Shown here: one piece after another, positions 1 to 47,601 of the stretch
How positions within the stretch are numbered: position 1 is the stretch's first letter
How the letters are laid out: each line of letters opens with the position of its first letter
Source of the DNA: an uncultured Halobacteria archaeon
GTDB taxonomy: Archaea > Halobacteriota > Syntropharchaeia > Alkanophagales > Methanospirareceae
Reading direction: 5' to 3'
NCBI GenBank assembly: GCA_964400255.1
Contig: CAYNTR010000003.1
Location: forward strand, 1 to 47,601
Length of the DNA: 47,601 bases
Program-made: the position numbers and the translations under genes
The notes under the pieces: generated by a model
Told to the model about the DNA's origin: nothing
Seen by the model: only the letters and a program-made list of their open reading frames with translations
Databases searched by the model: none

Positions 1-226
1 CGGCGTCAAACTTACTTCTTATATCTCATCCTCTTACGTCTCTTCTTCAGCTTGTGCTTCCGCATCTTTGCTATCTTTCGCTTCTTTCCGCAGGGAATTT
101 TGAATCACCACCTTTCTTTTCTTTATTTATACGCTCTTCTAAAATTATAGTACATAAATTACATTACATAATACCATATATATTTTCAGTGTTGGAGAAA
201 GAGAAAGACCTTGGGATGAAGATGAA

Positions 227-1414
227 ATGGGGAGGATAGAGCGGCCACCGAGTTGGATATTGAAATACAAAGAGAGGATCGAGCAAGATACGATTACCGT
301 GGAAGAGATTTTGGATGAGGAGAACAAGTTGCGAGCGTCACCCATTAAGATATCATCAGTAACGAGAGCGATCAATGCGATGGGATATCCTATTACGGGA
401 TTACGAAAAAAGAAGAACGGAGAAGAGGCTGAAGAATTAGAAGTCGAAGAAGCCAAGGAAATCACAGAAACGCAAGAAGAATCCGAACGGATAGATAAAG
501 GACCAGAATGGCTTCAGAAATATCGTGAACAGATAGAAAAAGGGACCATTACCGTAGAGGAGATTCTGGAGAAGGAGAACAAGACACGGGAGTCGCCTAT
601 AAAGCTCGCAACAGCCAAGCGCGCGATCAATGCGATGGGGTATCATATTACCGAATTACGGAGCGAGAAGAAAGGAGGAGCGGAAGGAGGCGAGAAGGAG
701 GGAGAAGCGGAGGAAGCCCCTGAAATGCGTGTTGAAGAGACCACCGTGAAAGGGAGTGGCCCTGGATGGCTCCAGAAGTACCGTGAACGGATTGAACAAG
801 GCACGATAACCATCGACGAAATTCTGGAAGAGGAGAACAAGATCCGAGAGTCGCCCATGAAGAGATCATCGGTGACCCGAGCGATAAATGCGATGGGGCA
901 TCCGATTAAAGGATTGCAAAGAGGGAAGAAAGGGGAAGCAGTGAAGGAGGAAGAAGCGGAGGAAGCCCCTGAAATGCGTGTTGAAGAGACCACCGTGAAA
1001 GGGAGTGGCCCTGGATGGCTCCAGAAGTACCGTGAACGGATTGAACAAGGCACGATAACCATCGACGAAATTCTGGAAGAGGAGAACAAGATCCGAGAGT
1101 CACCCATGAAGAGATCATCGGTGACACGAGCGGTAAATGCCCAGGGATATCCCATTACCGAGATGCAAAAAAGGAGAAGAGAAGCAGCAAAAGAGATAGA
1201 AAAAACCAAGAAAGCAGGTAAGGCGGAAGTAGTTGCCTATTCTTCCAGCATCGGCAAAATATCGGAAGCGACAGCTAAACGATTTAATCAGATGAAAAAG
1301 AGCTGGGAGAAAGACTTGGGCAAATCCCTGCAGAATGACTATTTCGCGAATATACTCCTTGCCTTAGCAACGCTCGCTGAACACGGGAAAGCACTTGTGC
1401 CCGTAAAGAAATAA
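227..1414 (+). CDS. Hypothetical protein made of four tandem ~45-aa helix-turn-helix-like modules joined by Glu/Lys-rich linkers
   Basis: 395-aa ORF. The module (P/G)xWLQKYRExIExGTIT(V/I)(E/D)EILxxENKxRxSPxKxxSxxRAINAMG(Y/H)xI occurs four times. The function is not recognised. Confidence 0.6.
   Translation: MGRIERPPSWILKYKERIEQDTITVEEILDEENKLRASPIKISSVTRAINAMGYPITGLRKKKNGEEAEELEVEEAKEITETQEESERIDKGPEWLQKYREQIEKGTITVEEILEKENKTRESPIKLATAKRAINAMGYHITELRSEKKGGAEGGEKEGEAEEAPEMRVEETTVKGSGPGWLQKYRERIEQGTITIDEILEEENKIRESPMKRSSVTRAINAMGHPIKGLQRGKKGEAVKEEEAEEAPEMRVEETTVKGSGPGWLQKYRERIEQGTITIDEILEEENKIRESPMKRSSVTRAVNAQGYPITEMQKRRREAAKEIEKTKKAGKAEVVAYSSSIGKISEATAKRFNQMKKSWEKDLGKSLQNDYFANILLALATLAEHGKALVPVKK
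704..1139 (+). repeat. Near-identical in-frame tandem duplication inside the repeat-protein gene (two ~187-nt copies, 249-nt period)
   Basis: By direct comparison, 704-890 and 953-1139 differ at only 3 positions. The offset is 249 nt, which equals 83 codons. Confidence 0.9.
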
Positions 1415-1420
1415 CCCGGC

Positions 1421-2341
1421 ATGAGGATACTGGTTGCTGAGTATGCGGTAGGAGGCGGAGAGGACAAGAGTGCATCGTTATTACGAGAGGGAAAAGCGAT
1501 GCTCTCAACGCTCAAAGATGGATTTGAGCGTATTGGCCATGAAGTTGTGTATCCGCTGGCTGAAACTGATTTTGACGCAGCAGTAGACAGGCTCTCAAAG
1601 GAGTGCGATGCGGGACTCGTTATTGCTCCGGATGATCAGCTCTACACGCTTACAAAGCTGATAGAGTCGAATACCGTCAATCTCGGCTGCCCTTCGGACG
1701 CCGTGAAAAACTGTACTGATAAGCTGCTGACCTCAAAAATTTTACATGACAAAGGAATACTTGTCCCCCGGATTGTCTCCTTAGAAGAACTCGAGCACAC
1801 GGAAGCGCAGAGGTACGTTGGTAAGCCGCGATATGGATGTGCAGCGGAAAACGTTTGTATACTGAATGGAAATGGGCATCATGCGGATATACTACCTCTT
1901 CTCGACAGTCCCGATTATATTATCACGGAATTCATAGACGGAGATGATATAAGCAGCAGTGTTATTGCGGGCAACTCTTCTGTGTTGCCGCTCACCATTA
2001 ACAAACAATGTATTAGGAAGGAGGGCCAACACCTGCGATATGAAGGCGGCTTTGTCCCTTACAATATAGGACGAGCTGCTGAGCGCGAGATAATGCGCAT
2101 TAGTAAGAAGGTGGTATCGATATTTCACTGTAAAGGCTACGTGGGCATAGATTTCGTCTTGGCTGACGAAGAAAGAGCATACGTGGTGGACGTCAATCCA
2201 CGCCCTACCACATCCATTGTGGGAATCGCACGAGTGTTAAATTATGACGTTGCGGATTTGATATTACGCGCAAAGTTCGGAACGTTGCCCAATGCCGGAG
2301 ATGTGAAAACCGACGGGCGGTTTGTTTTTAACCTTTCTTGA
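1421..2341 (+). CDS. ATP-grasp ligase, MfnD-like (possible tyramine-L-glutamate ligase of methanofuran biosynthesis)
   Basis: 306-aa ORF. The N-terminus MRILVAEYAVGGG, the central PDD...NLG...DKLLT stretch and the C-terminal GYVGIDFV...VVDVNPRPTTS fit an ATP-grasp fold. The MfnD assignment rests on recalled family resemblance only. Confidence 0.5.
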   Translation: MRILVAEYAVGGGEDKSASLLREGKAMLSTLKDGFERIGHEVVYPLAETDFDAAVDRLSKECDAGLVIAPDDQLYTLTKLIESNTVNLGCPSDAVKNCTDKLLTSKILHDKGILVPRIVSLEELEHTEAQRYVGKPRYGCAAENVCILNGNGHHADILPLLDSPDYIITEFIDGDDISSSVIAGNSSVLPLTINKQCIRKEGQHLRYEGGFVPYNIGRAAEREIMRISKKVVSIFHCKGYVGIDFVLADEERAYVVDVNPRPTTSIVGIARVLNYDVADLILRAKFGTLPNAGDVKTDGRFVFNLS

Positions 2342-2390
2342 ATTCAGGTCTTCTTGAAGTAATTTATCTTTAACCATGATGCTTTAGTGA

Positions 2391-2834
2391 GTGACGAGCA
2401 AGATGCGTAAGGGCAACCGGATAGAGGGAATAGCAAAGGATGCGTTGGATTTCATTCTGGAAGTGGCTAAATCAAATCATCCTCGGGAATTCATCGGCAT
2501 GCTCTGCGCTGAGAATGAGCTCATAACCGATGTCTTTTTTCTTCCGGGCACGATTTCATCCGATGAGACTGCGATTATACGCCGGGATATGATGCCAATG
2601 GGTCTTACGTACGTTGGGTCTGTTCATAGTCACCCTCATCCCGCCGCGATGAGACCGTCAGAACAGGATTTGTTGATGTTCGCCAAAACGGGAGAGTATC
2701 ATATCATTGCTTGCTATCCTTATGCGAGGGATAACTGGAAATGTTACAATGCTCAAGGCGAAGAGCGAGAGTTGAGAATAGTTGAAAAGGATGGAGCTAA
2801 ATTGAACGAAGGAGAGGGGGAAGAGCTATGGTAA
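2391..2834 (+). CDS. JAMM/MPN+ (Mov34) family metalloprotease
   Basis: GSVHSHPHPAAMRPSEQD matches the JAMM HxHx(7-10)SxxD zinc motif. The ORF starts at GTG 2391, with an alternative ATG at 2403. Confidence 0.75.
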   Translation: MTSKMRKGNRIEGIAKDALDFILEVAKSNHPREFIGMLCAENELITDVFFLPGTISSDETAIIRRDMMPMGLTYVGSVHSHPHPAAMRPSEQDLLMFAKTGEYHIIACYPYARDNWKCYNAQGEERELRIVEKDGAKLNEGEGEELW

Positions 2835-3277
2835 GGGTACTGGCGACGGGCACATTTGAAATACTGCACCCGGGGCATCTCCTGTTTTTAGAGGAAGCAA
2901 AGAAGCTGGGTGACGAACTCTACGTCATTGTTGGCAGAGATGTAAATGTAAGGAAGCGAAAAAGAACGCCGATTATACCCGAGGAGCAACGGTTGAAGAT
3001 GGTTGCAGCACTGAAAATGGTAGACAAAGCGATGCTGGGGAGCGAAAAGGATATATTTGAACCTTTATATAGTATAAACCCTGATGTAATAGCGTTAGGG
3101 TATGATCAGGATTTTGATGAAAAGGAGCTAGAACGGAGGCTCAAAGAAAAAGGCTTTCATTCGACGGTTATCCGTATAAAAAAGCGCAATTCAAATGCCT
3201 TCTGTAAGGCTGAAGAGATAATAAGACGAATATTGGAATCAGTGGAGGGAGAAAAATGGAAGAAGCGCGTGGATTAA
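2828..3277 (+). CDS. ribL: Archaeal FAD synthetase (FMN adenylyltransferase), cytidylyltransferase fold
   Basis: [35 protein letters not shown]...IIPEEQR closely resembles methanogen RibL. It overlaps the end of the preceding gene by 7 nt. Confidence 0.8.
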
Positions 3278-3678
3278 CTCGAATAGGAGTTTCTCTACCT
3301 TCAAATCTGTTGAACAAGTTTGATACCATAATAAGAGGGAGGGGGTATTCATCGCGGTCTGAAGGGATACGAGATGCGATCAGAGCGTATATAGTAGAAT
3401 ATGAATGGATGGAGCGTGAATCTGGTGAGGAGATCGGAACCATCACCTATATTTATGATCATAACCAACGAGGATTGGGCGATGAATTAACTGAGGCGCA
3501 ACATCGTTACATGGCGATGATTAAGTCATCAACCCATATTCATTTAGACGAGGAGAACTGCTTTGAGATAATCGTGATAAAAGGAGATGCGAAGAAGATA
3601 AAGGAATTGGCGGAACGAATAATGAGTTTGAAAGGGGTAAAACATGTAAAGCTCACCACAACACATGGAGGTATATAA
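3256..3678 (+). CDS. nikR: Nickel-responsive transcriptional regulator NikR
   Basis: It has an N-terminal ribbon-helix-helix ([15 protein letters not shown]...[17 protein letters not shown]) and a C-terminal metal-binding domain with conserved His/Cys. The length of 140 aa is typical. Confidence 0.8.
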
Positions 3679-3681
3679 ATA

Positions 3682-4317
3682 ATGGAGATAGAGGATCAAA
3701 TAAAAAAGGGAACGACTACCGTTGGTTTAATCTGCGATGGCGGCATAGTGCTGGCGAGCGAGAAGAGAGCGACAATGGGTTCTTTTATTGCTTCTAAAGC
3801 CGCGAAGAAGATCTATCAGGTGGACGACCGTCTGGGAATAACAACGGCGGGAATAGTAGGAGATGCGCAGGCACTGATTAGATTGATGTCTGTAGAGGTG
3901 AAGCTCTATAAGATACGGCGAGAAGAGCCTATGACCGTAAGAGCAGTAGCAACGCTGTTGTCCAATGTGCTGAACGGTCAGCGATTCTATCCGTATATTG
4001 TGCAACTCCTCATAGGAGGCATAGACCGAAATGGGGTGCACATATTTTCGGTAGACCCATTGGGTGGCAATACTGAGGAGAAAGAAGTAGCAGCCACTGG
4101 TTCCGGCTCACCCATTGCTTATGGCGTGTTGGAAGATAGGTATATCAAAGACATGTCAGTGGAAAAGGGAACAGCGCTCGCGATACAAGCATTGCATTCC
4201 GCGATGAAGAGGGACAGCGCCTCGGGCGGTGAGATGGAAGTGATTGTTATAACAAAGGAAAAATATGAGGAGTTAAGCGAAGATAAAATAAAAAAGATAA
4301 GGGATTCTCTTACTTGA
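3682..4317 (+). CDS. psmB: Proteasome beta subunit
   Basis: A short propeptide is followed by [22 protein letters not shown], which contains the active-site Thr. The length of 211 aa fits. Confidence 0.9.
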
Positions 4318-4453
4318 TTCTTTTTTAAGGATTACTCGTAAGAACGAAAGTGAAGAACTCGCAGTTTATGGTTGGGTTGAAGTTTACCGGGTATTGATAC
4401 GTTAGAAAGGACAGTGGAAGACTAAGCAAAAACGATTAGAGAGAGGAAGGACA

Positions 4454-6340
4454 ATGAAACCAGAAGAAACGCTTTTAGAGTTAAAGCGAAGAATAATAGA
4501 GTTATTGCCAGCTCATGTGAGCATTACCGGCGTGGAATTTGAAGGCCCGGAACTCGTTATATACACAGAAGATACGCAGACTTTCGTCGACGATGGCGCG
4601 ATCGTTCGAACCTTAGCGAAGGATTTGAAGAAACGTATCTCCGTGAGACCGAGTAGCAACATACTGATGGACCCTGAAAAGGCCTCGAAGATTATTCACG
4701 ATATTATCCCTGAAGAGGGGGGCATAAAAGATATCTATTTTGATATGGACACGGCTGAGGTTATTATAGAAGCTGAGAAGCCCGGCTTGGTCATCGGCAC
4801 GCATGGCGCAACACTGAGAGAAGTCGCAAAGGAGATAGGGTGGCGACCTAACGTGATCAGAGCACCACCAATACAATCCTCGATAATAAAAAGTACGCGG
4901 AGATACCTACGCGAGGAGAGCGAATTCAGGAAGGACTTCCTGAAGAAAGTCGGGAGGAAGATATACAGCGAGAAGACAAAAGAAGATGAATGGCTGCGTA
5001 TAACGACTTTAGGTGGCTGCAGAGAGGTTGGGAGAAATTCATTCATGCTCTCTACGTCGGAGACGAAGATTTTAATAGAATGTGGCGTAAGTGTGGGCTC
5101 CGAAGGAACTCCATATCTCTATGCGCCTGAAGTATTACCAATAACGGATATCAGTGCGGTGGTCATAACGCATGCACATCTTGACCATTCAGGCTTAGTG
5201 CCGCTTTTGTTTATGTATGGATATGACGGCCCGGTTTACACGACACAACCGACGCGAGACCTTATGTCACTCTTACTGCTTGACTATATCGAGGTCTCCG
5301 CACGGGATGGCAAAAAGATACCGTATAAATCGGCTTTTATACGCGATACGATTCGACATACGATTCCATTAAAGTATGGCGATGTAACGGATATAGCACC
5401 CGATGTAAAACTCACCTTTTACAATGCAGGGCACATACTGGGCTCTTCGATTGCCTATTTCCATGCGGGAAAGGGACTTTATAATATTGCATTTACGGGT
5501 GACATAAAGTACGAGCGGACCTTTCTTTTCGATCCCGCTTTTAATGGTTTTACACGGCTCGAAGCATTGGTCATTGAATCGACCTACGGCGGGATGAACG
5601 ATCTCCAGCCGTCGAGACGAGAAGCAGAGAAGAATTTAAAGGAGGTGATCGAGAAGACGATACAGAGAGGAGGGAAAGTTATTATCCCTGCCTTTGCGGT
5701 TGGTCGTTCGCAAGAGGTTATGATCGGATTGGAGGGAATGCAGTTGGAGGTGCCGGTTTATTTAGACGGTATGATATGGGAGGCAACGGCAGTCCATACC
5801 GCTTATCCCGAGTATCTCAACAAGAATCTCAAGAATTCTATATTCCAGGGAGAGAACCCGTTCTTAGCTGATATTTTCGTTCAGGTGGACGATTCAGAGA
5901 AAAGGAAGGCGGTGATCGATGAGAAAGAATCATCCATCATACTTTCCACCTCCGGCATGCTCAACGGCGGTCCTGTGCTTGAATACTTGAAAGGTCTGGC
6001 CGGTGATGAACGGAATACGCTCATCTTTGTTGGGTACCAGGCAGAAGGAACGCTCGGGAGGAGGATACAGAAGGGATGGAATGAGATGCAGTTTTCCAAC
6101 AGTGGCAAAGTGGAGAATATAAAAGTAGAGATGGAGATAGCGACCATCGATGGTTTTTCCGGGCATTCTGACCGTAATCAATTGCTTGAATACGTGAAAC
6201 GGATAAATCCTTTGCCCTCCAAGGTGATTTGCATGCATGGCGAGAGTAATAAATGCATGACGCTCGCAAGCGGCATACACAAGAAGTTGAATATCGAAAC
6301 GGTCGCGCCGATGAATTTGGAGACCTTACGATTGGTGTGA
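4454..6340 (+). CDS. fttA: aCPSF1/FttA: KH-domain beta-CASP metallo-beta-lactamase ribonuclease (archaeal transcription termination factor)
   Basis: 628 aa. The N-terminal KH region, the HAHLDHSG metallo-beta-lactamase motif and the beta-CASP C-terminal part (GFSGHSD, MHGE) are all present. Confidence 0.9.
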   Translation: MKPEETLLELKRRIIELLPAHVSITGVEFEGPELVIYTEDTQTFVDDGAIVRTLAKDLKKRISVRPSSNILMDPEKASKIIHDIIPEEGGIKDIYFDMDTAEVIIEAEKPGLVIGTHGATLREVAKEIGWRPNVIRAPPIQSSIIKSTRRYLREESEFRKDFLKKVGRKIYSEKTKEDEWLRITTLGGCREVGRNSFMLSTSETKILIECGVSVGSEGTPYLYAPEVLPITDISAVVITHAHLDHSGLVPLLFMYGYDGPVYTTQPTRDLMSLLLLDYIEVSARDGKKIPYKSAFIRDTIRHTIPLKYGDVTDIAPDVKLTFYNAGHILGSSIAYFHAGKGLYNIAFTGDIKYERTFLFDPAFNGFTRLEALVIESTYGGMNDLQPSRREAEKNLKEVIEKTIQRGGKVIIPAFAVGRSQEVMIGLEGMQLEVPVYLDGMIWEATAVHTAYPEYLNKNLKNSIFQGENPFLADIFVQVDDSEKRKAVIDEKESSIILSTSGMLNGGPVLEYLKGLAGDERNTLIFVGYQAEGTLGRRIQKGWNEMQFSNSGKVENIKVEMEIATIDGFSGHSDRNQLLEYVKRINPLPSKVICMHGESNKCMTLASGIHKKLNIETVAPMNLETLRLV

Positions 6341-6651
6341 GGTTTAATCACCTTTGAACAAGAGAGACCTCTTTTGATCGTATGTCAATGACCGAGAAGC
6401 GGTGCTGCGCCGGGCGCTATATATATGTATATATTTATATTTCAAAGTGTGTCAATGAACAATGAGGCGAGAAGATGCGCATAACGACGAAGATGATGGA
6501 TGCCAGCTCCTTTCTGTGGGAGAATAGTGCAACAAATCTATGAATTTGGAAAGTATACGATTAATACGTATAAGGATAAAATGCAATTGCACAATGGATG
6601 GAGGCTATAGAAGGAAGGATAAGAGGCTAGGAAAGAGGTAGGGAGGAGAAA

Positions 6652-7479
6652 ATGACAAGTATACGTGAGAGAATGGAACGGATGAGCATAGGCAAAAGTA
6701 TCCGAATGGAACGGATCGTCGATCGGAACAGTGGACGAAGCGTTATTGTTCCTATGGACCATGGCGTAACCGCAGGACCCATTTACGGGTTGACGGACAT
6801 GAGGAGTGCAGTAAATGCCGTAGCGGAAGGGGGCGCAAATGCGGTTCTCCTTCATAAGGGCATTGTGATAGCGGGACACCGCGGATATGGCAAAGATATC
6901 GGGCTCATCATACATATATCGGCGAGCACTTCATTGGGGCCTGATCCCTTGAATAAAGTCACTGTTGCCACGGTTGAAGAAGTAGTACGGTTAGGTGCTG
7001 ATGCAGTCTCGATGCACGTGAATGTAGGTGCGGAAAGCGAACCGGAGATGCTTGAAGCACTTGGTATGACGACCATGGTGTGCGAGGAATGGGGCATACC
7101 CCTTTTGGCGATGATGTATCCGCGTGGCAAAAAGGTGAAGAACGAGCACGATCCCGAGCTGGTGATGCACGCGGCCCGTGTCGGTGCTGAACTCGGCGCT
7201 GATCTCATCAAAACCAATTATACGGGTGATCCTGACACCTTTAAGCAGGTTATAAGTGGATGTCCGGTACCGGTTATCATAGCAGGAGGGCCCAAGGCGA
7301 ATACAGATGCGGAAGTGCTGAAGATGGTCGAGGACGCGATTTCCGTCGGTGCCTCTGGTGTGTCGATCGGGCGAAATGTGTTTCAGCATAAGAATCCTGC
7401 TCATATGACCAGAGCAATGAGCAAGATCGTGCATGAGAACTTCTCAGCAGCGGAGGCAATGGAACTTTTACGTGATTGA
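6652..7479 (+). CDS. aroA': DhnA-type class I aldolase; probable 2-amino-3,7-dideoxy-D-threo-hept-6-ulosonate synthase (AroA')
   Basis: The protein shows DhnA/FbaB family motifs (VIVPMDHG, ...IKTNYTG, IAGGPK, GRNVFQ). A GGAGG sits just upstream of ATG 6652. The gene lies directly upstream of DHQ synthase II, which supports AroA' over FBP aldolase. Confidence 0.7.
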
Positions 7480-7540
7480 ATGCTCGATAACCGTCGCCAT
7501 TGAGGTTGTTTAAAGAAGATAAAAGAGAGTTGAACGGAGC

Positions 7541-8710
7541 ATGAACGCGCAGAAAAAAGAGATATGGATAAAGGCTGATGCTGAGGTAGGAACCTGGGAG
7601 GCGCGGAAGGCGCGTATTACCGCTGGTTTGGAATCAGGGGTTGAAGGAGTGCTCGTAGAACCGGAAGACGTCGCAAAGGTGAAGGAGTTAGGTCGTATCA
7701 CTATAGCTGCGTTTTTACCAGCCGATACGTTAGAAGGAGCAGCTGACATTGTCGTATATGGTAAGCGAAGTGAAGGTGATGGCACCACGCCGATTCCGTC
7801 GGACCTCAGTGAATCACAAGTGCTGGGTGCATTGAAACAGACGATTGGTACGAAGCCCAATGCAGGCTATGTCGAGATACGCGGCAAGGCTTACGAGCGT
7901 TTTGCCGTGAGTATCGCGGATTACGCGAATTATGTGATTGTGATTGGAAAAGAGTGGAAGATCATTCCGCTGGAGAATATCATTGCGGAGTTGCAGCAGA
8001 AGGAAGTGAAGGTCATTGCGGGTGTGCAGAGCGCTGAAGAGGCACGAACAGCACTGGAAACACTGGAATATGGCGCTGATGGCGTTCTTATTGATACGGA
8101 CGATCCTTCAGAGACAAAGAAGGCAGTAGAGATACGGGATGCAAGCACCATGGGCACTATCCCGTTATCCACCGCACGGGTAACAAAGGTCAAGGAACTC
8201 GAAATGGGCGATCGGGTATGCGTGGATACGTGCTCGTTGATGGTGCGTGGCGAGGGCATGCTCGTGGGTTCGCAGTCGTTTGCGTTATTCCTCGTGCACT
8301 CGGAATCGGAGGAGAGCCCGTATGTTGCCGCGAGACCGTTTCGCGTTAATGCGGGCCCGGTGTATGCGTACGTGCTCGTAGGCGAGAAGACGAAATATCT
8401 GTCTGAGTTAGCATCCGGTGATGAGGTATTGATCGTCAATGCTGAGGGTAAGGCACGAAAAGCAGTGGTCGGTCGGTCGAAGATCGAGAAACGACCGCTT
8501 ATGCTCGTCGAGGCTGAGGTTGACGTTGGTGACGACAAGATGAGGAAATGCAGTATCATTCTCCAGAACGCGGAAACGATCAAGTTAATGGGTAAGGATA
8601 AGCCGATTTCTGTAGTCGATTTGAAAGAAGGTGACGAGGTGCTCGTTCATGTCACGGAAGCGGCGCGGCATTTCGGCATGGCTGTCGAGGAGATGGTGAT
8701 CGAGAAGTAA
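7541..8710 (+). CDS. aroB': 3-dehydroquinate synthase II (archaeal AroB')
   Basis: The 389-aa ORF begins KEIWIKAD and has the length and architecture of archaeal DHQ synthase type II. It is adjacent to the AroA' candidate. Confidence 0.8.
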   Translation: MNAQKKEIWIKADAEVGTWEARKARITAGLESGVEGVLVEPEDVAKVKELGRITIAAFLPADTLEGAADIVVYGKRSEGDGTTPIPSDLSESQVLGALKQTIGTKPNAGYVEIRGKAYERFAVSIADYANYVIVIGKEWKIIPLENIIAELQQKEVKVIAGVQSAEEARTALETLEYGADGVLIDTDDPSETKKAVEIRDASTMGTIPLSTARVTKVKELEMGDRVCVDTCSLMVRGEGMLVGSQSFALFLVHSESEESPYVAARPFRVNAGPVYAYVLVGEKTKYLSELASGDEVLIVNAEGKARKAVVGRSKIEKRPLMLVEAEVDVGDDKMRKCSIILQNAETIKLMGKDKPISVVDLKEGDEVLVHVTEAARHFGMAVEEMVIEK

Positions 8711-8714
8711 GGGG

Positions 8715-8755
8715 CACACTTTCTTTCTATAAGAAAGAACCTGTGCTAAGAAAGA
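8715..8755 (+). repeat. Copy A of a dispersed 41-nt gene-3'-end element (contains the hairpin TTCTTTCT-ATA-AGAAAGAA)
   Basis: cacactttctttctataagaaagaacctgtGctaagaaaga starts 4 nt after the aroB' stop. It matches 28904-28944 at 40 of 41 positions. Confidence 0.85.
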
Positions 8756-8801
8756 TTGGAAAACTTCCGGTATAGCTTGTGTAGAAGGGGAAATTTGGAG
8801 T

Positions 8802-8981
8802 TTACCCGATGAATCGTAACTTCTTCTCGATTCTACATCTCGCATTCTCTCTGAGGATGATCCGTTGCGCTTTGTGCCTACCTGTCTTGACGATGACAAG
8901 AGGTTTCGAGATCGTTCTCGCTTCTCCGACCAATATGTCACCCACAATGGTAGCTCCTTCCTCCGTGTAGATTGTTGTCAT
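8802..8981 (-). CDS. Small hypothetical protein (59 aa), downstream partner of a coupled two-gene unit
   Basis: The ATG at 8981 overlaps the upstream gene's TGA as ATGA. The product MTTIYTEEGATIVGDILVGE... matches no family I recognise. Confidence 0.4.
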   Translation of the reverse strand: MTTIYTEEGATIVGDILVGEARTISKPLVIVKTGRHKAQRIILRENARCRIEKKLRFIG

Positions 8982-9268
8982 TCGATCACCTCGAGCCTTT
9001 TTTCTGCCTTTAACTCTTCGGTAATCTCCCAAACAAGGTCGTAGTCCAATGCTAAATCTTCAGCAACTTCGTGTGGATATGCCCCTTTGTATGACCGATA
9101 ATACCCTAACACTTCTTGCTTCGCTTCGTCATACGTGATATCACGCACCTTCACAACCTTTACGGCACGCAGCTTATCCCTTATCGCCTCTCGAACAAAA
9201 TCTGAAATGCTGATGTACATACCAGCTTCTATCAGTCCTTGGATTTGTATGAAATATAAATCAAACAC
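8978..9268 (-). CDS. Small putative DNA-binding protein with an RHH (CopG)-like N-terminus and a possible winged-helix C-terminal half
   Basis: LIEAGMYISISDFVREAIRDKL resembles RHH helix A, loop and helix B. The GTG start leaves almost no beta-strand, so the RHH may be truncated. A stop codon lies 6 codons upstream. Confidence 0.45.
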   Translation of the reverse strand: MFDLYFIQIQGLIEAGMYISISDFVREAIRDKLRAVKVVKVRDITYDEAKQEVLGYYRSYKGAYPHEVAEDLALDYDLVWEITEELKAEKRLEVIE

Positions 9269-9283
9269 TTTTAAAAAGTGTTT
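9263..9283. promoter_or_regulatory. Perfect 10-1-10 palindrome overlapping the start codon of the RHH-like gene (candidate operator)
   Basis: AAACACTTTT-a-AAAAGTGTTT was read directly from the sequence. It lies in the divergent intergenic region between the small-gene pair and the HEPN-like gene. Confidence 0.5.
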
Positions 9284-9501
9284 TCAGGGGGAATTCTTTT
9301 TTTCTCTTTTTTTCTTTTAGCACAAGTTTTCTTTTTTCAAAAAGAAAAAGTGTGGCAGAAACCGCAGTGCAGGCTACCGCGTTGCTGGTTTAATAAGATG
9401 AAGTTGAAGGAGACGGATAAAATTAGAGAGAAAGCGAAAGAATTATATGAGCATAAGAGCTACAAGGTAATGGGAGGATAAAAAAAATATTTATAAGAGA
9501 A

Positions 9502-10968
9502 ATGGGAGTCTCAACTATAGAAAGAGGTATCTTTAAATATTATATTCCTCTAGATCTTCATCTAAAGGCCAATTTCTATGCTTTGCATTCGCACATTTTT
9601 ACCATAGACGAAATTCCTGAATTTTTCGGAGAAGAACAACTAAAAATGAATTTTGAGCATTCAAATAATCAACCACTGTATGGGCATCTTTTAATAGAAA
9701 CTGAATCTCAATTAGATAAGATTGATTCAGTTTTAGAAACAGCTCGATATAGTCGTCCTCGTGTTTTAATCATTCTGAGCGTGTTAAGCTTTTTAAGTGG
9801 GCGTGCTTTCACAATCTATGAAATAAAGGGTAGTCGTTCGCACAAATTAAATAAAAGTCAAACAGGAATCCCAAATAAAGTTGAAGTATCTGACTTCATT
9901 ATCGAAGGAAAGGATAAGTCTAAAGATCTATTAAGACTTTTATTGATTCTTAGTTCGAATGACGAGGATACTAGACGCTTGGCTGCCTCTTTATTAGATA
10001 GATGGCGTAAAGCTCTGTATCTTAAAGAACAAAGCGATGCACAATTATATTCTGATGAATCACTTCTCGCATACTTTCACATATTGGAACTTCTTTCAAA
10101 CTATTATCAGGAACAACTCATTGTAGAAAGTGAAAATAAATTAAATAATTTTCTTATTAATCTATTTAGTGACTCTTTTAAACTAAGGGGTAATCACCTA
10201 GAGCAAGAAAAGAATCAAAAGTTCAGGCAGCTTCGTAGCCTTCTTCTAGCTGATGGTCAACTTTCGGTATTTTCCAAAATTTGTTATTCACTTGATCAGC
10301 TTGGTATGCTTGATACAAAAACACAAACGCTGGTTTCCACGCTCGTAAAAGCAAGAAATGAAGTTACTCACGTCCGACAAGTTTATCAAGATAAGTTCAT
10401 ATGGCCATTACCGCCCTTTTTCCCTCTTGATAAAGATTCTGATGAACATGTCTGGGAGATAGAGTTGCTCTCGGCACGAGCTATTGCGTCACATATGGGA
10501 TTAGATGCCTGGAAAGAAGAATGGGAAGATTTGCACAGACAACTTCACCCACCTATTGAAATTATTCAATCATTTATAGAAAAAGAATGCTTTCAAAAAA
10601 TCTCCTCAAAGCAGTTTATCAAGGGCAATTATGAAGGAGTTCGGCCATCCTCGATCATTGATCTATATTTATCAAAAAAGTTGACATTGCATCAAACAGA
10701 GGTTACCTTAAGGTCTCTTCTTATTGACACACAAGTTAATAAAAATAATGCGCATGAATTGTTTATTGCAGCACTTTTATTTGCGGATAGTCCAGACGAA
10801 AAATTATCCGAAAAATGTAAATTAATTGTTATAAAAATTCACGAACATGAGTGGATATATTATTCAAATATAAAGGATATTTTAAGATATCTTGAATATC
10901 GGGGTTTTTCGCCGAAATGGTTACGAAGTTGGATAGAATCTAAGGATCATGTAAAGATAAGAAAATAG
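9502..10968 (+). CDS. Orphan 488-aa protein with a central HEPN-like domain (RNEVTH = Rx4H)
   Basis: LVKARNEVTHV (R285, H290; nt 10354-10371) sits in an all-helical stretch, preceded by DESLLAYFHILELLSNYY and followed by WEIELLSARAIASHMG. The gene is strongly AT-rich compared with its neighbours. Confidence 0.55.
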   Translation: MGVSTIERGIFKYYIPLDLHLKANFYALHSHIFTIDEIPEFFGEEQLKMNFEHSNNQPLYGHLLIETESQLDKIDSVLETARYSRPRVLIILSVLSFLSGRAFTIYEIKGSRSHKLNKSQTGIPNKVEVSDFIIEGKDKSKDLLRLLLILSSNDEDTRRLAASLLDRWRKALYLKEQSDAQLYSDESLLAYFHILELLSNYYQEQLIVESENKLNNFLINLFSDSFKLRGNHLEQEKNQKFRQLRSLLLADGQLSVFSKICYSLDQLGMLDTKTQTLVSTLVKARNEVTHVRQVYQDKFIWPLPPFFPLDKDSDEHVWEIELLSARAIASHMGLDAWKEEWEDLHRQLHPPIEIIQSFIEKECFQKISSKQFIKGNYEGVRPSSIIDLYLSKKLTLHQTEVTLRSLLIDTQVNKNNAHELFIAALLFADSPDEKLSEKCKLIVIKIHEHEWIYYSNIKDILRYLEYRGFSPKWLRSWIESKDHVKIRK

Positions 10969-11155
10969 TAACAAATTATGGTGGATTTAATTCTTATTAC
11001 TTAAAATATCGTTATTCTTGAAATTCATAGTAAGGAATGCCATAAATATTCGTGAATGACAAATTTAAAATTCCAGAGCAAAAATCCTATTTTTTAATCT
11101 CAATCGCAAACAAAATTCCGAAACTTTAAAATGTCTTAACAGCCTTCCATAAATT

Positions 11156-12985
11156 ATGGAACCCACGAGCATGCCACTCCGATGGGACATGGCGATACGA
11201 TGGCACGAATGCTGGGATGCCGCACCGGAGATATATGTGCTCCTAAAGGAGAGTGAAACATTGGAAAGTGCCCGTGAAAAGGTTATAAGCTACCTTAACG
11301 CGTTAGATTGGACCTACCGCCGTGATATTGACAAGATTAACTCGTGGGATTATATCTTACTGGAAGAAGCGCTTAGCTGTTTGAAAAATATTATTTCACC
11401 GCGTAATGAGCGTTTAGCCGAGACGTCAGCATTGGAACATCTCTGGACCGCTGCGGTATCCGGCGATGCAGACGTGGCCGACGATTTCATTGATGAGTTT
11501 GTGCACTTGTTTAAAGCGATAAAGGGGCAATCAGATGTCTACCCTTCACGGTTAATGGAAGGCGTGGAACTGCCCGATTTCGATAAGTATAAAGGCCGAG
11601 AAGCGTCGTTATTGCGCTCTGATTACCTTGATCAGATGGGGCAACGAGTGGCTGAGTATCTTGTGCGCTATCCAAGTGGTCTCGACCCTGAGATTGTTTA
11701 TAGACGGAAGGATCACAAGCTCCGGATATTAACGGAACTCGATGCTACGGAAGACGATTGGGACGACTGGCGGTGGCACTTCCGTAACGTGTTCAGGGAT
11801 AAAAAGGGTTTTGAGACAATTAAAAAGATTATCAGGTTAAAACCAATCCAGGAGACGGCAATCGAACTCGCGTTGGAGAATAACGTTCCGTTTGGTGTCA
11901 CCCCACACTACTTGCATCTCATGGATCCCGAGCCGACGGATTATGATTACGCCGTACGGAGGCAAGTGTTTCCGCCGTTGAGTTATGTTGAGAACATGAT
12001 AGCGCATAAAGAGGATAAAGAGTTTGCATTTGACTTTATGCGTGAGCATGATACCTCACCGATAGAGCTTGTTACCCGCCGCTATCCAACCGTTGCAATC
12101 GTCAAGCCGTACGATTCGTGTCCGCAAATCTGCGTGTACTGTCAACGGAACTGGGAAATCACCTCTCCGCTTATGGATTACGCCTTAGCGCCCAAAGAGC
12201 GCATTGATAACGCAATACAGTGGTTCGCGGAGCACGAGAGTATGATGGACGTCTTGATCACCGGTGGCGACTCACTGGCAATGACCGATACCTTAATTGA
12301 GTATATCGTGAAGCGATTGTCTGAAATCCCGCATTTGCACAGCATCCGAATCGCGACGCGCATACCCATTACGGTGCCGCAGCGGGTTACAGAGGAGCTC
12401 TGCGAGATCTTTGCAAGTTATTATGAGGTGGGCAAGCAAACGCTCTGCATGGTCACGCATTTCGAGCATCCGTATGAAGTTACTCCCGAGACTGCCAGAG
12501 CGATCAGGTGCATTAAGATGCACGGCATGCACGTGTATAACCAGCAGGTGTTTACCTTTGCGAACAGTAGACGATTCGAAACCGCGGCATTACGAATTGC
12601 GATTAAGCAGATTGGGGTCGATCCGTATTACACCTTTAACATGAAGGGCAAATCAGAGATTGAAGATTACGCAGTACCCCTAGCGCGCATTTTGCAAGAG
12701 CGGAAAGAGGAAGCGCGCTTGCTGCCCGGGATTTTCCGCACTGACGAACCCGTCTTTAATGTGCCCTTCCTCGGTAAAAATCATCTCCGAGCCTGGCAGG
12801 ACCATGACCTTATCGCCATTCAGCCTGATGGAAGAAGAATGTATGCATTTCATCCGTGGGAAAAGAACATCGCGAGAGTAAAACCGTATCTGTACACGGA
12901 TGTGACGATCCGGAGCTACCTGGAGAAATTAAAGGACCGGGGCGAAGACCCTGACGATTACCGGAGCATCTGGTATTATTACTAA
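11156..12985 (+). CDS. KamA-family (lysine 2,3-aminomutase-like) radical SAM protein with a ~190-aa N-terminal extension
   Basis: It has the CPQICVYCQR CxxxCxxC cluster motif. The Trp-rich KamA N-terminal motif (DDWDDWRWHFRN...TPHYLHLM) begins only around aa 195. The total length is 609 aa. Confidence 0.8.
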   Translation: MEPTSMPLRWDMAIRWHECWDAAPEIYVLLKESETLESAREKVISYLNALDWTYRRDIDKINSWDYILLEEALSCLKNIISPRNERLAETSALEHLWTAAVSGDADVADDFIDEFVHLFKAIKGQSDVYPSRLMEGVELPDFDKYKGREASLLRSDYLDQMGQRVAEYLVRYPSGLDPEIVYRRKDHKLRILTELDATEDDWDDWRWHFRNVFRDKKGFETIKKIIRLKPIQETAIELALENNVPFGVTPHYLHLMDPEPTDYDYAVRRQVFPPLSYVENMIAHKEDKEFAFDFMREHDTSPIELVTRRYPTVAIVKPYDSCPQICVYCQRNWEITSPLMDYALAPKERIDNAIQWFAEHESMMDVLITGGDSLAMTDTLIEYIVKRLSEIPHLHSIRIATRIPITVPQRVTEELCEIFASYYEVGKQTLCMVTHFEHPYEVTPETARAIRCIKMHGMHVYNQQVFTFANSRRFETAALRIAIKQIGVDPYYTFNMKGKSEIEDYAVPLARILQERKEEARLLPGIFRTDEPVFNVPFLGKNHLRAWQDHDLIAIQPDGRRMYAFHPWEKNIARVKPYLYTDVTIRSYLEKLKDRGEDPDDYRSIWYYY

Positions 12986-13044
12986 CCCATTTTCGAGTGC
13001 TAGCTCAAAAAATCGCTCGAAGCGTGGTTTTCTAAATATTTATA

Positions 13045-14034
13045 ATGACCGTTGCACCTATTACAAGCATGGAACTTAAAGAGCTGAGAGCTGAGGATTT
13101 GCATCCCGAGCAATTTATAGAGGAGAAAGTAGCGGAGATCAAGTCAATTGTCGGCACTGGCACGGCGATCAATGCGTTATCAGGTGGTGTCGACTCGTCG
13201 ACGGTCACACTGCTGGGGCACAGAGCGTTAGGTGCCCGCTTAAAGACCTATTTCATTGATAACGGCATAATGAGGCAGGATGAGCCGCAACGAATTGTCT
13301 CAATCTTTAAGAAGTTGGGCATACCCGTGGCGATAGTTGATGCTCAAAAGGAGTTCTTCGATGCTCTCAACGGTCTTACCGATCCCGAAGAGAAACGAGA
13401 GGCGATTACGCAAACCTTTTACAAGCAGGTCTTCGGCAAGCTGGTAAAAGAGAGCGGAGCAAACTATCTCCTCCAGGGCACCAATTACACCGACGTCGAG
13501 GAGACGGTTGCAGGGGTTAAACGACAGCATAACATCCTCGAACAGTTGGGAATCGATACGCAGGCTGCATTTGGTTATACCGTTATAGAACCGTTAATTC
13601 AACTCAGAAAGCCCGCAATACGCGCGGTTGGACAGGCGCTCGGGTTACCCGAAGAGCTCTACAGCAGACCACCCTTCCCGGGCCCTGCATTAGCCGCACG
13701 AGTATTAGGAGAAGTCACGCCAGAACGCGTAGAACTGGTACGAAAAGCAACAAAAATTGTCGAAGGCGAATTACAGAGCACCGGAGCATTCCAGTATTTA
13801 GCCCTCTTGCACGAGGACAAAGTCACGGGGATGAGAGCAGGGAAGCGGGACTACGGCATGCAAATCGAAGTACGGTGCTGGGAGAGCAGCGATGCGAAAA
13901 CAGGATCACCAACAAGACTTCCATACGAGACCTTAGAGCGATTGGCTGAACGAATAACGACTGAAGTGCCTGGCGTTGTCAGCGTAACCTATAACATAAC
14001 CAAAAAGCCACCATCAACGATCGAAGCAGTCTAA
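13045..14034 (+). CDS. GMP synthase subunit B-like ATP pyrophosphatase (divergent GuaA C-terminal-type protein)
   Basis: It has the SGGVDSS PP-loop, TDPEEKR and PFPGPALAARVLGEVT motifs. Regions that are normally very conserved (HHNVGGLP, the C-terminal IEWE) are altered to QHNILEQLG and IEAV. The start could be 13045 or the ATG at 13069. Confidence 0.7.
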   Translation: MTVAPITSMELKELRAEDLHPEQFIEEKVAEIKSIVGTGTAINALSGGVDSSTVTLLGHRALGARLKTYFIDNGIMRQDEPQRIVSIFKKLGIPVAIVDAQKEFFDALNGLTDPEEKREAITQTFYKQVFGKLVKESGANYLLQGTNYTDVEETVAGVKRQHNILEQLGIDTQAAFGYTVIEPLIQLRKPAIRAVGQALGLPEELYSRPPFPGPALAARVLGEVTPERVELVRKATKIVEGELQSTGAFQYLALLHEDKVTGMRAGKRDYGMQIEVRCWESSDAKTGSPTRLPYETLERLAERITTEVPGVVSVTYNITKKPPSTIEAV

Positions 14035-14097
14035 GTTCAAAGCCATATATGCGGTATCAAAAATACTAAACGGGCAGGCAGGTAATTTTTCAATAGC

Positions 14098-14119
14098 ACT
14101 TTTTTCTAAAAAGTTTTTT
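14098..14119 (+). terminator. Hairpin plus T-run between the convergent guaA-like and rps8 genes
   Basis: ACTTTTT-TCT-AAAAAGT is followed by TTTTT, read directly. Archaeal termination is known to use oligo-T tracts. Confidence 0.4.
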
Positions 14120-14510
14120 AATAGACAAAAGCCAGTAATTGACCGCCTATACCACTCTCAGCCGCTTTTGCATGCGACATTACACCTTTTGAAGTCGTCA
14201 CGATAAGCATCCCAAAATCCTGCGCAGGGAGTAATCTCTTCTCCCATTCCTCATATCCCTTTACACGGACGTAAAACCGCGGTTTTATCGCATTGCAATC
14301 GTTTATTTTACCGCAGAGCTTCACCTTGAAGAACCCTGCTTTTCCGTCTTCAACAAATTCAAATTCATCGATATACCCACCTTCTTTCATCACACTCAGA
14401 ACGTTCCCGATCAACTTTGAAGCTGGTTTTATCGTACAGTCCATCTTCCCCACTCTTTCGGTATTCTTCATATGCGACAGAGCATCTGCCAGCGGATCAT
14501 TGAGTGACAT
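14118..14510 (-). CDS. rps8: 30S ribosomal protein S8 (uS8)
   Basis: [18 protein letters not shown]... ending ...[11 protein letters not shown] is a typical archaeal S8. The length is 130 aa. Confidence 0.9.
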
Positions 14511-14597
14511 TTTTTCTTCCTAGTCTTTATTCCATCTTGGTGTTTAAAAAGATATGAATGAGCCTAACTTCTCTTTTTAGTCTCGTTATTCGAAGCG

Positions 14598-14753
14598 TTA
14601 GTTATACTTCCTGAATCCTATCTCTCTTGCTATCTCCCTGAAGCACTGCCTGCAGAGATAAATCCCGTACCGACGAACTAAACCTCGCCTTCTGCTACAC
14701 CGCCTGCACATGTTCGCACCTCTCCCAAATCTCTTAACCCTCTCTTTTGCCAT
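14598..14753 (-). CDS. rps14: 30S ribosomal protein S14 (uS14), zinc-binding type
   Basis: This gene is not in the ORF track because it is shorter than 60 aa. Hand translation gives [51 protein letters not shown] (51 aa) with CxxC...CxxC. It lies directly upstream of rps8. Confidence 0.85.
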
Positions 14754-15164
14754 CTTACCTCACTTCACTCTACCCCTCTTCCTATTACAATAACAGTTCC
14801 GAATGCCAGAGAATACTTCATCTCCCCTCGTTCTTCTATTTTTCCGTGCATGTCTTCGCCCATTCTCAGGTTCGCCTCGCTATTTCCTCCGACTTGTTTA
14901 ATATCCTATACCACGGTCGAAATTAAATCCTTCTCTATTCTTGTTTACCCTGCTGATAAAAAAGATTTTTAGATAGCGCTGGATGTTCGTACGCGTGCTG
15001 TGCTCTAAACCAATGACGACCAACAAACTCACACGGTCTTAAATGAAGCGCTACAGGCTCACGAGTCGCATTACCTTTAACTCTACAAAAATAGTACCAA
15101 ATATCAGAGCAACCCGTTTTTAACGCTCATCACAGTTACCATGACCCTAGAAGGTAAATCGAAA

Positions 15165-15926
15165 ATGAAAATCGCAGTTGCTGGGAAAGGCGGTGTAGGG
15201 AAAACCACCATTGCCGGCACGCTTGCTCGACTCTTCGCACAGGATGGCCAGAGCGTCGTTGCCGTTGACGCGGATCCCGCAATGAACTTGAAATTTGCGT
15301 TGGGCATAGCCCAGAACCCCCCACCCATATCCGAACTCAAGGACCTGATTTTTGAACGCACTTGTGCTTACAACGGGACGGGCATCTACAAATTAAACCC
15401 CAAAGTGGACGATATACTTACGAACTACGGGGCAAAAGGACCAGATGGCGTAACACTACTGGTAATGGGCACGATTGAGAAAGGAGGGACTGGTTGCATC
15501 TGTCCAGAAACCGCATTTCTTCGCGCACTGTTGCGACACGTGTTATTCAAGGAAAGCACCGTTATCATGGATATGGAAGCGGGGATAGAGCATTTGGGAA
15601 GAGGTACCGCGCGAGGCGTTGATCTGATGCTCACTGTAGTAGAGCCGGGTATGAGATCTGTGGAGACCGTGGGCAGAATAAAGAAGCTCGGGGAGGATAT
15701 CGGAATCACTACCATACGAGCGGTGATGAATAAGGTTACGGATTTAGAGGTAGTCAAAACTATAGCGACAAAATTACAGGCGATGGATATACCGCTACTG
15801 GAGATTATTCCGTATGATCGAGCGTTGATCCAGGCGGATATCGAGGGTAAAGCTCCTTTGGACGTAGGAGGAGAAGCGGTAGAACGTATAAAAACCCTAA
15901 AAGAAAAAATCTTGTTACAGCCCTAA
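15165..15926 (+). CDS. cooC: CooC-type nickel-insertion/maturation ATPase (MinD/ParA superfamily)
   Basis: It has the P-loop MKIAVAGKGGVGKTT and the CooC CxC motif (GTGCICPE). The ORF track begins at 15141, but the ATG at 15165 gives the canonical N-terminus. Confidence 0.8.
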   Translation: MKIAVAGKGGVGKTTIAGTLARLFAQDGQSVVAVDADPAMNLKFALGIAQNPPPISELKDLIFERTCAYNGTGIYKLNPKVDDILTNYGAKGPDGVTLLVMGTIEKGGTGCICPETAFLRALLRHVLFKESTVIMDMEAGIEHLGRGTARGVDLMLTVVEPGMRSVETVGRIKKLGEDIGITTIRAVMNKVTDLEVVKTIATKLQAMDIPLLEIIPYDRALIQADIEGKAPLDVGGEAVERIKTLKEKILLQP

Positions 15927-16609
15927 GCCTCTTCATCAGATCCCTTCTGATTTGAGGGTTGCTGAGGTGTCGCCTTCTTTGAAACCGCAACTTTTGAGGT
16001 TCGTAATACTTTGGTGCCCAGCATATAGCCTTTTTCAAGTTCCTCGACAACCGTATCTTCCGGAAGATCATCATCAATAACGGTCATGGTAACTTCATGT
16101 TTATACGGATCGAACTTCTCGCAAGCTGCTTTGATCGGTTTTAACCCTTCCTGGCCAAGCGCCTCGAGTAAATCCAAATAAATTAACTCAAGTCCTTTAA
16201 GAAACGATTGATCATCAGACTTCTCAACAGACGTAAAAGCAGCCTCAAGAGCATCGATAATTGGTAATAAACGCTTTATTAACTGTTCGGTTGCGCACTT
16301 CTCGTACTGTTCTCGCTCACGAGCAGCCATCTTTTTATAGTTCTCGAAGTCCGCTTGGAGGTATTTGAGTCGCGATAAATACCCATCCGCTAACGCAGTC
16401 TTTTCTTCTAATTCCTTCTTCAAGCGCGCTAATTCCCTGCTTGATACCTCGAGCTCTGCCTCCTCGCGTTCTTTTGCTTCTTCTTCTTTTGGCTCCTCTT
16501 CCTCTTCCCGACCTTTTTTCGGCAAATTCACTCCCCAGATCTCTCTCGTTTTTTGTATGCGCCTGGTCGTTAAAAAAATTTTCGCATTCCTCGCCGGTTC
16601 TGCGTCCAT
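15923..16609 (-). CDS. grpE: Nucleotide exchange factor GrpE
   Basis: A Glu/Lys-rich N-terminus is followed by YLSRLKYLQADFENYKKMAARERE and a beta-rich C-terminal domain (G...VLRTSKV). No dnaK or dnaJ is adjacent in this window. Confidence 0.85.
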   Translation of the reverse strand: MDAEPARNAKIFLTTRRIQKTREIWGVNLPKKGREEEEEPKEEEAKEREEAELEVSSRELARLKKELEEKTALADGYLSRLKYLQADFENYKKMAAREREQYEKCATEQLIKRLLPIIDALEAAFTSVEKSDDQSFLKGLELIYLDLLEALGQEGLKPIKAACEKFDPYKHEVTMTVIDDDLPEDTVVEELEKGYMLGTKVLRTSKVAVSKKATPQQPSNQKGSDEEA

Positions 16610-16702
16610 CTTTCACCATCAACGTGGCAGTGCGAAAAATATCTCACGAATAGAACCTTCAGCAAAGATGACTTATATACGCCCGGAGTATTAAATAATG
16701 AG

Positions 16703-17875
16703 GTGAAAAATATGGGGGCGTATGCAGTCCAGTTGCCAAAGCGAGTTGTTTTTGGCGATGGAGTAGATGAGAAAATCGGTGCAGAAGCGAAAGCATTGGG
16801 TGCGACGAAGGCGCTCGTTGTTACCGATGAAACGATGGTGAGAGCAGGCCTAATCGAGAAGGTAACGGGACCTTTGAACGAGACAATTGAAGTTGATATT
16901 TTCGATGAGGTTGAGTCAGAGCCAACTTTAGAAGCTGCACAAAAAGTTGCAATGGCTGCACGAGCGACGAAATATAATTTGGTTGTTGGTGTTGGTGGAG
17001 GAAGTGTGCTGGATATGGCGAAGGTTGCCTCCGCGGCGGCCACAAACACCTGGGAGACGGTAAGCGAATTTTTGGGCGCAAACAAGATTGTAAATCCGAG
17101 CGCACCGAAAATTTTAATCCCGACAACCGCTGGAACGGGTGCGGAAGCTACTCCCTACGCACTCATCATTGTTGAAGGCAAGAAAAAGGCTATTGCCAGC
17201 CCTTATAATCTCGCCGACGTTATTTTGATTCCCCCTTCGTTCACGGCCACCATGCCGCCCGAAATAACCGCTTCGACGGGCATGGATGCCCTCAGTCACG
17301 CAGTAGAAGCATTTCTCTCTCTCGGTGCAAACCCGCTGACCGATTCGTTAGCATTAGAGACGATAAGGAAAATTGCAGATAATTTAGAGGAGGCTTTTGC
17401 ACATGGTGATAATCTCGATGCTCGTTTGAAGATGTCATTAGCAGCGATGCTGGGTGGTATGGCATTTGGAAATGCTGGCGTTATCGCGGGTCACGCCGCA
17501 GCGCATACGTTTGGAGCACGGTACACCATTTCACACGCGAAAGCTTCTGCTCTGGCTTTGCCATACATCATGGAGTACAATGCACAGGAACCAGTCGTTA
17601 AGGAACGATTAGTGAAGGTGGCACGCGAGATGGGCGAGGATATATCTGGATTGACAGAGGACGAAGCAGCTTCAAAAGCTGTTGCACATGTGAAGAACAT
17701 GCTCGCAGCGTTAAAGCTGCCCACACGGCTTGCTGATCTGGATGTGCCTGAGGAGGACCTGCCCAATCTGGCTGAAGCTCTGATGAAGGAAAAGGGGTAC
17801 TTAGCCCGTAATCCCCGCGAACTTGAGCAGAAGGACGCAGAAGAACTACTTCAAAGAATGTGGAACGGCATATAA
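16703..17875 (+). CDS. Iron-containing (group III) alcohol dehydrogenase
   Basis: 390 aa with GVGGGSVLDMAK, PTTAGTGAE and His-rich metal motifs (DALSHAVEA, GHAAAHTFG). The substrate cannot be told from the sequence. Confidence 0.8.
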   Translation: MKNMGAYAVQLPKRVVFGDGVDEKIGAEAKALGATKALVVTDETMVRAGLIEKVTGPLNETIEVDIFDEVESEPTLEAAQKVAMAARATKYNLVVGVGGGSVLDMAKVASAAATNTWETVSEFLGANKIVNPSAPKILIPTTAGTGAEATPYALIIVEGKKKAIASPYNLADVILIPPSFTATMPPEITASTGMDALSHAVEAFLSLGANPLTDSLALETIRKIADNLEEAFAHGDNLDARLKMSLAAMLGGMAFGNAGVIAGHAAAHTFGARYTISHAKASALALPYIMEYNAQEPVVKERLVKVAREMGEDISGLTEDEAASKAVAHVKNMLAALKLPTRLADLDVPEEDLPNLAEALMKEKGYLARNPRELEQKDAEELLQRMWNGI

Positions 17876-18217
17876 CACGCATAGAGAATACTTATCGTCA
17901 CTAATTATTCGCCAAGGGACGGCTTCAAGGAACGGTTTTCGCGTCGCGATGCACGAGGAGCTTGAGCGAGACAATAGACTAAAGTTAATGGAGTATAAAA
18001 TCCGTCACGTCAACCGTTTCTTTTTTACAAAATACGCCTCTTTATCCACTTCTCTCCCGTACTGTGCTTCCTTTTATAATCAAGTCTCTCTGAACAGGCA
18101 AAGTAGGCACCACTCAGAAATGATTTGAACCATCCCAGAAATGCGCAGACAAGCGAGCATAGCAGTCTCGAATGAATAATACTTATATAGCGAAGGTAAT
18201 TAAGTAGAAGTGGACAG

Positions 18218-18511
18218 ATGGCGACCGAGACGAAAGAGAAGGATAAAAAAAGAGAGGAATACGAGGAAGGTTTAAAAAAGACGATCATACCTTGCCTATT
18301 TGGCGTTCTCGCTGGTATTATATCCTTCTACGTGGTCAAGGATCCGTTATCAGAAGATGGCTTGCTTATCGCGATCCTCCTCGTCCTGGTGCAGAAATTC
18401 GTATACCCTTTCGTGCATACCAGCATAGAAGGGGCAAAAGATTGGATTTACATCTCTTTTATGACCCTCTTCTGCTGGTTTATGACGTTCACCATGCTCT
18501 TAAATATCTAG
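18218..18511 (+). CDS. Small membrane protein (97 aa, ~3 hydrophobic helices)
   Basis: A charged N-terminus is followed by hydrophobic segments. The 3' end overlaps the convergent ruvC by 12 nt. Confidence 0.45.
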   Translation: MATETKEKDKKREEYEEGLKKTIIPCLFGVLAGIISFYVVKDPLSEDGLLIAILLVLVQKFVYPFVHTSIEGAKDWIYISFMTLFCWFMTFTMLLNI

Positions 18512-18982
18512 CTGTAACCGCTGGGAAAGATGCGTGGCTGCAATGGCAAGAGCATCGGTGACATCGTCAGGCTTTGGTATTTCCTCTAACTGAAGCAAGT
18601 CCTTTACTTTGCCCGCTACTTCGCTCTTCGTTGAGCGCCCGTAGCCCGTTATAAAACATTTTACCTCAGAGGTGTTATACTCGTACGCCTGCAGTCCCGT
18701 AATGGCAGCTGCTAAGAGACAGACGCCCCGTGCTTGTCCAACGCTCAATGCCGTTTTCACGTTAGTATTGAAAAAAAGTTTCTCAATCGCCATATCATCC
18801 GGTTTCATCTCCGCTATCAGCCCGAGCAGCTCGTTATAGATCGTTTTCAATCGTTCCCCTTTTGATTGCGCCGTCTTGGTCCTTATACACCCGAAATTGA
18901 GCGTTTTAAATGTGCCATTACTAAACTCAACAACCCCCCAGCCCGTAATCGCAGTTCCCGGATCTATTCCAATCACCCGCAT
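18500..18982 (-). CDS. ruvC: Bacterial-type Holliday junction resolvase RuvC
   Basis: MRVIGIDPGTAITGWGVV, AIEKLFF, LSVGQARGV and DDVTDALAIAATH match the RuvC catalytic D-E-D-D scaffold. The start is set at ATG 18982, because the 62-aa upstream extension in the ORF track looks non-coding. Confidence 0.85.
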   Translation of the reverse strand: MRVIGIDPGTAITGWGVVEFSNGTFKTLNFGCIRTKTAQSKGERLKTIYNELLGLIAEMKPDDMAIEKLFFNTNVKTALSVGQARGVCLLAAAITGLQAYEYNTSEVKCFITGYGRSTKSEVAGKVKDLLQLEEIPKPDDVTDALAIAATHLSQRLQLDI

Positions 18983-19042
18983 AAATAATAAATAAAAAGG
19001 GATACAATAATAATAGAGTAGATAAAGAAAGGAGAGAAGTGA

Positions 19043-19606
19043 ATGGAAAAAGCAAAGGGAATCGTAGTTCCTGGTGATTTTCTGGGTACCTCTGAAGAAT
19101 TCACTCCTGGAACGGGTGTATATGATGATAAAGGGAATATATACGCGTCGCTTACCGGAGGAGTTCACATCAGTGATAAGAGGGTCATCGAGGTCGTACC
19201 AACGGTGGAGACACCGCCTCTGCTTAAAGATGGAGATGTTGTTGTCGGCAGAATTGAGGATTTACGAGAATCTGTCGCCGTCGTAAGCATTGGGTGTTTG
19301 AAAGGGAAGGATGAGCGAGAAATTGCGACCTCCACACCGGGCATTATTCATATATCAAATGTGAAAACGGGGTATGTGAATGATTTGCAGCACGAATTTA
19401 GCTATCTTGATTTGGTAAAGGCGGTAGTGCTGGACGCAAAGACCTTGCGACTCAGTACCGAGGGTAAAGAGTTAGGTGTGATCAAAGCTATATGTGCGAA
19501 ATGCAAAGGTGATCTGAAGAGAAAGGGGAATGTACTCGCCTGTGAACGCTGCAAACGAGTGGAAGTACGAAAAATATCTGACGATTATGGCAAGGGAATA
19601 ATGTAA
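19043..19606 (+). CDS. csl4: Exosome RNA-binding subunit Csl4
   Basis: It has an S1-like central domain and a C-terminal zinc ribbon (CAKCKGDL...CERCK). The adjacency of csl4 and rpoL is typical of archaea. Confidence 0.8.
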   Translation: MEKAKGIVVPGDFLGTSEEFTPGTGVYDDKGNIYASLTGGVHISDKRVIEVVPTVETPPLLKDGDVVVGRIEDLRESVAVVSIGCLKGKDEREIATSTPGIIHISNVKTGYVNDLQHEFSYLDLVKAVVLDAKTLRLSTEGKELGVIKAICAKCKGDLKRKGNVLACERCKRVEVRKISDDYGKGIM

Positions 19607-19640
19607 TATCTTGTGCTGATAAAAGATCGGTGATGAACGT

Positions 19641-19937
19641 ATGCGAACTGAAGACGAACCTAAAGTGGTAAAAATATTAGAGAAGAAGGACAACGTTGTG
19701 AGGATAGAGATAGAAGGAGAGGATCATACACTTTTAAAGCCGCTCACTTCCGTGCTGCTCGATAACGAAAAGGTGGATATCGCCACCTACACTATTCCTC
19801 ACACCTTGAGAAGTAACCCGATCTTGTATGTGAAAATGAAGGAAGGGGACCCCATCGAGGCTCTCAAGTCAGCGGTTACTTCACTTGCATCAGAATTTGA
19901 GGAATTTGAGAGGAAGTACAGAGCGGCAATAGTCTAG
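19641..19937 (+). CDS. rpoL: DNA-directed RNA polymerase subunit L (Rpo11)
   Basis: IEIEGEDHTLLKPLTSVLL...DIATYTIPHTLRSNPILYVK is the RpoL/RBP11 signature. The last 5 codons overlap tRNA-Gly. Confidence 0.85.
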   Translation: MRTEDEPKVVKILEKKDNVVRIEIEGEDHTLLKPLTSVLLDNEKVDIATYTIPHTLRSNPILYVKMKEGDPIEALKSAVTSLASEFEEFERKYRAAIV

Positions 19938-19993
19938 CGGTAGGACATGGGCTTCCCAAGCCTGTAACCCGGGTTCGAATCCCGGTTGCCGCA
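19923..19993 (+). tRNA. tRNA-Gly (anticodon CCC)
   Basis: Folded by hand as a cloverleaf. The acceptor is GCGGCAA/TTGCCGC, the D-arm GTCT..GGAC, the anticodon stem TGGGC/GCCTG with loop TTCCCAA, and the T-arm CCGGG-TTCGAAT-CCCGG. The discriminator is A and no CCA is encoded. Confidence 0.9.
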
Positions 19994-19999
19994 TAAACC

Positions 20000-20296
20000 C
20001 TTTTCGTTTCGAAAAGAGAAGCGTTTTCGGAAACGAAAAGAACTTGTGGATTCTCTCAGGGCTTTATAAATGGGAAGAATATAACCATGGATCACATAAA
20101 GGGATATGAATTCAGGAACGTCTTGGCAGAGCTGAGAAAAGAGAGCTTTCTTTTCGTTACGAAGAAGAAAAGCGTTTTCTGAAAGGAAAAAGAACATGCG
20201 GATTATCTCAGGACTTATAGAAAGGGGAGCAAAATGATGGATCAAATAAAGCGGTATGAATTCAGGAAAGTACTGGAAGAACTAAGGAAAAAGAGC
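20000..20296 (+). repeat. Tandem ~150-nt duplication of the promoter and 5' end of the aRF1 gene
   Basis: 20000-20146 aligns with 20150-20296, about three quarters identical by eye with small compensating indels. The shared parts include hairpin-forming TTTTCG/CGAAAA motifs, a TATA-like box and the first ~20 codons. Confidence 0.8.
20087..20182 (+). pseudogene. Truncated duplicate of the aRF1 N-terminus (31-codon ORF), possibly a leader ORF
   Basis: Hand translation gives MDHIKGYEFRNVLAELRKESFLFVTKKKSVF*, compared with authentic MMDQIKRYEFRKVLEELRKKSGRG. Confidence 0.5.
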
Positions 20297-21340
20297 GGGC
20301 GAGGCACGGAGCTTGTGTCAGTGTACATCCCGCCGGATAAGCAAATATCAGATGTGACGTCCCAGCTCCGCGATGAACATGGCCAGGCAATGAACATCAA
20401 AAGTAAGATTACTCGCACGAACGTTCAGAGCTCGCTGGAATCCATTTTATCCAAGCTCCGGTACGTGCGTGTAGGCGAAAATGGCCTGGTTATATTCTGC
20501 GGTGCGATCGATAAGGGCGGAGATAAGACGGATATAGAAACGTACATTGTAGAACCACCGGCAAAACTATATTCCTATATCTATCACTGTAATTCGAGCT
20601 TCTTCCTCGAGCCGCTGGAAGAGTTGGTGGAGGAGAAGGATAAATACGGCTTGCTCGTGCTTGATAAACGAGAAGCAACAATCGGTATCTTAAGCGGCAA
20701 GGTGGTGGAACCCGTAAAGCACCTGACCTCTTCAGTTCCTGGAAAGATCCGAAAAGGGGGGCAGTCAGCATCGCGATTCCAAAGACTGCGGGAGATTGCA
20801 ACCGAAGATTTTTATAAGCGAATCGGCCAGCACGCATCACAAATCTTACTTGAAATCAAAGACCTCAGGGGTATTTTGATCGGTGGTCCGAGCCCAACGA
20901 AGGAGGATTTTATCAAGGGTTCTTATTTGCATTACGAACTGCAAAATAAGATTCTGGGTGAATTTGACGTTGCGTACACTGATGAATCAGGCCTCTATGA
21001 GCTTGTGGACGCGGCTGAGGAGGTTTTAGAAGGGATGGATCTGATACGGGAGAAGAAGCTCATGGCGCGATTCATGAAACTCGTGGCGAATAACGAGGCC
21101 ATGGTGGCGTATGGAAGAGATGAGGTCAGGAAGAAATTGGAACTAGGCGCGGTGGACACGCTCTTGTTCTCTGAAGAACTCGACGCCGAATTGGTACACA
21201 AGTTAGTGGAACAAGCTGAGCTGACCGGCGCAGACGTAGAGTTCATCTCTACCGATATTGAGGAAGGAGCGCAGTTAAAGCGGGCATTTGGCGGTGTTGC
21301 TGCTTTCTTGCGCTATAAAACATCAGGATATGCACAATAG
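20234..21340 (+). CDS. prf1: Peptide chain release factor aRF1
   Basis: 368 aa with the NIKS-type motif (MNIKSKITR) and the GGQSA motif (KIRKGGQSASRFQR). There are two consecutive ATGs, at 20234 and 20237. Confidence 0.9.
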   Translation: MMDQIKRYEFRKVLEELRKKSGRGTELVSVYIPPDKQISDVTSQLRDEHGQAMNIKSKITRTNVQSSLESILSKLRYVRVGENGLVIFCGAIDKGGDKTDIETYIVEPPAKLYSYIYHCNSSFFLEPLEELVEEKDKYGLLVLDKREATIGILSGKVVEPVKHLTSSVPGKIRKGGQSASRFQRLREIATEDFYKRIGQHASQILLEIKDLRGILIGGPSPTKEDFIKGSYLHYELQNKILGEFDVAYTDESGLYELVDAAEEVLEGMDLIREKKLMARFMKLVANNEAMVAYGRDEVRKKLELGAVDTLLFSEELDAELVHKLVEQAELTGADVEFISTDIEEGAQLKRAFGGVAAFLRYKTSGYAQ

Positions 21341-21465
21341 GTATGAACAGGTCTCAATTTGGGCACTTAGTCCTCGAACATGCGAATGTGCCTCTATAGA
21401 GGTTATGATGTATAATTCTCCGCGTATATTATGGAACAAGAGGTAATGAGAGGGTCAACGCAGAA

Positions 21466-22806
21466 ATGAGCGCGCGTGAATCCAGTAATATACTATTGAT
21501 AGGAACAGGGCACGTTTTAGAGAAGAGCGTGAAGGAAGTAGTGGAGGTAATAGACCGAGAGAAGCCGGATGTCGTTGCTGTAGAATTAGATGAAGCGAGA
21601 TACAACGCATTGAAAGGTGAAATGAGGGAAATGTCACCCAAAGAGATGCTCAGTGCTGGCAATCCCTTTTTGATACTCACGCACTGGCTGCTCGCATACG
21701 TCCAGCGAAAGATGGGCGCGGAGTTAGGTATCGAGCCGGGTGCAGACATGATGGCAGCGATAGAGAAAGCTGAGGCCCTGGGTTGTGAAATTGCGTTGAT
21801 TGACCGCCCCATTCAAATAACGATGCAACGATTCTGGAAGAAGATGCGGCTCTGGGAGAAGCTCAAGATGATCTTTTCTATCATTCTCTCGATTGCGAGC
21901 ATAGGAACCAATGAAACTGAGGAAAAGGGAAAAGAGCCCGAGGAAAAGACGCTCAAGATGAGTATCATGGGCACAAATACGGAGATAGCGCTTGATCGCC
22001 TCACCGATGACGATATCGTTACGCAGTTGATGAAAGAGCTACGAGAGTTCTCGCCAGGCGCAGCAACCGCACTGCTGGATGAACGAGACGCGTATATCGC
22101 GCGAAACTTGCTAGAACTTCAAAATCGACCTTTGAAAAAGATCGATCAAACTCTTACCCTCCACACGTCAGAAACGTGGGATCGGACCGCTTCTCTAGAA
22201 AGCCCGAGGATAGTCGCGGTCGTTGGCGCCGGCCACGTCGCGGGTATAAAGAATTTTCTGAGCCATCCGGAATTGCTACCCACGAAGGAGGAATTATGCT
22301 CCGTTCCCAAGAAACGGGTCAATATATCGATAGGGAATTTGTTAGGAGCGGGAATTATTGCCGCTTTGGTGCTTGTCTTTTTGGCATTGATCTTTACGGA
22401 CATATCGTTCCGAGTTCTTCTTCAAGCGTTTTTCTGGTGGTTTATCATCAACGGTGTGTTGTCTGCAGCAGGCGTAGTGCTTGCACGCGGCCATCCGCTT
22501 TCTGCGTTTACTGCATTTGCCGTGGCATGGCTGACGTCTTTAAACCCCTTTTTAGCGGCGGGCTGGTTTGCCGGCCTCGTAGAAGCTCGTTTCCGCAAGC
22601 CCTCCATGGAAGACGCAAAGAACATGCTGAACGTGGAGTCGCTCCGCGAATTGCTGCGCAACAAGCTGTTTAAAGTTATTCTTGTTGCCGCACTGGCAAA
22701 TTTAGGAAGCATTGCGGGCACGTTCATCGGGCTTTACGTGGTAGGGCACGTAATCGGTATCAATATCAACGATATCTGGATTGGGCTAAAGACACTTTTT
22801 CTTTAG
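21466..22806 (+). CDS. TraB-family protein with a C-terminal multi-pass membrane domain
   Basis: LLIGTGHVLEKSVKEV...PDVVAVELDEARYNAL and VVGAGHVAGI are TraB/PrgY-like motifs. The C-terminal ~150 aa are hydrophobic. Confidence 0.75.
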   Translation: MSARESSNILLIGTGHVLEKSVKEVVEVIDREKPDVVAVELDEARYNALKGEMREMSPKEMLSAGNPFLILTHWLLAYVQRKMGAELGIEPGADMMAAIEKAEALGCEIALIDRPIQITMQRFWKKMRLWEKLKMIFSIILSIASIGTNETEEKGKEPEEKTLKMSIMGTNTEIALDRLTDDDIVTQLMKELREFSPGAATALLDERDAYIARNLLELQNRPLKKIDQTLTLHTSETWDRTASLESPRIVAVVGAGHVAGIKNFLSHPELLPTKEELCSVPKKRVNISIGNLLGAGIIAALVLVFLALIFTDISFRVLLQAFFWWFIINGVLSAAGVVLARGHPLSAFTAFAVAWLTSLNPFLAAGWFAGLVEARFRKPSMEDAKNMLNVESLRELLRNKLFKVILVAALANLGSIAGTFIGLYVVGHVIGININDIWIGLKTLFL

Positions 22807-22834
22807 AAAAGAAAACCTGTACTAAAAGAAAAGG
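22792..22834 (+). repeat. Copy C (more diverged) of the dispersed gene-3'-end element
   Basis: acactttttctttagaaaagaaaacctgtactaaaagaaaagg spans the TraB stop codon. It shares the ACACTTT...CTT...AGAAA...AACCTGTACTAA..GAAA backbone with copies A and B. Confidence 0.6.
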
Positions 22835-22868
22835 TTTTTAGTAAAGCTCTCTTTTAAAGAATAGTTTG

Positions 22869-23165
22869 ATGGAGAAGATAGTCATCTGGCCGGCGTATTT
22901 AGCAGCAGGAAAGACGAAACGAGAAGGGAGACTTGTAGCCCGAAAACATGCGGTGAAATCACCGAAGGTCGAAGAGATCGCAAAGGTTGCGAAGACGCTC
23001 AACCTGGAGCCGGAGGTAGAGAAGGAGAAAGCATATCCGAAGTCGCACTGGGATAAAGGTGGACGGGTTTTAGTGACCAAAAAGGGGAGCAAAGGAGAGA
23101 CTGTACGCGAGATTGCGAAAGGGATAAAAGAACTGCGCGAACGACCTAAGAGCGGAGGCAGGTGA
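22869..23165 (+). CDS. srp19: Signal recognition particle protein SRP19
   Basis: IVIWPAYLAAGKTKREGRLVARKHAV is the SRP19 N-terminal signature. The length is ~98 aa. The ORF track starts at TTG 22866, and I prefer the ATG at 22869. Confidence 0.8.
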   Translation: MEKIVIWPAYLAAGKTKREGRLVARKHAVKSPKVEEIAKVAKTLNLEPEVEKEKAYPKSHWDKGGRVLVTKKGSKGETVREIAKGIKELRERPKSGGR

Positions 23166-23173
23166 CTGTACCA

Positions 23174-23830
23174 ATGTATGATTTTCACACGCATTCCCTG
23201 TTTAGCGACGGTGAACTCATCCCAAGCGAGTTAGTACGCAGAGCGGTAGTTCATGGTTACGAAGCGGTTGGAATAACCGACCACGTGGATTTTACGAATA
23301 TCGAGCACGTTTTGAAGTGCTTAAAGAAGGTAGAGCTTCATGAGATAACCACTAGTGCTATAGAAGTGATGCGAGGTGTTGAGCTCTCGCACGTGCCGCT
23401 CCAGAAGATCGGAAAGCTGGTAGCGAAGGCACAAGATTTGGGTGCAGAGCTGATAGTGGTGCACGGCGAAACCATAGCGGAGCCTGTGGAGCGTGGCACG
23501 AACAGAGCAGCCGTGAGCAATCCCGCCGTGAATATCCTCGCACATCCCGGACTGATCAGTGACGAGGATGTGGAACTTGCGAAGGAAAATGACGTTTATC
23601 TTGAGATAACGTCACGAAAGGGCCATTCCCTCACGAATGGTCATGTTGCCAAGATTGCAGAAAAAGTCGGAGCGAAGTTACTCCTCAATTCAGATTTACA
23701 TTCCCCGGATGATTTTTTGACACAAGAAATCGGTGCTCGCATCCTCGCCGGTGCTGGCTTAGGCCGCAACGAAGTGATACAGGTGATGGAAGCGAATCCG
23801 CGGAATTTATTGAAGAAGCTCGGGAGGTAA
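23174..23830 (+). CDS. PHP-domain metal-dependent phosphoesterase
   Basis: MYDFHTHSLFSDGEL, GITDH and VVHGE are PHP-fold His/Asp motifs. The ORF track starts at GTG 23162, which overlaps the srp19 stop. Confidence 0.7.
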   Translation: MYDFHTHSLFSDGELIPSELVRRAVVHGYEAVGITDHVDFTNIEHVLKCLKKVELHEITTSAIEVMRGVELSHVPLQKIGKLVAKAQDLGAELIVVHGETIAEPVERGTNRAAVSNPAVNILAHPGLISDEDVELAKENDVYLEITSRKGHSLTNGHVAKIAEKVGAKLLLNSDLHSPDDFLTQEIGARILAGAGLGRNEVIQVMEANPRNLLKKLGR

Positions 23831-23835
23831 CACAT

Positions 23836-25014
23836 ATGGTTCTGTCACACCAAGAGGTTATCGAGAAAGAGAAGCGCTACATTATGCAAACGTACAAGAG
23901 ACAACGAGTAGTAATCAAAGAAGGGAAAGGCGCTAGAGTAAAGGACTTTTTGGGCAACGAGTATATCGACTGCGTTGGCGGCATTGCGGTTAACGCCGTT
24001 GGGTATTGCCATCCAGTGGTCGTGAATGCGCTCAAAGAGCAGGCTGAGAAGCTCATACATGTCTCGAATTTGTATTACACCGAGCCCCAGGTGAACCTTG
24101 CGGAGAAATTAACCAAGATAACCGGTATGGGCAAGGCTTTTTTCTGTAATTCGGGCGCGGAAAGCATCGAAGCAGCATTGAAACTGGCATGCAAAGTGAC
24201 CGGAAAGCAGAAATTTATCGCTGCGGAAGGTAGCTTTCATGGTCGGACACTCGGGTCATTGAGTGTCACGTTTGAAACTAAATTCAGAAGTGCGTTTGAG
24301 CCGTTACTGCTGAATGGTGTGACCTTTGTACCCTATAACGATGTCGATTCAATTAAAAAGGCAATCGATGATGACACGGCTGCGGTTATCCTGGAGCCGA
24401 TTCAGGGCGAAAGCGGTATACGAGTCCCTTCAGCGGGCTATTTGAACGAGGTGCGTGAGCTTTGCACGGAGAATGGCGTTTTGTTAATTTTGGATGAGGT
24501 GCAGACAGGATTTGGTCGCACCGGGAGATGGTTTGGTAAGGATCATGACGGCGTAGAGCCCGATATCATGACGGTCGCGAAGGCGCTCGGTGCTGGGTTC
24601 CCTATCGGTGCCATGCTTGCAAAAGAGGGTATAGAATTTGAAGCCGGTCAACATGCATCGACCTTTGGCGGCAATCCGCTCGCATGCGCTGCGGCATTAG
24701 CCGCTATACGGGTAATAGAGGCGGAAAAGTTAGTGGAACGGTCACGAGAACTTGGCGAGTATTTTATGGAACAGGTTCATGGCAAGAATGGATTGGCATC
24801 GAATCCCGCAGTGAACGAGATACGGGGAAAAGGGCTGATGATCGGGATCGAATTAACGAAGCCCTGCGGTGAGCTGGTAGAGAAAGCGCTTGACCGAGGA
24901 GTTCTCATCAACTGCACTGCTGACAAGGTGATTCGTCTGGTACCACCGCTAGTTATCCGGATAGAGGAGCTGGATACCGTGGTTTCGGTTTTGCGGGAGC
25001 TTTTACCGTTCTGA
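23836..25014 (+). CDS. argD: Acetylornithine (or LysW-lysine-type) aminotransferase, class III PLP enzyme
   Basis: It has FCNSGAESIEAALKLA, LILDEVQTGFGRTG and the TVAKALG PLP-lysine context. The length is 392 aa. Confidence 0.85.
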   Translation: MVLSHQEVIEKEKRYIMQTYKRQRVVIKEGKGARVKDFLGNEYIDCVGGIAVNAVGYCHPVVVNALKEQAEKLIHVSNLYYTEPQVNLAEKLTKITGMGKAFFCNSGAESIEAALKLACKVTGKQKFIAAEGSFHGRTLGSLSVTFETKFRSAFEPLLLNGVTFVPYNDVDSIKKAIDDDTAAVILEPIQGESGIRVPSAGYLNEVRELCTENGVLLILDEVQTGFGRTGRWFGKDHDGVEPDIMTVAKALGAGFPIGAMLAKEGIEFEAGQHASTFGGNPLACAAALAAIRVIEAEKLVERSRELGEYFMEQVHGKNGLASNPAVNEIRGKGLMIGIELTKPCGELVEKALDRGVLINCTADKVIRLVPPLVIRIEELDTVVSVLRELLPF

Positions 25015-25077
25015 TCGAAAAGTCAGGGTAATAAAACCTCGTACAGTTAAATATGAGGGAGAGAGTTATTACTTTAC

Positions 25078-26298
25078 ATGCGTGCAGATTTTGATCCTCG
25101 ACTTACCAAAATCGTCATCATTGCTGCAGTCTGCGTTTTCAGCACGCAATTCTGTGTCACGGTCATTGCGCCACTTCTTGGCACGTGGGTGGAGGCTTCA
25201 AAAACGCCATTTCTCGTCGCTGCTTTGATCTTCTCCGCGTTTACTATTGTGAGCACACCGCTCAATATCCCTGGTGGCATTCTCTCAGATAAGCTGGGGA
25301 GAAAGCCGTTGATTGCCGCTGGCCTTTTACTTTATGCCGTGGCATCGGCTCTTTTTCCCTTTGCATCCGAGCCATTTGATTGGATATTCATACGGGCATT
25401 ACAAGGAGCAGGCGCAGGCTTGTTCTTTCCTGCAATCACTGCCCTACTTTCTGAGGTGACGAGTTATGAGAACCGAGGGCAGGCAATGGGCGTGTACAAC
25501 ATCGGTTTGGGGATGGGATTGGCAGTGGGGCCAGTTTCTGGTGGCGTTCTCTTCGATCGGTATGGTATTTTTGTGCCGTTTTTCGTCTGCGTTGCTTTTG
25601 CACTGCTCAGTGTCGTATTGGTGCTGTTCTTTGTTCAGGAGCCGAAAATACGGCCGCAACGCAACGTTGGAATGAAGATGTCGTTATCAGAGCGAGAACG
25701 AAAAGCGTTGACACTTGCTTGTCTGATAATATTCTTTGGGATTGGTGTAGCAGCAATTATGGGTGCGTTGTTCTCCCCGTTTGCTTTTGCCCCTGAGACA
25801 CTCAAGCTCTCCGCGGGACTTATCGGGGCAATTTTATCGGCGATGTTCATAGTATACGCAGTACTCCAAGCGGGATTCACCTGGCTCATGAAGAAGACAG
25901 GTGAACTTATACTCTCGATTACTGGCTTGCTTTTGTGTGCTTGCGGCTTGCTGGTGCTTTATTTTGCAACTGCTCTTTTCGAGCTCGTCATAATGAGTTT
26001 TTTCCTCGGCGCCGGTCTCGGTGCACTTTCACTTGGCACGTTAACGCTCGCATCAAAAGCAGCCGATGAGGAGGGAGACCCCGAGCAAAAGCAAGAGCGC
26101 AGAGGGAAAGTAATGGGTATTTATTACACGGTATTTTATGCGGGTTTGGGGGGTATTCCACTTGCTGGTGGTGCGCTTTCTGAAGTCTTCGGCGCGAGGG
26201 TGCTGTTCCTTGCGTATGCCTTGTTGCTCCTTATCGTGATGGGTGTGGTGTGGAAGATTGGAAGGGATAAAGCGCTCTTTGGTAAGATAAGCTCATAA
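25078..26298 (+). CDS. MFS transporter
   Basis: 406 aa with ~12 hydrophobic helices and the MFS loop motif GGILSDKLGRKP between TM2 and TM3. Confidence 0.8.
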   Translation: MRADFDPRLTKIVIIAAVCVFSTQFCVTVIAPLLGTWVEASKTPFLVAALIFSAFTIVSTPLNIPGGILSDKLGRKPLIAAGLLLYAVASALFPFASEPFDWIFIRALQGAGAGLFFPAITALLSEVTSYENRGQAMGVYNIGLGMGLAVGPVSGGVLFDRYGIFVPFFVCVAFALLSVVLVLFFVQEPKIRPQRNVGMKMSLSERERKALTLACLIIFFGIGVAAIMGALFSPFAFAPETLKLSAGLIGAILSAMFIVYAVLQAGFTWLMKKTGELILSITGLLLCACGLLVLYFATALFELVIMSFFLGAGLGALSLGTLTLASKAADEEGDPEQKQERRGKVMGIYYTVFYAGLGGIPLAGGALSEVFGARVLFLAYALLLLIVMGVVWKIGRDKALFGKISS

Positions 26299-26338
26299 GA
26301 AAATTTCATTTTGGGGTTAGAACTAACCGAAGAGAAAC

Positions 26339-27100
26339 TCAAATCCTCTCCGGCGCATTCGCTATCTTAATCAACGCTTCTTTTTCCAAGAAGTGCAACT
26401 CACCGGGAACAACGAGCACATGCGGAAGTTCACCGAAATCAAACTTTTTCAACGCATCAAAATAATCCGCTTTCACAACCGGCTCATCAGATCCCGCTCG
26501 AGCTATCCCTATAAATACGGATTTTTTGAGCACATCTCCGTTTCTTTTTTCCTCAACTGCCTCCAGGAACGCTAACGCATCGCTTATATGCATCGAGAGA
26601 TCGAGGTAGAGCAGTGTATGGAGTCCGCGCTCTTTGTTTGCTCGAATCGTGTCGTACGGGACTCCGGATATAACGTTCTTATACGGTGGTGAGACCGTCG
26701 CGGATTTCCCGAACTTGTAATTCTGCAGTCCGCAGATGCCAGCAATCGCTGATGAGATAGATGGTGCGTGTATTATTCTCGTCTCTATGCCTCTATCTAT
26801 CGCTCTGAGCCGCAAATCAAGATGCGTGGTTGCAATCATCGCATCGCCACCGCTGAGTAACACTACGTTTTGGCTCGTTGCAAGATTTAAAATTGCCTCC
26901 TCTGCATGTTCTTCTATATCGCTCCGTTCCAGCACGACGATTTGTTTGCCATACGTCGCTTCCATCTTTTCTATCGTTTTTCCACCCAACGGCGAGGTGT
27001 AAAACTCTGCGAAAACGGTATCTGCAGCTCGTATTGCTTCCAATCCCTTCACCGTTATGTCTTTCTCATCGTATAAACCGAGACCTATAAAGGTGAGCAT
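26339..27100 (-). CDS. dph5: Diphthine synthase
   Basis: MLTFIGLGLYDEKDITVKGLEAIRAADTVFAEFYTS is the tetrapyrrole-methylase-fold diphthine synthase signature. The length is 253 aa. Confidence 0.9.
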   Translation of the reverse strand: MLTFIGLGLYDEKDITVKGLEAIRAADTVFAEFYTSPLGGKTIEKMEATYGKQIVVLERSDIEEHAEEAILNLATSQNVVLLSGGDAMIATTHLDLRLRAIDRGIETRIIHAPSISSAIAGICGLQNYKFGKSATVSPPYKNVISGVPYDTIRANKERGLHTLLYLDLSMHISDALAFLEAVEEKRNGDVLKKSVFIGIARAGSDEPVVKADYFDALKKFDFGELPHVLVVPGELHFLEKEALIKIANAPERI

Positions 27101-27211
27101 ATACTAAGGTTCCACTAACAAAAGAAAAGAGTTTTGAAGCAATGGTCTGCAGGACAAGCGTCTATGAAAAAATAAAATCTTAAAAGCGCTCAATATCTAC
27201 TACCACAAAAC

Positions 27212-28903
27212 ATGTTCCTCTCGTTTAAAAAGGAAGCGGCGCAGCTATTGCAGGAAGCATTGAATACGGCTTCGTACGACTATAAGGATTTGAAATTGGA
27301 TTTGGAAGAGAGCGACCATGCGGATCTCTCGTCCAGAATCGCGTTTTCGTTAGCGCGATCGTACAAAAAGCCTCCTGCAGCCATCTCTGCCGATATTGTA
27401 AAGCATATTGAGGTCCCTGCTGAACATACGTTAATAAAAGACATTGTTGCCGTCGGCCCTTATATTAACTTCTTTGTGAATGATTCCTTCTTGCACAAGA
27501 CCTTACAGGAGATAAAGGAAGGCCGAGCCGCTGAGAAAAAGAACGAGAAGATTATCCTCGAGCATACGTCGGCGAATCCTGACGGCCCCCTCCATATCGG
27601 GCATCTCAGAAATGCGGTTATTGGTGACGTGCTGGTACGGGTGTTAACGCGTGCGGGATACGAGGTGGAAACGCAGTATTATTTGAATGATATGGGGCGG
27701 CAAATAGCGGTGGTCGTTTGGGGCGCGGAACGAATTGCCTACGATGAAACAAAGAAAGCAGATCATGCCGTTGCTGACGTTTATATCGCGGCAAACCGGA
27801 TGCTGGAGAAGAATCCGGACTCTTTGAAAGAAGTAGAGGAACTCATGCGGAGATACGAAGCAGGCGATGCGGAAGTTTTACAGAAATACGATTCCGCGGT
27901 GGCTAAATGTCTTTCTGGCATCCAAACCTCTTTTGAACGATTGAATATCCAGCAGATTGTCTTCGTGTGGGAGAGTGAGTTTGCGAGAAGCGGAGCGGTA
28001 AAGGAGGTGATTGAGGAGTTAAAGCGCAAGGGAGATATTAAACGCGACGGCACTGCGCTTTTACTGCACCTTGAGGGCATTGAGAAAGAATTAGTAATAC
28101 AAAGGACCGACGGGACGTCGCTGTACACGACACGAGACCTCGCGTACCATCGCTGGAAGGGCATGAACTGTAACCGCATGATAGATGTGTTTGGTAAAGA
28201 CCACGAGTTGGTCTCTCAGCAACTGACAAAGGCGCTTGAGTTATTGTGCGTAAAAGCGCCGGAATTTGTCATATTTGCGTTCGTCTCGTTACCTTCAGGC
28301 TCGCTATCAACACGAGCGGGTCGATATATCGCGGCAGACGATCTTATGGATAAGATCGTGGAACGGGCGTATGAAGAGGTAGATAAGCGAAGGACCGATT
28401 TGGACGACGGTAAGAAGCATGAAATCGCACGCAAGGTGGGAATTGGCGCGTTACGATATGATATGGTGAAAGTATCGCCCGATAAGCATATCGTCTTTGA
28501 TTTTGATGAGGCGCTGGATATAGAAAAGAAGGGTGCGCCGTTTATTCAATATTCGCATGCACGCGCGTGCAGCATATTACGCGCGGCACAGGATCAAGGT
28601 CATGCGGTGAGTGCCGAGTACGATATCTCACTGCTAACGGAAACGAGCGAGATAGCATTGATAAAAAAGTTGTCTAAGTTTAATTATGTCATCGAAGAAG
28701 CAGCTACTGATTTGAAGACGCATCAGGTTGCGAAATATGCACGCGAACTCGCTGAAAGTTTCAATCTATTCTATAAAGATTGTCCGGTCTTAAATGCGGA
28801 TGCTGAGCTAAGAAAAGCGCGTTTAGCTCTCGTAGACTGTGCACGAATTGTGTTACGCGATGTGTTAGCGGTGCTCGGTATTGAAGCACCAAAGGAGATG
28901 TAA
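27212..28903 (+). CDS. argS: Arginine--tRNA ligase
   Basis: It has the class I HIGH motif (PLHIGHLRNAVIGD) and the C-terminal anticodon-binding DALR-type domain. The length is 563 aa. Confidence 0.9.
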   Translation: MFLSFKKEAAQLLQEALNTASYDYKDLKLDLEESDHADLSSRIAFSLARSYKKPPAAISADIVKHIEVPAEHTLIKDIVAVGPYINFFVNDSFLHKTLQEIKEGRAAEKKNEKIILEHTSANPDGPLHIGHLRNAVIGDVLVRVLTRAGYEVETQYYLNDMGRQIAVVVWGAERIAYDETKKADHAVADVYIAANRMLEKNPDSLKEVEELMRRYEAGDAEVLQKYDSAVAKCLSGIQTSFERLNIQQIVFVWESEFARSGAVKEVIEELKRKGDIKRDGTALLLHLEGIEKELVIQRTDGTSLYTTRDLAYHRWKGMNCNRMIDVFGKDHELVSQQLTKALELLCVKAPEFVIFAFVSLPSGSLSTRAGRYIAADDLMDKIVERAYEEVDKRRTDLDDGKKHEIARKVGIGALRYDMVKVSPDKHIVFDFDEALDIEKKGAPFIQYSHARACSILRAAQDQGHAVSAEYDISLLTETSEIALIKKLSKFNYVIEEAATDLKTHQVAKYARELAESFNLFYKDCPVLNADAELRKARLALVDCARIVLRDVLAVLGIEAPKEM

Positions 28904-28944
28904 CACACTTTCTTTCTATAAGAAAGAACCTGTACTAAGAAAGA
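28904..28944 (+). repeat. Copy B of the dispersed 41-nt gene-3'-end element
   Basis: cacactttctttctataagaaagaacctgtActaagaaaga begins immediately after the argS stop. It is followed by a second hairpin, AAGAGT-TCC-ACTCTT, and a T-run. Confidence 0.85.
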
Positions 28945-28991
28945 GTTCCACTCTTTTTTGAGAAAAAAGAAAAACTGTCCTACAAAAAGGT

Positions 28992-29378
28992 TTAGTGGAG
29001 TTGATCTACTAGTTGTTCGAGTTTGGTGAGCTCGCGTTTACGGAACCCGACAAACAGACCAGAGAATTTACCGCCGACACACGTTTTCGTTTTCTCGCCT
29101 TTTGGAAGCACGCTGTTAAGTAACGAACAGATAACTTTCACCATATCGCCCGTTCCCGTTCTAATCAATATCCCGTTCTCAATCCCGATGATCCAGAAGA
29201 AGGCGCGTGTTTTCGGTGGTATTAAATTAACCAGCGAGGGATGCTCGATATCGAGGTGCGTCACGGTCGCTCTTGCGAATCCTTTGAGATGAATACAAAC
29301 CTGTGCGTCGACTAACTCGACATCGTTCAGGTACACCTGCGCATCTAAGAGGAGTTTGCCTTCTGCTGATGCGGTCAT
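28992..29378 (-). CDS. Hypothetical 128-aa soluble protein, translationally coupled to the upstream membrane protein
   Basis: Its ATG overlaps the stop of the 29375-30823 gene as ATGA. I recognise no motif. Confidence 0.5.
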   Translation of the reverse strand: MTASAEGKLLLDAQVYLNDVELVDAQVCIHLKGFARATVTHLDIEHPSLVNLIPPKTRAFFWIIGIENGILIRTGTGDMVKVICSLLNSVLPKGEKTKTCVGGKFSGLFVGFRKRELTKLEQLVDQLH

Positions 29379-30823
29379 ATTTGTTGCTTGACTCGTCTTT
29401 TTTCCAGTTCTTGTTCGTAGAGTCCCATAAATTTTTGAAAGGAGTCACGATTTCTTCCTTCTAGTTTAGATCCATATTGCTGAAGCTCAGTTCTGACAAT
29501 TTCTTCGTTAAAACGTGTCAACTTTGCAAGACACCTTGCCAATGATTCTGCCAATTTTACGAATCCTCTATCTACAGCAATTATTCCCTCATTATAGAAA
29601 AACCGGGCTACTACCGTTATCCTCCCGCCAGCTCTGTCTCTTGCAATACCAATTCCAACCAATCCAAGATATCCTACTGCTTTGCTCGCTGTACGTTCAA
29701 CAGATTGGTCCATAGCATCTTTAGCAGCCAATGCAAGATGGCGAGCTACCTCTATTGCTGCACTTACAGCACCCTTCTCGTTAGCAGTTTTTCCAATTTC
29801 TCCAAGAGATTCTACGGCAGTTGTTGCTACATTTTCGGCTCTTTTTTCCAAAGCATTCGTCTCAATTAATTTAAGAGACCATGCTACAGTGTTAACTGCA
29901 TCCACGATTCGTTTTTCAGCCAGTGATTTTCCAAACTTTTCCAAATTCTTAATAACTTCTATGGCGGATTCTTCGTCACCTCTGCTTATAGCCAATCTAC
30001 CAACTCGTTCTAAATGTTTACAAAAGGATCTTGTAATTTTATTTTTGTCGTCAGTTTCAATAATTTCAATAATCCGCTCAGTTACTGCTTCTAATCCTAC
30101 TCGTGTCGTCGCAATGTCATATTTCATGATGGAGCCGTGCACGATGTCGATTATAGGCTGAATTGGATCTTTTGAGCTAAGAAATACCTTTTTGGTTATA
30201 TCCGCAGTCAATCGGTTAATAATATTTTCTGGCTTCAAAAGATCTAAGATATTCCCAATATATGGAACTAAAATAACAAACGTGAATGCCCCAAGCCAAT
30301 ACGCAATCGAAACGCCGTGCTCAAATGAAAGAATAGGGTAAAAAGAAGACCAAATTTTGGTTTGATTTACAAAATCGCTTTCTTTTCCCACCGCCATCTT
30401 CAATAGAAATAATCCGTAGAATATTGAAAACCCGTAAAAACCTATAAGTATCCACAAATCAGGATTTTTCTTTGGACTTTTGAAAATATCAATTACTCGT
30501 GGCGAATACGCCGACGCGGTAAGCTGAACAGCAATCAAGGTCAATGATACGACGATGGCAATGATTGCCGCTTGGCTCTGAACGAGCGCACTGAGTAAAT
30601 ATCTCGCGCTCGTGGCTTCTGTTTGGAAAAGATCAAAGTGATTGAATATGAGAGCAAAAACTACAGACCACAACACAAGAAAAAGCAGATATACCAAAAT
30701 ACGTTTAGCCCAGAGTTTTTCTTCGTAGATCAACCACCAATCACACGCTTTCTTTTCTAGATCACGCACTTTGTTCTTTAGAGATTTAAAAGACCAAGTA
30801 GAATCCTCTTTTGCATCTTGCAT
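29375..30823 (-). CDS. DUF2254-like membrane protein with a C-terminal alpha-helical repeat domain
   Basis: The N-terminal half has ~5 TM helices and includes LLSALVQSQAAIIAIVVSLTLIAVQLTASAYSPRVIDIF, which resembles the DUF2254 signature as I recall it. The C-terminal ~220 aa look like HEAT-like helical repeats. Confidence 0.55.
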   Translation of the reverse strand: MQDAKEDSTWSFKSLKNKVRDLEKKACDWWLIYEEKLWAKRILVYLLFLVLWSVVFALIFNHFDLFQTEATSARYLLSALVQSQAAIIAIVVSLTLIAVQLTASAYSPRVIDIFKSPKKNPDLWILIGFYGFSIFYGLFLLKMAVGKESDFVNQTKIWSSFYPILSFEHGVSIAYWLGAFTFVILVPYIGNILDLLKPENIINRLTADITKKVFLSSKDPIQPIIDIVHGSIMKYDIATTRVGLEAVTERIIEIIETDDKNKITRSFCKHLERVGRLAISRGDEESAIEVIKNLEKFGKSLAEKRIVDAVNTVAWSLKLIETNALEKRAENVATTAVESLGEIGKTANEKGAVSAAIEVARHLALAAKDAMDQSVERTASKAVGYLGLVGIGIARDRAGGRITVVARFFYNEGIIAVDRGFVKLAESLARCLAKLTRFNEEIVRTELQQYGSKLEGRNRDSFQKFMGLYEQELEKRRVKQQI

Positions 30824-30883
30824 ATGAACACTAATCTCATAAGTATTATTTAAATCTTACTACGATTTGACGCGTCTGAAAGT

Positions 30884-31240
30884 CTAACCCTGCACCACAC
30901 CCGTAAGCCGATTCGTGTACACGAGCGCGAATGCAAGAACGGTGAATATCGCAACGCCGATCAACAGCGCTTTGTTCGTCCCGATCCGTGGACTCAGCCA
31001 GATAACCGAGAGGGCATACGGTATCCAGATGAATATGGAGAGCAGGCATGATTTTGCCGTTGCGGCAACCGCTGCATCGCCTGCAGCTTGCCCGATGAAG
31101 TAAAAGGAGACGAGCGTAATGCCCGGGAATATCGCTACGATGCCCGCAAGCAAGGGATGCCCGCGCTCCGCCAGCACGGTTACCACCGTTACCACGAATC
31201 CGCCAACCATGAAATATAACACATATCGCCACATATCCAT
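30884..31240 (-). CDS. Small 4-TM membrane protein (GlpM-like)
   Basis: 118 aa and almost entirely hydrophobic. I set the start at ATG 31240 (MDMWRYVLYF...), because the longer track ORF runs into hairpin-rich intergenic DNA. Confidence 0.5.
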   Translation of the reverse strand: MDMWRYVLYFMVGGFVVTVVTVLAERGHPLLAGIVAIFPGITLVSFYFIGQAAGDAAVAATAKSCLLSIFIWIPYALSVIWLSPRIGTNKALLIGVAIFTVLAFALVYTNRLTGVVQG

Positions 31241-31342
31241 TTTTTGTAATGAACACTTACAAAAAAGAGTTGTACTCTTTCTTAAATAAGGGGCCAGACC
31301 CACCAAACTTTCTTAGAAAGAAAGTTGGATCAAAGAACCCCC

Positions 31343-31433
31343 GTTTTTGGATCAAACCTTTTTTAAAGGTTTGTCTTATCAACCCTCCCGACCCGAAAAC
31401 AAGTTTTTGATCAAACTTTTCGTAAAAGTTTGA
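31343..31433. promoter_or_regulatory. Two copies of a 31-nt unit (GTTTTTG(G)ATCAAAC plus hairpin) in a divergent intergenic region
   Basis: The units are 31343-31373 (stem CAAACCTTT/AAAGGTTTG) and 31403-31433 (stem TCAAACTTTT/AAAAGTTTGA). A third GGATCAAAG lies at ~31327. Confidence 0.5.
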
Positions 31434-31474
31434 AAGAAAGTGATTTATGGGGGTGCAGCGACTATCTATACCTT

Positions 31475-31726
31475 ATGAATCGTGAAGAAGCTCAAGCGCG
31501 GGCACGTGCACTGCTCAATGTGATTGAAACCATGTACGATATAAAAATTGTGAATATAGGAGATGTCATCGAGACAATAACCGCAAGAACATGCGATGAG
31601 CGTAAGATATTAGCGGTTTGTACCACGTTAAACACCTGGGTCGCGATAAATAATGAAGCGCTCAGCAGAGAGGTCATGATACCGCTGGACGTCGTGCAGG
31701 GCTTAGCAGAAAGGCATAAAGATTGA
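31475..31726 (+). CDS. Hypothetical 83-aa protein
   Basis: The ORF track begins at TTG 31430, inside a hairpin, so I prefer ATG 31475 (MNREEAQARARALL...). I recognise no family. Confidence 0.4.
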   Translation: MNREEAQARARALLNVIETMYDIKIVNIGDVIETITARTCDERKILAVCTTLNTWVAINNEALSREVMIPLDVVQGLAERHKD

Positions 31727-31834
31727 AAATCAGCTCTACTTCAGTTGGTTCTCTAACAACTGATTATCGAATAATTTCTCCTAAACGTTTTTCTTATTCT
31801 AATTCCAAAAAGCTAACGGGTGGGTTAGTGTACC

Positions 31835-33097
31835 ATGGCGACGATAGCGGAAAAGATACTGGGTGAGAAAGCAGGGAAACCGAACGCTGCAAGTGCCGGT
31901 GAGATCGTTGAATGCGAGGTAGATTACATCATGGTGAATGACATAACGGGCGTGCCTGCGTTCGAAGTCCTCGATGAGCTTGCACGTGAGCACGAGATTA
32001 AACGGGATAGAGTGGTTGTGGTACAGGACCACTACGTGCCCAACAAGGATGTAGCCTCTGCGGAGCAGGCGAAAGCGTTGCGGCAATATGCTCAGCGCTA
32101 CGGCGTCGAGCACTATTATGAGATAGGGCGAGGGGGCGTATGCCATCAGGTAATGATCGAGGACGGATTTGCTGCACCGGGACGGTTAATTATCGGTGCC
32201 GATTCACATACCTGCTCGTACGGTGCATTAGGCGCGTTTTCCACGGGCGTGGGCTCGACCGAAGCAGCGGCAGCAATGGCTACGGGTCGACTTTGGTTCA
32301 AGGTTCCGGAGACGCAGAAGTTTGTCGTTAACGGCGCGTTACAGCCGTACGTCATGGGGAAAGATATCATTTTACATATCATTGGCGATATCGGTGTCTC
32401 CGGTTCGCTCTACAAAGCGCAGGAGTATTACGGGACCGCAATCGAACAGTTGAGCCTCTCTGATCGGATCACCATAGCGAACATGGCGATCGAAGCAGGT
32501 GGCAAAGCAGGCATTATTCCACCTGACGAGAAGGTCTTCGAGTTCCTGAACGGACGCGTACGTGGAGAGTACAAACCGGTATACGCCGATGGCAATGACG
32601 CGGACTACGAGGACGTTTTTGCTTACGATGCCGCAGAGATCCCCCCAACCGTGGCAAAACCCTTCCTACCCGAGAATACCGCGCCTGCACGCGAAGTGGA
32701 CGTTCGTATCGACCAGGCGTATCTCGGCTCGTGCACCAATGGTCGGATCGAGGATTTACGGGTTGCCGCAGAGCTGTTACGAGGTAAAAAGGTACATCCT
32801 GATGTCCGGATGATTGTCGTGCCTGCAAGTGAAAAGGTGTTCCAGCAGGCAATCGAAGAAGGATTGATCCAAACGTTCCTCAATGCCGGGGCTTTCGTAT
32901 GTGGGGCCACCTGTGGCGCATGTTTGGGCGGGCACATGGGCGTGCTTGCGCAAGGAGAACGATGCGTCAGTACAACGAACCGCAACTTCATTGGACGAAT
33001 GGGCCATAAGGATTCCGAAGTGTATTTGGCGAATCCTGCAGTTGTTGCAGCCTCTGCCATTACCGGACGGATCACCGACCCCACTGAGTTGGCGTAA
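31835..33097 (+). CDS. leuC: Aconitase-family dehydratase large subunit (3-isopropylmalate / homoaconitate dehydratase, LeuC/HacA type)
   Basis: 420 aa with GADSHT and YLGSCTNGR plus the Fe-S cluster Cys ligands. LeuC and HacA cannot be told apart by eye. Confidence 0.85.
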   Translation: MATIAEKILGEKAGKPNAASAGEIVECEVDYIMVNDITGVPAFEVLDELAREHEIKRDRVVVVQDHYVPNKDVASAEQAKALRQYAQRYGVEHYYEIGRGGVCHQVMIEDGFAAPGRLIIGADSHTCSYGALGAFSTGVGSTEAAAAMATGRLWFKVPETQKFVVNGALQPYVMGKDIILHIIGDIGVSGSLYKAQEYYGTAIEQLSLSDRITIANMAIEAGGKAGIIPPDEKVFEFLNGRVRGEYKPVYADGNDADYEDVFAYDAAEIPPTVAKPFLPENTAPAREVDVRIDQAYLGSCTNGRIEDLRVAAELLRGKKVHPDVRMIVVPASEKVFQQAIEEGLIQTFLNAGAFVCGATCGACLGGHMGVLAQGERCVSTTNRNFIGRMGHKDSEVYLANPAVVAASAITGRITDPTELA

Positions 33098-33155
33098 CCA
33101 CAAGGCTTAAATAGCGTAAAGAAGAATTGATAATGCAAATCGAAGAGGTGAAATC

Positions 33156-33641
33156 ATGAACAAAATAAACTATGCACCGGTATTCTTTACCGCTGTTGTG
33201 GTGATTGCTGTCTTCGCAGGGCTTGTTCCTTCGGTAGTGGGAACAAACGGAGGATCCGCGCTCTTTGAAGAACTCAAACCCATGGTGGACGTATACAACC
33301 AAAATATTGAGAATATCCCGGTAATAAAGAGTTTCATCGGCGAAGAGCGTATACACGGTGAAATTGCGCTTAACGAAGGGACCGTACTCATCCTTGGTAT
33401 TACGACCGACGCAAACGCAAAAGTCACAGGCCTCCAAGAAGGCGCGATCTCCGATCCGACGATTCGGGCATATACCGACGAAAACACCGTTCGTCCCATA
33501 ATAACTGCCGCCGATCCCATTGCCGCATTTCAAGATGCGTTGACCAGCGGGGCTATAAGATACGAGGGTGTAACATTTGGTGACAAACTAAAGGTCGGCG
33601 TTATGAAGGTTGCGCTAAAGATCGCGGGATTCTTCATGTAA
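33156..33641 (+). CDS. Membrane-anchored/secreted protein with an SCP2-like domain
   Basis: An N-terminal signal-anchor helix is followed by a pattern that resembles SCP2 (ADPIAAFQDALTSGAIRYEGVTFGDKLK...). The assignment is weak. Confidence 0.4.
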   Translation: MNKINYAPVFFTAVVVIAVFAGLVPSVVGTNGGSALFEELKPMVDVYNQNIENIPVIKSFIGEERIHGEIALNEGTVLILGITTDANAKVTGLQEGAISDPTIRAYTDENTVRPIITAADPIAAFQDALTSGAIRYEGVTFGDKLKVGVMKVALKIAGFFM

Positions 33642-33801
33642 TGTGACGATAGCTGCACCACCATGTTGACGTACTCAAAAGAGCAAACGTAAGCAGAGCA
33701 CGCTCGCGTCAAAACATATGATACCCCCGACAATATATGCATAAAGGAACGAACGGATAAAATCGGAAGTTTTAAGTTTTCCGTATGAGCACGCTCTTAA
33801 T

Positions 33802-34317
33802 ATGAGTGAAAAGCTCCTCAGAGCGGTCATACCTATAATTCCACTACTAATAATCATCGGTTGCGTTGGCGCAGCATTTGCAGCACATGGATGGGACGTG
33901 CAAGCCATGATCCTTGGCGAAAAACCACTAAAAGCGCTGGAAAGGCTCATACCTGCTGAAAGCGATACAGAACGAGAACTTTTGGAAGTTACCGATTTAC
34001 AACGCGCTGAGGATGGTAACAAGGTTGTTCTTGCCGCAGTGTTTCATTCGCCCTTAAACATGCCCGTAACGATAAAAGAGTTGTCGACTGAATTCATTTT
34101 GGAGGGGAGTCCCGTTACTGTACGCTTAGCTGATGAAGTAGAAGTCCCTCCACAAGGTTCAGCGAGCTTGGAACTGGAAGGATCGCTTTCAGAGGCTCAG
34201 GCTTCGCTAACATTGCCGCCCGCAGAAACGATCACACTTCGCAACCTGAAGATGACCGTGGACATTGACGGAATAGAACTGACGCTGGAGGAAGAGAAGC
34301 TAGGAGGTGCGGGGTAA
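33802..34317 (+). CDS. Hypothetical N-terminally anchored protein with a beta-rich ectodomain
   Basis: 171 aa with one N-terminal TM helix. Its stop overlaps the next gene's ATG (TAATG). Confidence 0.5.
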   Translation: MSEKLLRAVIPIIPLLIIIGCVGAAFAAHGWDVQAMILGEKPLKALERLIPAESDTERELLEVTDLQRAEDGNKVVLAAVFHSPLNMPVTIKELSTEFILEGSPVTVRLADEVEVPPQGSASLELEGSLSEAQASLTLPPAETITLRNLKMTVDIDGIELTLEEEKLGGAG

Positions 34318-34907
34318 TGTCTGATGAGTTTATGGCATCAAGTGCGTTGCGTCGGATAAATTGGCCGGGCTTCATTGCCGGTGCGTTCATCATTACGTTG
34401 CCCTTTCTGGGGACGTGGTGGCGATTCATGCTGGGCACTGGTGCATTCATCGTGGCGGTCTCACCGTTCGGCGTACAATTCAGCATCTTCGGCGAGACCG
34501 TCAATTCGCCACTCCTCCAGTGGCTCGGGCTCGGGCTTAAACTCAGTGTGGTGTATCTTGGTTCCCTTCTCGTCGCAGGTTCACTACTCTCCGTTTCAAA
34601 TCGCCGTAATGCACTTGCAGACCTGCTCGTACGCTTCAGCGCCCGAAAGTTGTTATGGCTGGTCATTCTTTTCGTCGCTGGATTGCTCATTTTCATTCTG
34701 CTCGTGAATCAGCTTCCCGGAATGTTTGGCGTTCCAATCCAGCTCCAGCTACCCTACCTCATGGGTACCTGCTCGTTCACTACCGGAACCGAAGGCTTGA
34801 GTCTCACAATTCCAATCTTTATGGGTTTTACGGATGCATTTGCCGTCGCGGTTATTGCTGCTGTTTTGGGATTCGTGGCGTTGGCGTACCAGAAAAAGCT
34901 TTTATAA
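34317..34907 (+). CDS. Hypothetical polytopic membrane protein (196 aa)
   Basis: It has about five hydrophobic helices and is coupled to the upstream gene. Confidence 0.5.
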   Translation: MSDEFMASSALRRINWPGFIAGAFIITLPFLGTWWRFMLGTGAFIVAVSPFGVQFSIFGETVNSPLLQWLGLGLKLSVVYLGSLLVAGSLLSVSNRRNALADLLVRFSARKLLWLVILFVAGLLIFILLVNQLPGMFGVPIQLQLPYLMGTCSFTTGTEGLSLTIPIFMGFTDAFAVAVIAAVLGFVALAYQKKLL

Positions 34908-34957
34908 ACCGAGGAGATACCTACAATCCTGACCCCTCTGACGGCAGACTACCAACC

Positions 34958-35437
34958 ATGAAAATATGGAAGTTTGGTGATAATGTGGATACCGATCAGA
35001 TCATTCCTGCAGAATATCTGACTACGGGAGACGCGAAGAAACTCGCCGCTCATGCTTTCGAGAAGGTGCGACCAGAATTCGCGAAAGAAGTGCGGAAAGG
35101 CGATGTCATTGTAGCAGCTGAAAATTTCGGCTGTGGCAGTTCTCGGGAGCATGCACCCCGCGCACTACTCGGAGCAGGTATACAGTGCGTGATCGCAAAG
35201 AGCTTTGCGAGAATCTTCTTCCGGAATGCGATCAATATCGGACTGCCGGTAATCGAAGCTGACGCCGTTGACACGATCGATGAAGGCGATGAAATAGAAA
35301 TACGCTTTGAGGACGGCATAATAGAGAATCGGACAAAAAAAGAGGAATATCACTTTCACCCGCTGCCAGAATTTATGCAACGGCTCTTGGCGAGTGGAGG
35401 TTTAATCAACTACATAAAAGAAAGCAGAAAGGGTTGA
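34958..35437 (+). CDS. leuD: Aconitase-family dehydratase small subunit (LeuD/HacB type)
   Basis: [21 protein letters not shown]...[10 protein letters not shown] is the LeuD signature. The track ORF 34655-35437 carries a spurious 5' extension that overlaps the previous gene. Confidence 0.85.
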
Positions 35438-35651
35438 ACCACACCGTACCAATCAGCTTGCTCCACCTTCACAATTGCTCGTATACGCGCACGAACTTCT
35501 CGTTTGCTGGCATGCTCCAGTATCTTTTGCTGCCTTTACCTTTAGAGCTGTTCTAATTCTTGCTTTGTTAAACGGGTTATCATGGACAGGGAAATTCCCT
35601 TAAACGAGGTACTCTTATTTATTCTAACGCGTACAATAACTTCAGCACATA

Positions 35652-36659
35652 ATGATACAAGCAGGCATAATAGGGGGAACTGGATACACCGGTCTGGATC
35701 TAATTCGACTGCTGGTGATGCATCCGGGGGTAACCCTATTGATTGTAACGTCCAGAAGATACAAAGGGAAGAAGGTAAGCGAGGTGAATCCGCACCTGTC
35801 CCCGTTTATCGAGCTCGAGTACGAAGATGTTGATACCAAAGAGATCGCAGACAGAAGTGATGTCGTTTTTGTCGCCACCCCGCACGGAAGTGCCATGGAT
35901 TACGTGCCAGCGTTACTGGATGGGGGCGCGCGAGTAATCGATCTGAGCGCGGACTATCGACTGAGCAGAGCAGAGTTTGAACGGGTGTACAAGCGCGTGC
36001 ATACAGACAAAGAAGAGCGGGACGCGGTATACGGGCTGACTGAATTGCATCCTGAGGTCGTGGATGCGACGTTAGTGGCAAATCCCGGATGTTATCCGAC
36101 GGGGGCCATACTCGCGGTTGCACCGCTGGTGAAAGCCGGAATGGTGAGACAGGTCGTATTTGATTCCAAATCAGGCATATCAGGTGCCGGAGCCGAGCCG
36201 ACCGAGACCTCGCATTTCCCTAACCTCGCGGAGAATATAATTCCATATCAAGTAACAGCGCACCGACACGTGGCGGAAATGAGACAGGAGTTACAGGTGG
36301 ATGTGCACTTCACACCCCATGTCATACCAACCATACGCGGTATACTGACGACAGCACACGTCTTCTTGAACGAACATGTAAAGAAAACGCATGAAGAAGT
36401 CGAAGAACTATACACGCAGTTTTATGCGGGCAAACGGTTTATAAGACTCAGAAAAGGCGTGCCGTCGTTGAGTTCCGTACGAGGCACGAACTTCTGCGAT
36501 ATTAGCTTTGAAATAGAAGAGGGGAGCGATCGGATAGTAGTGATGTCGACCATTGACAACCTCGTTAAAGGTGGCTCCGGACAGGCGATACAGAATATGA
36601 ATACAATGTTCAGCTTAAATGAAGCGGATGGATTGTGGTTCCCCGGATTGGTGCCGTGA
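35652..36659 (+). CDS. argC: N-acetyl-gamma-glutamyl-phosphate reductase
   Basis: It has GGTGYTGLDLIRLL as the NAD(P)-binding motif and NPGCYPT as the active-site Cys motif. The length is 335 aa. Confidence 0.9.
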   Translation: MIQAGIIGGTGYTGLDLIRLLVMHPGVTLLIVTSRRYKGKKVSEVNPHLSPFIELEYEDVDTKEIADRSDVVFVATPHGSAMDYVPALLDGGARVIDLSADYRLSRAEFERVYKRVHTDKEERDAVYGLTELHPEVVDATLVANPGCYPTGAILAVAPLVKAGMVRQVVFDSKSGISGAGAEPTETSHFPNLAENIIPYQVTAHRHVAEMRQELQVDVHFTPHVIPTIRGILTTAHVFLNEHVKKTHEEVEELYTQFYAGKRFIRLRKGVPSLSSVRGTNFCDISFEIEEGSDRIVVMSTIDNLVKGGSGQAIQNMNTMFSLNEADGLWFPGLVP

Positions 36660-36669
36660 ATGAGGAGGT

Positions 36670-37275
36670 ATGTCAATGCAGGCGTTAAACGCGCAAAGAG
36701 GTAAGAAAGGCAGGTCGTTCTATACCTATCTGGCGATCTTTGTGGTGCTCATCATACTAAACACGCTTTTGGTCGCTTTTGGTGAAATTCGGTATTCAAA
36801 CGCTCCTGGCGGCGTGGGTTTGTACACCGCAGTTGCATTCATGATTGCCTTTGCGTTGTGGTTTGGTGGCTGGGGTGTGATTGCAGCATACGTTGGCTGT
36901 TTCATTGGTGCAGGGATGCTCATGGGTCTGCCCGTTGATGTTAATCTCTATTGGTCGTTGACAGACCTGTGGCAGGTTTTAATACCTCTGGTCGCTTTTA
37001 AGGCATTTGACGCCGATGTCGGTCTGAAGACAAGGAGAGACTTCTTCATTTTCCTCGGTTTTGGATGGCTGCTCAATAATGTGGTAGGTGCAGGTTGGGG
37101 CGCAAGTATGCTTGTTATAGGTGGATTTGCTTCGTGGACTGATGCTTCTGGCATTTTCACAGGCTGGGTTATTGGCAATCTGATCGTAACGATTCTGATT
37201 ACGCCCTTGCTCCTTCGATATATCACGCCATATCTACAGAGGGCAGGCGTCTGCGTTCACCGGTATTGGGCTTAG
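36670..37275 (+). CDS. Hypothetical polytopic membrane protein (about 5-6 TM; possibly ECF S-component-like)
   Basis: 201 aa, hydrophobic and rich in Gly and Trp. The family is not recognised with confidence. Confidence 0.45.
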   Translation: MSMQALNAQRGKKGRSFYTYLAIFVVLIILNTLLVAFGEIRYSNAPGGVGLYTAVAFMIAFALWFGGWGVIAAYVGCFIGAGMLMGLPVDVNLYWSLTDLWQVLIPLVAFKAFDADVGLKTRRDFFIFLGFGWLLNNVVGAGWGASMLVIGGFASWTDASGIFTGWVIGNLIVTILITPLLLRYITPYLQRAGVCVHRYWA

Positions 37276-37416
37276 TTGGTGAGAGATGCGGAGAAGGCTC
37301 ACGGGGGTAGTGGAGAAACTGGACTAAACGCACGATCTGCTTCGATACTATGAGCAGTCCTCCGATTCTTTGAAACAACCATCGACTTTAAGTCCCCTAG
37401 CCATATACTTTGAAGT

Positions 37417-38214
37417 ATGAACATAATTGGCAAGGCAATCAGGATGGAGCGAATCGTTGATCGGAGGACTCGCAGAACGGTCATCGTGCCCATGGATCAC
37501 GGGATTACCGTAGGTCCGATTCCCGGGCTCATCGATCTACGCGAAGCCGTGGACAAAGTGGCTGAGGGTGGAGCAAACGCAGTTCTTGGGCATATGGGTC
37601 TACCTCTCCATGGCCATCGTGGCTACGGAAAAGACATTGGGCTCATCATCCATTTATCGGCCAGCACGAGCCTCGGGCCTGACCCGAACCACAAGGTTCT
37701 GGTGACCTCGGTTGAGGACGCGATCAGGATCGGGGCAGATGCGGTGAGCATCCACATCAACGTTGGAGCAGACGACGAGGCGGAAATGCTGATTGACCTC
37801 GGATGGGTAGCCCGAACGTGTGATAACTGGGGCATGCCGCTTTTGGCAATGATGTACCCTCGCGGCCCAAAGGTCAAGTCAGAGCATGGTGTAGAGTACG
37901 TCAAGCACGCTGCACGAGTTGGCGCTGAGCTCGGCGTCGATATGATCAAGACCAACTATACCGGTACTCCGGATACCTTCAAGGACGTGGTAAAGGGATG
38001 CCAGGTTCCTGTGGTGATCGCAGGAGGCCCGAAGATGGGTACGGAGCACGAGTTGTTCGAGATGATCTATGATGCGATACAGGTTGGAGCTGCGGGTGTT
38101 TCCATCGGGCGAAACGTCTTCCAGGCTGAGAATCCAACGCTGCTGGTCAAAAAGATCTCGAAGATCGTGCATGAGGACTACACGGTAGAGGAAGCCGAGA
38201 AATTAGAGCGTTGA
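37417..38214 (+). CDS. Second DhnA-type class I aldolase paralogue (FBP aldolase or second ADH synthase)
   Basis: It aligns over its full length with the 6652-7479 product ([81 protein letters not shown]). Identity is roughly two thirds by eye. Confidence 0.75.
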
Positions 38215-38504
38215 AGCCGCACTTCTCCCACGTTATTTTATTTTCATCGTTTTTAAAAGTGGGATCGAGCTGAGTGAGTAGGTTCTATTCGATAAGTTAA
38301 GGGGACCTGTAATTGGCGACAAAGATTCGCAAGAAAGACTGCAGTGGAGCATCAGTTAGCTTTTTAAAAAAACGTCCATGGAGCCATCCACGACTCGTGT
38401 CATTTGCCTTGAATCTTGTAAAGCAATTTGAAGCACTGGCAGGATAGTCTCGAAATGGTTCAAATCCTGTTACGATTGGAGCAACCGCCTAAATAAATTA
38501 GTAA

Positions 38505-39215
38505 TTAAAGTTTCTTACAATCTGAAATCGAAGTTTGCAGAGCTTCATTGTATTCTAAAATATCCTCGACCCGCTTACATATGCCATTACAATATTTTTT
38601 TACTGGATTATTAGGTTCTCCGCTGAAATCATGATCTTTATACTTTTCCTTATTTAACGCTATTTTGGTCTTTATTTCCTGACAAAGTAAATATTGCTCA
38701 TAATAATATTCAGATATTCCATTATACAGCGGATTATCTCCGCATTTACAACCTTCCAAATACTGAAGGCCTCCTTGGTTTCTAAATGCGTTAAACCCGT
38801 CTTCTCTAGGATAAATAAATATTGATTCTGGTTCATACCAGTTGGAAAATTTCTCTTCTTCAAATTTTTCTTTATTTTTTCCCAAAATCTCTTCATTCTC
38901 TTTTAACTCAGCCAGTAAAACATCCAAAAACTGGTTCTTTTTAGCCTTCTCTTTATTTATATCGTCTTCTCTTCTCTTTTCATCTCTAGCACTCTCGGCT
39001 TCTCTATTCCTTTTGCTCTCGTCAACCAAATCTTTAGTGCTTATAGCATATCCTATTGTCACAAAAACTAATGCTAAAACCAATATGGCTTGAATTACAG
39101 CAAGATATTTCACTGCTAAAGAATCGGGGAGAAATAAAGCAACGCATATAAAAATTACCATTATCAAAAACAAAAGTCCAGATTTTCTCCATTTTGCGCT
39201 CATTTCTACATCCAT
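38505..39215 (-). CDS. Orphan membrane protein: 2 N-terminal TM helices, a charged coiled-coil and a Cys/Tyr-rich C-terminal domain
   Basis: 236-aa ORF in AT-rich DNA (21 of 60 G+C in the hand-counted line at 38881). I recognise no family. Confidence 0.5.
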   Translation of the reverse strand: MDVEMSAKWRKSGLLFLIMVIFICVALFLPDSLAVKYLAVIQAILVLALVFVTIGYAISTKDLVDESKRNREAESARDEKRREDDINKEKAKKNQFLDVLLAELKENEEILGKNKEKFEEEKFSNWYEPESIFIYPREDGFNAFRNQGGLQYLEGCKCGDNPLYNGISEYYYEQYLLCQEIKTKIALNKEKYKDHDFSGEPNNPVKKYCNGICKRVEDILEYNEALQTSISDCKKL

Positions 39216-39322
39216 CGTACTTTAAACCTCTTTGATCCTAGCCACGTCCCTGTATAGTCGCCACTTTTAGATTTTAGGCAGCTCCACTTTTTACTGATTC
39301 TCCCGGAACTTTTAAATGTCAA

Positions 39323-39396
39323 AGCCCCGGGAGGGATTTGAACCCTCGACCTATTGATTACAAGTCAATCGCTCAACCGGGCTAAGCTACCGAGGC
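39323..39396 (-). tRNA. tRNA-Thr (anticodon UGU)
   Basis: Folded by hand on the minus strand. The acceptor is GCCTCGG/CCGGGGC, the D-arm GCTT..GAGC, the anticodon stem ATTGA/TCAAT with loop CTTGTAA, and the T-arm GAGGG-TTCAAAT-CCCTC. Confidence 0.9.
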
Positions 39397-39468
39397 GTCT
39401 TTTTTTATACTTCTACTTTTTGCTCTCTTTTAAATAAACCCTTTCTCACGCTGGATTGTTGTATGACT

Positions 39469-40083
39469 TCACAACAGGCTGAGCTGATACATCCCCACAA
39501 TCCCGGTTCCGATGAACTGTATTGCGATTGCCGCGATTATGATTGCTATAACACGGCTCAATACTTCTGAGCCCACCTCACCCATGAGCTCGTAGAGCCT
39601 GTCCGATTGTCCTAATAAGAGTCGTGTCGCGATGATAGCCGAGCATATAGAAAAGAGGACGACGACGACCCCCGAGGATTGTATGAGCACCATGACCGCG
39701 GTTATAGCACCGGGACCGGCGAGCATCGGCGTCCCTATCGGAACTGCTCCTACCCCTGCTCCTGATTCCCCGAGTATTCCGCATCGGTGCTCACCCCGTA
39801 AAAGATCAAAGGCAACAAGCAACAGGAGGATTCCACCTGCTATCTTGAAGCTGTCGATACTGATGCCCAAGACGTCCAATATAAGCTTACCGAGAAATGC
39901 GAAGAGGAGCAGGAGAATTACAGCAACAATCACCGCGTGATTCAGTTCCCTTTGCTTCTCTTCCTTCTTCATACCCCTTGTCACCGCGATGAACACCGGA
40001 ATATTGCCCGGCGGGTCCATAACAACAAAAAGAATGATAAAGGCTTTCACCAACAACAGCCCAAAATTCAAATCGAAAGCCAT
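39469..40083 (-). CDS. MarC-family (UPF0056) integral membrane protein
   Basis: From ATG 40083: MAFDLNFGLLLVKAFIILFVVMDPPGNIPVFIAVT is the MarC N-terminal signature. The 40-aa upstream extension in the track ORF is unlikely to be coding. Confidence 0.8.
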   Translation of the reverse strand: MAFDLNFGLLLVKAFIILFVVMDPPGNIPVFIAVTRGMKKEEKQRELNHAVIVAVILLLLFAFLGKLILDVLGISIDSFKIAGGILLLLVAFDLLRGEHRCGILGESGAGVGAVPIGTPMLAGPGAITAVMVLIQSSGVVVVLFSICSAIIATRLLLGQSDRLYELMGEVGSEVLSRVIAIIIAAIAIQFIGTGIVGMYQLSLL

Positions 40084-40129
40084 AATATCTTTATGATACA
40101 TGAAAATGTAAAAAGGTATGTGACCGGTA

Positions 40130-41089
40130 ATGCAGCGAGAGGAGATTTGGACTGAGAAATACCGACCGAGAAAGCTGAACGAGGTGGTCGGGCAAAACGC
40201 CATAATAAATAATCTTCAGTCGTATGTCAAAAAAAGGAACTTACCGCACCTCATCTTCTCCGGACCTGCGGGTGTTGGTAAAACCGCTGCTGCCGTCGCT
40301 ATGGCTCGCGACCTCTACGATGATACCTGGTCAGAGAACTTCACTGAGCTCAACGCAAGCGATGAGCGAGGTATCGATGTGGTCCGGAATAAAATCAAGA
40401 ACTTCGCACGAACCATGCCAATCGGCAAGGCCTCCTTCAAGATCATCTTCCTCGACGAGGCCGATGCGTTGACTGATGCCGCACAGTCCGCACTGCGACG
40501 AACGATGGAGCGGTATTCCGGCACGTGCAGGTTCATTCTCAGTTGTAATTACTCTTCAAAGATAATCGAGCCGATTCAATCTCGATGCTCCGTGTATCGG
40601 TTCAAATCGCTTTCGTACGATGCAATCGCCTCGCGTATACAGTATATCGCGGAAAAGGAGGGTTTAAAAGTCTCGGAAGAGGTCATTCGTGCAATAAACT
40701 ACGTCGCGATGGGCGATATGCGACGGGCCGTCAACGCATTGCAAAGTGCTGCGGTGCTCAGCAGTGCCATAAAGCCGGAGATGATCTACGAGATAACTGC
40801 CACTGCACGGCCTGAGGAGATAAAAGCGTTGATAACCAAGGCATTGAACGGTCAATTCTTTGATGCACTTGATGCCTTGGAAGAGCTGTTGGATAAGGGT
40901 ATTTCAGGAGACGAAATACTTGCACAGATGCATCGGCTCGTGATAACGATGGATATTCCAGCTCGTAAGAAGGTGGAATTGATGGATCGAATTGGAGAAG
41001 CGGACTACAGAATTACGGAGGGCGCACATGAGAAGATTCAGTTGGATGCACTGCTCGCGTCGTTTTGTTTGGCTGCTGACAAAGAATGA
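40130..41089 (+). CDS. rfcS: Replication factor C small subunit
   Basis: It has WTEKYRPRKLNEVVGQ, the Walker A GPAGVGKT, DEADALT and the SRC motif (IQSRCSVYRF). It contains no intein. Confidence 0.9.
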   Translation: MQREEIWTEKYRPRKLNEVVGQNAIINNLQSYVKKRNLPHLIFSGPAGVGKTAAAVAMARDLYDDTWSENFTELNASDERGIDVVRNKIKNFARTMPIGKASFKIIFLDEADALTDAAQSALRRTMERYSGTCRFILSCNYSSKIIEPIQSRCSVYRFKSLSYDAIASRIQYIAEKEGLKVSEEVIRAINYVAMGDMRRAVNALQSAAVLSSAIKPEMIYEITATARPEEIKALITKALNGQFFDALDALEELLDKGISGDEILAQMHRLVITMDIPARKKVELMDRIGEADYRITEGAHEKIQLDALLASFCLAADKE

Positions 41090-41121
41090 CCGTGCTTTTG
41101 AGGGGATTGAACAAACCACTT

Positions 41122-41961
41122 TTAAAAATCGCGCGTCAATGCATCCGTAACGGCTTTTTCCATCACCGCGATCGGCGGCTCCTCCTTTGTCCAGATTTTG
41201 AACGATTCAGCACCTTGATAGACCAGCATTTTTACACCGTTTACTATATCCTTTACGCCTGCACGCTTCGCCTCTTTCAGCAACTGCGTCTCCATCGGGT
41301 TGTACACGATATCGAAGACGACAAGGTCATGATGCATCATAGCTGCGGTCACCAACGTCGCATCCGCATGTGGATACATGCCTACCGAAGTTGCGTTGAT
41401 CAGTATAGCTGAATCGTTGATATGCTTTGAAAGCGTGTCGTCGAACCCAATAGCCGCAGCATTACGAAGCTGAGAAGCCAAGTGGGCAGCTCGTTCCTTC
41501 GTCCTGTTTGCTATCGTCACGTGTGCACCTTCGGCGTCAAGATAAAAAGCAATCGCCTTTGCCGCACCGCCCGCGCCAAGAATAAGCACATGTTTTCCCT
41601 TTACTTCACCTACCGTCTCTTTCAAGACCCTTAATGCACCAATTCCATCGGTATTATAGCCAACCGGCATGCCGCTGCTAAAATCAATGGTATTTATCGC
41701 TCCGATTTTCTGCGTCACCTCGTCTGCATCCACGAAAGAGAGCGCTTTCTCTTTTAACGGTATGGTCACATTAAGACCGGCGATGCCAAGGCTTTGTGCG
41801 CCCATTATCGCAGCTTCAAGGTCGTCCTTTGTCACTCTGAACGCGAGATAAATAGCATCCATGCCGAGTTTCTCAAAGGCGGCGTTATGCATAACCGGAG
41901 AGAGGCTATGCGCTACCGGATCGCCGAGAACGCCGTAGATTTTTTTTATCATCACATACAA
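41122..41961 (-). CDS. aroE: Shikimate dehydrogenase
   Basis: It has YGVLGDPVAHSLSPVMHNAAF and the Rossmann motif LILGAGGAAKA. An alternative start is at 41952. Confidence 0.85.
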   Translation of the reverse strand: MYVMIKKIYGVLGDPVAHSLSPVMHNAAFEKLGMDAIYLAFRVTKDDLEAAIMGAQSLGIAGLNVTIPLKEKALSFVDADEVTQKIGAINTIDFSSGMPVGYNTDGIGALRVLKETVGEVKGKHVLILGAGGAAKAIAFYLDAEGAHVTIANRTKERAAHLASQLRNAAAIGFDDTLSKHINDSAILINATSVGMYPHADATLVTAAMMHHDLVVFDIVYNPMETQLLKEAKRAGVKDIVNGVKMLVYQGAESFKIWTKEEPPIAVMEKAVTDALTRDF

Positions 41962-42044
41962 TTAGCAGATCTTTAGCGTAAAAAAACAAAAAACTTAAGT
42001 ATGGTGTGTTGTATTAAGTGTGTAACTAATAAGAAGGAGTAAAA

Positions 42045-42428
42045 ATGGAGGGAATAAGCGTTAACCTGATAAGTGGGAGGACGGCAGTGCAGGGCCAAAA
42101 TTTGGACAGCAAACTTACCGATGAATACTTTAATGAAGCAGCAGTCTGCAGGCTGAACGAAAAGGACATGGAAAAACTCGGTGCGGCTCCCGAAGAGCAT
42201 GTGAAAGTTACAACGAAGTATGGAGCAGTGGTGGTGAAAGCGAAGAAAGATGACGGGAATCCTGAAGGGCTTGCCTTTATTCCTATGGGCCCCTGGGCTA
42301 ATGCGGTCGTAAGCGGCAATACACACGGTGCTGGTATGCCCTCATTCAAAGGTATTGCGGCAACGGTAGCGAAGACCGATGAACCCGTTTTGCGGGTAAA
42401 AGAGCTGATGCATACGTATATGGGCTAA
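42045..42428 (+). CDS. fwdD: Formylmethanofuran dehydrogenase subunit D
   Basis: 127-aa molybdopterin-dinucleotide-binding barrel (NLISGRT..QG...; FIPMGPWAN). It is the first gene of the fwdDBAC cluster. Confidence 0.85.
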   Translation: MEGISVNLISGRTAVQGQNLDSKLTDEYFNEAAVCRLNEKDMEKLGAAPEEHVKVTTKYGAVVVKAKKDDGNPEGLAFIPMGPWANAVVSGNTHGAGMPSFKGIAATVAKTDEPVLRVKELMHTYMG

Positions 42429-42446
42429 AAGGAGGGAAATGAAGAA

Positions 42447-43751
42447 ATGGAGATAACAGATGTTGTATGCTCATTGTGTGGATGTGTATGCGACGATATC
42501 GTGCTAGAAGTTGAAGATAACAAAGTGACGAAAGTGAAGAGGGGCGCATGCTCGGTTGGCAAGGCCAAGTTGCTGGGGCACGAGCGAATTGAGAGTCCCA
42601 TGATACGCGAGAACGGCGAGCTCAAGGAGGTTTCGTACGATGAGGCGATCAAGAAAGCGGCGGAGATCCTGTACAAATCGAGGAGACCACTTCTGTACGG
42701 GTGGAGTTCGACGGTCTGTGAAGCGGATCGAGTAGGGGTGGAGCTTGCCGAGGAACTCGGAGGCGTTGTTGATAATACCGCTTCGGTCTGTCACGGCCCT
42801 TCGGTGCTGGCGATCCAGGATGTGGGACTGCCATCGTGCACACTCGGACAGATAAAGAACCGTGCAGATCTCATCATCTACTGGGGTGCGAACCCCGCGG
42901 CTGCACATGCGAACCACATGAAGCGGTACTCATACGTTTCAAAGGGATTCTGGACTGCGGAAGGTAAGAAAAACAAGAAACTGGTCGTCGTGGATGTACG
43001 GCAGACGATGACGTCAAAGATGGCGGACGTATTTTTACAGGTAGAGCAGGGGAAGGATTACCAGGTCTTTTCGGCACTACGAGCCATGCTGCGCGGGCAT
43101 GAGGATGTCGTGCCAGACAAAGTAGCCGGTATATCGAAGGAGCAACTGTTAGAAGTGGCGAATATGGTGAAGCAAGCCAAGTTTGGAATAACGTTCTTTG
43201 GCATGGGTGTGACGCACACGGGAGCACGACACAACAACATTGTCAACGCGATACAATTCACGCGAGCAGGACACCTGTATGGCAAATGGACTATAATGCC
43301 AATGCGAGGGCATTACAACGTTACGGGATTCAATCAGGTATGCTGCTGGCAGACAGGGTTCCCGTTCTCAGTTGACCTGAGCCGCGGCTATGCGTGGTAC
43401 AATCCAGGAGAAACATCGTCTACCGACCTGCTAGCGCGGGGCGATTGTGATGCGGCAATGATCATTGCTTCTGATCCTGGCGCGCATTTCCCAGGGGAAT
43501 CGCTCAGACACCTGGCTAAGATCCCGGTCATTCAGATAGATCCGTTTGCGAATCCAACGACAGAGTTTGCCGATGTTATTATTCCCGCGGCGATAAGCGG
43601 GATCGAATCCCCGGGCGGAGTCTATCGTATGGATAACATACCGATTCGACTGCGGAAGATAATCGACACGGACTATTTCATACCGGATGAGGAGATCGTG
43701 GAGCGAATAATGACAGAAGTGCGTGCATTACGAGCAAAGGAGGGCGAGTAA
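42447..43751 (+). CDS. fwdB: Formylmethanofuran dehydrogenase subunit B (molybdo/tungstopterin subunit, Cys-type)
   Basis: 434 aa with an N-terminal Cys cluster (CSLCGCVCDD) and a formate-dehydrogenase-like fold. The ORF is uninterrupted, so there is no selenocysteine codon. Confidence 0.9.
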   Translation: MEITDVVCSLCGCVCDDIVLEVEDNKVTKVKRGACSVGKAKLLGHERIESPMIRENGELKEVSYDEAIKKAAEILYKSRRPLLYGWSSTVCEADRVGVELAEELGGVVDNTASVCHGPSVLAIQDVGLPSCTLGQIKNRADLIIYWGANPAAAHANHMKRYSYVSKGFWTAEGKKNKKLVVVDVRQTMTSKMADVFLQVEQGKDYQVFSALRAMLRGHEDVVPDKVAGISKEQLLEVANMVKQAKFGITFFGMGVTHTGARHNNIVNAIQFTRAGHLYGKWTIMPMRGHYNVTGFNQVCCWQTGFPFSVDLSRGYAWYNPGETSSTDLLARGDCDAAMIIASDPGAHFPGESLRHLAKIPVIQIDPFANPTTEFADVIIPAAISGIESPGGVYRMDNIPIRLRKIIDTDYFIPDEEIVERIMTEVRALRAKEGE

Positions 43752-43752
43752 A

Positions 43753-45444
43753 ATGGCTGCCGAATTATTGATACGGAATGGCGTGGTTTACGATCCGATA
43801 AATGGTGTCAATGGCGAGAAGAAGGATATTTGCATTCGAGACGGGAAGATCGTGGAATCAGTGTCAAATCCAAAGGTAATCGATGCAGAGGGCCGCGTGA
43901 TAATGCCTGGTGGCGTGGATATTCATTCACACGTTGCCGGCGGTAAAGTAAACGCAGGGCGGCTGATGCGACCTGAAGACGGTCGAAAAGGGGTAGAACC
44001 GAGGACGAAGGTTTGCCGAGTGCAATCAGGATATTCAGTTCCTAATACCTTTGCGACGGGTTACCGGTTTGCGAAGATGGGGTATACCTTTGTAATGGAG
44101 GCAGCAATGCCACCGCTTGCGGCACGACACACGCATGAGGAGATCATCGATATCCCGATTCTGGACAATGCCGCAATGCCGCTCATCGATAATAACTGGA
44201 TGACGATGGAGTACATCAAGAGCGGCGATACAGACTTGCTTGCTGCGTATATTGCGTGGATGATCAAAGCAACCAAGGGCTATGGCGTTAAAATCGTGAA
44301 TCCTGGCGGAACAGAGGCATGGGGCTGGGGAAAGAACTGTGACCTTCATGACGCCGTTCCAACCTTCGATGTTACCCCCGCAGAGATGGTAAAGGGCTTA
44401 GCTGAGGCAACGGAGAAGTATGAGATGCCACACAGCATTCACGTGCACGCGAATATGCTCGGCCATCCGGGTAACTTTGGAACGACAACGGCCACCTATG
44501 ATCTTGTGAAGGGTATAAAACCGTATAGAGATCGCCCAACGATGCATGCAACACACACACAGTTCCATTCGTATGGTGGTACGAGCTGGAAGGATTTCGA
44601 ATCGCAGGCGAAAGCTATTGCGGATTATGTGAACAGTAATAATCACGTGAGCATCGATATCGGCTCGGTGATACTGGGTGATACCACGACCATGACCGCG
44701 GACGGCCCGATGGAATACAGTTTGTATCAAATAACCGGCCGTAAATGGACGAACTGTGATGTAGAACTCGAAACCGGGGCGGGGATTACGCCGTTCTTGT
44801 ATTCGGGTAAAGTCTCCGTGCATACCATCCAGTGGGCGATCGGTCAGGAACTCGCATTGCTGATCAAAGACCCGTGGAAGCTTGCACTCACAACCGACCA
44901 TCCGAATGCCGGGCCGTTCATCGGGTATCCGATAATCATCTCGATGCTCATGAGCAAGAAGAGACGGGATGAGCTAGCGGAGGATGTGCACAAGGCGATC
45001 TTCGACCGAGCAGAATTGCCTTCAATAGATCGAGAGTACGATTTAAATGAGATCGCGATCATTACGAGAGGAATGGCTGCGAAGACCTTAGGGCTGCATG
45101 AGCACGGCAAAGGACATCTTGGCGTCGGTGCGGACGCTGACATTGCAATTTACGATATGACACCGGAGGAGCGCGATGCGGGCAAGATCCAGAAAGCGTT
45201 CTTGAATACGAAGTACACGATAAAAGGCGGTGAGATCGTGGTGAAGGACGGCGAAGTCGTCGCGGCACCACCAGGGAAAACGATATTCGTCACACCGGAA
45301 TGCGACCAGAAGCTGATGGACGAGATGCTCGTGACGCTGAAGGACAAGTTCGACAAGTACTACTCGGTGACCTTCAACAACTATCCGGTTCAGATGGAAT
45401 ATTTGCCGAATCCGTATGAGATAAAGGCGCCAATGCGCGGGTGA
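43753..45444 (+). CDS. fwdA: Formylmethanofuran dehydrogenase subunit A (amidohydrolase)
   Basis: It has MAAELLIRNGVVYDP...GGVDIHSHVAG as the amidohydrolase metal motif. I chose the ATG at 43753, 2 nt after the fwdB stop. Confidence 0.9.
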   Translation: MAAELLIRNGVVYDPINGVNGEKKDICIRDGKIVESVSNPKVIDAEGRVIMPGGVDIHSHVAGGKVNAGRLMRPEDGRKGVEPRTKVCRVQSGYSVPNTFATGYRFAKMGYTFVMEAAMPPLAARHTHEEIIDIPILDNAAMPLIDNNWMTMEYIKSGDTDLLAAYIAWMIKATKGYGVKIVNPGGTEAWGWGKNCDLHDAVPTFDVTPAEMVKGLAEATEKYEMPHSIHVHANMLGHPGNFGTTTATYDLVKGIKPYRDRPTMHATHTQFHSYGGTSWKDFESQAKAIADYVNSNNHVSIDIGSVILGDTTTMTADGPMEYSLYQITGRKWTNCDVELETGAGITPFLYSGKVSVHTIQWAIGQELALLIKDPWKLALTTDHPNAGPFIGYPIIISMLMSKKRRDELAEDVHKAIFDRAELPSIDREYDLNEIAIITRGMAAKTLGLHEHGKGHLGVGADADIAIYDMTPEERDAGKIQKAFLNTKYTIKGGEIVVKDGEVVAAPPGKTIFVTPECDQKLMDEMLVTLKDKFDKYYSVTFNNYPVQMEYLPNPYEIKAPMRG

Positions 45445-45461
45445 AAAAGGAGGAGAGAAAA

Positions 45462-46244
45462 ATGCAAACCATAACGTTAAAGTTGAAGGGCTCGGTAATG
45501 AGTGGTCCTGCGAAAATACCGGTTGAGGTTGACTCGTTAACCCCTGATCAGCTTTTTGGTAAGAGTGAGGCTGAGATCAAAGCGGTGAAAGTCTGGTGGG
45601 GCAACCAGCAGGAGAATACCGGTGATCTGTTCGATGTGCGCGTAGAAGGCACTGCAGGGAGTGCAGACGACGTGAAGATCGTGTTTGAAGGCGATCTAAC
45701 CCGTGTGAAGCGCATCGGAGCGGGCATGAAAGCAGGCGAGATCGAGGCTCGTGGTGACGTGGACATGCATTGTGGCGCGATGATGGAAGGCGGACGGCTG
45801 GTCGTCAAAGGCAATGCGAATTGCTGGGCAGGCCGAGAGATGCGTGGTGGCGAACTGATTATTGAAGGCAATGCGGAGGACAACCTCTGTGCGATGTATC
45901 GCGGCGAGATGATGGGAATGACCGGCGGTAAAGTGACCGTTTACGGCGATGCCGGCGAACTCGTCGGGCAGTACATGGCAGGTGGCGAGATCCTGATCAA
46001 GGGGAACGCAGACAGGCTCGCAGGCTTGAGCATGAGCGGCGGCAAGATAACAATCGAAGGCAATGCCGAAATCCCGGGCGCGGACATGACCGGTGGCGAG
46101 ATCGTGGTGAAGGGCACGACGGAGATGATGCCTTCGTTCAAGTTCCTAGAAACCGCAACCGTTGACGGCGCAGAACTCAAGAAATACCTCGGCGATTTCG
46201 CAATGGGCGAGAAGAAAGCAAAAGGAACACTGTTCGTGAGGTGA
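45462..46244 (+). CDS. fwdC: Formylmethanofuran dehydrogenase subunit C
   Basis: It has repeated G-x-x-GG beta-helix units (MRGGELIIEGNA, MTGGKVTVYGDA, MAGGEILIKGNA, MSGGKITIEGNA, MTGGEIVVKG). AAGGAGG lies upstream of ATG 45462. Confidence 0.9.
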   Translation: MQTITLKLKGSVMSGPAKIPVEVDSLTPDQLFGKSEAEIKAVKVWWGNQQENTGDLFDVRVEGTAGSADDVKIVFEGDLTRVKRIGAGMKAGEIEARGDVDMHCGAMMEGGRLVVKGNANCWAGREMRGGELIIEGNAEDNLCAMYRGEMMGMTGGKVTVYGDAGELVGQYMAGGEILIKGNADRLAGLSMSGGKITIEGNAEIPGADMTGGEIVVKGTTEMMPSFKFLETATVDGAELKKYLGDFAMGEKKAKGTLFVR

Positions 46245-46285
46245 TTTTTTCACCTCGCTTTTTCTTTATTTTTGATTTTTGACGT
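46238..46285 (+). terminator. Hairpin overlapping the fwdC stop, followed by T-runs
   Basis: GAGGTGA-TTTTT-TCACCTC is followed by gctttttctttatttttgattttt, read directly. Confidence 0.5.
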
Positions 46286-46409
46286 GAACCAGTAGCTGGT
46301 TTAAATCCCTGATTCGTTTTTCTCATACCACAACCGTTTAGAATATTTTATATACAAACTCCACAAACAAAGAATAGAGCCATAGCGAGATGGAGTCGGT
46401 CAGAGGGAG

Positions 46410-46700
46410 ATGATTAAGAGAACCGGTACGAATCATGAGGGGTGTTCTTTGCCGAAGTGCGAGATTTGCCACTCGGTGCTCATACCATTAGGACCAGATG
46501 TAATTCCAAGGAATCTTAGTCCTGTCACAAAAGGTATACTGCTGTCACTCATCTTCTTTGCTAACGGTGTTTATTGGTGGGTTAAGTCAACGGGATTTCA
46601 TGCACAGCCCTGGAACTTTCAGGTGGCTTTTGTGTCATTTATTCTTGCAGCTAGTGCATTTATCGCAACGGGGATATACGCATTGCGAACGGGAACGTGA
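46410..46700 (+). CDS. Small hypothetical protein with an N-terminal CxxC-like pair and two TM helices
   Basis: 96-aa ORF with CSLPKCEIC followed by two hydrophobic segments. I recognise no family. Confidence 0.35.
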   Translation: MIKRTGTNHEGCSLPKCEICHSVLIPLGPDVIPRNLSPVTKGILLSLIFFANGVYWWVKSTGFHAQPWNFQVAFVSFILAASAFIATGIYALRTGT

Positions 46701-46883
46701 AGTGGTTAGATATCAGGATTTAAAGAGAGGAAGTAAAATTTGCAGTATTCTCAATTAAACCTACGCATGAGATATTGACTTAAAAAGAGCTGAAATCACT
46801 ACTATAAGAAGGCGAATCGGCTAAAAAAGCTGTAAGAAAGAAGTTACCAAGATATTTCGAAAGGTTTTTATCAAGAGAATGCA

Positions 46884-47399
46884 GTGCAGGAACTATGTGA
46901 GAAGATGAAAGAAGAAGATTTGCGAGCATTACTTTCCGAGCAGCGATCATTAGCGAACGAATACCATACCTCGATATGGCGGAGTGTCCATTTCTTTTCC
47001 GCTTTAATTACTGCCCTTTTAGGACTAAGTGTTATACTCATCGCCTCAGAAGCACCAAAAGTCCTTGTCGTCAGCTTCCCTTTCTTAGCGTTACTATTCA
47101 GCATATTTGGCATCTTGGTATTATATAGAGGGAGTCGTTATTTCTTACAAGCCACCTATGCTATTTCTGTAATTCGCAATAAACTTGATATTCAGGACCC
47201 TATGAAGAAGCATGAGTTAAAGGTATTTGGAATTGATGATTTATTATGCGATAGGTTTCCTTCGGCAGAGGACTATGTAAAGAAACGAAGTATTAATTTA
47301 AAACAATTTAGAATAAGGACGATTATCTACTGGATATATATTGTATTAGCCATGTTGAGCGCACTTTTTATCGGTTATGTTGTTGTTCCTTATACGTAA
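46884..47399 (+). CDS. Hypothetical 3-TM membrane protein in AT-rich DNA
   Basis: 171-aa ORF. An amphipathic N-terminus is followed by two adjacent TM helices, a ~70-aa soluble loop and a C-terminal TM. The start may be the ATG at 46905. Confidence 0.4.
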   Translation: MQELCEKMKEEDLRALLSEQRSLANEYHTSIWRSVHFFSALITALLGLSVILIASEAPKVLVVSFPFLALLFSIFGILVLYRGSRYFLQATYAISVIRNKLDIQDPMKKHELKVFGIDDLLCDRFPSAEDYVKKRSINLKQFRIRTIIYWIYIVLAMLSALFIGYVVVPYT

Positions 47400-47601
47400 A
47401 AATCAGATTTGAATCTGAAAACGGTAAGCGGTTATTACAGAATCGGTGAAAGCATTACGAGGAAGCCTATATGAAACCTCTTTAAGGCAATCAATCAAAT
47501 ATCGCACTTCAACTGGCTAAAAATCTTTATTACTTGTTGCTTCAACGTTAACTACGACATGACATAAATAGTGAATCATATTTTCTTGGGATATTCTACC
47601 C

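Follow-up and report, generated by a model that had tools for sequence, protein, structure and literature searches.

What is encoded by an AT-rich gene lodged between core biosynthetic genes of an ANME-1-like archaeon, and how did it come to be there? The gene lies in a 47,601-nucleotide stretch of DNA (the window), where its flanks are formed by DHQS-II and a radical-SAM enzyme. A preliminary description of this DNA had read it as a horizontally acquired orphan encoding a candidate defence RNase of the HEPN type. We took up that description by examining the composition of the gene, its chromosomal setting, its relatives and the predicted structure of its product.

A foreign ORF in a variable chromosomal slot

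The features that define the locus are as follows.

9502..10968, + strand: complete ORF with an ATG start, encoding a predicted stand-alone HEPN-family protein of 488 aa
9449..11104, no strand: variable cargo segment of ~1.66 kb with a GC content of 0.33, delimited by flank alignments A5/A6 against sister contig L027
9355..9448, + strand: conserved left-flank block belonging to the backbone, ~80% identical to the L027 sequence directly upstream of its Gabija cargo
11105..11155, + strand: conserved right flank, kept in L027 and L028, the sequence upstream of it differing in all three
8802..9268, - strand: divergent pair whose start and stop codons overlap in ATGA; 8978-9268 encodes an RHH-like protein and 8802-8981 a product of 59 aa

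The ORF call reproduced the coordinates, strand and length given previously. With a GC content of 0.341 and a GC3 of 0.264, the ORF stands apart from the 35 other genes in the window that encode 150 aa or more (GC 0.485 +/- 0.045, GC3 0.516 +/- 0.078; z ~ -3.2 for both measures), and only one gene in the window has a greater codon-usage distance. Recounting returned the same G+C values as the earlier hand counts (19/60, 14/60 and 33/60 at 9601, 10141 and 11401), and the intergenic DNA on either side is indeed AT-rich (GC 0.33 to the left of the ORF, 0.26 to the right). This foreign composition, together with the nesting of the window sequence among bacterial sequences in a neighbour-joining tree, supports the proposal of horizontal acquisition. 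No archaeal promoter could be assigned to the ORF, the TATA-like TTTATAA lying just 5 nt upstream of the ATG; scans for sigma-70 promoters and terminators, using models that do not apply to archaea, stayed at chance level. Rfam gave no match in 8500-11400, looking for direct or inverted repeats at the flanks and for a nearby tRNA, as signatures of integration, returned nothing convincing, and an exact-sequence look-up found no record of the window protein.

Another way to view the locus is through its counterparts in sister ANME-1 contigs, from which the HEPN-family gene is absent at the same position. By tblastn synteny, L027 carries a 3.6-kb GajA-GajB cassette in place of the cargo segment (PADLOC E-values of 1.1e-80 for GajA and 3.7e-87 for GajB), between flanking genes that are 89-91% identical to those of the window. 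The segment that is swapped, 9449-11104, holds only the HEPN-family ORF. To its left, a small ORF (9398-9481, 27 aa) begins within the conserved block, and its peptides in the window and in L027 have MxLKETxKxREKAKELY in common; to its right, the KamA-like radical-SAM gene begins at 11156, directly after the conserved flank. We conclude that the slot probably exchanges defence cargo and that the gene was probably transferred from bacteria into a defence hotspot. Because this slot holds a known Gabija system in a sister genome, the gene is a good candidate for a new single-gene antiviral system.

The divergent pair had been pointed out as a toxin-antitoxin-like neighbour of the ORF. It is indeed present beside it, but it is not linked to the acquired gene, as it is conserved beside Gabija in L027 with 91% protein identity. 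Since its GC content is also host-like (0.43-0.47), we assign it to the backbone and rejected it as a cognate toxin-antitoxin or regulatory unit; the match of the RHH-like protein to RHH_8 is sub-threshold (4.8e-4).

The gene is no orphan: one search returned 55 homologues, and an exhaustive search, clustered at 50% identity, gave ~155 clusters. These numbers also bear on whether the ORF, given its position between DHQS-II and the radical-SAM enzyme, might be a housekeeping RNA-processing enzyme of the archaeon. Such a role sits poorly with the foreign composition of the gene, with its absence from the slot in sister contigs and with a family so patchy and rare (155 clusters among 1.84 billion representatives) that the closest relative of the window protein is 47% identical to it. 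We regard this reading as effectively refuted, because the gene is missing from close relatives.

Motif conservation and domain architecture

Four further features lie within the ORF.

9502..9906, + strand: N-terminal alpha/beta domain (aa 1-135), modelled with six strands and two helices
9919..10494, + strand: central all-helical HEPN-like domain (aa 140-331), from the AlphaFold2 model and the Pfam matches of family members
10354..10371, + strand: codons for R285-N-E-V-T-H290, a putative catalytic Rx4H motif, from conservation
10513..10965, + strand: C-terminal domain (aa 338-488), helical in the model

The motif KARNEVTHV is found at aa 283-291, with R285, N286 and H290 where they had been placed. 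Taken alone it is weak evidence, because R[NDQH]xxxH turns up in 15% of shuffles of the window protein; its significance comes from conservation across the homologues. An alignment of 125 full-length members showed H290 to be invariant and R285 nearly so, the histidine being kept in all 125 and the arginine in 124. N286 is likewise kept in 124. No other position in the family is as conserved as these three; next come A289, G291, E186, E196, R167 and K170.

AlphaFold2 returned a confident model of the full-length protein (pLDDT 89.7, pTM 0.89), and the central domain modelled alone gave a pLDDT of 87.3. Its helices span residues 140-150, 155-176, 184-201, 203-225, 230-249, 256-266, 272-290 and 313-331, among which we could locate the three helices quoted in the preliminary description (158-172, 185-202 and 318-333). 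The motif sits on the helix at 272-290, after which come a loop and one more long helix, and conserved residues of the domain comprise R167, K170, E186, H193 and E196. On the N-terminal side, the alpha/beta domain keeps R85 in 121 of the 125 members and gave no match in Pfam, PDB or BFVD; we suggest that it acts as a sensor or regulatory module. The C-terminal domain has conserved residues of its own (W341, D429, S430 and D459) and matched no family or fold.

The connection to HEPN runs through the family rather than through the window protein, which matched no HEPN model in Pfam (E <= 1), NCBIfam or PADLOC and received no family assignment against PDB sequences. For the 55 members, the top hmmscan matches were HEPN_RiboL-PSP in 22, HEPN_MAE_28990 in 14, HEPN_Apea in 4 and HEPN_Swt1 in 3. 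All of the members' Pfam matches were to HEPN-clan models and covered a stretch ending at the motif, and all but one scored below the gathering cut-off (26-27 bits against 28.4 and 25 against 26.8 for the RiboL-PSP/MAE-type models). The exception is P0136, which clearly belongs to the family (E = 3.6e-26 against the window protein) and matched PF18739 HEPN_Apea at 29.1 bits against a cut-off of 24.4, over a stretch spanning its R258 and H263. Thus, of the proposed HEPN assignment, the link of the family to the clan stands, while a match of the window protein itself to a curated model does not.

Structural comparison gave a similarly divided answer. A confident all-helical central domain was predicted as anticipated, but it has no Foldseek relative in the PDB at E <= 0.001, and the full model likewise had none in PDB and BFVD at that threshold. 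TM-scores were ~0.1-0.25, to unrelated helical proteins, and profile searches of PDB sequences with the whole family and with a divergent subgroup gave only chance matches (uS10, E = 0.69; AdeR wHTH, E = 0.12). With no solved relative found, Foldseek did not confirm the predicted HEPN fold.

This lack of a fold match to any solved HEPN domain, and Pfam similarity that is mostly sub-threshold, could be accommodated if the central domain were an HEPN-like scaffold that binds a ligand or nucleic acid via R-N-x3-H without cleaving RNA, the protein then being a sensor or regulator. Non-catalytic HEPN domains exist. They typically lose the Rx4-6H motif, and in the present family that motif is the most conserved feature of all. 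Moreover, a sensor would require something to control, and we found neither an effector domain nor a partner gene. We therefore consider a non-nuclease scaffold very unlikely and continue with the reading of the protein as a nuclease.

Distribution, neighbourhoods and proposed function

All named members of the family are bacterial, and none of the 19 GTDB species loci supplied a second archaeal member. A profile search of a 5.8-billion-protein database, subject to a word-index limit, yielded no further relatives, tblastn against 72,556 plasmids and 50,697 phage genomes gave no match, and neither did scans of IMG/VR, for which the family alignment and the member carried by the prophage served as queries.

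The solitary archaeal occurrence raises the question of whether the window copy does anything in its present host. The family could be a defence HEPN nuclease of which the archaeal copy is inert or decaying; that copy would have arrived recently from bacteria, be expressed poorly or impaired in catalysis, and play no part in ANME-1. Consistent with this, the gene is un-ameliorated, since its GC3 (0.26) departs widely from host usage, and it has no recognisable archaeal promoter at a workable distance. In addition, the window copy is the sole carrier of T289 and of V291, at columns occupied by alanine in 123 of the 125 members and by glycine in 120. As these residues flank the catalytic H290, the copy may be attenuated or altered. 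However, the ORF is intact over 488 codons, R285, N286, H290 and all other invariant residues are kept, and departure at 2 of 26 highly conserved columns equals the family median. On balance we think it unlikely that the copy is inert, and a functional nuclease remains our preferred reading.

We next consider what surrounds the gene elsewhere. There is no conserved partner gene, and across the 22 independent loci a neighbouring family recurs in 3 at most. The gene is a singleton in Morganella and Phormidesmis, and these two loci show housekeeping neighbours only. Other loci place it beside TIR-NB-ARC and nSTAND genes, beside UvrD and SIR2-TPR, beside a serine recombinase with AIPR and type I R-M, beside STAND, HsdR_N, KAP and MutH in B. 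thuringiensis, and beside OLD-like ATPases and Cas9 in S. kloosii. GajB-like helicases, from Gabija-like genes, also appear among the neighbours, and one homologue is a moron in a prophage tail module. In this qualitative survey the neighbours were mostly defence or mobile genes, in agreement with the defence context that had been suggested for homologues.

An association with recombinases and a prophage is also what might be seen for a selfish toxin, that is, an addiction RNase of mobile elements held in check by its own flanking domains or by an unrecognised small antitoxin, with no antiviral role. Many HEPN families are indeed toxins of toxin-antitoxin systems (PMC3710099), and in the window a small conserved ORF lies just upstream of the gene. 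That small ORF is backbone, though, being found beside Gabija in L027 as well, and across the 22 loci there is no conserved adjacent small gene or MNT. The empty plasmid and phage searches also count against an element-borne toxin, as do the many neighbours that are bona fide defence systems and not mobility genes. We consider this explanation quite unlikely.

Our best explanation, to which we assign a probability of about 60%, is that the gene product is a stand-alone three-domain HEPN-superfamily RNase serving as a single-gene antiviral effector of the abortive-infection type, that the family spreads horizontally among bacteria as single-gene cargo of defence islands and of at least one prophage, and that it reached ANME-1 by bacterial transfer. 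Motif conservation, the HEPN-clan matches, the lack of a partner and the defence context all agree with the original proposal of an acquired stand-alone candidate defence RNase of the HEPN type. Mechanistically, and by analogy with HEPN enzymes that have been characterised, two protomers would pair via their central helical domains, so that R285, N286 and H290 of each build a composite metal-independent RNase site. One or both of the flanking domains, alpha/beta at the N-terminus and helical at the C-terminus, would sense an infection cue and switch on the otherwise inactive site, whereupon the enzyme would cut host or viral RNA and the infected cell would stop growing. HEPN enzymes of this sort most commonly target the tRNA anticodon loop. 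One copy would have crossed from bacteria into an ANME-1 archaeon, landing in a slot that exchanges defence cargo. Of all this, the ORF, its foreign composition, the conserved motif, the weak similarity to HEPN-clan profiles, the missing partner gene, the defence and mobile-element surroundings and the exchange with Gabija are observed, and the HEPN fold, dimerisation, RNase activity, sensing by the flanking domains and the antiviral phenotype are inferred.

Apart from CRISPR and R-M, little of archaeal immunity has been charted (PMC12988326), and ANME-1 is an uncultured, environmentally important methane-oxidising lineage. A slot with fixed flanks that holds the present gene in one ANME-1 genome and Gabija in another provides concrete evidence of defence-hotspot dynamics and of transfer from bacteria to archaea. 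More tentatively, and at somewhat less than even odds, this may be the first recognised and the first archaeal member of an undescribed single-gene HEPN immune system, with flanking domains that constitute a new infection sensor, in an ANME-1 lineage that possesses bacterial-style defence hotspots. If so, the slot would be a practical foothold from which to mine uncultured methane-oxidising archaea for new immunity genes; if the gene is inactive or non-defensive, the finding shrinks to an ordinary horizontally acquired accessory gene. Bacillus thuringiensis, Morganella morganii and Staphylococcus kloosii offer tractable bacterial members.

Comparison with known HEPN systems

ApeA is said to have been described as an anti-phage system by Gao et al. 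in 2020. Like ApeA, a single-gene HEPN anti-phage system (bioRxiv 10.64898/2026.01.26.701840), the present family has no partner gene, contains an Rx4H HEPN-like domain of the Apea/RiboL-PSP type, occurs in defence islands and has further, non-catalytic domains with possible room for a regulatory pocket; one of its members, P0136, passes the Pfam HEPN_Apea threshold. The motif helix of the window model also occupies the position of HEPN helix H3, which carries the motif in ApeA and HepT (bioRxiv 10.64898/2026.01.26.701840). In ApeA, however, a helical N-terminal domain and a Mid domain precede a C-terminal split HEPN (335-583 in Ec2ApeA; bioRxiv 10.64898/2026.01.26.701840), whereas the present family has an alpha/beta N-domain of ~135 aa, a central HEPN-like domain and a helical C-domain of 150 aa. 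PDB sequence profiles failed to link the two, the stand-alone PADLOC ApeA model matched none of the 55 members, and the Cas13-ApeA model weakly matched three (E = 0.003). Given the different domain order and the lack of a PADLOC match for the window protein, we rejected membership of ApeA.

DARNA is a single-protein HEPN tRNase triggered by SSB-bound ssDNA, in which a helical domain senses the trigger and tRNA cleavage is abortive (bioRxiv 10.64898/2026.02.22.705581). It resembles the present family in that one protein of comparable length (456 aa) combines HEPN with a large helical non-catalytic domain. In DARNA, HEPN occupies the N-terminus (aa 1-159) with a Pds5-like domain behind it, whereas the HEPN-like domain of the present family is central and follows the alpha/beta domain; with this difference in order and no detectable sequence similarity, DARNA was also rejected.

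Among PADLOC models the best match was to DzbB of Dazbog, in 3 of the 55 members (best E = 4.4e-06), most members being unmatched. HEPN domains of the PF18735 type are listed for PD-T4-2, PD-T4-5, PD-T7-3 and ApeA (PMC10952713). Dazbog and PD-T4-2 differ from the present family in being two-gene systems that need a DUF262 partner alongside the HEPN protein. No DUF262 gene is adjacent in the window or recurrent across the 22 loci, and we rejected Dazbog (DzbAB) and PD-T4-2 on this ground. HepT of the HepT-MntA system, to which the HEPN domain of ApeA is structurally closest (bioRxiv 10.64898/2026.01.26.701840), is a minimal HEPN RNase that also has Rx4H; the present protein is ~3x larger, with two extra domains. 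Type VII membership was rejected, as no MNT antitoxin gene lies beside the ORF in the window or recurs among neighbours at the 22 loci. AbiD/AbiF, named previously among single-gene HEPN effectors, was set aside for want of a match to Abi_2 (PF07751), which is absent from the families matched by the window protein or the 55 members.

The most frequent, though sub-threshold, Pfam similarities of the family are to the RiboL-PSP and MAE_28990 HEPN families. Some proteins of the MAE_18760 type begin with a mostly beta domain of ~121 aa (PMC3710099, Anantharaman et al. 2013), which, compared by description, resembles the present N-domain in size and type. The partners described for the MAE_18760, MAE_28990 and RiboL-PSP families (ParB with a methylase, or ParA/Soj) were not seen at the present loci.

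The earlier impression that the architecture matches no nameable family therefore holds, the domain layout differing from those of ApeA, DARNA, Dazbog and HepT-MntA. ApeA and DARNA have lately revealed new modes of infection sensing, in the case of ApeA through deoxydinucleotides (bioRxiv 10.64898/2026.01.26.701840). The present family follows the same logic, but its two accessory domains are different and unclassified, so a further sensing mechanism may be found in it.

The ORF and its HEPN assignment

The ORF at 9502-10968 (+) is complete (ATG start, 488 aa, stop codon), and the hand counts of G+C in the preliminary description proved exact on recount (19/60, 14/60 and 33/60 in the lines at 9601, 10141 and 11401), as did the claim of AT-rich spacers on both sides (GC 0.33 and 0.26). 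Its GC of 0.341 and GC3 of 0.264 compare with means of 0.485 ± 0.045 and 0.516 ± 0.078 for the 35 other window genes of at least 150 aa (z about -3.2 for each), and only one other window gene has a larger codon-usage distance, which makes the ORF strongly foreign in composition. Only 5 nt separate the ATG from an upstream TATA-like TTTATAA.

The motif KARNEVTHV lies at aa 283-291 (R285, N286, H290) as described, and the three helices quoted with it fall at aa 158-172, 185-202 and 318-333. Because R[NDQH]xxxH arises in 15% of shuffles of the protein, the motif alone is weak evidence. When 125 full-length members of the family are aligned with MAFFT, though, H290 (125/125), R285 (124/125) and N286 (124/125) rank above every other position in conservation, followed by A289, E186, E196, R85, F306, G291, P302, R167 and K170, so the proposed catalytic pair holds among homologues. 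The expected profile match was found for the relatives but not for the window protein itself, which matched no HEPN model in Pfam, NCBIfam or PADLOC. When 55 members were scanned singly, the commonest Pfam matches were all to HEPN-clan models (HEPN_RiboL-PSP 22, HEPN_MAE_28990 14, HEPN_Apea 4, HEPN_Swt1 3), spanning the stretch that ends at the motif and scoring just under the gathering cutoff (for example 26-27 bits against 28.4). P0136, a divergent yet unambiguous member (E = 3.6e-26 to the window protein), exceeds the HEPN_Apea cutoff (29.1 bits against 24.4) over residues 164-266, which take in its R258 and H263.

An AlphaFold2 model built with the family alignment (pLDDT 89.7, pTM 0.89) has three parts:

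aa 1-135, N-terminal domain, alpha/beta
aa 140-331, central domain, all-helical
aa 338-488, C-terminal domain, helical

In this model the motif sits on helix 272-290, followed by a conserved WPLPPFF loop and a long helix (313-331), that is, on the penultimate core helix, the same position as described for ApeA and HepT. The central domain predicted separately gave a pLDDT of 87.3. Motif conservation together with profile similarity makes membership of the HEPN superfamily well supported; it is not confirmed at the fold level, since Foldseek with the full and central-domain models returned no significant relative in the PDB or BFVD, and profile searches against PDB sequences found nothing.

An archaeal slot with exchangeable cargo

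The flanking 3-dehydroquinate synthase II shares 81-85% identity with proteins of Methanophagales, Methanospirareceae and "Methanosarcinales archaeon" MAGs, which identifies the host, judged by this protein, as ANME-1-like. Searching metagenomes with the KamA-like radical-SAM protein encoded downstream yielded sister contigs. One of these, L027, matches the window in the radical-SAM gene (89% identity), the gene that follows it (84%) and a divergent pair of small genes (91%), and between these shared flanks it has no HEPN gene, carrying instead a lower-GC 3.6-kb cassette of GajA (PADLOC E = 1.1e-80) and GajB (3.7e-87), the Gabija system. This shows that Gabija occurs in this archaeal lineage and that the slot is a cargo-swapping hotspot. 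Aligning the flanks puts the ends of the swapped segment near 9449 and 11104, and thus the window cargo is the HEPN gene alone (1.66 kb, GC 0.33); no repeats, tRNA or integrase mark the slot in the window. A second sister contig, L028, has different sequence again directly upstream of the conserved radical-SAM promoter region. No other single line of evidence argues as strongly for the HEPN gene being defence cargo as this exchange with Gabija between fixed flanks.

Features of the slot and other AT-rich genes
8802-9268 (-), RHH-like and 59-aa genes, ATGA start/stop overlap, host-like GC
9398-9481 (+), small ORF of 27 aa (MKLKETDKIREKAKELYEHKSYKVMGG), inside the conserved block 9355-9448
L027:2329-5875 (Ga0307378_10004574), complete Gabija cassette in an ANME-1-like contig, GajA 580 aa and GajB 598 aa, GC about 0.40 against 0.50 in the flanks
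L028:64-390 (+), third occupant, in another ANME-1-like contig, open frame of at least 109 aa at which the contig ends, unrelated to the HEPN gene and to Gabija
29375-30823 (-), DUF2254 predicted membrane protein, 482 aa, GC 0.39, GC3 0.33
38505-39215 (-), 236-aa gene, GC 0.33, GC3 0.28, highest codon-usage deviation in the window
46884-47399 (+), 171-aa protein, GC 0.38, sub-threshold 8xMP membrane-protein match

The divergent TA-like pair noted beside the HEPN gene is indeed present, but since it is kept beside either cargo it belongs to the backbone, and the swap within flanks that hold it rules out its being part of the acquired cargo. The RHH-like protein has sub-threshold matches to RHH_8 and ParD, and the 59-aa protein matches no family; the two may form a backbone TA or regulator pair at one edge of the hotspot. 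The first 17 codons of the small ORF are about 80% identical in nucleotides to L027, where it encodes 22 aa directly upstream of the other cargo, and the variable-segment border cuts within its 3' end. Possible roles are leader peptide, promoter element or recombination anchor; neither the ORF nor its block has an Rfam match. Downstream of the 59-aa gene, L027 carries a (TACC)n microsatellite of about 7 units (about 1555-1585) that is missing at the homologous window position (alignment A5). Elsewhere in the window, the gene at 38505-39215, which matches no Pfam family and is some 100 nt away from tRNA-Thr(tgt) (39323-39396), is probably a second horizontally acquired insert.

Distribution and bacterial neighbourhoods

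The gene is not the orphan it had been taken for. A word-indexed search gave 55 homologues (28-47% identity, mostly 450-510 aa) and an exhaustive phmmer scan of 1.84 billion representatives gave 155 clusters at E <= 0.001, 79 of them at E <= 1e-30. Named members are all bacterial (Bacillus, Paenibacillus, Neobacillus, Staphylococcus, Morganella, Corallococcus, Phormidesmis), as are all 19 loci from a pattern scan of 185,579 GTDB species genomes, which fall in Cyanobacteria, Myxococcota, Firmicutes, Gammaproteobacteria, Campylobacterota and Bacteroidota. Such rarity and a patchy, phylogenetically scattered spread are what one expects of a mobile accessory gene; no member turned up in the plasmid, phage and IMG/VR collections searched. 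Neighbour joining places the window protein with two metagenomic proteins of unassigned host (46% identity), this group being nested in a clade with cyanobacterial and myxobacterial named members, inside wider bacterial diversity. Such nesting, with the foreign composition, upholds the suggested horizontal acquisition and points to transfer from bacteria to archaea.

Among 122 flanking genes at 22 independent loci, no neighbouring family occurs in more than three, and there is therefore no obligate partner. The defence genes that were proposed to cluster with the family do lie beside it at several loci. In Morganella and Phormidesmis the gene is a singleton amid housekeeping genes; the other neighbourhoods are of the kind found in defence islands and mobile elements.

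Neighbours at bacterial loci
TIR-NB-ARC-TPR protein, nSTAND NTPase, PD-(D/E)XK protein
UvrD helicase, SIR2-TPR protein
B. thuringiensis: STAND NTPase, HsdR_N, KAP NTPase, MutH
Serine recombinase, AIPR, complete type I R-M system
Staphylococcus kloosii: OLD-like AAA_15/21 and AAA_13 ATPases beside CRISPR-Cas9
Recurrent, three loci each: GajB-like helicases, integrases, HNH nucleases

In the P0044 clade the gene is a moron in a prophage: it sits in the tail module directly upstream of the tape-measure gene, with small tail genes on its other side. This suggests that temperate phages carry the gene, despite the lack of any member in the INPHARED and IMG/VR scans. The insertion lies at L042:8001-9416 and is also present in L043. 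Two S. kloosii strains share the same island around the homologue (L039 and L040, about 13486-16647). In one strain a full Cas9 (1053 aa) is present with Cas1 after it; the other retains only a 629-aa remnant with HNH, and sugar-metabolism genes come next. This points to loss, in the second strain, of the CRISPR locus beside the HEPN gene.

Proposed function and relation to known systems

With a conserved motif, no partner, a defence context and a slot shared with Gabija, the initial reading of the gene as a stand-alone HEPN defence candidate is supported, and its setting in an ANME-1 defence hotspot is the added value of the finding. The first three of these are observed elements of what is most likely the generic scheme of single-protein HEPN effectors. 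The protein would dimerise through its HEPN domains to form a composite R/N/H site, kept inactive until the N- and/or C-terminal domains sense a cue; the site, once switched on, would cleave RNA, most often tRNA, and the infected cell would stop growing. The window protein is the sole member with T289 (A in 123/125) and V291 (G in 120/125), which flank the putative catalytic H290 on either side, and at the other 24 highly conserved columns it agrees with the family; this copy may therefore be altered or attenuated.

That the architecture matches no named family holds against the known systems compared, each of whose identities we rejected on architecture or partner. In ApeA a helical N-domain and a Mid domain precede a split HEPN at the C-terminus (10.64898/2026.01.26.701840), whereas here the N-domain is alpha/beta and the HEPN central; in DARNA the HEPN is N-terminal and a Pds5-like domain makes up the C-terminal part (10.64898/2026.02.22.705581). 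Dazbog and PD-T4-2 require a DUF262 partner (PMC10952713) and HepT requires MntA, neither of which accompanies this family. PADLOC matches among the 55 members were marginal (DzbB 3/55 at 4.4e-06, Cas13-ApeA 3/55 at 0.003), and we found no published description of the family in the literature searched. Thus, we conclude that it is a distinct, unnamed three-domain HEPN lineage, whose nearest neighbours by sequence are the Apea, RiboL-PSP and MAE_28990 group of Anantharaman et al. 2013 (PMC3710099).
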